Assembly: GCA_012026655.1 (NCBI GenBank)
Contig: JAAILG010001467.1
Location: 1-64,000 of the forward strand
Reading direction: 5' to 3'
Length of the DNA stretch: 64,000 bases
Source of the DNA: Hydrolagus affinis
Taxonomy: Eukaryota
Shown in pieces: positions 1-64,000 of this stretch; positions within the stretch are counted from its first letter, which is position 1; every line of letters starts with the position of its first letter. The position numbers were made by a program, and so were the translations under genes. Below the pieces are notes generated by a model that ran no database searches, was not told where the DNA came from, and saw nothing but the letters and a program-made list of their open reading frames with translations.

Positions 1-95
1 TGGCTTCGTGAGGTGGAGAGTGCAGCCTTGGATGTTGAGGCTGGCAGCGCCCGATGTGCGGAGGCGCTGGCTTGAGCCGATCAGGAGGGCCTCGG
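1..95 (-). mobile_element. L2-clade LINE ORF2 fragment, truncated by the window edge
   Basis: The minus strand translates LLIGSSQRLRTSGAASLNIQGCTLHLTKP, similar to the ALLIGS segment at the 5' end of the L2 copy near 22900. Confidence 0.55.
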
Positions 96-445
96 TCTTA
101 CTCACGTTCAATTGCAGGAAATTGTCCCTCGTCCAGGGACAATAGACAAATTTGGTTCACTTTTCCTTCCCCACTCTCCATCCAGGGTCTCATTTCTATC
201 AATTTCTTAGCTCCTCTGTTCAGAGTCACTTATTCAGGGCTTCTATTTTACAAGGACATGTGTGCATCCAAATTATAGGCAAATAATGTAACTAAGGCCT
301 GCTGGTTTCTATGTATAGCCCACTTTTGTGCTATTCGTTTCACTACTCAATCAAGAATGAAAACAGGTAGGATTTAGTTAAAAACTGAGGATTCCTTGAA
401 TATTCAGCATCTAGACATCCACTTTAATGCATTTTGGACTCTACC

Positions 446-770
446 ATGTGGAGCCCTGTAGCTCAATGTGGAGCCCTGTAGCTCAGTGGTGAGAGCACTC
501 ACCTTACAAGTGAGAAACCTGGGCTCAATTCCAGGCATGGCAAAACCTTGGGCAAGTTTCCTTAGTCCACATGCCTAATAATAATAAGCCCTCAAAAATA
601 AAATTGATAATTTCAATCCATGATTGTTTGTGGGTCACTGCTGTGCGCAATTGGCTGCCGCATTTCACCCACAAATATACAGTCAATTTACTTTACAGTA
701 TATTCTGTGAAGCGCTTTGAGATGTCTAGAAGTTGTGAAAAGCGCTTTTAAATGCAAGGATTATTATTAT
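446..770 (+). mobile_element. Full-length tRNA-derived SINE with L2-type 3' tail
   Basis: Head TAGCTCAGTGG (A box) ... GGGCTCAATTCC (B-box-like). The body is shared with the copy at 35363. Tail gtgaagcgctttgag...aaatgcaaggattattattat. Confidence 0.88.
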
Positions 771-789
771 TTCTACCATAAGAGAAAAG

Positions 790-906
790 GAAATAGAGGG
801 TGATGGGTAAGGAAAATAGGAGAACACATGAGCTCATGGAGTATTATCACTGACATGGACTAGTTAGGCTGAGTGACCTGTTTCCCTGCCATATCATTCC
901 CTATAA
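790..906 (+). mobile_element. Degraded CR1-type LINE 3' tail
   Basis: catggactagttaggctgagtgacctgtttccctgcc...ctataac resembles the CR1 tail at 28790-28840. Confidence 0.5.
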
Positions 907-981
907 CTTGCCAAACCAAAGATGTAAGAACACCGTGCCAGCAGCTAAAATAAATGCAAAAACAATGTATTTGGAATTATA

Positions 982-987
982 TTTATT
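982..987 (-). terminator. Candidate distal polyadenylation signal AATAAA
   Basis: The minus strand reads gtgcagAATAAAtataattccaaatacattgtttttgcatttatttt: the signal, a CA about 15 nt downstream, then a U/GU-rich element. Repeats resume immediately beyond it. Confidence 0.55.
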
Positions 988-2020
988 CTGCACAAGCTTG
1001 CATATATACTGCACATACATTCAGTTTAGAGAAGAATGGAAGGCACACAAGGCAATTGAACTACTGTAGTCTGTAGGTGGTACAAAGCAAAGGTAAAAGT
1101 CTGGATACCATACAAAAAAGCTTAAAACACACAAAATAAAATCAGTTATTCAACAAAAGGTATTTTTTTTTATCTTCAAAATGTAGTCGCTGCCAAGCAG
1201 AATTTAATAAGGATTGCTTTAGTCAGCTGGCTACAGCATCCCTGTAATGTGGACAGGGTTTCTTATTGTTTCATTACATGATCAATTATTACAGTTCATC
1301 CTGGTAATACAAAAATTGTACACCTTCAAATAAATTAGGATAAATTAAACCAATAAATTATGCAAAGTCTTCAGAACAATTGACGACAACAATAACAACA
1401 ACAAAATTCCACAATCAAAATGGTCTCTAGCTAGAGAAAAAAAATCAAAAAACGCTGACTAGGTCAGTTTTTAATTACTGCACTATTTTCAAATTAATGG
1501 GTATTTGATACAAAAAGGAGCATAAAGCTATGTACAACATATTGCTAAATATTATAAAGGCAGTGTTTTTTTGTCACTTTTCTGCAACCATATACATACA
1601 AGCGTTTTATTTTAAAATCACAGGCAGCTTATATCCCACAATTCTCTCACAAGATGAGCATGTTTCATTCAACTTCACTAGAAGTGCAATACGCAGTAAC
1701 CATTCCCAAAATATCCATCTCCCTTGTCGTTCGGTTGGAAAGAAAAAGGGAGCCCTGGAGAAAAAAAGACAGGTCAACATTTAAGCACCACTTTTCGCAA
1801 GGTTATATTGTTGTGTGGACAGCAATTTGCAGTAAATTCACAGTGAGTGTGCTTTTATTGCAGCTGCTGATTTTGGTGCCACTTGACTGTGCTGCAAATA
1901 AGGTCTCAGAATTCATTCACTCACTTACAGTACTAGGGAGGCATAACATGCATCCTGTAAATATGCGACAAGATACAAAAGTCATAGCAGGTAATTTAAT
2001 GCACAAAGTATTCAAGCATA

Positions 2021-2920
2021 AATACTGCAGCACTACTTTAAATACTACAACTCAATGCCTGCCATGTATTTTGTTTCCCCAATACTGTGAATGGCGTCTG
2101 TGACATACATATTCTGCAATAGTCACAAATATAAGTGTCACAGAAGTCACAAAGTAACATTCTCTTCACAAAGCATATCCAGCGCAATTCTAAAGTAGAA
2201 AAAGTTGTCCATTTAAAAGGGAAAATTTGTGAATTTCACAAATCCAACTGAGTCAAACCATGAAATTAAAGTTTTAATGCAGTTTTATAAATATATAGAT
2301 TCAAGAGAATTACCATTAGCTTTTTTGGGGGGACGGGTGTGAAAGATTAAACAAATTGGCAGTTTTCCAAAGAAACTTTTAAAAATACTATCAGCCTGAA
2401 GAGCATCGGCTCCTGATGTCATTAGCAACAGGACCAGGATGCAAAAAGTTAATTCTCTACATTTTATAAAAGTGTAAAGTAATTTGCAAAACAGAATTAA
2501 ATAAACAGAAAAATGGTCACTTTGAAGTCAGCCTTTCTCAAGGGCTCCCTTTTAAAAGTTTTGCTTCCAAATATTTACCCACATATTTTTTTTGCAATTA
2601 CTTTACAGCTACACTGTTTTTTCGATACAAAAATCTAAATTAAAAATCAGAACCTTAAATTAGATTTACCAGCTTTTGATCTCAGAGGCACAAACCAAAC
2701 TGCAACAAAATATGTGAGCAAATACCGCAACACTACTTTAAACACTACAACTCAATGTCTGCCGTGTATTTTGTTTCCCCAATACTGTGAATATTGTCTG
2801 CGACATATCCTGTAATAGTCATAAATATAAGTGTCACAGAAGTCACAAAATAACATTCTCTTCACAAAACATATTCAGCGAAAGTCTAAAATAGAAAAGT
2901 TGTCCATCTAAATGGGAAAA
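2021..2920. repeat. Diverged ~200-bp direct duplication (2021-2225 and 2721-2920)
   Basis: Both copies read aatac..ca.cactactttaaa.actacaactcaatg.ctgcc.tgtattttgtttccccaatactgtgaat...aaatataagtgtcacagaagtcacaaa.taacattctcttcacaaa...gttgtccat; the offset is 700 bp. Confidence 0.92.
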
Positions 2921-5900
2921 GTCAGCTTTCACTTCACACTTATATCACATCATATGAAATATTGCTTCTATACTACTTTTTAATAGTCTATGAAAACACA
3001 AAATCTGCACCACAGTTACAAAAAATTGGCTTCTACAAGATTTCCCAAACTCGAGTGCTGAGCAAGCAAGTCGAGGAGGAAAAAATAATTTGCTTTATCA
3101 AACAGTTCTAAAAATTTCTCTTCAAAATGTTTTTTTTTTAATCCAGCTCATTTATTTTCTTATAAAGATACAATATATGCATAGCTATCACCGTCATGGT
3201 AAACCGCAGAAAGGAAAAAAAATCTGGCATTTATTGCAGTTGGTTATGAATGAAAAGGAAATCCCTCTAAAAATCCCCCCAAATGAAGAAATGTTCAGCC
3301 ACAGAAGGCACAAGAACAATTGTATATGTGGGGAAATGGTAATTTGAAGGTGTCCTTCAAGCTGGTGCATTTAAAGTCTAGGCACAGGATATCACCTTAA
3401 GTTTCTATGCAATATTAAATTTCTATTAGCAATGAGTACAGCAATATGTTTTTTTTACAGTTATAGCATCCATTGTGAGCTCATATTAAACTATATAAAT
3501 TTCCACTCTAAAACATCTGACCTCTTGCCTCTTGTAGCTGTTACATCGTGACTGCGCAGTGAATGCTGGTACAGTGTAAGGACAGTCAGCAAACCTAGTG
3601 ACGCAAGCCATATCATCTCTGGTTTGCAAGGAAAGATGTAGCTGGAGGCACAAAGGCATTATGGCTCTCATAAAATCATTCCAGTTCAAATGAAATTTCC
3701 AGAACATTCTTTATATACTGCACAAAGCAAAATTAGCTTGAATGGAATTGTAATTGGACCATTGAGTGCATCTTTATTGAAGTCATTTTTTTTAATATAT
3801 AAAACTCTAGGGTGTAAATATTTGTGGAAACGGTTTGGAAACCAAAGTTTGTTATTTTACAAAATTGCAACCAACTTTTTTTTTGTGTAGTCTTGTGCAC
3901 CATTGAAATATTATGATCTGGTCATATCTTACTCACATTTATCCTGACAGACTCCAAAGGAGCAAGCTGGGTACAAGGAACTTTATTCTTTGCTCTTATT
4001 TATGATAATCATTGCACCTTGTTGAGACTGCATCGTAATGTCAGCCTCGTCAGGGCGAGTGATGTATTTGGATTGTAGATAATCTCAACCAACTTCACCA
4101 GAAATGTATGACTTTCACAATTTGTCACTAAAGTAGGTCACTAGTAATTGGGTGCGACTGCCTGTTATTCAATTCCACCAGGCAGGGTTGGTGGAGAGTT
4201 TTGGATGCATTGCTAAATTAAAAGATTCAGCACTTTGGGGTAGGCCAAGATTAAGAAGATAGATTTGCTTTAGATGCATAGTGAAAACATTGGCACGTCA
4301 TTGCTATTGGCTGCATTGCCTAGAATCTGCAGATAGTGCGAGTGCTTCAAAATAATGACAGGGCATTGCAGGCATTGTGCTGTTAATTTGAAGTCAGCAG
4401 ATTTGAAGGCTTTTCACTGACAATAATTGCTTTCCTGCATTTCTATCCACAAACTGCATTTTCGACTAGTTAAACTGCAGTGTTAGGGTCAGTCACACAG
4501 CAGTCACATTGTTAGAACTCTCACTCTCCACAGTTTTTAAAATGCAAAAGAAATGACATGAAACTTTGCATATTCTAGATTTTTTTTAAGTGCCTTGCTC
4601 CGCTTGTGAGATCCCTTATGTTTGTTCAGGCTGAGTTCAAATAATAACAAAAAAAACTAATAAAAGTTCAACATAACTGAAATGAAGCTTAAGTTGACAG
4701 AAGTCCTGCAGATATCAGTTACCATCTGTTTTTGCAGTAAAATAAGTTTACAGAACAGGAAAGTAGTTCAACCCTTCAAAGGTTTATTGAAAAAAAATGT
4801 CTTGGTGTGGTGCTGTTTTATCACTATTGAAGTTTAATGTTTAATTTTGCTATGGGATCAATTTTAATGCTACTAATCCTTCAAAAACTGCAATACGATT
4901 TCTGCACAACAGAAATCAAAAGTACTGGATTCCACTGACACAGATATACTAGCCAGTGATATGAATAGTTAAATTATCTTATGGTATCACCCTTTCCTCT
5001 GGATATCTAACAAATTCTAATGTTTCAGTAAATAAAACATAAAGTCCAAATGACTATTATTCCACCCATCTAGTCAACATGGCTTTCAAAGCGTTGGAAT
5101 TCTTACCCATAGGTATTTACAATAACCTTCCAGCAAATACTTGTATTTGAGATTGACTAAGGTTCATTTCTAAAAAGTTACAAATAAGTACTGCTCCTTT
5201 TTTTCCCTGAAAGTGCTTTCATGCTCTGTAGGATGAGTACAGTATAGTACATATGAGTATTCTGCAAGGTATCTGAGGTTTATAATGCTGAAATGAAATG
5301 CAAGATACAAAGCTCTACATTCCAAATAGCTTCAGTATCCAAATAGAACATAATGAATGCTTAATTTATTTTAAATAAACTGTAAATAGCATCCTGCAGT
5401 TTTATACATTTGGCCAGTTCTAATCTGGAATACTCAGTGCAAGATGTGTACAGGAAAGTGTTTTTGCAATTGCCATTTAACCAAAATGTGCACAAGTATG
5501 TTCAAAGTTAAAATGGTTTTGTTACTTAAAAGGGATAAACTGTTGAACTGAACTGTACTGGATTTCAATATGCTTCTTTTAACACAGAACATATATGGTT
5601 ATTAATTACTAGGGGGAAGAAACCTCACTGCATGCAACCCTGCATTTAGAGTTATTCTATCAAAGACCCATATTATTTCAAAGCTACATACTGTATAAGC
5701 AAATGGTAGTGAAGGGTTTAAACATGATTGTGGGTGTACCCTGGAGACTAGATCATTTTGTGGAGAAGGGCAAGGAAGTGAGTGATTTATGGTAATAGCA
5801 AACAACAACCCAAGATGATCCAAACTAGCTATGCAACTGTTTGACATTATCGAAGATGGTGTCGGACTGGGATCCTGCTGAAATCTTTTCCAAATATAGT

Positions 5901-6755
5901 GTGTCTAAACAAATCACAAATAGAGCAGCCTTCCTTCATCCTAAAACAATTGCTACAATGGATTGCTACTTACAAGTATGACATAATCCCTTTTAAATAT
6001 ACTGTTGTGTTAATTTTCTTTACAGGTTGGTTTGCGTGATAACCTATATAGAAGTGAGGGGGTTGGGGGAGATCATCAAAAATCCTTCTTAAATAAACCC
6101 CATAAACTAAATGAGTTTGCCACAAATCAGTTTTAGCCGAGGCAGAAACCAAATCAGATCCATTTTGAATTTGTGGTTACAGAAATCAAGCATTATAAAA
6201 TGAGATACCGGCAAAATCATCCTTTTTTTATCCAAGCCAAAATGATTAAATGATTGTGGACAGATAAGTTTTAAAAAAATTATTCTACGGAGATATTTCA
6301 GAAAGGTAATGGTTATACCGGCCTGCTTTTACAATACTGTATCTTAAGTTGAGTATCCCAAAAAGTGCAGATTTGTATGCTCCATCATTCATCAGAAACT
6401 GCAATTAAAGTGAGGTAAGTTGTATTTGAACCCAATCTAATACTTTGCTTACCTCAGGAATTTTAAAATGTTCTCATACATGTGCTGGCTGGTTGATGGA
6501 TCTGATGGGATTCCAAAAATGTGTGCAATCATCAAACTGAATTGGTTTAAAAGTCAAATTTGTTCCCAATAAACTTTCTTTCACACATGCGCACATACAC
6601 ACAAATGTAATTCACAGAGTCATTTCACACAGGATTTTGTTTTCAGTAGTAATTGCGTTGGCAAACAAAATAAATACACTACAACTAAAAGTCACTCTCC
6701 AATAGCAGTCATCAGACTAACAAGAGTAGTATTTTCTCAGTTCAACTGCTTAAAG

Positions 6756-6850
6756 TATATATATATATTATATACATATACACCCATACACTATATATAT
6801 ATAAAATATATATATATTATATATTTCAGAATGTATATATTTCAGAATGT
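6756..6850. repeat. Imperfect (TA)n microsatellite with a short tandem duplication (atatatttcagaatgt x2)
   Basis: Read directly from the sequence. Confidence 0.85.
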
Positions 6851-8759
6851 TCTCTTTAGCTAGTGACTCAAGGGGATTTCAACAGTCAGTGTCAACACAC
6901 AATATAAACTGCTTGGAAGGGAGAATGGGGAGGAGGGGTAGGCGAAGCTGGCGAAATGTTGGGTCCTTCCTCCCCCGACACGTCACTTTCCGTTGCATCA
7001 AATCGAGACGTATTTTAGTTGCAAGTAACATAAATCAGAATGCAAAAAAAAAACCTCTGCATACCGTAATTTGAGCGGAAATCTGATTAAACCCGATCAA
7101 CATCAGGTTCCCAGTTTCGGCAATTTAGTTTCAAACCAATTCCCACAGTATTGCCATGTCTAAGCACATGCAACGTTCTGTCTCAATATAACATTTGCAC
7201 ACTATATACAAGTAGCCATTTCACAAAGTATGTATATTCTAATTATAATAATGCACTCAGCAGTATGTCACCACATTTTGCACTTTAAAGTGCATTTTTT
7301 TTGCATTCGAGTTCTTTTTAAAAAAAATTAAAAACCTGAACCGATTCCCTTGAACTTGAATAATGACAATCCAATGTCTTTTTCATGGTTTCAACAGTGG
7401 TAAACGGACACATTTTCATCAACTCAACTTTCAAGTTTTTTTTTCTCCCTTCAGTGTTTGCTGAGAGATACAACAGCTGTATTAACATTACTCTTAAGCA
7501 ATGGTCGACAAGCATGTCTCAGCTCCCAATAAAGTCAGAACGTGGGCAAGGGAGTACTATTCAATTGTAAACATTGAGGCTTGAAAATCTGTCAGTTTAC
7601 AGTGTACTCAAACACTGAAAACATGGTTCCAATAAATAAAACAGTGATATTAATGGAGCTCCATAATGTCTCCAAAAACTATCTTAGCTGTAGATTCAAT
7701 GCTCCATTAACTGCTGCTAACGGATACCACGCTAACTGGGTAATCCCTCCTTCTGAGTATAAATATTTTAAGAGTATTAGTTTTTTTTAATGAATTCCAC
7801 GAAAGTGAGAATGAAGGTATCTATTCCCTGGAGACAACCATTTCTGGTGGTCTGACCAGCTATGAATCTTTGTAACAAAGGATTCATTTGGAATCATCGA
7901 AGTGCATAGGAACCTGTCCTCCCCCCAACCCCATTCCCCCATGCAGGAAACGAGACTTGTTCTATGTCAGGGAGGGCTGTTCTCAGCTTGAAGTGGTCAT
8001 TTCTAGTGGGAAAAAAAGCAGTAATTTCTTAGCAGGGAAATGGCCATAGTATGGCCATCTCAGTGGGAAAGTAATCTTGGTTGGTAGGATCGGGGTTAGC
8101 ACACTGCAACTTGAGTTCAGCTACAGGGAGACTGAGAAGTGAGTTGCGATTCACTCATAGGTGTTGGTTATGCAGAAGGAAAGAAAAATGGACACCGTAG
8201 GTGAGTCTGACTATAATATTATTAGTTCTAGTCTTGGGGCAAAGATCAACTGGAAACAAGTCTAAAATCGAAAACAATGGCAGTCTTACACACATCTAAT
8301 AATGATACAGATAAGCCTAAATCTCCCAGTGTGTAGTGTATCTCATGACATCTATTTTATTGTCCAAATGATGTCATAGTTATTTGCCACTTGCCACGAG
8401 TAATCAATAATAAATCCTCTCATCTGACAGCTTACTATGAGTGTAATGTGCTACCTTGGGGGTTGGGGGGGGAAGAATTAACTGTAGACTTTTCACACCT
8501 CCTTCTGCAAATCAAATCAAAAAAACAAACTTTCCAAAAACAGAAGAGTTTAGGGATCAATGTTAGTGGGTTCAAGATTGTGGCGAATAATCCTTTGTGA
8601 GGGGTGGGGGAACACAAGGTCAAAACGTGAAAGGGTAAAACTTTAGGGGAAAGTGAGCAGAGCTAAGAAAGCAATAATACACAATTTTGGGGGCATCAAA
8701 ACAGAGGGGGCGTGGTATGCTATACTGTATCTGATACATTCAGATGGTTCTGGGCATCT

Positions 8760-8945
8760 TTACTCATGTAGTAGCTCTTGCAGGCAGTTTGGAGATTTGA
8801 AAACGTCTGGGACTTCGCTGTCCAGCTTGCAAATGACCTTGTAGATGGCCTTCTTCCAGGAAGGATCAACGTCTTTGCCTGCAACAATGGCATTGAAAAA
8901 CTCCCGTAATGTGATCTGAGCCACTTCCAAGAACCTCTCCGGAAC
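8760..8945 (-). CDS. PROX1: Prospero homeobox protein, last coding exon (prospero domain C-terminus and TAA)
   Basis: Translation is VPERFLEVAQITLREFFNAIVAGKDVDPSWKKAIYKVICKLDSEVPDVFKSPNCLQELLHE*, ending with the PROX1-type C-terminus LQELLHE. Acceptor tctttctgtatcagcag. Confidence 0.95.
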   Translation of the reverse strand, partial: VPERFLEVAQITLREFFNAIVAGKDVDPSWKKAIYKVICKLDSEVPDVFKSPNCLQELLHE

Positions 8946-9847
8946 CTGCTGATACAGAAAGAGAGAATGACATTAGTAGTTTTCTATTTCACTCCGGAGT
9001 CTCCTATTCATTAAAAAGGGGAGGGGAAAAAGGTCTGCGCTTTCAGCAACTTCCTCCCCTCCCCCCACACGTCACTGTAAAGCACTTGTGCACCCAGCCA
9101 CCAAGTGTAGCAAAGTTAGCAATTTCCAATATATTCCAGGAAGGCTATTTCTAGAAAGATGAGCTAGGTGTTTTTGGTTTCTTTTAATTTCAGCAGCAAT
9201 TCTGGTCTACCCAGCTTCAAACATTAAAAGTTCTGTGAAAAAGATATACATTTTTTATGGGTGGGGTGGGTGGGAATGAAAGCAGTTTTTCCCAGCTATA
9301 AAAGGGAACATTTTCCAAGTTTAACTTCAATATTTTGGAGCAACCCCAGCATTTAGTTGAGGAGACACATGGATTCTTACATAGGCATGCACCAGTGCTT
9401 GGGACACTCACAGCACAACCATTTTCAAAAGGAACCAGGGGCTAAATGCAGTTGCTTTGGGTGTGTTAAATGGCCACTAATGTGCCCGTGTGCATCACAG
9501 AGCCTCGAGGCATCATTCTAACTTATTGGATTTGGTGACATAAAGCAATACTTTGTGATGAATATTAATGTTCTTATTTAATGGACTTACAGCATATTTA
9601 CATTAGTACATGTTGCAGGAATGGAAATGGCTTGAGATAATGTACCATGGTTGCTGCCTAAATTAGTGTTCACCTGCTTCCCAGATAATTGTGCATTCAG
9701 TGTCTTACACGATAAGGTATTAACTGGATGCTTAATGAACCCGAGTCACTTTGATTTCACTTTTTAAAGATGACATGCCAATTCAGAGTATTCGACCGCT
9801 ACCCATCACAGAATGGCATGTGCTTCCAGGATTCTGTGGCCCACACT

Positions 9848-9900
9848 TCAACAACAATAACAACAATATTAGATTTGTATAGCATCTTTCATGTCAGGAA
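9848..9900 (-). mobile_element. Short L2 3'-tail fragment; similar stubs at ~15421-15470, ~15781-15830 and ~16265-16330
   Basis: (caa)n followed by atttgtatagc..ctttcatgtcagga, matching the 3' end of the L2 at 22081. Confidence 0.7.
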
Positions 9901-12900
9901 AAGCACTGTATACAAGTGTAAAATCTAAAGTTCATTGCAGGAACCTCTTGTAGTTAGAGACTGGTGTTTAAAACTTAACAATACTTTTTACATTGGTGAA
10001 CATTATTAAATATGGTATCAAAATTAAAAGTGAAATCCCCAAATATAGTCATTTTGAAAATGTTAAGCATATTTAAACATTCTTTGGGGTTTTTAAATTT
10101 CTATGGTCAGCCAGGTGTTTGCCATGCTTAAGAGTATCTAAAACGGAATGAGTTCCATGCATGCCACCAATATGTGGAAATTCTCCAATCTGGAGCAGAG
10201 GACCCGAGCCAAGTAATATACACAAGAGGACTATTGTCACATGTTTTTGGTCTATAATATTGGACATTGAGTTATAATAGCTCTGCGGAATAAATGGCCG
10301 CCAGTCCCAGGACTCTTCCTGCTTTCAGTGCAGTCCTGGTTTGCTCGCATTAGAAATGTTGGCGAGAGTGATGCATCTGATCAACCAGCTTCCTATGCAC
10401 TGCACACATACACAGAGAGTTGGGCTGTCCACACATGGAAGTGTACTGAACTTTCGGTAACCAAGTTATTATTATCCATAACATTCATGTTATATACACA
10501 CTCTCTCTCTTACTCTCTCATAACAGGGGTTCATCCTATACATTTGTATTCCACTGAAATCACACGATAATGGATAACCACAAATTTAGTCACTGAAATC
10601 GATCTGCAATGTGTGCATCAATTACTTCCTATTTCATCATTTGATCAAACTTAAATTACTCACATCGTGGTTTAAATTAAATGTATTTGAAAATAAATGC
10701 TGAGATGTGATCTATATCTCATTTGTGGCACTAACCATAACTCACTCACAAGATACAAGGTCAATCCATTGGTTACAGTCTCTTTGCATGAAAACGTAAT
10801 AGTGGTATTTTACAGAAGGTGAAACTTTAATGTTAGTTTTCCTCCCCCGCTAAATAGACCTGTATTGCAATCACCATTTGTGGTGCTAGACCAATTTTCA
10901 ATCTATATTAGCTGCAGCAGAGAATTTCAATGCCATACAACTAACACCAAGGACATGGAACAAATCAGCATCAGTGTAGTCCAGTGTATGGTATCAGTCT
11001 TCCTCACTGCTCTAACTGAATGCATCTGGTCATGCAACAGCCCACTAAGAATGTAAAAAACATTTGTATAGTCACAAAATGAAGGTAATTTGCAATGAGG
11101 TTTAACATGCTGCCATTCCAAACCGGAGTCACAATAGAGCAACTCCCAATGGTAACCGATCAGAAGAGTATCACGCTAACATGCAGGAACTCTGGAGTTC
11201 TGAGTCAGAGTGGCTGGCGGGCCTCAGTTGCTCCCAGGAGTCACTATAACAAACTCCCCCCTATGTATTTATCTCTGAATTGTCCCCCGTGTTTGATCTG
11301 AAACAGAGAACGGAAATAGAATTTGTTGCCCAAAGATATTCTGTACGCCATTCACAATGGTGTAAGCTCCATTCAGCTTTACGCACAGAGCCTTTGGTGA
11401 CGTAAGGCTATAGTAGGAAATCCCATTAATGCTGATAATTAGAAAAGTAATGTGTGTAACGATGAACAGAATTTTTACCAAAAAAGCAGCACATTTTAAT
11501 GGAGTCATCTGCACTCTGAGCTTTATGGATGAGAGCGCACCATGGCTTATATTCCCTGAAAGCGAGAATATGCCACATTTAAAAAAATAAAAACACTTTT
11601 AAACATTTCCCTATCTCCTTTAGAAGATCATTTCTTGAAAAAACACCACCTTTCCAGGTAGTCATTAAACTCTGGAGGAACGGGTGGTAGCATTTCTGCA
11701 CCGAAAAACAAAACAGAAACAAAACATGCAGTTTAAAAATCCAGCATTCAGCACCAGCAGTTGAGATTGTTCAATAGTTGTGCAACTTTCTTCCTGATCG
11801 CACACAAGCAATTTCTGCACATCTTGGAAATTCAATGTTCTGAAAACAGGCTTTTAGCATTGAAAGGGTTAACCCTGCCCCTTCATCTACCCTCCCAACC
11901 CGTCACCAACTACATTTAACAGCAGGAAGTAACCCCCCACCCCCCGCCCCAGATGATCTATACACTTGGCAGGCAAGCATTTAGGTTTTAATCTGTTTTT
12001 CAATTTTTAAGAATAAAGGCAGTAAAGGTTGTCTAAAATATTTATGAGGAAGTCATCCCAGAAACAATCTACATTTGATTTACCGTGCAGCAGTATGGTC
12101 ACACTGGATTAGACGTACAAAACCTCTAACAAAAGCACAACAGCTGATGCATGTGATGTTAGGAGGTGACCGAACAGTTGAAGCATGCTGCTGGCTGCAG
12201 GCAAGCAGTCAGCAGATGCAGACAAAAGGCAGTGACAAGAATAACCCTCTCTCCAAGGCGAGGAGTCAAGAGAATCCAAAATACCAATAACCCTTTTCTC
12301 CTTGCCCTCCCTCCTGTTATCTTCTTATAATAGTAGGCGAACGGTTTCCCTTTTACAGTCAAAAAATGAGACGGCTCCACTCTTCCTGCTCATTCGAGCG
12401 GCTGTCAGAAATTCTAAATCATTTTCTTTCGCATAGTGCTCACTGTGCATCCTCACACACAATGCAATGCGTTTTAATTTTAAAATGCAGGAGTGGTATT
12501 TTTTTTGGGGTAAAACATACACGCAATAAGCATGTCATTTAAGTTTTTCTTTCTTCGGGAGGAAAAAAAACGAACCCTAAAATGTAACTTTTTTGTTATG
12601 TGAAGGGAATCAAAAGGATCTTAAAAAGCAGCCACTGGGTGCAATTAATTCATTTCAGTTTTGGAAAGCAGCTGGCGTGTAGTAACAAAAGACTGAATCT
12701 CATCTCTTTTACCTTTGTAAAATTCCCCCTGTGTTTCATGTGACATTGGTTCAATTGCCAAGCATTTTGCCAAGGCAGGCAAATGAGCGCTGTTTCAGTG
12801 ACCGCTAACCTTGGTATGTCCTGACACTTATGATGACTATCCGCAGGACACAGAAGGCAGGCAGGCTGCTATGTCAGGCTTTTATTATGTGTTGCCGAGT

Positions 12901-13712
12901 CTGGGGACAGTCAGAAGATCAAACAAATGACCCCTGAAGGGAAAGCATCTCAGAAACGGGGTGGTTCTTTGGCACAATGTCACTGCGTCTACGCTCTTTT
13001 GTCCTGACTCGCTTCATGACAACTTGATTGACTGCTGACACCTGATGCTCAGGAAGCGGTGTGCGTGTTATTTCTAGAAATTGCTAATTTCTAATAAAAG
13101 GAGCCTGAAACAACACTTATTTGTCATTGAGAGTTCTTTTTTGCCCAGACATGCTGATTGCTGTATTGTTTGTGTGTGTGTGTGGGGGGGGTGGGGAGGG
13201 GAAGAGGGTGTGGGGGGAGATTTGTGCAGGTGCATGTCCCCCTGGTTAAGAACAAAGCACGACACAAGAATGAAGGGGGGTGGAGGGAGAATTAAAAAAA
13301 ACAGCAGGAGACAAATAGTCAAAGTACTTCACCGAGCATTCATTCACCCTTGCGTGCACATGATTCCTCTGAACAAACTCTCCCTTCCCTGCTGTTTGTT
13401 AAGCAAATATTGATCAAGGAGAGTTGCATCTCCTGATAGCAGTGACATAAACTGGGGACTTGTTCTGTTCTGCAGGCAGAGTGAACTCCACATATAAACC
13501 CAAAGACATTTTAGCTTATCTTGATTCAGTATTAACTGCAAAACTGGAGGGTCATCAGTTGGTCAGATGGGTGAGAGAAGGACGAAGGATATTTCTGTAA
13601 GTTCTGATTGTACAGCTGAAAAACAGCAACAGTATTCTTTGATGAAAGTGACAAATTTAAGCATGAAGGGGTGTGTGGGGTGGGGGGAGAAAGTGGTCTA
13701 TTCATTTATAAT

Positions 13713-13825
13713 CCATTGTCAATTGCGTTTCGCCCACATATTCACTTTATAGTATATTCTGTGAAGCTCTTTGAGACGCCTGGAATATGCGAAAAGCACT
13801 ATATCAAATGCAAGTATTATTATTA
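13713..13825 (+). mobile_element. 5'-truncated SINE (3' tail); similar + copies at ~17875-17965, 20560-20695, 25925-26100, 37320-37430, 41440-41575, 44270-44385, 45620-45730 and 61645-61745
   Basis: Shared motif ttcactttacagtatattctgtgaagcgctttgaga...gaaaagcgctatatcaaatgcaaggattattatt. Confidence 0.85.
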
Positions 13826-16800
13826 AAACTACAATAATGAATGGCTTGGTTCTCAATAAAGACTTGAGAAAAGAAAATGCTAACTCCATATGTGCCCTTT
13901 CTTAAAATGTGACAGGATTAGAAAAAACTTGTGGGTCAAGGTTAGCATTTATTGCAAATCGCGGTGTGTGTGTGTGTATGTGCTTGCGGGGCGGTGGTGG
14001 GGGGGGTGGGGGGGGGGGCGACAAGATGAAGGAAGAAAAGACGAAGGGAGATCTCTCTAAGTCAGATCATAATAGGATGCAATTTACCGATAATACATCT
14101 GATTGCTGCCTCCAGTGCAGCAAAGTTACTGCATCAATCATTTTACCTAATTTTAACAGAACTGAAAGGACTCGTAATGAACAGTCAACAAACACTGAAG
14201 GCGTTTTGGAGCAAATCTCCCTCATTGTTTCGCACCACAGCTTAGGCACACGCAAAGAGCATCAAGAGCTATAAAAGGGAAAGGTTTCTTTATGAATTGC
14301 TGCATTAGGTTACGAGTTGTTTGGGAAGGTTGTAGGCTCCGGTAAGAGCCTGCTGCTGGCTTGGTTGTCAATGACAGCTCAATCACGTTGGCCTGACCTA
14401 CCTGTGGGGGCTCCATTTGTTCTATCGGTAGGTTTCTGCAATTTCTACTGATCTGAAATGTACTGAAGTGAATTGGGAACACAGAACATGCAAATCACTT
14501 AGGGCAAAGTGATCAAAAGGGGGAATAGTTGTAATCGCACTCATTGCAGCTATTGGAGGTTCATGAAGCAATCCAGGACTCAGTCCTATCTTGACAACCA
14601 ACATCACCTCCTGCACCCATTTACTGTTCACCAGCACAAAACAACACAACACCTGTGCTGCACATTTACACAGAAAGAAGAAGTAATTGGAAAAGCGTCT
14701 TGTGTTATCCTGGGAATGGGTATTAACATGGCTGGTCTTCTATTGAGTCCCAGACCTGATCCCAGACCAGTTCGGCATTGTGGGAGTGGAACCCCTTCCA
14801 GCTCATGTTTGGCACTCTACTGTCCGATGGGCCTCAGTGTCAACATTCATGAAACCTACTGTACCCAACACTCTAGGGAATCCCGCAATAGCATAAAATT
14901 ACTCCCATCTGCGCAGTTGTCTTTTACTGTCCCTGTGGGATTATGCAAAACTTCTGGGCTTCCTCAGCAAAGCATTAGTCACCTGCTTGATGGCTACGTA
15001 CACAGACTGATGCTGATGCTCACCAAGTCCCCAAGGAGAGACGGAAAGGAGGTTGCAGTAAGAACATTTCTAACGGCTGTGTCTTTCACAGCAATGGGGA
15101 CGGTAGTTCTGATCCAACAACTTCACTCTTACTTTCCGCTGTTAGAACTGGTCCTTGAGGCCCAGGTAGGACAGTAGAGACTATTAGACTCTCTCCAGCC
15201 ACTATGTCTCTTGTGGACCCTCCCCACTTCCTACTCAACATCATTTTCTTCTGTGTCTCTTCTCCAAAAAGATAACTGGAGTGATGGCCATATCCAAGCA
15301 GAAACCAATCAGGAATCAATCCCCCCACCTATCCTTTGCCACCCCAGACCCTCTCAGGGATTCCCTAACAACACATCAAGGAATCCTGGTGAAAGCTGCA
15401 TGTGTCAGCTCCGACAGTCTACCACAACAACAAAATTACACTTGTATAGCTCCTTTTACGTCAGGAGGACTACAGCTGTAGACTACAGTCTACAGCAGTA
15501 GTGACCGGCAGAGGTGTCAAGAAGTGGCCTGGCGAACATTCCCACTAGTCTAGGTAAGTCTGTGTCAAATCAATATTTTGTTTCCAGCAGTGTCTGTGTA
15601 TTGATGTGGGTGGAATAGAAAATCAAGAAATATTCATTCAAAAAAATGTATTGGTTGGCCAACCGGAAAGGTTGGCTCCCACTGGTCTACACTTTACTTC
15701 TGAGCAGCACAGTGAATACAACAAGTCTAGAAAGCCTCAGACATGAGAGAAAAATTTAGCCTTGTCCAACTCCTGCCAATTAATAACAACTCGCATTTAT
15801 TTAAAGCCCTTCACGCAGGGCAGCATCCCGGAGACAAATCATTGTAACAAATGGTGGTGTTTCATGTCAGGAGCACATCCCAAAATTGTTTACAATCCTG
15901 ACTTGGTATCCAACCTAGTAGTGGGAGCTGAAAGGGGTAAGGAGTGAAAAGATGGAGCTTGAACCTTGGGACTTATGGAGAAATCGTTCTTGGTATTCAA
16001 ATCTACCCAGTCTTGCTGTACCCACAACCATTGGGAATGATGTGGGAATTTAATGCTATGGAGAAAGGTGGGTATAGAGAAAGGAATTTTCCTATTTAAG
16101 TGTTAAAGATGAGAATTGTAGGAATAGGATTCAGGTGTTATTCCCTTCATTGCCTCAGTCAGCACCTTCAAATGCGGATCACTTAGCTGGAGAAAGGGTC
16201 TTGTGGTGGGAGAGAAGAAAGCATATGAAGAGCTTGAAGTAAACCAGTTTTCAACTTAAAGATGCAACAACAACACCAAAAAAATTATATTTGTATAGCG
16301 CCTTTCATGTCGGGAGGATGTCCCTAGGCACAAAAGAGTCAAAAGTCCTCTGTATTTTCAGCCACTATCTCAGCTGGAGATGTGAAGCTGTGTCAAGAAG
16401 CCAACATAGAAATTGAATTAAAAGGATTACAAGAATAAAAGGTGGTCAGCAATGAGATTATTAAGATTACGTGTTTGTTCAACTGTGAAAGAGAAAAGTA
16501 ACTGGAGTTTGAAGCACTGCTAGAGGAACAAACTGGTGTAGAGTGTAAAATCCCAATTGCTGACCTCATTACCTTCCCACTCAGGCTCGTGATAATCAGA
16601 TTTATGTTTTAGTCTAGGTCTCTGGTCCCAAATTATAGCATTTGCTGGATATAATTTTCACTGACACTACCTTGACGCCGTAGGCTGTCATTCCACTAGA
16701 ATAAATTTAATGAACTGTCAAAATTGCTAATGATCTCTGCAAGGTTCAGGCCACTTCTTTCCTGCTCCATCTTGGGAACAACATGAGCTAAAACTTATAT

Positions 16801-17052
16801 TTACTTAGAGATACGAGATATGCAGAAAATCAGATTGACCAAAGTGCAGAGTGCATAACCAGATCTGTGCAATAATAATGATACAATGCTTCCGCATGAT
16901 GGAACACCAATATTGTCAAAATGTGTCAAAGTACTTTGTGGATAATTGCTGTCAAATGAATTTGTTGGAGCCATCAATTTCCACAGAGCAAGGTCCCAGA
17001 GGCAACCCTGAAGTGAATGACCAATTTATCTGGGGGACTATTGGCCAGGACT

Positions 17053-17170
17053 CATAGGAGAAGGAGTAGGCCATTCAGCCCTGTTCCACCATTAAATTAT
17101 ATCATGGCTGATCTATAGCTCAACTAGTACTTTCAATTCCAATTTCCTGCTTTCTCCCCATATCCCTTCC
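17053..17170 (-). mobile_element. CR1-type LINE 3' tail; similar relic at ~40740-40860
   Basis: cataggagaaggagtaggccattcagccc...atcatggctgatct, a typical reverse-complemented chondrichthyan CR1 tail. Confidence 0.65.
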
Positions 17171-17179
17171 CTTTTTAAG

Positions 17180-17330
17180 TAATCTCATGGCATCTATCAT
17201 ACATCAGCTCATCTGGAGCACAACACCTCTGACAATGCACCTCTGGAGTTTCAGCCTAGACTGTGAGGTCAAAGACTTGACATGATTGAACCACAACCTT
17301 CTGACCGAGATGCGAGTAAGACAGACTAGC
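17180..17330 (-). mobile_element. Degraded Deu-domain SINE (SacSINE/AmnSINE-like)
   Basis: cacctctgacaatgcacc...ggagtttcagcctagactgtg...tgaaccacaaccttctgac resembles the reverse-complemented Deu domain and head. Confidence 0.55.
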
Positions 17331-18039
17331 ACCTAATATGCTGCCGGAATTAGCTTGTTGATTATGGAGAAGGTAATGCCAGACAGTGAATAGCAGTACT
17401 CTAATTTCAACACTGCCTTAAAGATCAGAGTGATACAAATTCAGAACAAATGTACTGACAATAAATACGTTAAGATTCCAAAAGAAATACTGAAGCACCT
17501 CACCCATACATTTCAAGTAATTGCAGTAACATGTTCATCTAACCTCACTAAAGACCCATTCCACTTGTGGCCAGCCAGCAACTAGCTACATTGTCAGTCT
17601 GTCAAACAAGATTTAACCCTTCATGTTGGGTAAACATGTCTATTGCTGGATCTCTACATTAAAGAGACACATCAGCAATTCAGATAACAATCAACACTCT
17701 TCAAAACTCAGCAGCATGATGCGAGGTGCTGTGGAATTTACATCATGGTCAATCACTCCACAAAGCAATAGGGGCCAGGCACACCGTGAGCACATCATAC
17801 GAGAGATCTTAACCACAATGCAAGTTGCTCAGGCTTGTAAGAGGATTCTTCACCAATTTCCACCTTTCCTCCTGAATTATTTACAATATATTCTTTGAAG
17901 AGCTTTGAGACGTCAGAAGATGTGAAAAGCGCTATATCAAATGGAAGGATTGTTATTATTATTTAAATAAACCATAGTTACACCTGCAAGTTACAAAAGC
18001 TCTTATGTTGGGAGCAAGAAACAATTATAAGACTGGTTT

Positions 18040-18108
18040 AACTGGGGTGCTCCAAGAGACCGTCCAGCATGAAGACCGCTACATAAATGCAATTTGTTGT
18101 TGTTGTTA
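18040..18108 (+). mobile_element. L2 3'-tail fragment
   Basis: gctacataaatgcaatttgttgttgttgtt tail. Confidence 0.6.
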
Positions 18109-21100
18109 TAGTATACAATTCTGTGATAATCAATTAAAGCAGTTGTACCATTCCACCAGTGAGATGATTCACTTTTAAATAGAGGTTTCAAAGTTGGTGT
18201 TTTCTATTATCTCAGAGCACACATCCCTGTCCGGGTAATTGCTCTATTTTAATGTAAGCTTGGAACAAGCCATTGCAACAGGAATGATTTTCCATATTCT
18301 AGGACTTTGACTTTTATTCTTGTTTCTGAATTGATTTTTCATCTATCCTTTATTGTAATCAGATCATAAGTGCTCAAACAAATCTCCTTTAACAGTTAAC
18401 ATCTAACACTTACTTCCCAATTCATTTTTTTTCAGGAAGGATAGCATCAACTCTCAGGTTTAATGCGCTGCAAGCTAAACTGGAGCAGTCAAAGCAAATT
18501 AATACAAGTAAATAAGTGCTTGAACATTATGCTACTTATTTTGAACAACATGCTTCAGACCAGCATTTTTAATCTTTTGAATCGCTTTTGAAATTTAATT
18601 GGATAGTATAATGAACTAGTGAATCTTCAAAATGTTGGTTTTCTATAGATATTTAAGATTAAGCAAACATTTTGGAAGTTATTAATCTCTCTATTTTCTA
18701 CCCATGTTCCTTTTAATTGTAATGGTCCGTTGTACGGCACGCTGAGACACTATACTGTGTGAAGGGCACTAAATAAAAGTTATTTTTATGAAGACAAATG
18801 TAGGCAGGCAAACTCCTCCTGGCTTCCACGAATGCCAACCTCTTGAACATGCTTAAAACATACTATCTCTCACATCACCTCTCCCTTCAGGGAGGCGCTT
18901 GGTCTCTTTCTGGAACCTCCTTCACATATGTGCAGCCGACATCTGGAACTCTTGAGAGGTTTCATTTAAGCCATGTCTCAGCTCTGTTGGCTTCCCCAGT
19001 GTAGGGAAGTATTTGAAAAGTTTTTTATAAAAAATCCTTGTCTTCAATTACTTTATTTGTCATGTGAGGTGGTCCATGAAAATGGGGGAGGGGCAGGGAA
19101 TCAAACTTGCCAGTGTTCAACCATTATGGAACTTATGCTCAGTTGCAACCATCTGGTCATTGGTTTAAGTTATTCAAGTGAGCCAGTAACCACAAACTAT
19201 TTAGTCCTTTTATCGTAAGAAGTGACTGATTCTTCCCAATCAGCTTCTGTTAACTCTCGAAGCTAAAACCCTAATTGATAGGGGTGATCCTATCTGCACC
19301 AGCTGCTTAATTTTAGCTGGTTAAATTCCAGTATACTGCAATGCACACCCTGGGGTGCCCAAGTAAGCCTTTGTCTCTTGCCAACCTGCACTGAAGATCT
19401 CTGGGATTAGGGAAACACATTTGCAATGGCAACATGCGCGATTTTAGCTGGTAAAGGTCTAGCAATACGTACTTCAATGCATAATCTAGGAACCCTAAAC
19501 GTTGGCTCTTGCCAAATTGCACTTAAACTCTCTGGCTTGAGAGGGGGAGAGAATTCTCATTTCATACTAGTCAAACAGGAAATTTCCACACATATGTGGA
19601 ACTCAGTCTGGTTTGGATACTCTTAAGCATCTTGATAGCTTTCTGTTTGAATCAGACTCTCAGTTGACCAAAAAATGACACAGATGGAGAAGATCTAGTT
19701 AATTCCAAGTAGTCTCTTTAGGATGTTGCAGTTCAAATTTTAAATAAAGTAATTGGAGTTCTAGAATTAAAAAGTAGTCTTACTTCCTAGAATAAAAGCA
19801 AACCCAAATGTCAGGCTTCACGCGAGTCACTTTCCAGTGCCTGTGGAGAATGCTGGTCTAGCCAAACTCTTTCGTCACAAATCCAAGTTCAAAGTCAACC
19901 TAAAGCCAGATAATCAAATAAGCTGCCACTGGCACTTGTCAAGGGTCATGCGGAGGAGGGAAAGAAAAAAAATCAATCTTGACCAAGTTGACAGGAAGAA
20001 CCGGTTGGTACTGAACTGTCTGGAAACTGTTGATAGGATTCCAGAATATTTGAATATTTGATAGTCATCCTTTTATTTACAGCTTTTCATTTTCTGGGGA
20101 ATACTGGGTACCAATCAGAGCTAAACTCCAGTTTATTTGGAGACAGGAGCAGCTAACTCGGGGGGCGGGGGGGAATAATAAAAATATTTTGATATTTCAC
20201 GCTTTAACCAAGTTATTTGTAGATAAATGTTTTCCAAATTCAAGAATGGAGTCCTCCATGCTGTTACTGATATCAAATTCGGGCTGCAGATGTCAAAGTC
20301 AGCCAACGCAAACCCCGAAAAAGAATAATAGAACAACTAGGTTTGGATTTGTATTGTCTATAACCTAATGATACTTTCTTCTGGGTACCCCCAACCTTGG
20401 CTCTCGCCAACCTGCACTTAAACTACTTACTATTTAGGAGCGTCCTGCTTAGTTTTGCAGAGGCAGACAGTCACTTAACTGTCTTCTGATAAAATGAATT
20501 TCTATTATTTGGAGGCAGCTAGGTTTTCCACAAATAATAAAATGCGTTCATTTTTATGCACTATATATGAGCCACCGTGTTTCGGCCACAAAATACACAG
20601 TTAATCCAGTTTACATACAAGCCTGTGAAGCTTTTTGAGGCATATCGAAGATGTGATAAGGCACCACATCAAATGCAAGGATTATTATTATATTCACAAT
20701 AAAATAAAAACAAGGTTTTAAATGAACTTGGAAAATGAGAAGTGAAATAGAGGCAAGACCTAGTTATGAAGAACTGTACCTTAATTGTCTGAAACCATAT
20801 TTCCTAACCTATTACCTTGGTCTGGGGGGGAAGGGGAAGGGGGAAGTAAGCAGGTCTCCTTGGAAATGAGCTGTCTCCAAGGTGATGTGCTTGGCACTGG
20901 AATGTTGGAATTAAGTCAATCATCTGTGGTGATCTTGATCGTGCAATTTCTGAGCGAGGCAGGTTGTCGGTGGAACTCCAACGCACGACTGTTAACAGAT
21001 CAGCTAGCATGGCTTGTTGAAATGACTTGGTAACAGGGGGCAGGGATTCGATCTATTCCTGCTAACCCTGCAAGCCAAAGCCCTAAAGGGTAGGGTGAAC

Positions 21101-22080
21101 CTTGATGAGCAAGTAGCAGGATCGTGCTCTCAATACAATCTGTGCCTAATAATCTCCACAAGTAGCTCAGCAAGGTGCGTCTCCTTGTTTATTCCAGACA
21201 CAAGGACATTTCTCAGTGTAGATGGCATACACATGTGGAACTTGTCTGGTTTAGGTACTTTCAAACGTGGGTTTCTACATGCGTCAGACACACAGCTGAC
21301 CAAAAACTGAAAAAAGATGTGAAACCATATTTCCAACCACAATGTACATTCTCAAATAGCAAAGTGACAATAGCTTGAACAAAAAACTAGACCAGTATGT
21401 TGTAAACATTTATTTGATGGAATCAATGACCTATGTGAGCTACAACTCTGTTGCAAGATAAGCTGGCTCTAGTGTCACTTGGTCAAACAGATTTCAGGTT
21501 TCTCAGTTAGATAAAGATGGTTTCAAAATGAGCTGACGTGTCGCAACCAAGGTTCAAATGTTATTTGGCCTTGAAGCAGCCACCAGTCTTCAAGCACAAA
21601 GCTGGATAAACACACTTAAAAATGATAAGATAGCTTACATATTGATCTCTTTTTAGCTCTTTTTAAGCAAAATTTGACTTGCATGCTTTTAAGGCAAACT
21701 GCTCAATACACAGGAATTAAAAGGAATGATTAGCGTTATAGGAGAGTTCCATTTGGAATAACGCTGACCAGAAGAAAATAGAATAAAATTCTATTTAGAT
21801 ATTAAAGGAATTGGGTGGTGGGTGGGGTGGTGGGGGGAAGGAACTTACTGGATTTATCTCCACTCACTGCACATAATATTCAATTATTTGCCACAGTGCT
21901 GCACATAAGAAAAGTAGATCATTCTCCATTAGATTTAGTCATCCTGGTTCTTCTGATGAAATTAGGCTCCAATCAGCAAAGTCATACAACCATAAATCAA
22001 ACAGGACTTTCATGGATGAATATGTAAACCTTATAATACCCTCAACCTCTTCCCACCCCAACATTAAAATAGGAGTTTCA

Positions 22081-22920
22081 ATAACAACAACAACAATAAA
22101 ATTACATTTGTATAGCGCCTTTCACGTCAGGAGGACATCCCAAGGTGCTGGACGGTTACTCTTCAGACTCGAGCTGAGGACTGGGGGGGAGGGAAGGGGG
22201 GGATAAGGAGTTGTCAATGGGTCCAAGAAAGAGGAGAGTCTTGAGGCGAGACTCGAAGGACGCCAGGGAGGGGGGGGGCGAGGTGGAGGGACTTTGGGAT
22301 GGAGTTCCAGTGGTTGGGGGCAGAATGGCTGAAGGCTTGCCTGCCAATGGTTGGGCGGGCGGGTCAGGGGACATGGAGCAGGCCAGAGCCTGCTGAATGG
22401 AGGGGTGCGGGCAGGTTGGTAAGGGGATAGGAGGTCACGGATGTAGGGTGAGGCGAGGTTGTGGAGGGCTTTAAATGTGAGGTCCAGGATCTTGAATTGG
22501 ATCTTCTGGATGTTGGTGAGCCAATGGAGTCGGGCAAGGATGGGGGAGATGGGATCACAGAGTTTGGAACGGTAAAGGACACGGGCCACAGAGTTCTTGA
22601 TTATCTGCAGCCTGTGGAGGGAGGAATTGGGAAGGCCGACCAGCAAGGCATTTGCATAATCGAGCCGGGATGTAATGAAGGCAGGCATGAGGGTTTCAGC
22701 AGCTTTGGGGTGAGGCAGTGGCAGAATCGGGCAATATTGCGGAGGTGAGGAATGGCAGAGCGAGTCGTTGCTTGGATGTGGGGGAGTAAAGACAGTTGAG
22801 GGTCGAACAAGACACCTAGGTTCATGACTGGCGTGGTGAGGTTGAACCATAGAGATTGATGCAGCCAGCGCATGATGCAAGGTGGCGCTGGAGCGAGCCA
22901 ATCAATAGGGCCTTGGTCAA
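22081..22920 (-). mobile_element. 5'-truncated, frameshifted L2-clade LINE (RT C-terminal region and 3' tail)
   Basis: ORF fragments NLGVLFDPQLS, AETLMPAFITSRLDYANALLVGLP, LQIIKNSVARVL, ISPILARLHWL...IQFKILDLTFKALHNLASPY; (gtt)n tail. Confidence 0.93.
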
Positions 22921-23351
22921 GGATGGATCAAGCAGAACTGCACATGGTAAGCTTCACATTTTAAAGGAATGGAAAAGCATGCAACAAGATCCTCTCAAGG
23001 AAAGAGTTTCATTATGAATATTCTTGGTCTCCAAGGATTAGGAACAAAACCCTAGAATATTCATCTATCTCCATTATTCAAACCAGGCCTACTTGTCCCT
23101 TCTCCCCCAGACAACACCTCACCCCCAATTCAGCAGGAACCATCATATTCCACTGAGGATTTGACTGCCTCAGGGAATGGCTTATCTTTGAAGATGTTGC
23201 ACAGAATATTTTCCTTTGTGACTGGAAAAGTAAACAGTCCCTTTAAACATCTTTATCCAGCTATTTTCCTTGGCACAGGTGTTATTCTACCATTACAATA
23301 AAAAAGCATGTGAAGAAAAAATATTGGAAGTGAAGACTGGCAAAAGAAAAT

Positions 23352-23490
23352 NNNNNNNNNNNNNNNNNNNNNNNNNNNNNNNNNNNNNNNNNNNNNNNNN
23401 NNNNNNNNNNNNNNNNNNNNNNNNNNNNNNNNNNNNNNNNNNNNNNNNNNNNNNNNNNNNNNNNNNNNNNNNNNNNNNNNNNNNNNNNNN
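23352..23490. other. Assembly gap (139 N)
   Basis: Run of N. Confidence 1.
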
Positions 23491-26400
23491 NAAACAGATT
23501 TCATTTTTGCATTAGAATAAACCTCACAAATCTAACAGGGTTCTGAAACTAAATTCTGCATATCTAACATAATTGATGTTTAAATCTTGCTGAAATACAT
23601 AACTTGTGTAATTGTACAAAATTCAGGAATTCAAGGTTTTTTTCCATAATTTCCAATACAAACATATCCTGCCAAATTCAATATTTAGATGCATCACCCC
23701 ATTTATTTGCATACAATTTTCACCTATTAAGTGGAATCTTACTCATTGAGCTTTGTTTTCTCATAATGCCTTGTATTGATTCAACTCACAATACCCACCA
23801 TAAACCCTACCAATGTGTATAAAAATGCAGGACAGATGATAACAGGTTGAAACAATACCAAATGAACAGCTGCAAAGCTTCGAAACAAAACTTTCAAAAT
23901 ATTTGTGCTCAAGAATCATCATGTGGTACTGATCGCCAATTCACTCCAGGTTGCTTTCTTACATAATCTGCATAATTGCATTAGAATCTCTGGTGTTGCC
24001 CAGTGATTGCAATTCAGTGAGGCACTGGATTAAGTTCAGGAAATGCACATTCCATGACCTTCTTACTAAAAATGACGTTGTGAAAACAAACCACATAGCA
24101 ACGGTTTGCATGAAATATTATTTGGATCCCAATTCATTCTTCCCCTGCATTCCACCAGTCCCCGTAGTTTTTAATATATATTGCCATTATGCAAGAAAGT
24201 AAGGCGAATTTCTGTTGTACCTTTTATAGCTTTAGATTTCCTGTCTGTGGTGGTGGTCTGAAAGTTAGTAAAACCTCAACAATTGAGTTTCTTACGCTCC
24301 ATAACGTTATATTTGGTTGATCCATGATGAATTGATGCTTAAAATGTAGCATGACTCCAGTTGAAGCGGCAATGAATTAAATTTTTGTCATGCTCTCGAA
24401 ACACCAGCAGGAGCCGAAATCCAGTTTCACCTTCAACAACGCTGAGAGAACTTACATGCTAAAAAAAAGATTCTATGCTGTCCAATAGGTAGCTTTGATG
24501 TTCTTAAGAATTAAAGAATGCAACTCCAAGCTCTTGAAAAGTGTTTAAGAATTAGCCACTATTTGGAGCCTGCGTTTTAGTTATACATTTGCAAAGCTGT
24601 AGTCGTTGTGATCTTAGCACAGATCTTAGAGAGATTCAGAGCAGAAGGTAGAAGTGTATTTTTTCTCAGCAATGTCTCACAAACAGCCATGAAGTTAATT
24701 AAATAGGTTTTGAATACAAATTGCTGATTCAACTAACCGTTTGAGCTGGAATGAGTAGTATAATGATGTAGACCAATCGCTAAGAGAGATATTAAATAGC
24801 AATTTAAGAGTCGATTCTACAAGATGTTTCAATGGAGAAAACAATATATGGAAATAAACGCAAAGTGATAATTCTGCAGACCTACTGACTAAATTATGTG
24901 AGTAATCTCTGAGATATCGATCAGCCGAGTCTTAAACAAAATAACATATCAATGGAATGTAATGTCCTTTGGCCTTCTCTTATGCTGTTAGAGAAAACTT
25001 GCAATACTGTATAATTTTCATGCAAAAGTTAATAAACTATACTAAACTAAAACTAAATTTGAAATAGATTAAAACCAGTCCAAGCTTGACTTAGTAGGTC
25101 CATTGGAAGATTTATTTATCACGTATTTATTTTTATGTATAGTAAGAAAAGTAAAAACAAATTATGCTTTTGTTTTTGACAATACAGTGTGAATGTGGCT
25201 CATTTAGCTGTACAGTATTGTGCACAGTTAACTAGTATTGGGAGGATTATCAGAAAGAGAGACAAGCAAATGTCTCATCTTCTAGTTTGATTTTGAAAAA
25301 GATTAATTTGGGCATTATTATTCTAATAAATACTGTATAGTTGGAGGTATTCGTGTGGAATTTATTGAACAACTAGGTAAGGATTCTTGCCTAGTTGCAT
25401 CACCCTTGTAGCTATTGCTTTTCCAGAATAAATTGAGTTCAGTTCTGTCAAGGATACTTTCTAAAAAAAAATATTTCTAAGCAAAAAAAATTTGCAATCT
25501 TGCTGACATCAAAAATCAACCTTGGGTGTCAAGTGTTTCTGCTTTTTATTGCAAAAGCTCTGAGATATGATCAGATAAGATTGGGGGGGGGTGGGGGGGG
25601 GGGGAGGTGGGTGGGAATGGGGGATATACTTTGAGTGGAGACACTATGTTTTGAATGCAATCCCTTGTCGAAATGTCGAGAAGCTGTGTGTGATTTGTAT
25701 GGAGCATTAATGTAAGACATTTCCCCACAATAATTTACACATGTTGTCTTGACTGCAAAATTTTGTGGGCACATTTTATCAACATCCAAACAAATGGAGG
25801 ATATGTCTGAACTTCATAGAAATAGGTTTGAATCCATGCTGCCTTAAGCCAAAATCCAAACAGACAGACTTCATACGATCAAATGGTTTGGCTCAAACAC
25901 AGTACAATAATTGTTTCAACAAAATAAATTGGTCACTCAATCCATTGACTGTTTGTGGGTCACTGCTGTGCACTATTGGCTGCCACATTTCACCCACAAA
26001 CAATCAATTTACTTTACAGTATATTTTGAGAAGCGCTTTGAGATGTCTTGAATATATGGTAAGGTACTATATCAAATGTACTGATTATTATATATTATTA
26101 AAACTAGCAAAGAAGTCAAACTGGATATTAATTGTTAGGCAAAACAATATTCTCAGTTCATACTTGCACTAAACTAAAACCTAAGGAGGTTTATCGATCA
26201 CAATGTAAAAAACCCCAAGCCCTAATCTATACGCAACACTTGCATTGAATGGATTTAAGCACTTTTGCTGAGATAATGCAGTTCTTATTTTGTCACAGTG
26301 GAACTAAATAGGTTAAAAAGTCATCTCATTTTCATTGTGCTTTCCGCTTGTACAGACAGAAATCAGGACATCTGGAGCATGGGATAAGAACAAGAAAAGG

Positions 26401-27174
26401 AGGTGCCTGAAAAAACCAATCACAAGCACTGACGAGGATAGCAGCATGGACAATGCAGTAGGGAAGCAGCTCAGAGCTGGGCGTTTTGTCTGGCGAGCGC
26501 CAGGCTATGGTGACTAATGAAGCATTGGGAATGTGGGCCGTATGCCAGTATTGGAAGAAGATGTGCATCGGCTTTGCAGATGTGTCAAAGCCCCCCCAGA
26601 GCAAAATAATGACATAATCACCATCAGTGTCACGGACCAGACTGCACACAAGGTGACACGGGAGACAAACAAATGAAAGTGAATCATTCAGAGTCCCTGA
26701 ATACATCCTGCAAGATTGCTTCAGCTTGCCCTTTCCTCTTATTCATTCCCCCCCCCCCACACACCCCCACCCACCCACCTCACTTGAGACACCAGAGTTA
26801 CTTGTGTGCAAATGGAACGAAGACCAAGCTTCCATTTCAAGTGCAAGACTCTAGCCTAAACACAAACAAAAATTTAGAGAGCTCCTTTTAAGTGGCACTA
26901 ATTACTTGCCAACAACCTTTTCTGTACAGAGAAGGTGTGACTACAGCTGTCTGGGCTTCAAGTGACTTTTGTCAGCTTTAAGTGAATGCCTGCTTGAGAA
27001 GGTGGAAGAATAATGGCAAGTAACCAATGAGAAGAGGTTGGAACAAAGCATTTGGCTCCAGTAGTGGCCCTTTCATTGCTTCTAATTAAAGATTCATAAG
27101 AATGGTTTTAATTTTTCATGAGTCTTTTTGCATTACCATATCAACAGCATCTACTTCCAATTGCACTTCAAATT

Positions 27175-27231
27175 ATATTATATTTTTTTATATATTATAT
27201 ATACATATATAATATATATATATATATATAC
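27175..27231. repeat. Imperfect (TA)n microsatellite
   Basis: Read directly from the sequence. Confidence 0.85.
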
Positions 27232-28402
27232 ATAAACCACAGTACCCAAATGCAAACTAGTTAATTTGATTGATAACTTTGCCTTTACTCCACATAGGCT
27301 GCCTCAGGGAAGTTTTTTTTATTGACCAAAATGAAATATTGCATGAATCAGCTTGGCTTCTTTATTATTACAGGGCGAACAATAAGGTTTCAGTAAACAA
27401 GTAAATGAACCACAAAAACAATACGTTTCAAAGATGTGGCAATAAGTGAGAAATGCTAGAGATTGTTTTTTGAGGTCTCATGCATTTTAGTTAACTAAAT
27501 AACTAATGAAAGAAATATTCCAAAATGAAATTGCATTTTTCCTCCCTCAGTGAACTGCACAAGTATCAGATCACGTGAAAGATACCAGTGAAATCTACCT
27601 ATATGCAAAACTCACAGCAAGCAGCAAAAAACTAATTCAGATTAGTAACTAACCAAATGCAGCAGCAAAAACTATTTTTTAAATATATATCCAAGATGAA
27701 GAAATGCTCTCTTGTTTTTCTACTGCTCATCTGATGTTTGCTGATACTCCAAGCCACAGAACACTCAAAAGATTTCTTTAAAAAAAAGTTAGAAGGGAAC
27801 TCCAAACGTTGGGGTTAGGGTTATGAAAAGTTAAAAAAAAATGGAATCTGAAGACAAGGAAGCTGGACTGTTTCAGAGGTAAGTTATTTCGTCCTGAACA
27901 CTTTGTTATTGTTCATCATCTCCTGAAATACTCCCAGCTAGTTAAGTGATAATATACCTTCAGGTTAAGTATCTCGCCCAGTTTGTTAGACCTCTGTGAT
28001 GCTGATTTTGATAGTACAACATACACAGTACCCAGCTTATAAACAGTGGAAAATTACATGCATTTTTTTTTCCTTTTTAAAAATCCCCCATAAATTGCAC
28101 TTTCCTCTTTAAAGGAATGTCCTGTTATCATTCCCAAGCTAATAGAGTGCCTTGATTCCCCCTGAACCTTTAACAATACCATGAGAGGAGAAAAGCAAGC
28201 CAGGTATGATATGTCCGAATTGAGTTTCCCCCACTCAGCATTTTGACCTGTGAAGGTGCAACAAAGATATTCTGGAAACGCATTGGGCCTGAACTGATCT
28301 CTCAACAGTTTATAGCACAGAACATTGGTAGCATCAATAGCACATGACAATTTAAAAACTATCTTTTCCCACTTTTCTATAAAAAAACAGAAATATTATT
28401 AT

Positions 28403-28840
28403 TTCAGCTATGAGGAAAGGTTAGAGAGGCTAGGTTTATTCTCATTGGAACAAAGAAGGTTGCAAGGAGACCTAATAGAGGTTTTTAAGTTCATGAGGGG
28501 ATTCGACAGAGTAAACAGTGAAAAACTGTTTCCACTGGTGGGCATATCAGTGACTCGTGGTCACAGATTTAAAATAGTTTCAAAAAGAAGCAGAGGGGAG
28601 GTGGGGAGAAATGTTTTCACCTAGCGAGTTGTTCGAATCTGGAATGCATTGCCTGAAAAGGTGGTGGAGGCCAATTCGATAATAACTTTTAAAAGAGAGG
28701 TAGATATTTATGTGGGGAGGACGGGTTTGCGAGGTTATGGGGAGAGAGCTGGGAGTGGGATTAAATTGCTCTTTTTAAAGAGCCATCACAGACTCGATGG
28801 GCCAAATGGCCTCCTTTTGTGCCATAAGATTCTATGATTT
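28403..28840 (+). mobile_element. CR1-clade LINE 3' end (HER1-like)
   Basis: Translation SYEERLERLGLFSLEQRRLQGDLIEVFKFMRGFDRV...TRGHRFKI; tail gatgggccaaatggcctcctt...ttctatgatt. Confidence 0.93.
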
Positions 28841-29918
28841 AAAATGAAAGCCCAACCATACTTCAATGTCAGTAAAGCTCCAGTTTATTTACTGGGCTGG
28901 GTCATATTCATGATTCCTAAAGCTTTGTTCTTATACTGAGGACATCAGAACTCATTCACTTAATTATTGTCTTGCAAGTGCCTATTAGCTGGTGATCTCT
29001 AATATAAACCAGGCAATTCACAATTTTAATATGCAGCAAACTGCTAAAGAAATGGCTTACTTACATTTCAAATGTTTTTATCATGTTTATCACACTTGAA
29101 AACATTACCACTAGGACTTAAATGGACATTAACAACACAATTAAGTTATTTATTTTAGAAAATAAATGTAAACAGTGAAAGTGTTAGCTTTTTAAAAAAT
29201 ATTATATGCATAAATATGAGAAACATGCCTCAAGTAGTCTTGATACTTTAATGCAAATTTTTGTAATATTTTACCGAAACAAAAGTACACCTTTGGCATT
29301 TGCTTTGATATACCTTCTAAATCCCACACCAATAATCATCAAAACAGAATAAGTGAGTGTGGAAATTCAAAAAGGTTGCTCAGAGAACATTCTTAAATTG
29401 CGTGCCTCACGCAAAGAAACGCACAAAAATATTGCCGCACACCTTTGCTTTTGAACAACTGCCTTTCTGCATTTTAACTTTATTGTTGGTAGGAATACAT
29501 GTTCTGCTGTAGGCTGACCTCCACTCCACCCACAGCAAGCAGCTGTTTTAAGACACTAGTCTTTGCTCCAATTGCTAACCCCACTCCAGAATGAAAAACG
29601 AACGAACCAAGCTAACAGAACTGAAGGTAAGGAGAACTGAATGTCAGACAATAGACATCACCACGTTCAGTTGTGAACTTTTCCCCATCTCTAAAGGACG
29701 ATTAATTATGGAGGCCTTTGGGGTAGGTCAAAGCAAGGGAGAAACTATTGTTGGCCGAGTTCTACTGCCAGTATTCATGTTTGTTAAATGGCTGTGCCTT
29801 TTGAGAGACAGCAGGCAGGACTAGCAGCTACAGCAACTACCAAAATAATCGATAGTTTATTTAAAACAGGAAATGAATTTTCTTTCTCTCTTTCTGATAT
29901 GGGATTGCTCCTTGTGTT

Positions 29919-30288
29919 ATAATAATAATCCTTGCATTTGATATAGCACCTTATTATGTCTTCGAGACATCTTAATTACATCTTTGAGACAACAAGTGAA
30001 TGGACTGTATATTTTGTGGGTGGAACACGGCAGCCAATTGCACACAACAGTATCCCACAAATAGTCACAGATTGAGTGACCAAATTATTATTATACTTTT
30101 GAAAGGATTATTACCCCTGGAAAAACGATCTGCCAATCGACTAATAATTGAGTTTCTGCTCATTGCTGGGTAAACAGAGGTGTGTAGAGTAAGGAAATTT
30201 GCCCAATATTTTGCCCTGCCTGGGAATCAAACCCAGGTCATCTCACTTGTGGGGCGAGTGCTTTAACCAATGTGCTACAGGACTCCAG
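29919..30288 (-). mobile_element. Full-length tRNA-derived SINE
   Basis: Reverse complement of the 446/35363 family: tail aataataatccttgcatttgatatagc, head ...gagtgctttaaccaatgtgctacaggactcca. Confidence 0.88.
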
Positions 30289-31212
30289 AGTTTATTTAAA
30301 AAGGGGAAGTGAATGAATTTTCTCTCTCTCTGATGTAGCAATCTCTCTGATGTGCTCCTTGTGTTGTTATTCCATTTTCACGTGAAATCATTTACTCGCT
30401 GAAGGACAAGGAGTAAAAGAGTGAGCCCCAGTGTTAGGCAAGTTGGAGATGGCCTCCCAATGGCACTTTAAAAAAAAAGACGCTCTTTTCACCACGGCAA
30501 TTGAGGTAGGGAAAACAGATAAACTCAAAGAATGGAGACTTCTTCTCCAGCATTAAATGGAGTAACTGATAAGGTCAGACACATGATACCCAAAGACACA
30601 GATCCCAAACTTTCAATTCAAAGAACGCTTCTATGCTAATACTACACAGGGACGATCTTTCAAAGCACAAAGATCATAGCATTCCAAACAATCCCACTCA
30701 AACTTTATGAAGTAGGAGGAAAATGCTGTAAATAGTAAAGCATGACAGAAGAGCCTTGAACTATTCTGAAGGAAAGATGAGACCATTCCAAGCCAACAAA
30801 AAAAAACTCTTTCCCATAGGCTCCTCTGAACTGTGATACATTCGAAGACACAGCTATTGAAAGCGAGGACAATTACGGGCTATACTCCAGCAGTAAATGC
30901 CTTATTCATCTCAACAAAGCCTAATCACCAAGGGGGGGAGGAAGAAAAAAAGCGGAACCCAAATTTAAGTCACATTTCGTGAAATACTGTTATCCAGTAA
31001 GTACCTGCGAGTTACACGTTAACCAAATATCACACAAGAGTTTAACGAGAAGACGACTGAGAAAAATGATCAATAAATCACATACACAAGTAAATAGAAA
31101 TGAGCAACACAAGGAGAAAGAGACTTAATTATAGATTCACTGTGCACAATACATGTAAACCAGCTTTCAACTTTAGATACAACAATAAAAAAAACTCTGA
31201 ATACCTTATATA

Positions 31213-31232
31213 GAGAGAGAGAGAGAGAGAGA
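31213..31232. repeat. (GA)n microsatellite
   Basis: Read directly from the sequence. Confidence 0.85.
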
Positions 31233-32237
31233 AAGCGGAAAAAGAGACAGCATTTCAGAAAAGTAATGACAGAACAAGTCAACATCAAAAAGATGGTAAC
31301 AGGAGTCTTATTCATTTCCAGAATACAGAACAAGGTGAAAAACAACTTTGATGATTCCAAGTTTGGCAAAAGTACAATTTGCTGAATCTGCGAGGTTTAA
31401 TATTTCATGTCTTCTTTGTGTAACTTACTTGTCACATTGGTGTCAGTCAGGAGGCAAGATTGCGTTATGTATACGGCAGCTAACAGAATCAGCACTTTCT
31501 TTAAGTTCTAATGTCAGCTTGATGGTGGGGGGATGAAGACATTATAAATAGTCAATTAAAATGAGTACATCTGCTGCACAACATAGCATCTTAAAAGCAG
31601 AGGATCCTGTACACTGGGATACGCACAGAGGATAATGAGTCAGAGGCTGGTGTTCTTCAGAAGTGCACTTACTGAAAATGGTTCTATTCATGAATGAGAA
31701 GGAAAGATGTATGCATTTGTATGGAGTTAGAGGAGGAGCAAGAACAGAGAGAGAGAGAAAAAGGGAGTAAGGAAAAAATACAAGACACAACTCCACATCT
31801 ATTATTTACACAATTTTTTTTAAAAACAAAGGTATGATCCACAGGGCAATGGTCTCAAAGAATCAATGTAAGTGTTGACCCACTTTGAACTGATGAGTAA
31901 TATTGTGGCTCGGTTTATGGAGCACAGAGCACCCTGCATTACTGTTGAGTTGCCTTGTGAGTTCTGGGGAAGGAAACATTGTCTGCGTTCAGGACAAGGT
32001 AAGCATTGTGAAACAGTTTAGGATGGTACTTCACAAGCAATTAAGGTCAAGGAAAATCATTGTTTTGGTAGGCAAATCTGACAGCAATTTACACCAGCTA
32101 AGTTCCAAAAGCAGCCATTAGGTAGGTCCCTGGAGACCAATTACCCCAGAGAACTGTGTCCAAGACACCAGGAGAAAATCTCTTTTTTTATTTGAAAAAC
32201 CCAATGGGAAACTTAGTATTTGCCTGAACCAGGTAGA

Positions 32238-32680
32238 TGACAACAACTTGGACTTATATAGCACCCGCTACCCTGGATGGCACCTCAGAGCACTTAACAC
32301 TGGCGGAGCCCAACTTCAAGCTGCGGCGGGGGGCCATAAACATGGTCAAGGAGGAAGGTTTTCATGTGATGCTTGATAAAGGAGAGGGGGCAAGTCAGAG
32401 GGATTGGGGGAGATTGTTCCACAGTTTGGGGGCATAGTGGCTGAAAGAGTGACCTCCGATGGTGGGGTGGGTGTGAGAGACAAGTAGGAGGCCAGTCAAG
32501 TGGAGGTTCTGGGTGGTGGTTTGGGGAGCTAGGATATCGGAGAGGCAGGGAGGTGCCAGAGAGTGAGTGGATTTGAACACAGGTGTGCGGATCTTGAAGT
32601 CTATTCGTTTGTTGATGGAGAGCCAGTGGAGCCTGGGCAAGAGCTGGTGAGATGTGGGTACAGAACTTACATGTGACATG
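32238..32680 (-). mobile_element. L2 LINE 3' fragment, apparently next to or inside a degraded Deu-SINE (~32030-32237)
   Basis: ORF RLHWLSINKRIDFKI...PTIGGHSFSHYAPKLWNNLPQSL; tail caacaacttggacttatatagc. Confidence 0.88.
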
Positions 32681-34179
32681 CATATAAGTCAGCTACATTA
32701 CGAGTACAAATCTTAATGTGTGTTTCAACTATTTGCCACTTTTTTGTCTTGTTGATTTTTCCCACCCCAAAGAACACTCATGAGACATTCTTCAAACAGC
32801 CTGACTGACTTATCAGACCTATTGTGTCATTTGCAACACAATGCAAATGGTTCATTGATTTACTGCCAACTTTACTCAAAGTATATAGTTCAAATGAGGT
32901 TTCCAGCAGAAGTCCCAGTCTGGGTACAAAATAATGCCCCAAGCAGTTTAATGAAAGGAAATATTTTCTCAAACTTCTCCTGAACAAAGACACAACAAAA
33001 TAAGTTTTATTTTAGTTAGAAGACAGCAATGCACCATTCTCAATTATCCTCCCTACCTCACACAAGTTAAAGAAATCCTCCTCACAGGGCTGGCAAAATT
33101 AATCCCATTGAGCCCAAAGCAAAAAAACCACAAGCCAAACACATCACTGGCATTATTTTACTCTGCAATTAGTCTCTCTTCCACAATGGAAAAAAATCCC
33201 ATAAAAAGCATGACTGGAATTTTTTCCTGGGAAAGCAACACATTGTGACCTATTATACGAGTTATGTAATCCATGCGTAAACACATGTGCATTATGTGAG
33301 TTGTGTTCAACCCTCAAACTCCCCTGCTCAATCCTTCTCACATTCAGGTTGAGCTTTGTGCTGAAGGAACACCAACTACACATTTGATACATCTCATAAT
33401 TGAAAGCTGAAATTTACCAAGATTGGAAGACTCCATCATATAGAAAGAGAGGAACAAAAGTTTGTTCCACCATAAGAAACTTAAGAGGCAACGGATTTGG
33501 GTAATAATGATTTTTGGGGAGCCTTTCTTGGAGTGCTTCTCTAATGTACAGGCACTAAAGAACATAAGTCAGATCCAAGTTTTCCCCCTCAGCAGTTTAA
33601 GTGCTTGGTCTGTGAGAAGCAATTTTACCAACCGAATATTCAAATCATTTAAGCAAATAATTGAATATATTAAATGATACAATGTGGTGCTGTGCAACTT
33701 CCCAGATCAAAATGGGGGATTCAGCATTCAGCACAGTGAATGCGCTCATACGTCTGAAACATGACCCAGATGATTTGTTCAGGCATCACAGATTCCTTGC
33801 CATGCAAATCCCTGCACAACTCGTTACTTCATTTGGTTGCGGAAAGAAGTTGATGGAAGTTCAAAGTTACCAAAGGTATCAAAGTTACATTGCTACTCTG
33901 ATAAAGTATGGCCTTTAATTTGTACATATTTGTAATGGCTGTTTTACACTTTCTGGGAAATTGGACTTACTTTATTCCAAGCTCAGTACCAGGGTTGAAA
34001 CACTGCAGCCTCACTAGCAGTATTTTTTTCTAAGCCAATTGATCAGACTCTTCCATCCTTTTCCTATAGTTTGATGCCCCATTAATTAACGACAGGCTAG
34101 CCTGAAGACCAGTAGTCTCATATGGGAAAACTTACATTGAAGACCTCATAACAAACATTTGAGATGTATATCGCTTTAA

Positions 34180-34700
34180 TAACAAACACTTGTGTTTAAT
34201 ATTATACCTTATGTAGTTGAGACAACTCAAATCGCTTCACAGAAATTACTGCAAAATGTAGTGACTGTGTATTTGTGGGTGAACTTGGCAGCTAGGTTTG
34301 CACTCATCAATGTCTCAAACAGTCATGAAGTGAATAACAAATTTTATCTGTTTTTTTGTTGGGCACGAGACCAGGAGAACCTCCCTTCACTTTTAGAATA
34401 GTGCCTTTAGCTGTTTAACATCCACCTGATCAGGCAGATGGGACATCAATTTAATCCTCAAATTTGATAAAGTTTGCATTTGATATTGTGGTTTATCACG
34501 CTGTCCAAGATGTCTGTAACTACTTCACAGGATATTCTGTAAAGTGGATTGACTGTGTACTTTGTGGGTGAAATGCAACTGCCAATTGCACACAGCAAGG
34601 TGCTACAAACAACATGGAGTGAGTGACCAATTATTTTGTTTTATTTGGGGGATTTGATGGCCACACCACCAGGAAAATTACCTTCTCTTTTGACACATGC
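34180..34700 (-). mobile_element. Two adjacent old SINE copies with Deu-domain similarity
   Basis: gaccaggagaacctcccttc...gaatagtgcc...catccacctgatcaggcagatggg in the first copy; ggccacaccaccaggaaaa in the second. Both have the L2-type tail. Confidence 0.7.
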
Positions 34701-35362
34701 CTTCTCTACACACACTCCTTTGAGTAGAAGGGTTTAAAAGGAAAGCCTCATATTGAGATTTTAAACTCTCACAACTAGACTCTTAAAATTGGGAGGTAAC
34801 AACAGACAACAATACACCAGACAGCTTAATCTGTTCGTGTCCTTGAATCGCTTTGAGACATAGGTGTTTGTAACATTTGTTCATATTGTACTCCTTCAAG
34901 GGACAAAAATTAATGGCAAGAATATGTCTGTCCTTGAAAGCAAACACAAAGAAGCAAACTCTACACAAATATCTTATCATTTAAACTCTGAAATTTGAGG
35001 AAGAGACATAGAAAGACATTAGAAAAGAAATGGCAAACCAGAAAGTTACCATTCTTTGAAAAATGACAGATCACAAAATGCAAGTGGAAATCCTTATGAA
35101 TGGTAGATGGTAATATCTGTAAAATGTGTGATATTTCACTGTGCTTGGGAGTACAGACCCTGCCAGTTATTTGCATGGCTTGTGGCAATAATATCCAGTG
35201 GTGTGTCAACCAACAACTTCAAGCCAGTCTTGAAGCTAGTGATGAACAACTTTGACAGTGTTAAAAACCAACAGGCTGTAATTTTCCCAAATTGCAACCC
35301 TAAAGCAGTAGTAAATGGACAAGGCTGGCTGGAAGAGGTTCATCTCACTCTGCCTTTAGGCA

Positions 35363-35680
35363 GAGTCTTGTAGCTCAGTGGTTACAGCACTCGCCTTGCA
35401 AGTGAGAGACCTGGGTTCGATTCCAGGCAGAGCGAAACCTTGGGCAAGTTTCCTTACTCTATATGCATAATAATAATCCCTCCAAAAAATAATAAATTGG
35501 TCATTTCAATCTACAACTGTTTGTGGGACACTGCTGTGTGCAACTGGCTGCTGCATTTTGCTCACAAATTATAGTCAATTCACTTTACAGTATATTCTTT
35601 GAAGCACTTTGAGATGCCTAGAAGATGTGAAAAACGCTATATCAAATGCAAGGATTACTATTATGAAGATTATTATTATT
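35363..35680 (+). mobile_element. Full-length tRNA-derived SINE (head resembles tRNA-Ala TGC)
   Basis: TAGCTCAGTGGttacagcactcgccTTGCAAgtgagagacctgGGTTCGATTCC: A box, anticodon-like loop and intact B box, followed by body and (tta)n tail. Confidence 0.9.
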
Positions 35681-36699
35681 AAAAACATTAGGATGCACAA
35701 GTCAGGGCCAAATTGTATTTCAACAATTTGAAAGAACGCTAGAGAGCTTCTGTGATGATCTGACTACTTACAAGGCAATGTGTGGCTGGCCTCACAATGC
35801 CTGCCCATTATATGGAAGAGGTAATTAAACAGTCATCAGTAGTATTTAATTAAAGACTCCGTCGGGTGGCACCTTAGCAGGTCCAAGGTGTTTGTCATTT
35901 CAATGTGGAAACATGTCAGGCATCTACTGTAGAATGAGATGCTAATCCGATTTGAATACAGAACATTTACTAAGTATACATGACAAATAATCCATTGAAA
36001 TCTATAAATCAATGCATGAATTTATGATTGATCCTCTAATTTTTTTTGTTGCAGTACTGTACCAAAAAAAGTTGCATTTTAAATAGTGACTCATCATGTC
36101 AAAGTGTCTCACAGCATTTAAAGATTTAACCTCTATCGTTTCATATGGCATGACTTCAGGAGCTAGAGTTAAAGTTAGAGTTAAACATACCATACATATG
36201 CCAAAAGACAAACATGCTGATCAGTAAAACAGTGTATGCAATATTCTCCACCTCAAAGCCACAAAATCCTTTTGTATGGTTCCCCACAGTACATTCACTT
36301 CTCATAAACTGGTATACATCCATAATGAAATATGAAGGGAGATTACAGAAAACAAGTGCACAGAAGAATTGCCTCAAAAAACTATTGCTAGCACACAAAT
36401 TTGTGTTGTTCTCTCATTAGCAGATTGCATGATTCATTGTGATCTGAGCAGGCACAGTACTTAATTCAAAATATTACATGAGTTGTACAAAGAACAAATA
36501 TGGCAATCCCTATCAGAGTAACAAAAATGATACAACACCGTTTTTAAAAGAATTCTAAAGAAGTGTCCACATTTTGCTTCCCTACCACTTTTTCCCCTCT
36601 TCCACCATTCTTTTCATTCTCTTCCCTTCTGAAGACAAAGGACACTTTTCATTCCACTGAGGTACAATTTGATAAGGGACCACAATCTCCTGCACCTTT

Positions 36700-36990
36700 T
36701 CCAACGAGGTTATTCATCAGAAGAGCCGGTGGGGAGCAGAGAAAGTACACTGGAGTGGCAACCAAACCCGATTATGTCCTCCCACGTACCTCCAGTAATG
36801 ACTGATGGATTGTGCTCAGTGAGTGATCAATAATGGGATATCAGGCTGATTTGATATACCTGACCAGTACCACTGAGGCCAAGTCACTGCCCCTCTAGTG
36901 TCGCTTTGATAATCTTAAATCAGGAGAGACTTGGGACTGAATCTGGGACCTTCTTGGTCTGTAGGATTTAACTTAAATGACCTATCGAAG
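36700..36990 (-). mobile_element. Ancient degraded tRNA-type SINE-like repeat
   Basis: cactgaggccaagt...gggactgaatctgggaccttcttggtctgta resembles a reversed B-box head of old chondrichthyan SINEs; family not identified. Confidence 0.4.
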
Positions 36991-38379
36991 GAGGGCTCTC
37001 CACATTTTGAAAGCTTGCAAACTTCCTGGAGGTGTTGGTCAGAATTATTTACTGTTGATTTGTGATTTTACTGATGCAGTTATTTTTTAAACTGATATCC
37101 CAGAGCTCAATTACACTCCGCGCGCTTAAGATAACATACCCCCTGAAACTGAATGAGATACAAAGTTAAAACCACTAAATGGCAATTAGGATTAGTATCA
37201 ACCCCCTGAAGTCAATCCACTCTTTTAACCCTTTTGCTGACACTAAATGGATATTCAGCTTTGAATAAATTGGATGGCAGATAAAAAGGTTTAAGCCAGT
37301 GCACTTCTATGCAGCCAGCCACTCTGTTCACCTACAGATACAGTTACTACAATTTATAGTAAATCCTATGAAGCACTTTGTGATGTATCGATGATGTAAC
37401 AAGGCTCCATCTCAAATCCAAAGATTTTATTTCAAAACTCCATCTTCCCAAGTGAGATATGTGCATCCTGACGTTCCCAGTTATTTCCTCAAACTCCTCA
37501 GATCGAAACGTTGCAAGCTTTGACTTGTGGCACTAAGTGTGAATGTACGGAAATCTTTCTTTCTCCTCCCCTCTCATAGCCTTTTAACTAGGTTTCCCCA
37601 GGCTGCAGAGTTACTCAGCCGAGAGGACAGCCAGTCAAATTGCTCCCAAGTCTTTGCCGAAGCAGTTTCCATCTGGCCTCGACCAGGTGCCCAAGAGCAG
37701 AGTGGCAACAACCCTGCCCCCAATTTGCCTTTTCCCCTAAGGGAGAGCAGCTGCTTGAAGCTTTTCAGCGATGTGGCTGAGATCAAAAGCTCAATGATGT
37801 GGAGAACCAGAAGAGTTATCCCACTATCTGCCACTGCTTCATTGCATGTGCTGAAGTCAATCAAATCCTTATGTGCCCCAACACCGATTTTACATCTGGA
37901 TTGCAAAACAATGGATATAACTTTCTGCTTTTGAGGTCATATGTTGGTGCAAAGAGATTCTCTCAAGATGATCTATGCTTTCTCTTTAACATTGAATCAT
38001 TTATATTTTTAAGCTTATATTTGTAATAGAGACTGACATTATACAATTTGAGGTATTCTTTTTTCTCACTTTCAAAAGGAATAGTCAGCAAAATGTGCCA
38101 TTATGGATGATGTTTCATTGGTTAGGGTATCGTAGGGAACAAAATGCAACATCCTATTCTCAAATAAAAATCTAGAGTACATTAATCATAGGGACCTAGT
38201 CTCTAACTGACTTCATGCACTTGTAAGAAATACAGGAACAGATTCTAGTACCATCAACAGAAATCACAATGTCCACACCAATAAAATGTGTACAACAAAA
38301 ATGACCTTTTAATGTAGCCCAACAGCAACAATACTTACCTGTACAAAGTGACAGTGCTTGATGTTAAGAGTTACTTGAA

Positions 38380-39157
38380 ATAATAATAATCCTTGCATTT
38401 GATACAGCACTTTTCAACAACAACAAAATTACATGTATAGAGCGACTTTCACGTTGATAGGACGTCCCATGGTGTTGAACAGTTAGGTCGGTACCCGCGC
38501 AGGTGTGGGGGCGGTCGGTGTGGGGGGAAGGAGAGTAGGAAAAGGGTGAGAGTTAGGCGGGGAGCAGAAGGCACGGTTGAAGAGGAAGGTCTTGAGACCG
38601 GCCTTGAAGGAGGAAAGGGAGGAAGTGAGGTGAAGGGATTGCGGGATGGAGTTCCAGAGTATAGAGGCAGAGAGGTTGAAAGCCCAGCCACCGATGGTAG
38701 GGCAGTTCAGGCGAGGGACATAGAGCAAGCCAGAGCCCACTGAACGAAGGGGACAGGCAGGCTGATAGGGAGACAGTAGGTCGGAGAGATAGGCGAGGGC
38801 CAGGACGTAAATGGCCTTGAAAGTGAGGACGAGGATCTTGAATTCAATCCTCTGGGGGAAGGGGAGAAGTCTTCTAGACTTCCCAAAGTGCTTTCTACAT
38901 CTTCTAGACGTCTCAAAGGGCTTCACAGAATACACTATAAAGTGAATTGACTATATACTGTATATAGGCGAAACGCAGCAGCCAATTGCACACAGCAGTC
39001 TCCCACAAACAGTTGGATTTAAATGACCAATTCATTGTTGTTTTTGAGGGATTATTATCAGGCATGTAGAGTAAGGAAACTTGCCCTATCTGGAAGCGAA
39101 CCAAGGTCTCTCACTTGCAAGATGAGTGCTGTAACCAGTGAACTACAGGAATCCACA
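38380..39157 (-). mobile_element. tRNA-SINE interrupted by an L2 3' fragment (L2 ~38416-38860)
   Basis: SINE tail at 38380-38415; L2 ORF QRIEFKILVLTFKAIY...PTIGGWAFNLSASILWNSIPQSL; the SINE body and head resume at ~38890-39157. Confidence 0.88.
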
Positions 39158-39317
39158 ATAATGGACAAATCTACCTATTGTATGGCTTGATGGTTGAGTT
39201 CAGACGTTGCTCCTTAGGGTGATTTGAAGGGCAAGCTAGATTTGCGTCTCCCAACTGTTGTCACTTGGGGTTCAGAAGAGCTTTACAGATGCAGTTAGTT
39301 GTACATGAAAAGTAATA

Positions 39318-39941
39318 CAGTAAAAACTTGTTTATCCATGACCTAATCAACCATAACTTCCATATAACTGGCACCTCATTAAAAAAAAGGTCCCCATTCG
39401 AATAACCGGATCTCATCCGGCACAGTAGAGGTGGCGCATTTAATGAGTCAATTGTCACAGGAGAATACTGTATGATTAGTTCTGAATGCTACCGGTAGTG
39501 ACACTTCTGGGTTTTCACTTAAAGGGGCACTGTTTTTCTTCTCCCTCTTCCTCCCTTCCCTCTCTCCGAGAGAGGAGGGGGAGAGAGAGGTGGGGGAGAG
39601 GGAGTGAGTTGATTAATTTAGATGGAAAATGAGGAGTGGAGGGGGTTGGGATTGGAGCCATTGACAGTATCACTTTAAGAAAAAACTCCCCCGTCGGCCA
39701 TTGTAGAAGTTTGCTTTGTGATTGTGTGCTGTGTTTATAGACCATAATCAATATTTATTGCTTTATTGGTAAGTATCCATACAATATTCTGTTTATTTAG
39801 TCTATTATTAATATGGTATGTTTAAAAAAAGTTAATTTTTTTTGTGTTTGGTTTTCGGCAGCTGGCCGCCCAAATATCCGGCACACGGTTTAACCAGCAT
39901 TGGCCAGGTCCCGAGGGTGCCGGATAAACAGGCTTTTACTG
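39318..39941. mobile_element. Non-autonomous Tigger/pogo-like DNA transposon (624 bp)
   Basis: TA|CAGTAAAAACTTGTTTATCC ... GGATAAACAGGCTTTTACTG|TA: terminal inverted repeats with a TA target duplication. Confidence 0.85.
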
Positions 39942-41867
39942 TATTAAGAAATGGTCTCTGAAAGGATAAACAGGCTTTTACTGTATTAAGAAATGGTCTC
40001 TGCAACTGTACGATGCAGCAGTTCAAATTGATGTCCTTGCTGAAATCACCCTCACAACTTCTGTCAGGACTCAAATTGTTCATTATGAGAGCTGAACCTA
40101 TTGAATTATGGTTCAGCTATGGAACCCTGTACATCATCCATTGCATGAGGCAAACAGAAGTGAAGATGCACCAAGATGATGTCAGACAACGAAATGCCTT
40201 TGAACTAAGATGCTCCATTGATGGTTCTGGGATCAGCCCGATTATAAATTAATTATCCATTTTCTTTAATTTACAAAAACTTTAAAAGAATTTATTAGAA
40301 ACCCATTTCAGATTGCATGATTCCCAATGATCACAGATCTATGGTTGGAGTTGTAAACTATGTGTGATTGCTTGGGTACAGAGGAAATGATGATTCCCTT
40401 CCTTGTCCAATTAAACAACCAATGAAAGTTTCACATGTGGTTTACACAAGTTGGATAATAGATAATAATGCTTGTACAAGTTGCCTAATGCAACCAATTA
40501 ACTGTTTTGGAAAGATGTGCCCAGCTTTGCCATCAAATCATAAGAGCCAGTTTATTGTTGGCTGAAAAGCAAGTAAATCTCTTGGATTCTTCATCCATTG
40601 GAGAACAGGGACAGCTACAAGAGAATTAGCCTTCTGTTGGTTTGCAAGCAAAATTACTTTTCTTATGTGTGAAACAGTTCAGGAAGAAAAACCATGTTGA
40701 AATTTGGTATTTTTTCTCATTTGTCTAAGTGATCTCTAAGGGACATAGAAAGAGGAGTTGGACCATTCAGCTCAGCATGCCTGTATCACTATTATTGTAG
40801 ATCATGATAGATTTTCCAATCCCATTACCCTAAAGTTTCTGTATCCTTTAATACTCTTACTTTGTGTTGAGTACCATCTAGCTAGACCTTTACTTCATGC
40901 CGTTAATAAAAGCAGTTAACCCTTTCACTGGTATAAACCTACACTTGACAACTGAACAATTGTACTCGAGTTAGGACAAGGCCAGCCACCAGCCATCACA
41001 GAAACGTACAAATTTTCTCACAGAAGGAAGCCATTGGATCTATTCTACCTGTTTCGTGCCAGTATCCAGTTATTTGGACAGCTTTTCATCTCTCCCCCCA
41101 CCATCACAAAATTCGATGAATAAAATACATAAACCAGGTGCAACTCAAAATAGAGCTCCAGCAAAATTATACGGAGAATAATGGATACCTGGGAATGATT
41201 ACAAATCAGTAATCTGATCGAAGGCATCATAAACTGCAAAAACAAACCTTGAGTGGTTTAATACAGTCAACTGAATCCCCGGATTAGATTACAGCCCTGT
41301 AATCACTTTTTAAAATACAATATATACTGTTTTACTTTTAAGTGGGGCTTTACTTTGTTTTTTCTCTCTACTAGCAGTGGTTCTGCAAGCCAGCACCGAA
41401 TGTCAGTGCGCTCAGTATTGTGGAACTATGTGGCTATCCATTCTGCAGGTCTAACAATTGTATTGTGTTTATCTGCAAAATACAGTCACAACACTTTACA
41501 GTAAATCCTGTGAATCGCTTTGAGATCCCTCCTGACGTGAAGGATGCCGCATCAGTTGCAAGGAATAGTCATTTCAGAATTTAAAAACTGAATGCCCACT
41601 GTTGATCATCAAGAAAATCATTAGCAAAGGTTTTTTTTTTTTTGGTCAGCCAGGTTTCTGACACATGGAGAAAGCGCATCAACAAGCTTAAGAGTATCCA
41701 ACCTAAACAGAGAATTCCATGCATCCCAAAAAGTTAACTTGTCTCTCATGGGTGCAGTTTTCATGCAGAACTGGAAACATTCATTTGGGTCAGTCATTCA
41801 CATCACTATTAAGTTCAGTAAGCAGTAACCCACCAGGACTATCACTTCTCATATTTTCGGGGATATA

Positions 41868-42123
41868 CAGGAATCCCCCGATTTATGACGTTTCAATTTA
41901 CACTGTTTCAATTTAAGGCACATAATGTTTTAACACCTTTTTAAAATCGATATACATTTGGTTTTGTTTTAAACGACCAAAAAATTTGGCGCAGCTTTTT
42001 TGCGCATGCGCAGTACATAGTGTATTTTGTGGGACCACATAGGAAACTGCGTTTCGATTTAAAACGTTTAGATTTGCGTGACATTTTCAGGAATGCAACC
42101 CTGTCGTAAATGGGGGATACCTG
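41868..42123. mobile_element. Tigger/pogo-like MITE (256 bp)
   Basis: TA|CAGGAATCCCCCGATTTATGAC ... GTCGTAAATGGGGGATACCTG|TA. Confidence 0.85.
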
Positions 42124-42499
42124 TATTTTAGTAATATTAGAATTATTTGGCCTTTTTCTTTATATCTGTACCAGTGTGACATAAACACCGGTTTTGAAAA
42201 TCAGAACTTTCCTTTTTAATCATGTTACCTTTAAATGAGACTTACAATAATTTAATTTGTATAACTATTGTGTGAAAAGTTTAAAAGTTATCTGATCAAA
42301 ATTCATTTTGAAAAAAATGCAACATTTAATTTACCCCCCAACCAGTCAAAATTGTCATGTGCTTTGAAATATCCTCCCAACATTATACTATACTATATAT
42401 TATATACACTTTTCACTTAATGTTATACTAGTAATCTCAATTGTGTTTCCAGGTAAGATTTTACACAGAACTATTCAGCTCAGTTTTAGTTCTTACGCC

Positions 42500-42820
42500 C
42501 AAATTTCTTTTACTTGCATTCTTTGGTATTTTAACTGTTTTGGAAAACAAATTACTTCATCAACCTTATGAATTCTATTTGGTATCATTTTGAAAACATC
42601 TTGAAGTCTCCTCTTTTCGAAGGAGAACAGTATCAACTTCCTTAACCTTTCCTCATAACTTAGGTTCCCCAATAGCTGGAATTTATATTGATTGATGGCT
42701 TGCTTTTGTTTTGCTCTTATCAAAGACAAACAATATCTTTCTAATGATTAGGTGATCAAAGCAGTGCACAGTAAAGTACTCTAGATGGGTTCTGACCTAT
42801 GCTTAAGCAGCAATTCAACA
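42500..42820 (-). mobile_element. Degraded CR1 LINE ORF2 fragment
   Basis: ORF LGNLSYEERLRKLILFSFEKRRLQDVFKMI. Confidence 0.8.
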
Positions 42821-44719
42821 TTTTTTAGTTTAAAATTGCTTTCCATCAGCTAACAAAGACAGGCCAGTCACTTGATTTTTTTAAAAAAAAACAGCAGCCG
42901 CCAAGTACGAGGCTGACTGTTTCATGGGCTCATCCATAATAATCCTCAAATCACTTTACTGATCAGAGCACAATATAACTGTTCCATTTGACACCAAACT
43001 CATCCTTTTGGTTCCTTGCTCCCATACTAATTATTGCACAATTTATCTACATCAGACTCCATTTGTCATCTTCTCTCCCAGTTCCCCACAAGATCTAAAA
43101 TCAGGAATCTGGTTCTATTGTTCCTCATTATTTCTACTACTTAACAGCTCGGATGAGAAGCAGCATAAACCATTATACAAATGGACTGGCAAGCTGCAGT
43201 CCCAATCATAGCTTCTAATCAAGGATTTCACATAAGCGGATGATGCAAGCACTATTAAAATTGCAATTTATCAGTTTGGGAGGAAAGGTTACTTTGTAAC
43301 ACTGCATATACTGTACAAACTTTTGATATTCCAGTGATTACATTACAACCCTTTAGTCCTTCAAAGGGCAATCAACGACATGGAGAACAAAGACCGATTG
43401 CCCTCCACAGCATGACAATGTAAAAAAAAGCCTGGCTTAAATACTTCAGCATAACATTTTTTTTTTAAAATGAATACGCGGGAGCAGTTTGAAGGCTGTA
43501 ATTTTGTCTTGCATGTCAGATAATAGTTTAACCTCCCAATGGTATATACTCCCTCCGAGGCATCAGTTATTCTCTATAGTTGCTGCACAACATGCACAGG
43601 AGCATCGCACTTCTACCAAAGACTGGAAAAATGATTTTACTGAGGCAGTGCACTGATCTGATGTAATCCTGTAACTGAGGTCCAGAACTCTCCATACTGA
43701 AATGTTGCCCATTGTAATGATGGCAGTGAAGGAGGAGTGGAATAGCAGTCATTTCAATCTTTCAAACAAGTGAACTAAAGGGAAAACAATCTTGGAATTG
43801 TGTTCAAAATGCAATGTACCTTTATGTAATAGGCAGGTTGTCCTGTACAAAGCACTCTCTCTTCTCCCTTATGGTTTTGTAGCATTAGATCATGAACCAA
43901 TTCACACGGGCTTCAGTGGAGATGAATGTTCTTCCCCTAATAAACAGCAATCCATTTCATCCTATTTTTACTGGGGAGATTCTATTGCCATACAGTGATG
44001 GAAGTGGCAGAGCAACATTTGATGGTAAACAAAAGCATAAAATTGAACAGAAACCTTCCATTTATTAAGCCGTATTAATACACGCCCAGCAATCGTTTTA
44101 CCTACATTTCACAATGGAAACAAAAATACCTTCTGCATAAAATACTAAAGCATCAGTTGTTCAATTACAGATGTGCATAGGTCCCTCCCTCATAGTCCAC
44201 CAGGTTTGTTGCCTTATTGCAGCAGTTGTCCTGGCCAACTACCCCCCAAATAAAATCGATTATTCACTTCACAGCTGAGTTAACTGCCGTCCATAAACTG
44301 CACCGTACAAAATGTGATGCACTTTGGGATTTTCTCCCGATGTGAAAGGTCCTATGTCAAATGTAAGGATTATTATTATTATATATGATTATATGAGTTG
44401 CATTTGAGTAACTTTGATCAAAAATGCATCAATGAAAGAAAACGAAGACCCTTTGTATTTTAAATTCAGAGAAAGTCAACTGAGGCTAAAATTTAGTGTA
44501 ATAGGTATGATTTTTATAGTTAGAAGTATTGAGCCCCCCAATTTCCCCTTCCTACCTTTTACCTAGCAGTAAGTAGGAACCCAGTTGTTAATCAATCAGT
44601 TGATCGCTTTTCCAGGGGTAATATTCCCTCCAAAAAAATAATAATTTGGTCTCTAAATCCAGGACTGTTTGTGTGGCACTCCTGTGCGTAATTAGATGCT
44701 GCATTTTGTCCACAAAATA

Positions 44720-44927
44720 CAGTAAAAGCCCATTTATCCGGCACCCGATCAACCGTAACTTCTGTATAACCGGCATCGCAAAAAAAGTCCACATTTGATT
44801 AACCGGAATTTATCCGGAAAAATGCATTAATTTTTTTTGGGGGGGGCGTTTTCAGCCGAATATCCGGCACGCGCTTTAACCAGCATTGGCCAGGTCCTGA
44901 GGGTGCCAGATAAACAAGCTTTTACTG
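44720..44927. mobile_element. 208-bp MITE of the same family as 39318, inserted in a SINE (~44640-45010)
   Basis: TA|CAGTAAAAGCCCATTTATCCGGCAC ... GTGCCAGATAAACAAGCTTTTACTG|TA; SINE sequence (cacaaaata / tacagtc...gtgaagcgc) continues on both sides. Confidence 0.9.
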
Positions 44928-45619
44928 TATACAGTCTATAGAATATTCTGTGAAGCGCTTTTTCATAGGTTTCGAAAATCCTCAAATGCAAGGATTATTA
45001 TTATTATTATCATCATCATCCTTATTATTATACTCTCCTGAGGCCATGCAATCAGAGGCTGAGAGGGTGGCTGGATAAGCTACTCCCAGGCTAATACACC
45101 AACGGCATTGTGATATGGCAGTGTAATGGCAACTCCCATTGTGGAGGTGTTAGGTTTCCATTCAAGGGCCTCCCTTCCCCATTACTCCAGATCACCTTTA
45201 CAATCTTTAACTGCCCATGGAGCACCAGGTAGCAAGACTGAAGTGATGCTTCACTATAGTCTAATTCATAACAATTTCAAAAGGAGTCTCAATATCCAAA
45301 AGCTTATCACCAAATCTCCGCCACTCAAGTCATTTATTTCAGAGAAATGCTGAAAGGCAGACATGGATTACAGTAGAAAAATAGTAAGACCTTCTTGGGT
45401 GCTTGGAGGAATTGACAATGTTTAATTAGATAGTTTCTCCTGTTCCATTAGAAATCTGTGCTGAACTTTTGTAATCAACAAATTATGTTGGGAACGAAAT
45501 TGCACTCCTGCCCTGTCGCTTTGGTAATGGATTCCCCAATTTCTCCCTCTAAAGGCTGCAGATCATCCAAAATTCTGCAGCTTGTGTCCTCTCCCGCACC
45601 AGGCTCCACAAACCTGAGT

Positions 45620-46680
45620 TTCGCCCTCAAATATACAGTCAATTCACTTTGCAGTATATTCTGTGAAGCCCTTTGATTTGTCTAGAAGTTGTGAAAAGTA
45701 CTGTATCAAATGCAAGGATTATTATTATAAAAATCAACCATAAAATCAACAATTATAGCATGGGATCAATTTACAATATTCTCTTTCTTTGCCCTGATCA
45801 GTATCCATCCCTACCATTTCTGAGTCATTATTCTACATAAAGGGTGCTATATAAATGCAAACCATTGTTGCCGTTGTCTTCTTGACCACGTGAACCAACT
45901 CTGAAAATCTGACTGGAGTTTGTGTTTTTTTCCTATAATGAATAATCCTTCCATTTGATGTAGTGCTTCATCACATTGAGATGCCTCAAAGTCCTTCACA
46001 GAATATACTGTAAAGTGAATTGACTGTATTTTATGGAGAAACTCAAGTTGTCAATTGTGCACAGCAGGAAAGCAAAAACAGAGGTGGAGGATTATTCACA
46101 GATAGAGAAATGCACATGGTGATAAACATGAACAGCAAAAGGAAGACAGGCCAACAACAACTTTTGTAGAATCCCTTTCACATCAGGAAGACGTTCCAAG
46201 GTGTTGGACACCCAGGGATTTGCACCCAATCTGGTGGTTGGGATCAGAAGGGGTGGAGGGCAGGAGTGGAGGGCAGGGGTGGAAGGGTGAAGAAGGCACG
46301 GTCAAAGAAGAGTGTTTTCAATCGAGTCTTGAAAGAGGCAAGGAAGGGGGCGAGGTGGCGATGGTGCGATACTGTGGGATGTAGTTTATGTACATGTCAA
46401 AGTGCTTCACAGAATACACTAAAGTATAATGACTGTATTTTTGAGCAAAAAACGGCAGCCAATTGTGCTCAGTACTGACTCACAAACAGTCTTCGTTTGA
46501 GTAACCATCATTTTAGTATAGCGAGAATTAGTGTAGTGAGAATTTTAATTTGATATTAATTTAATAATAATAATAATTCCTGCATTTGATACAGCGTCCC
46601 ATTATGTTGTTAGGACACTCCAAAGCCCCTCACAGAATACACTGCAAAATTAACTGACTGGCCACTTTGTGGCTGATATT
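45620..46680. mobile_element. Dense cluster of SINE tails and L2 stubs in both orientations
   Basis: SINE tail + at 45620-45730; L2-type tail + at ~45830-45875; SINE - at 45940-46070; L2 - at 46150-46345; SINE - at ~46380-46500 and ~46560-46670. Confidence 0.75.
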
Positions 46681-48160
46681 ATTGCAAGAGAAGAGTTTAT
46701 GAGATAATCTCTTTTCAGTCATTGGAAGTGACATCACAGTGCTGACACAAAGCTTTTTTTAAAAAAAATTGTTCTCTCAGACAAACATTCCTCAAACCTG
46801 GTCAAATTTATTTTCTTTGAATACAGTATAAGAATCTTTCAAACAAAAAACGTTTTCTCACTTATCCTGCTCAGATCTCACAGTGAATCCATCATCTGTG
46901 ACTGAGGATAAGCAGCATGCTCCCAAGCTAGTAGTAACACCACTTATTCCTGGCCAACTACTTGGAAGATATGCCCCAGATGATGGTAGATTTTCTACCT
47001 CCCCTTTGGAGATGTCTAACCTTATACAGAGTTATTTGCTGCTTCCCGGTCACATTTGCTTTGAAAGTTTCAGCAAAGTCAGAATTTATTGCACCAGGTG
47101 GCAGTCTATTTCATAAACCAATTGAGCATGAAAAAGTTATTTACGCTAGGTTTACCTTATGACTTCTTTAGCTTACGAAGTAGTCCCTCTGATTCCTCTC
47201 ACTGGCCATCCCACATCCACATTCTTTGATTCACTTAACCATGTAAAAAATTTAGAGCACATTTTCTGCTTATCTTCTATCCTGCTGAGAATAACGTACA
47301 ATAATTTCTGGTCACCACATCATCTTTGATGCCCTTTTTGAGTTGTTTCCATTGCCTAGGTTATTCTTTCAAAAAAAACAATAACTTAAGGAATGGGGAC
47401 ACTAACCACCCCACCCCAGTTCTTTATCAACAGGCTCTCCAACATTTTAGAGAGTGGTAAAATCGCCAGTTTAGGTTTTGCATTCAATCGATCTATTAAC
47501 CATAACAACAAAGTTTTATATGTGGGAAACTATCACACCTAGAATTCTTCCAACCTATAGTTAACTGACATTCTGAAACACTCTTGCATTGCTAATTGCT
47601 ACCATTTTTTCTCCCTCATTGGCTTAGAATACGAGGGGAGTTGCAGACATCTCTAAATTCTAATCCTGTTCCTTGGCTTTCTCCAATAATGCATCATAAT
47701 TACAGTACTTCCATTAAAATAGTTTGAATATTAATGGTAATCACCCCAGGAGGATCCATTGCATTTTCTGCTGAACATAGTCAATGTACATTTTCAACTA
47801 GTGTGACAATATTATCTGTTGTCTTCCAGTATTTGCTCAACACACAACAACCTTTTTTACATCTAAGAGCTTTTTCACTTTACATTCCAAATGGTAACTG
47901 AGCACACACCAAGACTCTAAAAACTACTACTCTGTAAAGCTTTCAGCTCAACTACAGTTGACTTAATCCATACCTGCTGCCTTGCTATTGATATAGAAAC
48001 TATTTTTTGCAAAAAATCTCAGCTCATGCTTGCCTTCTGTGAAGAAACACAAAATGGGTCTTACCAAAACAAGATGAAGTAACTTCACAATTATAATTAG
48101 TGTCATGCTTTACATTCTCTATGGAATAGGCATTTAAAACGGCAACAAAATAGTCCGTAC

Positions 48161-48355
48161 CTCAAAATCATTTGCTTTGTTGTAGTGCATGTTCAAGGCT
48201 CTGTAGAGCTCGGAATCGCGAGAGACAGTCAGCTCCTCTGTGCTTGTTACGCCATCATTAATGGACTGACGAGCAAACTTCTCCATCTGGATGTAGTAAA
48301 ATTCTCGGAAATTGCTGAACCACTTGATAAGCTGCGAAGTGATGCATCTATTAAA
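48161..48355 (-). CDS. PROX1: Prospero homeobox protein, coding exon homologous to PROX1 exon 4
   Basis: Translation is [65 protein letters not shown] (195 bp). Acceptor tttcttgttgctag and donor GTACGG; phase 0 at both ends. Confidence 0.95.
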
Positions 48356-48574
48356 CTAGCAACAAGAAAGTACAAGTGTGAGACGTTTTAATTTTAGTTG
48401 CTGCAAAAATTTTAGTCACTATGTATTAAATAAATTAAATAAGTAATGCGCATTTCAGAGAGCATCTAAACCCAATGATGTGTTGTTAATATTCCATCAA
48501 GCCAAGTTTTAAATGAATAAATCAGTGAAATTGAACTAATTTTGTTTTCAAAAAATGTTTTGCTCATTTCGACT

Positions 48575-48740
48575 AAATAAACAACACAATTGCATTTATA
48601 GAGCACCCTTCACATCGGGAGGATGTCCCAAGGCACTGAACAGTCAGGGGTCGGGACCCGAGCATGGGGGAGGGGCAGGGTGGGGGAGGGAGAGGTGTGA
48701 GGATGACAGAAGGCATCATCGAAAAGGGTCAAAAACAATA
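48575..48740 (-). mobile_element. L2 3'-tail fragment
   Basis: aacaacacaattgcatttatagagcacccttcacatcgggaggatgtcccaaggcactg. Confidence 0.8.
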
Positions 48741-48907
48741 ACTCGCTTTTTTTATAGCGTCCCTCGCACAGCATGGCGTAGCAGAGCGCTCGATAGTAAT
48801 GGAGCTTTCTGGTGATACTGAAATAATTGTGGAATAATTTTCAACCCAAAAAAGGTGATTAGGAGGTGGCCACGCTTATTGTGGTTTGTTGCTGATGCAG
48901 ACGCTGT

Positions 48908-49007
48908 NNNNNNNNNNNNNNNNNNNNNNNNNNNNNNNNNNNNNNNNNNNNNNNNNNNNNNNNNNNNNNNNNNNNNNNNNNNNNNNNNNNNNNNNNNNNN
49001 NNNNNNN
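48908..49007. other. Assembly gap (100 N, probably of unknown size)
   Basis: Run of N. Confidence 1.
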
Positions 49008-49438
49008 CCTCGTCCTCACCTTCAAGGCCTTACATGGCCTTGCCCCGCCCTACTTAACCAATCTACTCTCCCCCTACAAGCCCACCCGGACCCTCCGTTC
49101 AGCAGGACTTGGCCTGCTCCAAGCCCCCCGCCCGAACCGCCCCACCATTGGAGGCCGGGCCTTCAGTTTTTCTGCCCCAACCCTATGGAATTCCATCCCC
49201 CAATCCCTCCGTCTCGTTTCTTCCTTTTCCTCTTTCAAGGCCGGTTTGAAGACTTTCCTCTTCGACCGTGCCTTTTGTTCCCCCCCCACCCCGAATTCTT
49301 CGACCTCCCCTACATGTTTCACCCCTTCCCGAACACTCCCCTCCCAGCTCGGGTCACACGCCTCCTGTGCAGCGCCTTGGGACGTCCTCCCGACGTGAAA
49401 GGCGCTCTAAGTGTAATTTGTTGTTGTTGTTGTTGTTG
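49008..49438 (+). mobile_element. Young-looking L2 LINE 3' end; its 5' part is lost in the gap
   Basis: Uninterrupted frame LVLTFKALHGLAPPYLTNLLSPYKPTRTLRSAGLGLL...GGRAFSFSAPTLWNSIPQSLR...FKAGLKTFLFDRAF; (ttg)n tail; CpGs retained. Confidence 0.93.
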
Positions 49439-49747
49439 CTGTGCAGCAAGTCACTGCATGTCAAAAGTAAGTCATGGGGAGAAGCATTTGGGGGAATCAC
49501 AATAAAGCACCATAACAGTACAAGTCATATTTACTTTTACCAACTGACTGATTGATACTAATGCAGATCACAAGTGTGCACTGAATAGTATGGCAGAGTA
49601 CATAGCTCGTTAAGTAAGTAAATGAAAACACCGAATATTTTTTTCAATTGTTTGAATTCCAGATAAGGCTAAAATTGGGTCTGAATTGTTTCAATGTAAT
49701 CTTAAATACAGTAAAAAAAAACTCATTTATACTAAAACACATCATAT

Positions 49748-49860
49748 TCAGTTCTGACGAAGGGTCGTGGACCTGAAATGTTGACTCACTTTTCCTTTCT
49801 CCATGGATGCTGCCTGACCTGCTGAGTTTTCCCAGCAACTTCTGTTTTTGTTTCAGATTT
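49748..49860 (+). mobile_element. Penelope-like element terminal fragment with a hammerhead-like motif
   Basis: ttctgacgaagggtc...gaaatgttgactc...gatgctgcctgacctgctgagttttcccagca, a repeat I recognise as abundant in shark genomes. The Penelope assignment is from memory. Confidence 0.6.
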
Positions 49861-50699
49861 ATATACACGTTTTATATGGACATCTAAAACAAATGTATAT
49901 TGTAATAGTATTTATTGAATCTACAATAAATACTGAATGTGTGCTACAAAAAATGAATTATTCATTTTTAAGATCAGCAAATATACCACATCTTTCAGGT
50001 TATCGGACTACGTATCCTATTTTGTTTTAATTTTTGGTGGTGGACAAAAACATTGTATCTTGTGCTCCCTTCCAACATTTCTCTATGACATTTCACTGAT
50101 GTGAAATCAGATATTGCAAACTCCACTATGCTCACGATGGTTTATTGGACTGTGTGTGGGACCCTGGGCTGTGTGTGGGACCACAATTGCCGTTTGCACC
50201 TAGCAGATTTTCATTCTCAGTCGTGCAGTCAAATCCAGAGCAGAAAACAAGCTTTCTCCCTCTTCCCCAAAGCAAGAAGCACTTGGAGGCAATTTCACCC
50301 ACTGGCTGTTCTCATCTCCAGTCTGGCTGTTGATAGCATTCAACATAGAGTGACCATAGTGGGCAAACAGAATAAATACTATATAAAAAGCACCATGAAT
50401 AAAGTGAATATGATCAATCAATAAATGTTTTAACATTAACTTTTAATTGCAATTGATGAAATCAATAAGCAAATTCTTTCAGGATCCTGTTTTAATAGCA
50501 GCTTCAGCCTCAAAATGTTAAATAATTTAGTCCACTACATACAAGAACAATGTAACTACTGGCAAGTATTCTGAATGTTAAGAGTGCCAGGTTCATAAGC
50601 AACTCAGTCATAAAGAGGGCATAAAATGAGGATTAGCACTGGTCGGAAAAAAAGGTGCTTTGAAGAAATGTCTTTGTCTCCCCCACCACCCCCTACACA

Positions 50700-50912
50700 C
50701 ACATGCGAAGGTTATTGCAATGTAGAATGCCTTACCACAAACGGCTGTTGAAGCCATGTCCGTGACAGCATTTAAAAGGGAATTAGAGAACCACTTGAGG
50801 AAAAAAATATTAATGAAGGCAGGGAAAAGATCAGGGGAATGGAAATAGCATTTACAACACCAGCACAGACACGACCAGCCCTCCTTCTGTGCCGTAAATA
50901 TTCTATGATTTA
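50700..50912 (+). mobile_element. Degraded CR1 LINE 3' end
   Basis: gtagaatgccttaccacaaacggctgttgaagc...catttaaaagggaattaga...ctccttctgtgccgtaaatattctatgatt. Confidence 0.75.
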
Positions 50913-53900
50913 AGCTGTGAGCACTTTATAGTGAATGGGGGGAAATGGTGACTTTTCAATTGGGTACATTTTGTTCTTTGATCCAATACATAACATTTCC
51001 AAATGGGTCTTAATCTTCATCACATTTACAACAAAAAAATCTCAGGCCCCAAATCCTAGAAACATTTAAAAAGTAAAAGGTAAATCAAACAAATTACTTG
51101 CGATATGAAAAACTGGAGCCAAAATACCATCGGTGTAAACAGACCAAATAATTTACCGCCTGTCACCCAATTTTAAGCTCGTAAAAAAATAAAGAGCAAA
51201 GTTCAAGGTGTTGAGGGTAGAGAAGGCACAGGCCACAGATGGGAACCAAAATGAAAGGGATGATTTCAAAGTGTCTTCACATCCCCTCCTCACCCTTTAC
51301 ACAAAAAAGGTAAGGTTACAGATTATCCTCCAGACGAACCATTGTCATGCCACTGAGAAGTTAAGATTGCTGAACTAGCTGGTTCTGCACTTGATAGTTT
51401 GGTGACCTGGACTTTTATAGGGCTCTTCTTGACTACAACAAATGCTGCCCTGATCACTTCCAACAGTATCATATCTGTGTTCACACAAGGTCAGTTGAGC
51501 CTCTATTAGGTCAACTTAAAAAACCAATAAATTCGTACAGTCTGTACATCAGAAAGGCTGTTGACTTTTCTTTCCCATCATAGGCATCCATCATTTTTCT
51601 CCCGTTAGAGCAAGGGGTGTGCATTAATCAAAAATCACAGAGAGCACTTATCAAACATTTGCTCTGGCCACGAAGAGGGCTGCCTGCTTCTCTCAAGCTG
51701 ACAGCTAATGGGGGTGTAATTACAATGCAGAAAGTTGTTTCTATTCCAGTGAATTTAAGATAATGAAGTGAATGAAAATTCATGGTAGTGAAGGCTAAGT
51801 AACAAGGAAACAGAAGTGGAGGCTGCTGTGGCTCCCAGAGGCCAGCTTGCATCATAATTGCCTCCCAGTTGCAAGGGTCCTCACAGATAATTGACCAGAA
51901 AATGATTAAGTCATCATCAAATCACTCTGACTGCAAGAGTTCAAACATGTACTTAACCTATCCAAGAATTATATTTTCACTCTGTGTGTCTGCTCTGTCT
52001 CCAGTCAGCCTTGCGGGGACCTGATTAAAAAGACAACTGAAGGAGCCCACTATCTGATCTTCTGCTGCTGATTTCAATAGAACTTAAACCCATTACTATT
52101 TGCTGAACTCAGAGTTCTCTCTGTGTTATCTCTGCAGCAAAATACACTGTCCAAATTTCCAGACACTAAGATAAGAACTGCAGGCCCCATGACGACTACT
52201 GTTCCTTTTTAATTCTTTTAGAATAAGAAACAAAACACAACAAAATGATAGAAGCCTGCGCACCAGGGAATGAAAATTGCTTTGACATGGAGATTAGGCT
52301 TCAGTATTGTTACAAGACATTGTCTCTTACGTACAAGAATAGGGGGAAAAAAAGGGTATTTTTTCTAGAATGGCCTGTAGATGACCTAATGGGACTACAA
52401 AAAAAGTAAGTCCGCATGACAGTGTTTGGCAGAAGAGTATAAAGGGAGATTTAAAATCTATTGTTACAGAATAGAAATACCAGAGATGCACTAGCCAAAA
52501 CAACAGAGCCACTCAAACATGAGGGCTCAGCATTTAAGACTCTTGTCACTTTTTGCTTATCAAACATTAACAGTTCCTGAATTACAATTTTTTTTAAAAA
52601 AGAGAGTAATCTTGATCTTTAAGGTCCTGACAAGTACAAATGCATCACAAAAAAAAAGCAAATGCCAAAAGAGAAAGTCTCTTCTTTCTGCGGCTTAATT
52701 GTCCCTGTGACGGATTAATGCTTCCCATGGGATACTTCAAGCCCCTGTGTTTGGTGAAGAAACTTCCTAAATATTCAATGAGCACAGTCAAAAGATGCAT
52801 AAAACAAATCAATTTGACACCTTAATCTAGCCAGGCAGTGATGAACCCAAGAGAATGTGTAATGGGGAAGGTGGAGAGTGGGTGGGGGGGAAGAGAAAGA
52901 AAGAAAGGAAAATGAGGCGTTTAATTTAAACCTAGCTGAAAAACGTAGGCATTCCCTGTGGTGGCAAGAGCTTCTCGAAACGAAAAGTAGCTGACAAGTT
53001 AGATGAATGAATTATATATTTATTTAAAAATGTTTTTATGCATCATAAAATTATTCGAGGGTTAGAATTTTTTTTATTTGCACATTAAATTCAGCATATG
53101 TTTGTTTCCTTGTTGCGATGGCTGAAAATATATTGTTATTTACCAGCAAATGGAATATCCCAGTAGAAAATCTTGCTTACTAATTCAAACTCATTATTAA
53201 AATAATTTAGTGTGGCAACAAATCTTATGTGTGAAACCTTTGTTCATACTGATTGTAATTTATACAGATAACAGAATGGTTACATCTCTGGTTAAACACA
53301 AAACTATTAAACTCCCAGAGGTCTTTTTTCTATATTACACATTATATATAGACGCACACTCATTTTAATAATGGATCTACAGGTTACCTCCCCCCCTCCA
53401 ATACTGAAGTACTCTTTAATTGAATAGAAATGCATATTTTAATTATGGAGCTATTAGGGGGTCAGGTGTAATTTTCTTATTTAGTAGTTTTAACAGTAGT
53501 CTTGCTAATACTACACTGTTCTATTTGTGGTCTAGTAATAGTGTCTCATCTAAAATAATCTAGAATAATCTGTCCTGCTACTAGCAAAAAAAGACTCTTT
53601 CTTCCCTCCCTCACCACACACACTTTGTAGTTGTGAGCTTCATAGAACCTGTCCAGCTAGAAGCTAAGATCGTCCAACTACTTAGGGCTTTGGCATGCAG
53701 GGTTGAGAGCAAGTCTACACCGCCAAGACCTACTAATAAGCAAGAAATGCTGGTTAATAATCAATAGTATTTTGGATTAGTACAGACCTGCCTGGTTTTA
53801 TTGGGTGTTTGTTTGTTCAGGAGTCAATTCAACCCCAGGGGGGAAAAAAATCATTTACCTCCCTCCACCAAGAAAGATATTTTTAGGCATTGTTCTCATT

Positions 53901-55371
53901 TTATTGAAATTGAAAGAGTGGAACCTGAACCTGACATTAGTTCACATTGCAGGGTTTACAAAAGAAAGCAAGGTACGCACACACCAGGTTCAGGGAGTAT
54001 CCTGAAAGCAAAAACCGTTCACGTCTTCAACTGTTAAGCAAATTTATTTTGCACTGAGATGCCGAATAATATTGAGCCCCAACTATGATCCAAGTTTGTC
54101 TCAGAATTACAGTAGAATACTTCTTCCTGCTGTTCACACAATTATACAAGTTTACAAACTAACATTGGTCCCTTCTAAGTGTATTTAATATACTTCAAAT
54201 ATTAAAAGTAGCACTAGTTTTTTCTACAAGGTAAAAATTGCTGATGTTAAGGCATTTTGCTTCTGCTGATCATTGCTATTGTTAATCTCCACAGAAATAA
54301 GAGTACATTACACCCACTGCAAATAAACATTATTCTAGCTTCCCCTTCCACTGTGGGGCAGTTTCAATTATCTCTATTGACAAAACAATGTTTCAATGAC
54401 TTGCTACAGAAAGTGTAATAAATTAAAATATCCCTTCAGAGTACTGTATATCAACACTTCAAAATGGGGGTCTATATGTTGATATATTCACCCTCCTGCT
54501 GTTTGAAGCTGCCCATTTGCATTCCTGAATGACTGCACTTTAGGAGTGTAAGAGGTTTCATTCACATCACGTAGATGTGATTTCGGGCCTATACAATTAG
54601 ACACCACATTCTAATGGGTCATGAAGAAAAAGTGACTGCTGGTCGTCCATTTGGTCCGCCCCCACCCCTCACCCCCGTACCCTCCACCCCTTCTGATCAC
54701 AACTCCCAGCTTTGGTCCGAAAAACACTGACTGTCGAGCGAGTTAAGACGTCTTTCCAATGTGAAGGGGTTGCAAGTGCAATTTGTTGTGGCTGTAGTAG
54801 GTACTGTACTTCATTCCCAAGCAATAGCATTGCTAGCAACTGTTGGGAGAAACTACCAGAGCCACAAAGACAACCCCCACCTCCACCCCCAACTGCATGT
54901 ACGCAACACATATTTGTTTATTCAACTTTGCGACCCACTCAGAAGTTCAAATTCTATGGATTTATGTGTGTGGTTTTTTTTGGTGGGTTGGGGGGGTGGA
55001 GGGTGAGGGGAAACAGTGACAACTCAATTCACAAGTGCGTTACACATCAATAGTGCCATCAATATTGAAGGTAGGTCTTGGATTTTTGTACCCAGCAACA
55101 ACAACTTGCGGGGTAGTGTCCTGGAGTGCTTGACTCAAGTCACAGTTAGCAAAATTGTAAACAAGTGCAAAATTAACACCCTTTTTTGTCTCCCGTTTCT
55201 GGATTATATAAACATGCTAGGAGTTAGAATCAAAACCATGAAATTCTACTGTAGATCACTGTTCATTTGGGCCCATACAATTAGACACCAGAATTAATGA
55301 ATAGTGGAGAAAAAATGACTGCAGGTCACACTTCCAGATCATTAGGTTACTGCTGACATTAATAAGTAGTA

Positions 55372-55500
55372 ATAATTAATAATAATAATCCTTACATTTG
55401 GTATTGTATCTATCACGTGCATTGGGAGGACATCCCAAAGCACTTCACAGGATTTACTGCAAAATGAGGTGATTGCAGTATGTTTTGCAGACATGAATTT
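55372..55500 (-). mobile_element. SINE 3' tail
   Basis: aataataataatccttacatttg...cccaaagcacttcacagg. Confidence 0.7.
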
Positions 55501-57230
55501 GTTGCTCATATGCTTTCACAAGTGTTATAAATGCTTCTGGCAGCATTCACAGTGGACCAACACTGCTACAACGCACAGGAAGCTGGCCAGTCCATACCAA
55601 AAATATTATAACCATGAGATTAAATGCAAGGATAAATATTTGACTGAGTTGAATTTTCCCTTCTGAAAGCTGAAGTTTGCAACAGAAGAGAGTAACTTCT
55701 TTTACTTAACTTCACCACCACGGGTATTTTGTACTTGGGAGGCCACAAACTCATACGTAAAGAATGCAAACTTTTCATCAGCATGGCAGACAAAAAAAAA
55801 GTTGGTAGAGGGGGAGGAGAGGGGAATTAGCTGCAGTAACAAAATGCAAACGGAAACATCCACATCTTCCACCAGTTTTTTCCCCATCCCTCTCCCCAAC
55901 CGCAAATGCTGCATATTCATAATTGCCATCATCACTACCTGGCGACATCCACTGTTTCATATCCCATGCAATTCAACTCCATTCAATCTCCCATCCTAAG
56001 CTATCCCAATGAATAGGATCTGCCTGACTCAAATACCCAGTGAGCAATAATGTAAACTGCTTTTGTAAATTAAAGTAAAAGGATTCAATGCAGTATGTCT
56101 AACTAGGTTTGGATTGGAAGAATAGTTATTTAGATTTCAATGCAAAGTTTAGAGGTTTGCTGGGGATCATTAAATTTGATAAACTTCTTTGGAGGCAGAG
56201 CATCTGCAATGGTTAAGAATTATGCTGCCATGAGATAAGTTTTTGGAAATTCACAATACACAGAATATTAGTAAACCTTTTCTTTCAAAATTTTAAACTA
56301 GGAAGTGCCATTAACTTCTTGAGCACAGACAATCTTATCAATTTTCATCTTGGAGAGAAGCCTGGATGCTAGAAGAATTGGAACCAACTAATTATTTTCC
56401 AATTCCCCTTATTTAAAAATCAATATCATACTTGTGCATTTCAGCTTGCTACAGATGGCTGTTGCAATTTTCAAAGGGTTAACTGATTGATATCCATTTA
56501 CTGGAAGGGGAGAAGGACATTGATTTGAATATTGTCGTTTGATGGTCCACTGGAAAAGATTGGTACCAGAATGATGCTTGGTTCCAGTGGTAAATGGAGA
56601 CAGCGAATGTCCAGGCGCAAGTGAAAGAAACATTACCCTTTGATAATAAATTGAAATCACTTTTTAATACTTTGCCCATCACAATGGATCATTATCCTCG
56701 GTTTAGTAGGAATCAGTTTAGTCTCTAGCAGGAAATAAAATACTCTGTGGACTGTTTGGCAGTTCAATCACAAGAGACAATTTTTTTTTAAAGTTCTGTT
56801 CAACGTGCTCCGAGTTAAAGTTACCAGAAATTCAAAATGGTAGGGAAAAAAACTTTTTAATTTACTTACAAATTATTTTCCTGGAAGGAAGTAATTACTG
56901 AGTTTTAAATGTGTTCTAATTAAGGAGAGACTTGGGGAGGGTGTGGGGGAAAATTGACGGCTCAACGGAAAAACACAAATACAAAGTGGGGTTAAATTTA
57001 CGAGGAGCAGAGGGAGGGTGCAGCTGTGTGACTGGACAGCCTTCACATCCTCATTTGAATAATGTGGCCTGAATCTGTCACTTTATTCATCCTCCTTATG
57101 CTCACTGTATGCTACATCAAAAACAAATTAAGTGGTAAATAGAAGACAATAATCACCATTGTATTTTTTCTTCCCCCCGCGCAGTGGCTGTGAAAAGAAA
57201 GAGGCAAGAAAGAATCCTCCTATCTCTTAC

Positions 57231-57338
57231 CTTCACGTCGGAGAAGAACATCTTCAGCATGTTGGAACTAGGGTACCGGGTGTAGAAGAACATTAGTTTG
57301 GCCTTTTTCAGGTGAGTGGGCGACAGACCTTCCTGAAT
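57231..57338 (-). CDS. PROX1: Prospero homeobox protein, coding exon homologous to human PROX1 exon 3 (start of homeodomain)
   Basis: Minus-strand translation is [36 protein letters not shown] (108 bp, phase 0), matching the PROX1 homeodomain start. Donor GTAAGA begins at 57230. The acceptor is U12-type: TCCTTGAC branch point, then AC. PROX1 versus a close paralog such as prox3 cannot be settled without synteny. Confidence 0.93.
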
Positions 57339-57363
57339 GTGAGATGCTGTTCGTCAAGGAAAA
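57339..57363 (-). promoter_or_regulatory. U12-type intron 3' end: branch point TTTTCCTTGAC and AC acceptor
   Basis: The minus strand reads TTTTCCTTGACgaacagcatctcAC|ATTCAGGAA. TCCTTRAC is the U12 branch consensus (57360-57353), the branch A lies about 15 nt from the exon, and there is no polypyrimidine tract. Use of the AC gives a 108-bp exon. Confidence 0.88.
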
Positions 57364-60300
57364 CATATAAAGCAATCATGGCAAACAACGCTGCAATAGG
57401 AAGGAGGGAGGAACGGTGGGGGACAGACCTGCAGAGCAAACCCTTAGTAACCAGGCGAATGAGTGAACAAACCGAAAAGAACATCAGCTGCCAAAATTCA
57501 ACGATCGTCCAATCTGTGATTATTTCACATTTGACTTTATCTGACAAAAGTTTTTTAAAAATATTTTTAAAACAGCAAGTGTACAATGATAGATAAGGCG
57601 AAAAAATAATGCCAGAAGCAATGGTTTGCGTTCTTCACACAAAGTTTACTGTTTGATCCCTATGGTTATTGTTGAAACAGCACCAAACATAGCAGCTGTT
57701 CAACACCCTCGTCCACAACTAAAAGCAAATTACTCAACAGTAGCTCATTTTCTTTGCAATGGAGAAGTTGCAAATCTGCACTGATATTTAACAGGTTGGT
57801 GTGTGCTGCAAAATAAGTTCACGGACAATGAGGCTATTATTCTAATGTTAACAATTAAACATCCTGACTCATAACGTAGGACATTGTATGCATGGACACA
57901 TTATACTGGGAGGTCACTAGGTAGATCTGCAGACTCCTGACCTAGCAAGGATACTGAACTAAAGATATCAAAGGTTAGATTTCTGACAGTCAAAAAGTCC
58001 CTAAGGGCCATCTGATCAATAAATTATTTCTTACACTGATAAAGAATCCCATTTATCTGCAAATATTATTACCCTTCAGCATTGTAGACAGAAGCTTCCG
58101 AAAATAGTTCCCAAGAGAAAGTTTAATGTGACACTAACCGTAACAATCTAGCAATTCTGATTTTCATTCAGTATCCCGAGCACTCTTTTGTGTGTTGTGC
58201 TTTCGTACGGATTTGGCACATCTGTGCTGCAGATCGCCCCACCATTTCCTCCACAAATTAATGGCTTTATAATTTATCAGAAATGAAGATGCATGTGGAG
58301 AAAATCAATACAGGCTCCACAAGGTCAATTAAGGGGTCCTTTACAGAAGTCATTCTAAACTCAGTCCTTTGAAGAGTGCTTTTTAAAGTAGCAAAAATGC
58401 TGTTCGTTCCGAGGGTTTCCTAAGTCATCATACAAGGACCTACACATTTATATCAGAAATGAAACTATTGGAAAAGAGGCTTTATCTGAGTGAGCAAACT
58501 GTTTAGCAACTCGATCAAGCTGGTCCTTTGTGCTCTGGAAGCTTAATGATGGCAAAGATGATAACTCATGATTGACATGCTTCTTGTACCAAGAGGGAAG
58601 AGTTGAAAAACCTTCTGTGACCTCCATTAGTCTGATAGGGAAGACCAAAAGAGCATTACACTCTCCACTGCCATCTGTCATAATGCATAAGTGAAATAAC
58701 GATGGCAAATGAAAGGAAGTGCAGCAAGCTGTTCTGTAGTGCCTTGTGAAGTGCAGAGTATTAAAAGAATCAGTGCCTGCTTGCATTTTACGGACTTTAG
58801 TAGCAAACTAGGAACAAAACAAGCAGAATCTTCAAACATTTTAAAGATCTGCATTAAATACTCCACAGTGGAAAAATGCAGATGAGATAGGATTTAACCT
58901 CAATGGGATTTTAATTCTATTCAGAGATGCATCATCTTAGAATCTACTAGTCAATTTCAGGTCAAAAATCATAAATTTAAAAGCTTGTTAAGAAATTCAA
59001 TAGTACAAATGACTTTGGAAACCACTTGTAAACATATAAGAGCAAAGCTGAAATAACAACATTAAGATATAATTATGAAAACCCCGAAAAGTTTCATTGT
59101 AAACTTTACAATAATCCTTAAAGATCCAGTACAAGTATAGAATCTTATTAAAACTGATGAGGGACTCAAAACCATGCCTTTAATATAGAATATTTAGCAT
59201 TAGAAAGCCATTTTTATGTATTCACCTAATGCCTCTTTCATTTTACAATGGAAATGCAACACTGGTTAACACACTATCCACTTAACTGAATCACTTCTTG
59301 TAGTATGAGAATTTGTAAATTGGCATCTCTTTCCCAGAATATCTCCTTTGAATTAAAAGTGCGAGACTTATTCATTCAAATGATTTTCATTTGTGCCATC
59401 AGCGCTGCCCTTTGGCTAACCTACCGATTTGCACACTCTCCCAGGTGACCACGCATTGAAGAGTAATAACTTGCCCCACCCACTTCGCAAAAACACGCAC
59501 AAAGTTGCCAGAGTAGAATTATATTTCTGATTCCAACGTTTAAAAAAAATTGTTACACCAGGCCACGTAAATTTCCTGTTCTAAAACAAACACTTTGGAA
59601 AGTGGGACAATAGTTCAAATAAATTTTATTTTTTCTAAAAAACTGAAAGCATAACTCGTCACTTTTGCTGAAAAGTAATTTAATTGTTAATCCAATATTT
59701 GAATAATTATTTCAGATATGCCAAAATAATAAAATCCCACAAGATTCGGCAAGTTACATGAAGCGACCTCACAGAATTGCATCTGTTGTGCCAGAGGCAC
59801 TTTGGCAAACATAAGATAATATCATATTTATCGTGTAGAAACCTCCAAAGGCAAAACACAAAAATATGAAGCTAGCAAGGTGTTAACTGTAAAACTACTG
59901 GATCTTTTCCCCATTAAAAAAATCAGGCCAAAGGTGTACTATACTTTAAAATCATTACTGCTTGTCTCTTAACTTAGTAACTGTGTAACATCCAGAAAGT
60001 ATGGGTAAATATATTCAGTTAGCATCACTTTAATGCTGCAATGTACCAACATGAAATCTTGCACAGTAAAAAGCAAAATAGAAAACAATTAAAATTTAAC
60101 TTCTTGAAACAATAAATATCCAAATCAGGCCAAGATTATGCACAATGCACAATTATTTTTTCGGCATCAGCAAAGACAAACCTAATATCGGAATTCAAAT
60201 CATACAAAAACTATTGATAGAGTGGTTATAATTTTAGAACTAAAAATGTTTATTCATCCAAGAGATTTAGAATACAGTATTGGTAAAGTTGTCACTTTAA

Positions 60301-60846
60301 CCTGTTTGAAATTGTAACATTGTACATTTTTTAATAATAATTTATTTCCAATACATGCAGATTTTCAGTGGGTAATTTGTATTGCAATTCATTTCAGGAT
60401 CATTATTTTGTATCTAAACTCCATTCAATTGTTTGGGATATTCAAGCTTGGCTTTTGCCACATTTGTGTGAAGCTGTCGTAACACAAGTAATTTATCATT
60501 GATTAGGTTTAGTAAATTTAACTTCTAAATTAAAAAAAAGTGAGTTACACCAGCTCTGACATGTTTATTTGTTGACTAATTACTTTGGTTGACATAAGTC
60601 AATATAAACTAGGTGACTATATTAGGCGACAGCTTGTTTTAATTTCTGTTCAGGTTATGAGCACTCACGGGAATGACGGATGACAGTGGAAGCTGAAAAC
60701 TGAACGTCATGTCGCTCTGCTTTCAGCAGAATAATACAGCACAAACTTCATCCTTCACAAAAAAATTGGGAAATCTCCTAAATTAGGTAAAAGTTCAGGA
60801 GTACATTTCACCAAATTTTCTGAACATTTCTACTGAAAATATGTAC

Positions 60847-61407
60847 AAAATATTGTGCCAGGATTTTTTTTTTAACATGCAAAAATTATGAGCGGTGCAA
60901 AATCCACAAAATTATATTTTCTACTGAAAATATGTACAAACTCCACATTTGTGAAATGAGTGATTGCCGTCTACAAATTACTGCATCTAGATGCTTTCAA
61001 ATAAAGAAGGCACAGACACAGTAGAGGAGCAGACACAAATTGCTCAGTGGATCTTTGTCACCAGCGTGGTCTGGTTACAAAGGTGACAAAAAGTGCAGAA
61101 GTAATCACAATATTCTTCCTCCACTTCATCCATTATTCAGAACATAAACAGGTTGAAGACAATAATCCTTCAAGTCTTCAAGTTGGGAAGCTTTGCACAA
61201 TAATAATACTGCGCAAACATCATTTAGCGTTACAGCTAAGGTTTTCACAATGCCGTCATTGGCAGAATTGGAAAATAGGTTTAAACTACATCCTTCCTTG
61301 TGCTAATAAATCTTGACGACTCTCATTATGTACACTCATTTAGTTTTGTGGACTTTGCACCACTCATAATTTTTGCACATTTAAAAAAAATCCTGGCACA
61401 ATATTTT
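60847..61407. repeat. Inverted repeat with ~65-bp arms (60847-60911 and 61344-61407)
   Basis: aaaatattgtgccaggattttttttttaacatgcaaaaattatgagcggtgcaaaatccacaaaa versus the reverse complement of the right arm, aaaatattgtgccaggattttttttaaatgtgcaaaaattatgagtggtgcaaagtccacaaaa. Confidence 0.9.
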
Positions 61408-64000
61408 CATCAGTGTCAATTTACCCCAGTTCTTTGAGGGCACAAAATAATGCAAAAAAAATGGTCTAGTCTGAAACTGTACTGTGGGTGGCTTATTTCT
61501 GGAGAAAGTCCGATTGCACGATAATTTAAAATATTTATATTGTGGAGCAAAGCACTTCAGATCAAATCTTAAACAACATGGTCTTGTATCACCACAAATG
61601 TTTTGCCTACATCTATACATATATATATATATATATAGATATATATACTGTCAATTTACTTTACAGTATATTTTGTGAAGCGCTTTGAGACTTCTAGAAG
61701 ACATGAAAAGCTCTATATCAAATGCAAGTATTATTATAATATAATAAACAACAATTATCATTGCATTAAAGACATTGCTAATTGCCCACAAAAAAACAGG
61801 CCCTACAATTGTAAATTTGTTGAACACAGCTCAGCAATTTCCCTTCATAATTCTTGGTGGAAGGAAGAAAAAGCCAACCAACATCTAGATCATACCACAT
61901 TGAAAACAAGCATTTTATATTCTTATTGATAGTAAATGTGAAGTATGTGACTAATGCATTGGTTCGCGTTTGATCAAGATTAAGGAGATATTTTTGTATT
62001 GTAAAAATGCACAAAAAAAGGTCTAACCTCTGGGACAGACCTATTTTAGGACAGACCTATGAATAGTCTTCATAAAATAAAGAGTGAAATAAATATACTG
62101 TAATAAATGAAGTTTTTTTTAATGTTTCATAGAGGCTTTAAAATGCATTTGACAATCTTTATTGTTCTACATTCAGTCACCATGAAGGTAAACTTTAATT
62201 ATAGAGCAACCAAAATCAACACAAAAATGTGTTCACTGCATTAAGGTGGGTGCCCAAAGCAAGGCTTATAATTCATATTCTTAGGCATGATGCTTTGTGT
62301 AATTGACAAGAAAATATCCTAAAAGTACAGCACATAAATAGATATCCATGGTTTGCCAAATAAAGCAAAACTGACCAATTGGTCAATCTCCCTTTTAAGT
62401 GCTTATGCTCAAAGCAACTGTTCTTCCAAGAAAGCGTTAGCTGTTTCTAGGATACTTACACACGCACAATGACTCATGTTGGAATAGATTTGGTAAACAT
62501 ACAGCTGCACAGAATGCAAGTGCAGCCCATTCAAAGCCAGAAGAAACGAGCACAAATAAATATTAAGGAGGTAAGAAAACGTACAGCTCTGTCCCAGCAG
62601 CTCATGTGGCTCACCTCATTCTCTCCACTTCAGCTTTGTTAAGACAGATGACATTCAATTCTACATGTCATGCAAAATAGACAATAACTGTTGAAACTTG
62701 AGCCAGCTGCCAGGTGTAAAAAAAGAAAAGATGATAAATCCATAAATTAATGAAAGACATCTGCTCAGGAAAATAAAAGATCAGAGAAATACTGCACTGC
62801 AGCTGAACCTAAAGCAGTGTTCAAACACCCCGCGTTTGTGTATAGTCTGCATATGGACTTTCCTTTTTTTAAAAAAAGGCAAATATGCAGCGCTACCTGA
62901 GAGGCAGATAAAAGTCGATGTGTCTTTTAGTGTAGTACAACATGGAATCCAACAATCAGACCAGAAACTGAACCAATGCCACAACTGGGCTATTAAATAT
63001 GTTTCTTAATACAGTACGCTACATATGAGAAATGATAGAATTATATATATGTATATTTTTTAAAATAGCAAACTAAATGTTAACTTTTATTTAGACACGT
63101 GTTTTACAATCCCTACTTGTAAATCCATTCTTCCCAATAGAGAACCAGCATTGAAATGCATCCAATCAAAAAGCTTTAAATAATGAAAATCATCATTTTT
63201 AAATGGCAGTCCTGGTTTTTGCCTTTTGTGCTACTTTAAAGATGTGTCTAATGTAACTAATTATATATAATACAAGCGCATAATCAAACAATATTATAAA
63301 CTGACTGAAGTTCCAGTGGTTTTTGGCCCATCCCCATTTACTATTTATCCCATCTCAAGTTCCCATCCCTGAAATGGCATCTTAGTCTCTGTGGATCCAT
63401 AGAGATTCACTGTTCAGATAGCTCAGCATTGTATAATACTATAGCTCTGTTCCAATTTGCTGCATGCAAATATTTTTGGTTTCGTACAAGGCCATTTTCT
63501 TGAGAATGCAAAGAGGGTGCGTGACATGGAAGATCATGCCTGTAATCTTGAAAACAATTGTTCAACTGTTTTCTTTATAATTTGAATAAAACTTGTGTCT
63601 GATTAATATGATTTTCATTCACAACACTATGGAGCATATCCATGGTGAAATGTAAATTTGTAAGCTGAGGTGCACCTTTATACAAGTCCACGTTTCACTT
63701 TTATCCACCCCTTCTCCTTCGATTGTATTGAAGACTGACTCCTTTACATAACAGAAAACAGTGTAATATCTGTTGCTTGTTGTGTTGGAGGACAATACAA
63801 TTACTGGAGTGAAAGGAAGCTGAGTGATCTGCTGAATTAACAATTGATTGAAAACACCCATCTCTGAAAAATCTTACTCTATATAGACAGATTAAAAAAT
63901 ATTGGGGGCAATTAATAAACCAGATCAGTTTATGATAAACCTAACTGTGAATTTTGTTACCCGTGAAATATGTTAAATAGCTATTAAATTAAGAAATGGC

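What the first reader, a model, noticed from the sequence alone, without database searches (positions are those of the whole stretch)
57325..57365. Minor-spliceosome AC acceptor with a nested in-frame CAG at the start of the homeodomain (possible twintron-like switch)
Seen: the minus strand reads TTTTCCTTGAC-gaacagcatctc-AC|ATT CAG|GAA GGT, a strong U12 branch point with an AC acceptor and a CAG exactly 6 nt downstream in the same frame. Known: Drosophila prospero has a U12 AT-AC/U2 GT-AG twintron that alters the homeodomain N-terminus, and vertebrate PROX1 is reported to keep a U12 intron at this position. Inference: this is an AT-AC intron at least 6.6 kb long. The CAG could be an alternative acceptor that removes Ile-Gln, or could pair with a U2 donor. 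Gene predictors limited to GT-AG introns would mis-annotate this exon start.
Basis: partly seen in the sequence, partly recalled or inferred. Interest (0 to 1): 0.72.

Follow-up and report, generated by a model that had tools for sequence, protein, structure and literature searches.

The report
PROX1 minor intron, three-way acceptor
This is the chimaera-type copy of the already known minor-spliceosome (AT-AC) intron of PROX1; the nested CAG is likely just a glutamine codon rather than a switch in this gene, though a sister gene that changed its donor to GT likely splices there, and a relative's RNA holds a junction that likely comes from a circular RNA using a third acceptor 8 bases upstream.

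Summary
The motif is exactly as described. The donor lies just beyond the window (ACA|ATATCCTTT, contig 64649): a 7,311-nt, phase-0 AT-AC intron in PROX1a, the known U12 intron of PROX1/prospero; the scan noted the same intron in another genome's prospero. A regulated switch to the +6 CAG is not supported: the CAG is a Gln codon 20 nt from the branch sequence, 0 of 177 PROX1-type junctions lack Ile/Met-Gln, a relative's spliced RNA contig breaks at 57338 and not at 57332, and neither of 2 raw reads there ends at 57332 (thin data). Two things go beyond the known intron. (1) A third PROX gene in this genome has a GTATCCTT donor and a branch site 11 nt before CAG|GAT: an AT-AC to GT-AG switch onto the Gln-codon AG, losing two residues (exons on separate contigs, paired by elimination); annotated carpet-shark PROX2 fits the same pattern. 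(2) One relative's run holds a contig joining exon 4's donor to an AG 8 nt upstream of the AC, likely a 311-nt exon 3-4 circle using a U2 acceptor nested in the U12 one.

The parts
57353..57363 (-). U12 branch-point sequence TTTTCCTTGAC, branch A likely 57354
   Evidence: rarity; same element in both paralogs
57339..57340 (-). AC acceptor of the AT-AC intron, 14 nt after the branch sequence
   Evidence: spliced contig of run X3 starts at 57338; 4 of 4 C. milii isoforms read ST-IQE
57333..57335 (-). CAG = Gln codon at +4..+6 of exon 3; latent acceptor, no sign of use in this gene
   Evidence: equivalent AG is the likely acceptor of the third paralog
57347..57349 (-). CAG 8 nt upstream of the exon; acceptor of the exon 4 to exon 3 back-splice junction seen in a relative's RNA (first base 57346)
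   Evidence: record 2 (30+8+30 nt)
57349..57390 (-). 42-nt AG-free zone with U2-type branch candidates (A at 57376 and 57368) and a 76% pyrimidine run that overlaps the U12 branch sequence
   Evidence: function inferred
57231..57338 (-). PROX1a exon 3 (108 nt, IQEG...DVK), start of the homeo-prospero domain; ends at a GTAAGA donor
57339..64000 (-). U12 AT-AC intron 2, 7,311 nt; it runs on past the window to its donor ATATCCTTT at contig 64649-64641 (contig numbering continues the window's); a U2-like donor TAG|GTAAGA lies 49 nt inside it at contig 64600, behind an in-frame TAA at intron bases 13-15, use untested
48161..48355 (-). PROX1a exon 4 (195 nt); its GT donor is the donor of the back-splice junction
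8762..8948 (-). PROX1a last coding exon, CAGCAG tandem acceptor (8948 / 8945)
   Evidence: EQV/EV isoform pairs

Best explanation
This is the 3' end of the 7,311-nt AT-AC intron 2 of PROX1a, likely removed by the minor spliceosome at the AC, with the CAG six bases on being a glutamine codon that is likely a latent rather than a regulated acceptor. Shown: donor, branch sequence, AC, reading frame. Inferred from established U12 biology: U11/U12 pair with ATATCCTTT and TCCTTGAC, and the AC is chosen by its distance from the branch site and by the A at the 5' end. Inferred from paralogs: when the donor's first base changes from A to G, the Gln-codon AG offers an in-frame acceptor at the cost of two residues that lie before the domain; the third PROX gene of this genome likely took that route. 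Seen once in a relative's RNA, mechanism inferred: the U2 donor of exon 4 cannot pair with the AC, so back-splicing uses the first AG of an overlapping U2-type acceptor, 8 nt upstream, giving a 311-nt circle.
For: Donor and frame. Orthology: 99% to C. milii PROX1a over residues 430-572, identical over exons 3-4. Known intron: Lin 2010 Table 2, Olthof 2019 supplement. AC use: X3 contig of exactly exon 3 + exon 4 (303 nt) starting at 57338 with no break at 57332; 2 X8 reads over the site end between 57335 and 57339; 177 canonical against 0 minus-two PROX1 junctions. Spacing 14 nt (AC) against 20 nt (CAG), optimum 11-13, AT-AG disfavoured (Turunen review passages). Paralog 2: ATATCCTTT with AC|ATT CAG. 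Paralog 3: GTATCCTT (PROX exon 2) with branch site + 11 nt ending CAG|GAT. Back-splice.
Against: RNA evidence is thin and from other coded organisms: 2 contigs in 1 of 3 contig runs laid and 3 raw reads; contigs drop rare forms, so minor use of the +6 CAG is not excluded. The exon 2-exon 3 joint itself was not seen in reads. Annotated proteins are not independent, and only up to 15 members of 30 clusters were listed. AT-AG U12 introns exist (20 listed by Sheth 2006), and a paddlefish paralog is annotated with both forms. Paralog 3's donor and acceptor are on different contigs. Spiny-rayed fish PROX1a entries read as GT donor with IQ kept, so the shift is not obligatory.
Confidence: 0.82

Rival explanations
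1. Regulated dual acceptor: the minor spliceosome alternates between the AC and the +6 CAG (AT-AG), removing Ile-Gln.
For: CAG in frame in all three paralogs; U12 3' choice is error-prone; paddlefish paralog X1/X2 differ by these two residues; pig PROX2 is annotated both ways by different sources.
Against: 0 of 177 PROX1-type junctions; no contig break and no read end at 57332; 20-nt spacing and AT-AG both disfavoured; the residues lie outside the domain model.
Confidence: 0.08
2. Prospero-like twintron: a U2 intron from TAG|GTAAGA (+49) to the -8 AG is nested in the U12 intron; its product keeps 57 nt, in frame but with a stop, so it would be decayed or give a PROX1 without DNA-binding domain.
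For: Strong donor, 0.006-0.02 expected in 60 nt, a post-hoc figure; the -8 AG is joined to a U2 donor in run X3; nested layout as in prospero and SRSF10.
Confidence: 0.1
3. The exon 4 to -8 junction is no circle but a reverse-transcription template switch at the shared AG, a linear exon repeat, or an assembly artefact.
For: One contig in one run, depth 5 against 19; both sides share AG; X8's 3 reads do not show it.
Against: Both ends fall exactly on a used GT donor and on the first AG after an AG-free pyrimidine tract, and the two contigs close a ring of 303 + 8 nt.
Confidence: 0.3

Closest known systems
AT-AC U12 intron 2 of human/mouse PROX1 and PROX2 (Lin 2010 PMC2831892 Table 2; Olthof 2019 PMC6717393 supplements)
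   Same: Same position, phase 0, ATATCCTTT donor, TTTTCCTTRAC branch site, similar length (6,904 human, 6,998 mouse, 7,311 here).
   Different: Nothing essential; here a U2-like donor sits at +49 and an AG at -8.
Drosophila prospero twintron (as described in Janice 2013 PMC3564746 and Akinyi & Frilander 2021 PMC8329584)
   Same: Orthologous AT-AC intron before the homeodomain; U2-type sites lie inside both ends.
   Different: The fly's nested GT-AG intron gives a protein 29 residues longer and is regulated; here the nested pair would include a stop and its use is not shown.
U12 subtype switch AT-AC to GT-AG (Burge 1998 as cited in Lin 2010; Sheth 2006 PMC1557818)
   Same: Paralog 3 is a GT-AG U12 intron at the site where its sisters are AT-AC.
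   Different: The passages read propose point changes at fixed borders through AT-AG; here the acceptor likely moved onto an exonic codon with loss of two residues.
Human circPROX1, hsa_circ_0111952 (PMC10779679) and U12 circles at unannotated sites (Szabo 2015 PMC4506483)
   Same: Circle ending at the exon 4 donor; use of an unannotated site beside a U12 intron.
   Different: The human circle spans exons 2-4 (2,095 nt); Szabo's start from U12 donors. Here a U2 donor joins an AG inside the U12 acceptor, exons 3-4 only.

Membership tests
U12-type AT-AC intron | 5' site ATATCCTT | tested here: met
   ACA|ATATCCTTTTC at contig 64649
U12-type AT-AC intron | Branch sequence TTCCTTRAC close to the 3' end | tested here: met
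   14 nt before the end of the AC, just over the 11-13 optimum
U12-type AT-AC intron | Splicing at AT..AC restores the conserved frame | tested here: met
   734-aa protein matching C. milii PROX1a; RNA contig starts at 57338
U12-type AT-AC intron | Dependence on U11/U12/U6atac | not testable with these tools
   needs knock-down; inferred from motifs and orthology
Twintron (U2 and U12 introns alternatively removed at one site) | Both sets of signals present | tested here: met
   +49 TAG|GTAAGA and -8 CAG with U2 branch candidates
Twintron (U2 and U12 introns alternatively removed at one site) | Linear transcripts from both pathways | tested here: inconclusive
Tandem alternative acceptor (AC / +6 CAG) | Junctions at both acceptors | tested here: not met
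   0 at 57332; 0 of 177 proteins; low depth
Exonic circular RNA | Back-splice junction on a canonical donor and acceptor | tested here: met
   exon 4 GT to -8 AG, one contig, run X3
Exonic circular RNA | Covalently closed (RNase R resistant), reproducible | not testable with these tools
   seen in 1 of 4 runs laid; 2 of them laid nothing
PROX1a ortholog | Nearest to named PROX1a proteins | tested here: met

The most novel reading that the evidence does not exclude
The PROX minor-intron acceptor is a three-way site: AC for the minor spliceosome, an overlapping AG at -8 that lets the major spliceosome back-splice exon 4 into an exon 3-4 circle, and a Gln-codon AG at +6 that has repeatedly allowed AT-AC to GT-AG switching in PROX paralogs after one donor change, at the price of two residues. 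This would be a concrete route around the two-mutation barrier of subtype switching and an example of circle formation across spliceosome types.
Probability: 0.4. Interest if true: 0.62.

Novelty: new member of a known kind. Interest (0 to 1): 0.4.

Why it matters
The intron itself is textbook. The side results speak to two open points: how AT-AC introns become GT-AG, the supposed first step to losing minor status, and how an exon bounded by a minor acceptor and a major donor can circularise. Three paralogs in one genome, two AT-AC and one GT-AG at the same site, make a ready minigene test. Practically, pipelines often mis-join this exon, so PROX junction variants in databases should not be read as isoforms without reads.

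Tried and rejected
No holder of the exon 2 sequence is on record as RNA (no RNA holder listed); X3 is taken as RNA because its contig is spliced. X1 and X7 laid nothing (no evidence either way). The 767-aa C. milii isoform looked like a 30-residue insert from the AG at -90, but the extra length is N-terminal: rejected. Mouse Prox1 cryptic 5' and 3' events in Olthof 2019 have a mis-splicing index of 1 in every tissue scored, like many other rows; I read this as aligner misplacement of the junction, not as support for a switch. +2-residue forms annotated in frogs and some sharks (FY, LY, IY, SY) could not be judged without DNA. Two searches with teleost proteins missed paralog 3's exon 2, as did a lungfish one; a paddlefish one found it at E 0.0046. 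The tree does not place paralog 3. No close relative of paralog 3 was found (best 77%). Scamborova 2004 and Dietrich 2001/2005 were not held; the Janice 2013 supplements could not be read and may bear on PROX1. Searches that did not show the exon 3-4 circle or the acceptor-shift route in print: (listings, plus passages where cited); subscription papers and circRNA databases were not searched.

Full report
Observation. The window is the start of contig C1467, which runs to 66,718. The extra 2.7 kb holds the 572-codon first coding exon, which ends GGA AGT ACA followed by ATATCCTTTTC. The intron is 7,311 nt, AT-AC, phase 0. The four coding exons translate to 734 residues. The nearest named protein is Callorhinchus milii PROX1a, 99% over the region searched and identical over exons 3-4, so the genome is likely a chimaera (inference).

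What is known. Lin 2010 lists prospero as a twintron in the fly and PROX1 as U12 in human (passages). Olthof 2019 gives GCA|ATATCCTTT for human and mouse PROX1, with introns of 6,904 and 6,998 nt (supplement rows). PROX1 is not among the 18 human twintrons of Janice 2013 (first of three parts of the text read). Read-through entries show the donor's ISF translation in 30 and VSF in 7 of 350 proteins held.

Is the +6 CAG a switch? It is the Gln codon; 244 of 267 proteins with the exon 3 motif have IQE, MQE or SQE there, and CAG is 32 of 50 Gln codons in this gene. It lies 20 nt after the branch sequence, the AC 14 nt; the review by Turunen gives 11-13 nt as optimal and AT-AG as disfavoured (passages). 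Among 350 proteins, 177 have the canonical PROX1 junction and none the form without Ile/Met-Gln; all 4 C. milii isoforms keep it. Four runs were laid on the acceptor: X1 and X7 gave nothing; X3 gave a 303-nt contig equal to exon 3 plus exon 4, starting in register at 57338 and unbroken at 57332; X8 gave 3 reads, and the depth table allows the two at the acceptor to end only between 57335 and 57339, best fit 57336 and 57338. What the partly laid read joins to was not printed. These data are thin, from other coded organisms, and contigs drop rare forms. Ile-Gln precede the first position of the Pfam domain, and the fly structures match only from residue 5 of the exon, so their loss would likely be mild.

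The CAG as a latent acceptor. The genome has three PROX genes. The second has ATATCCTTT and TTTCCTTAAC + 11 nt ending AC|ATT CAG. The third has TTTTCCTTGAC + CCCCCCCACAG|GAT GGT, with no AC six bases before GAT, and a PROX-type exon 2 ending PFTGAA|GTATCCTTC. Donor and acceptor are on separate contigs and are paired by elimination. The simplest reading is a GT-AG U12 intron whose AG is the old Gln codon, with two residues lost; a point change plus a separate small deletion would give the same end state. In annotated proteins, 4 of 5 carpet-shark PROX2-type entries with a scorable joint lack the two residues and the whale-shark read-through is VSF, while horn shark reads ISF. Echidna PROX2 and a group of teleost prox2-like entries also lack them; their donors are unknown. 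Pig PROX2 reads VSF and is annotated both ways; a paddlefish paralog has both isoforms. VSF only suggests a GT donor. Lin 2010 and Sheth 2006 describe subtype switching, Sheth through AT-AG intermediates (passages); Larue 2023 calls intron sliding very rare (passages). I did not find the acceptor-shift route in those passages.

X3's second contig is 68 nt at depth 5: the last 30 nt of exon 4, the 8 intron bases before the exon, and the first 30 nt of exon 3. With the 303-nt contig it closes a 311-nt ring. The joint falls on exon 4's GT donor and the CAG at 57349-57347. That AG is only 7 nt from the U12 branch A, but it is the first AG after a 42-nt AG-free stretch with U2-type branch candidates 21 and 29 nt upstream and a 76% pyrimidine run that includes the U12 branch sequence. 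I infer a U2 acceptor overlapping the U12 one, used because a U2 donor does not pair with the AC. Both flanking introns are long, and a 100-nt repeat in intron 2 has 4 inverted copies among 11 matches in intron 4, weak support. Human circPROX1 spans exons 2-4 (passages). The junction rests on one contig in one run of a relative; template switching or a linear repeat is not excluded.

Twintron. A strong U2-like donor lies 49 nt inside the intron. Joined to the -8 AG it would keep 57 nt, in frame, but with TAA as fifth codon, so the product would be decayed or lack the DNA-binding domain, unlike the fly's longer protein. Nothing here shows that it is made.

Verdict. A known U12 intron in a new species; the proposed switch is not supported in this gene; two testable side results, one from DNA of this genome and one from a single RNA run, lift the interest to moderate.

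Noticed in passing
window 8945-8951 (-): Last coding exon has a CAGCAG tandem acceptor; EQV/EV isoform pairs are annotated in chimaera, sharks, gar, zebrafish and mammals. This, not the AT-AC site, is the widely annotated alternative acceptor of PROX1.
   Followed up: partly
L025:1769 (G000:C85156) and L003:920 (G000:C113537): Third, fast-evolving, GC-rich PROX gene with no close database relative (best 77% over exon 4); GT-AG U12 intron; paralog group unresolved.
   Followed up: partly
contig 64600 (L004:600, -): Strong U2-like donor 49 nt inside the U12 donor, behind an in-frame stop.
   Followed up: partly
window 57391 and 57429 (-): Two further CAG sites at -52 (after a long pyrimidine run) and -90 from the exon start; no sign of use in the runs laid.
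   Followed up: partly
proteins P0025-P0030, P0003-P0005, P0056-P0057: Frog and some shark PROX1 entries carry two extra residues at this junction, in frogs as separate isoforms; may be an upstream acceptor at -6 or an aligner error.
   Followed up: no
window 8949-48160: Intron 4 is about 39 kb, with several repeat fragments, some in inverted orientation to copies in intron 3.
   Followed up: no
window about 60840-61360: Inverted copies of a short stretch near 60.85 kb and 61.4 kb in intron 2, seen by eye; possibly a small DNA-element remnant.
   Followed up: no
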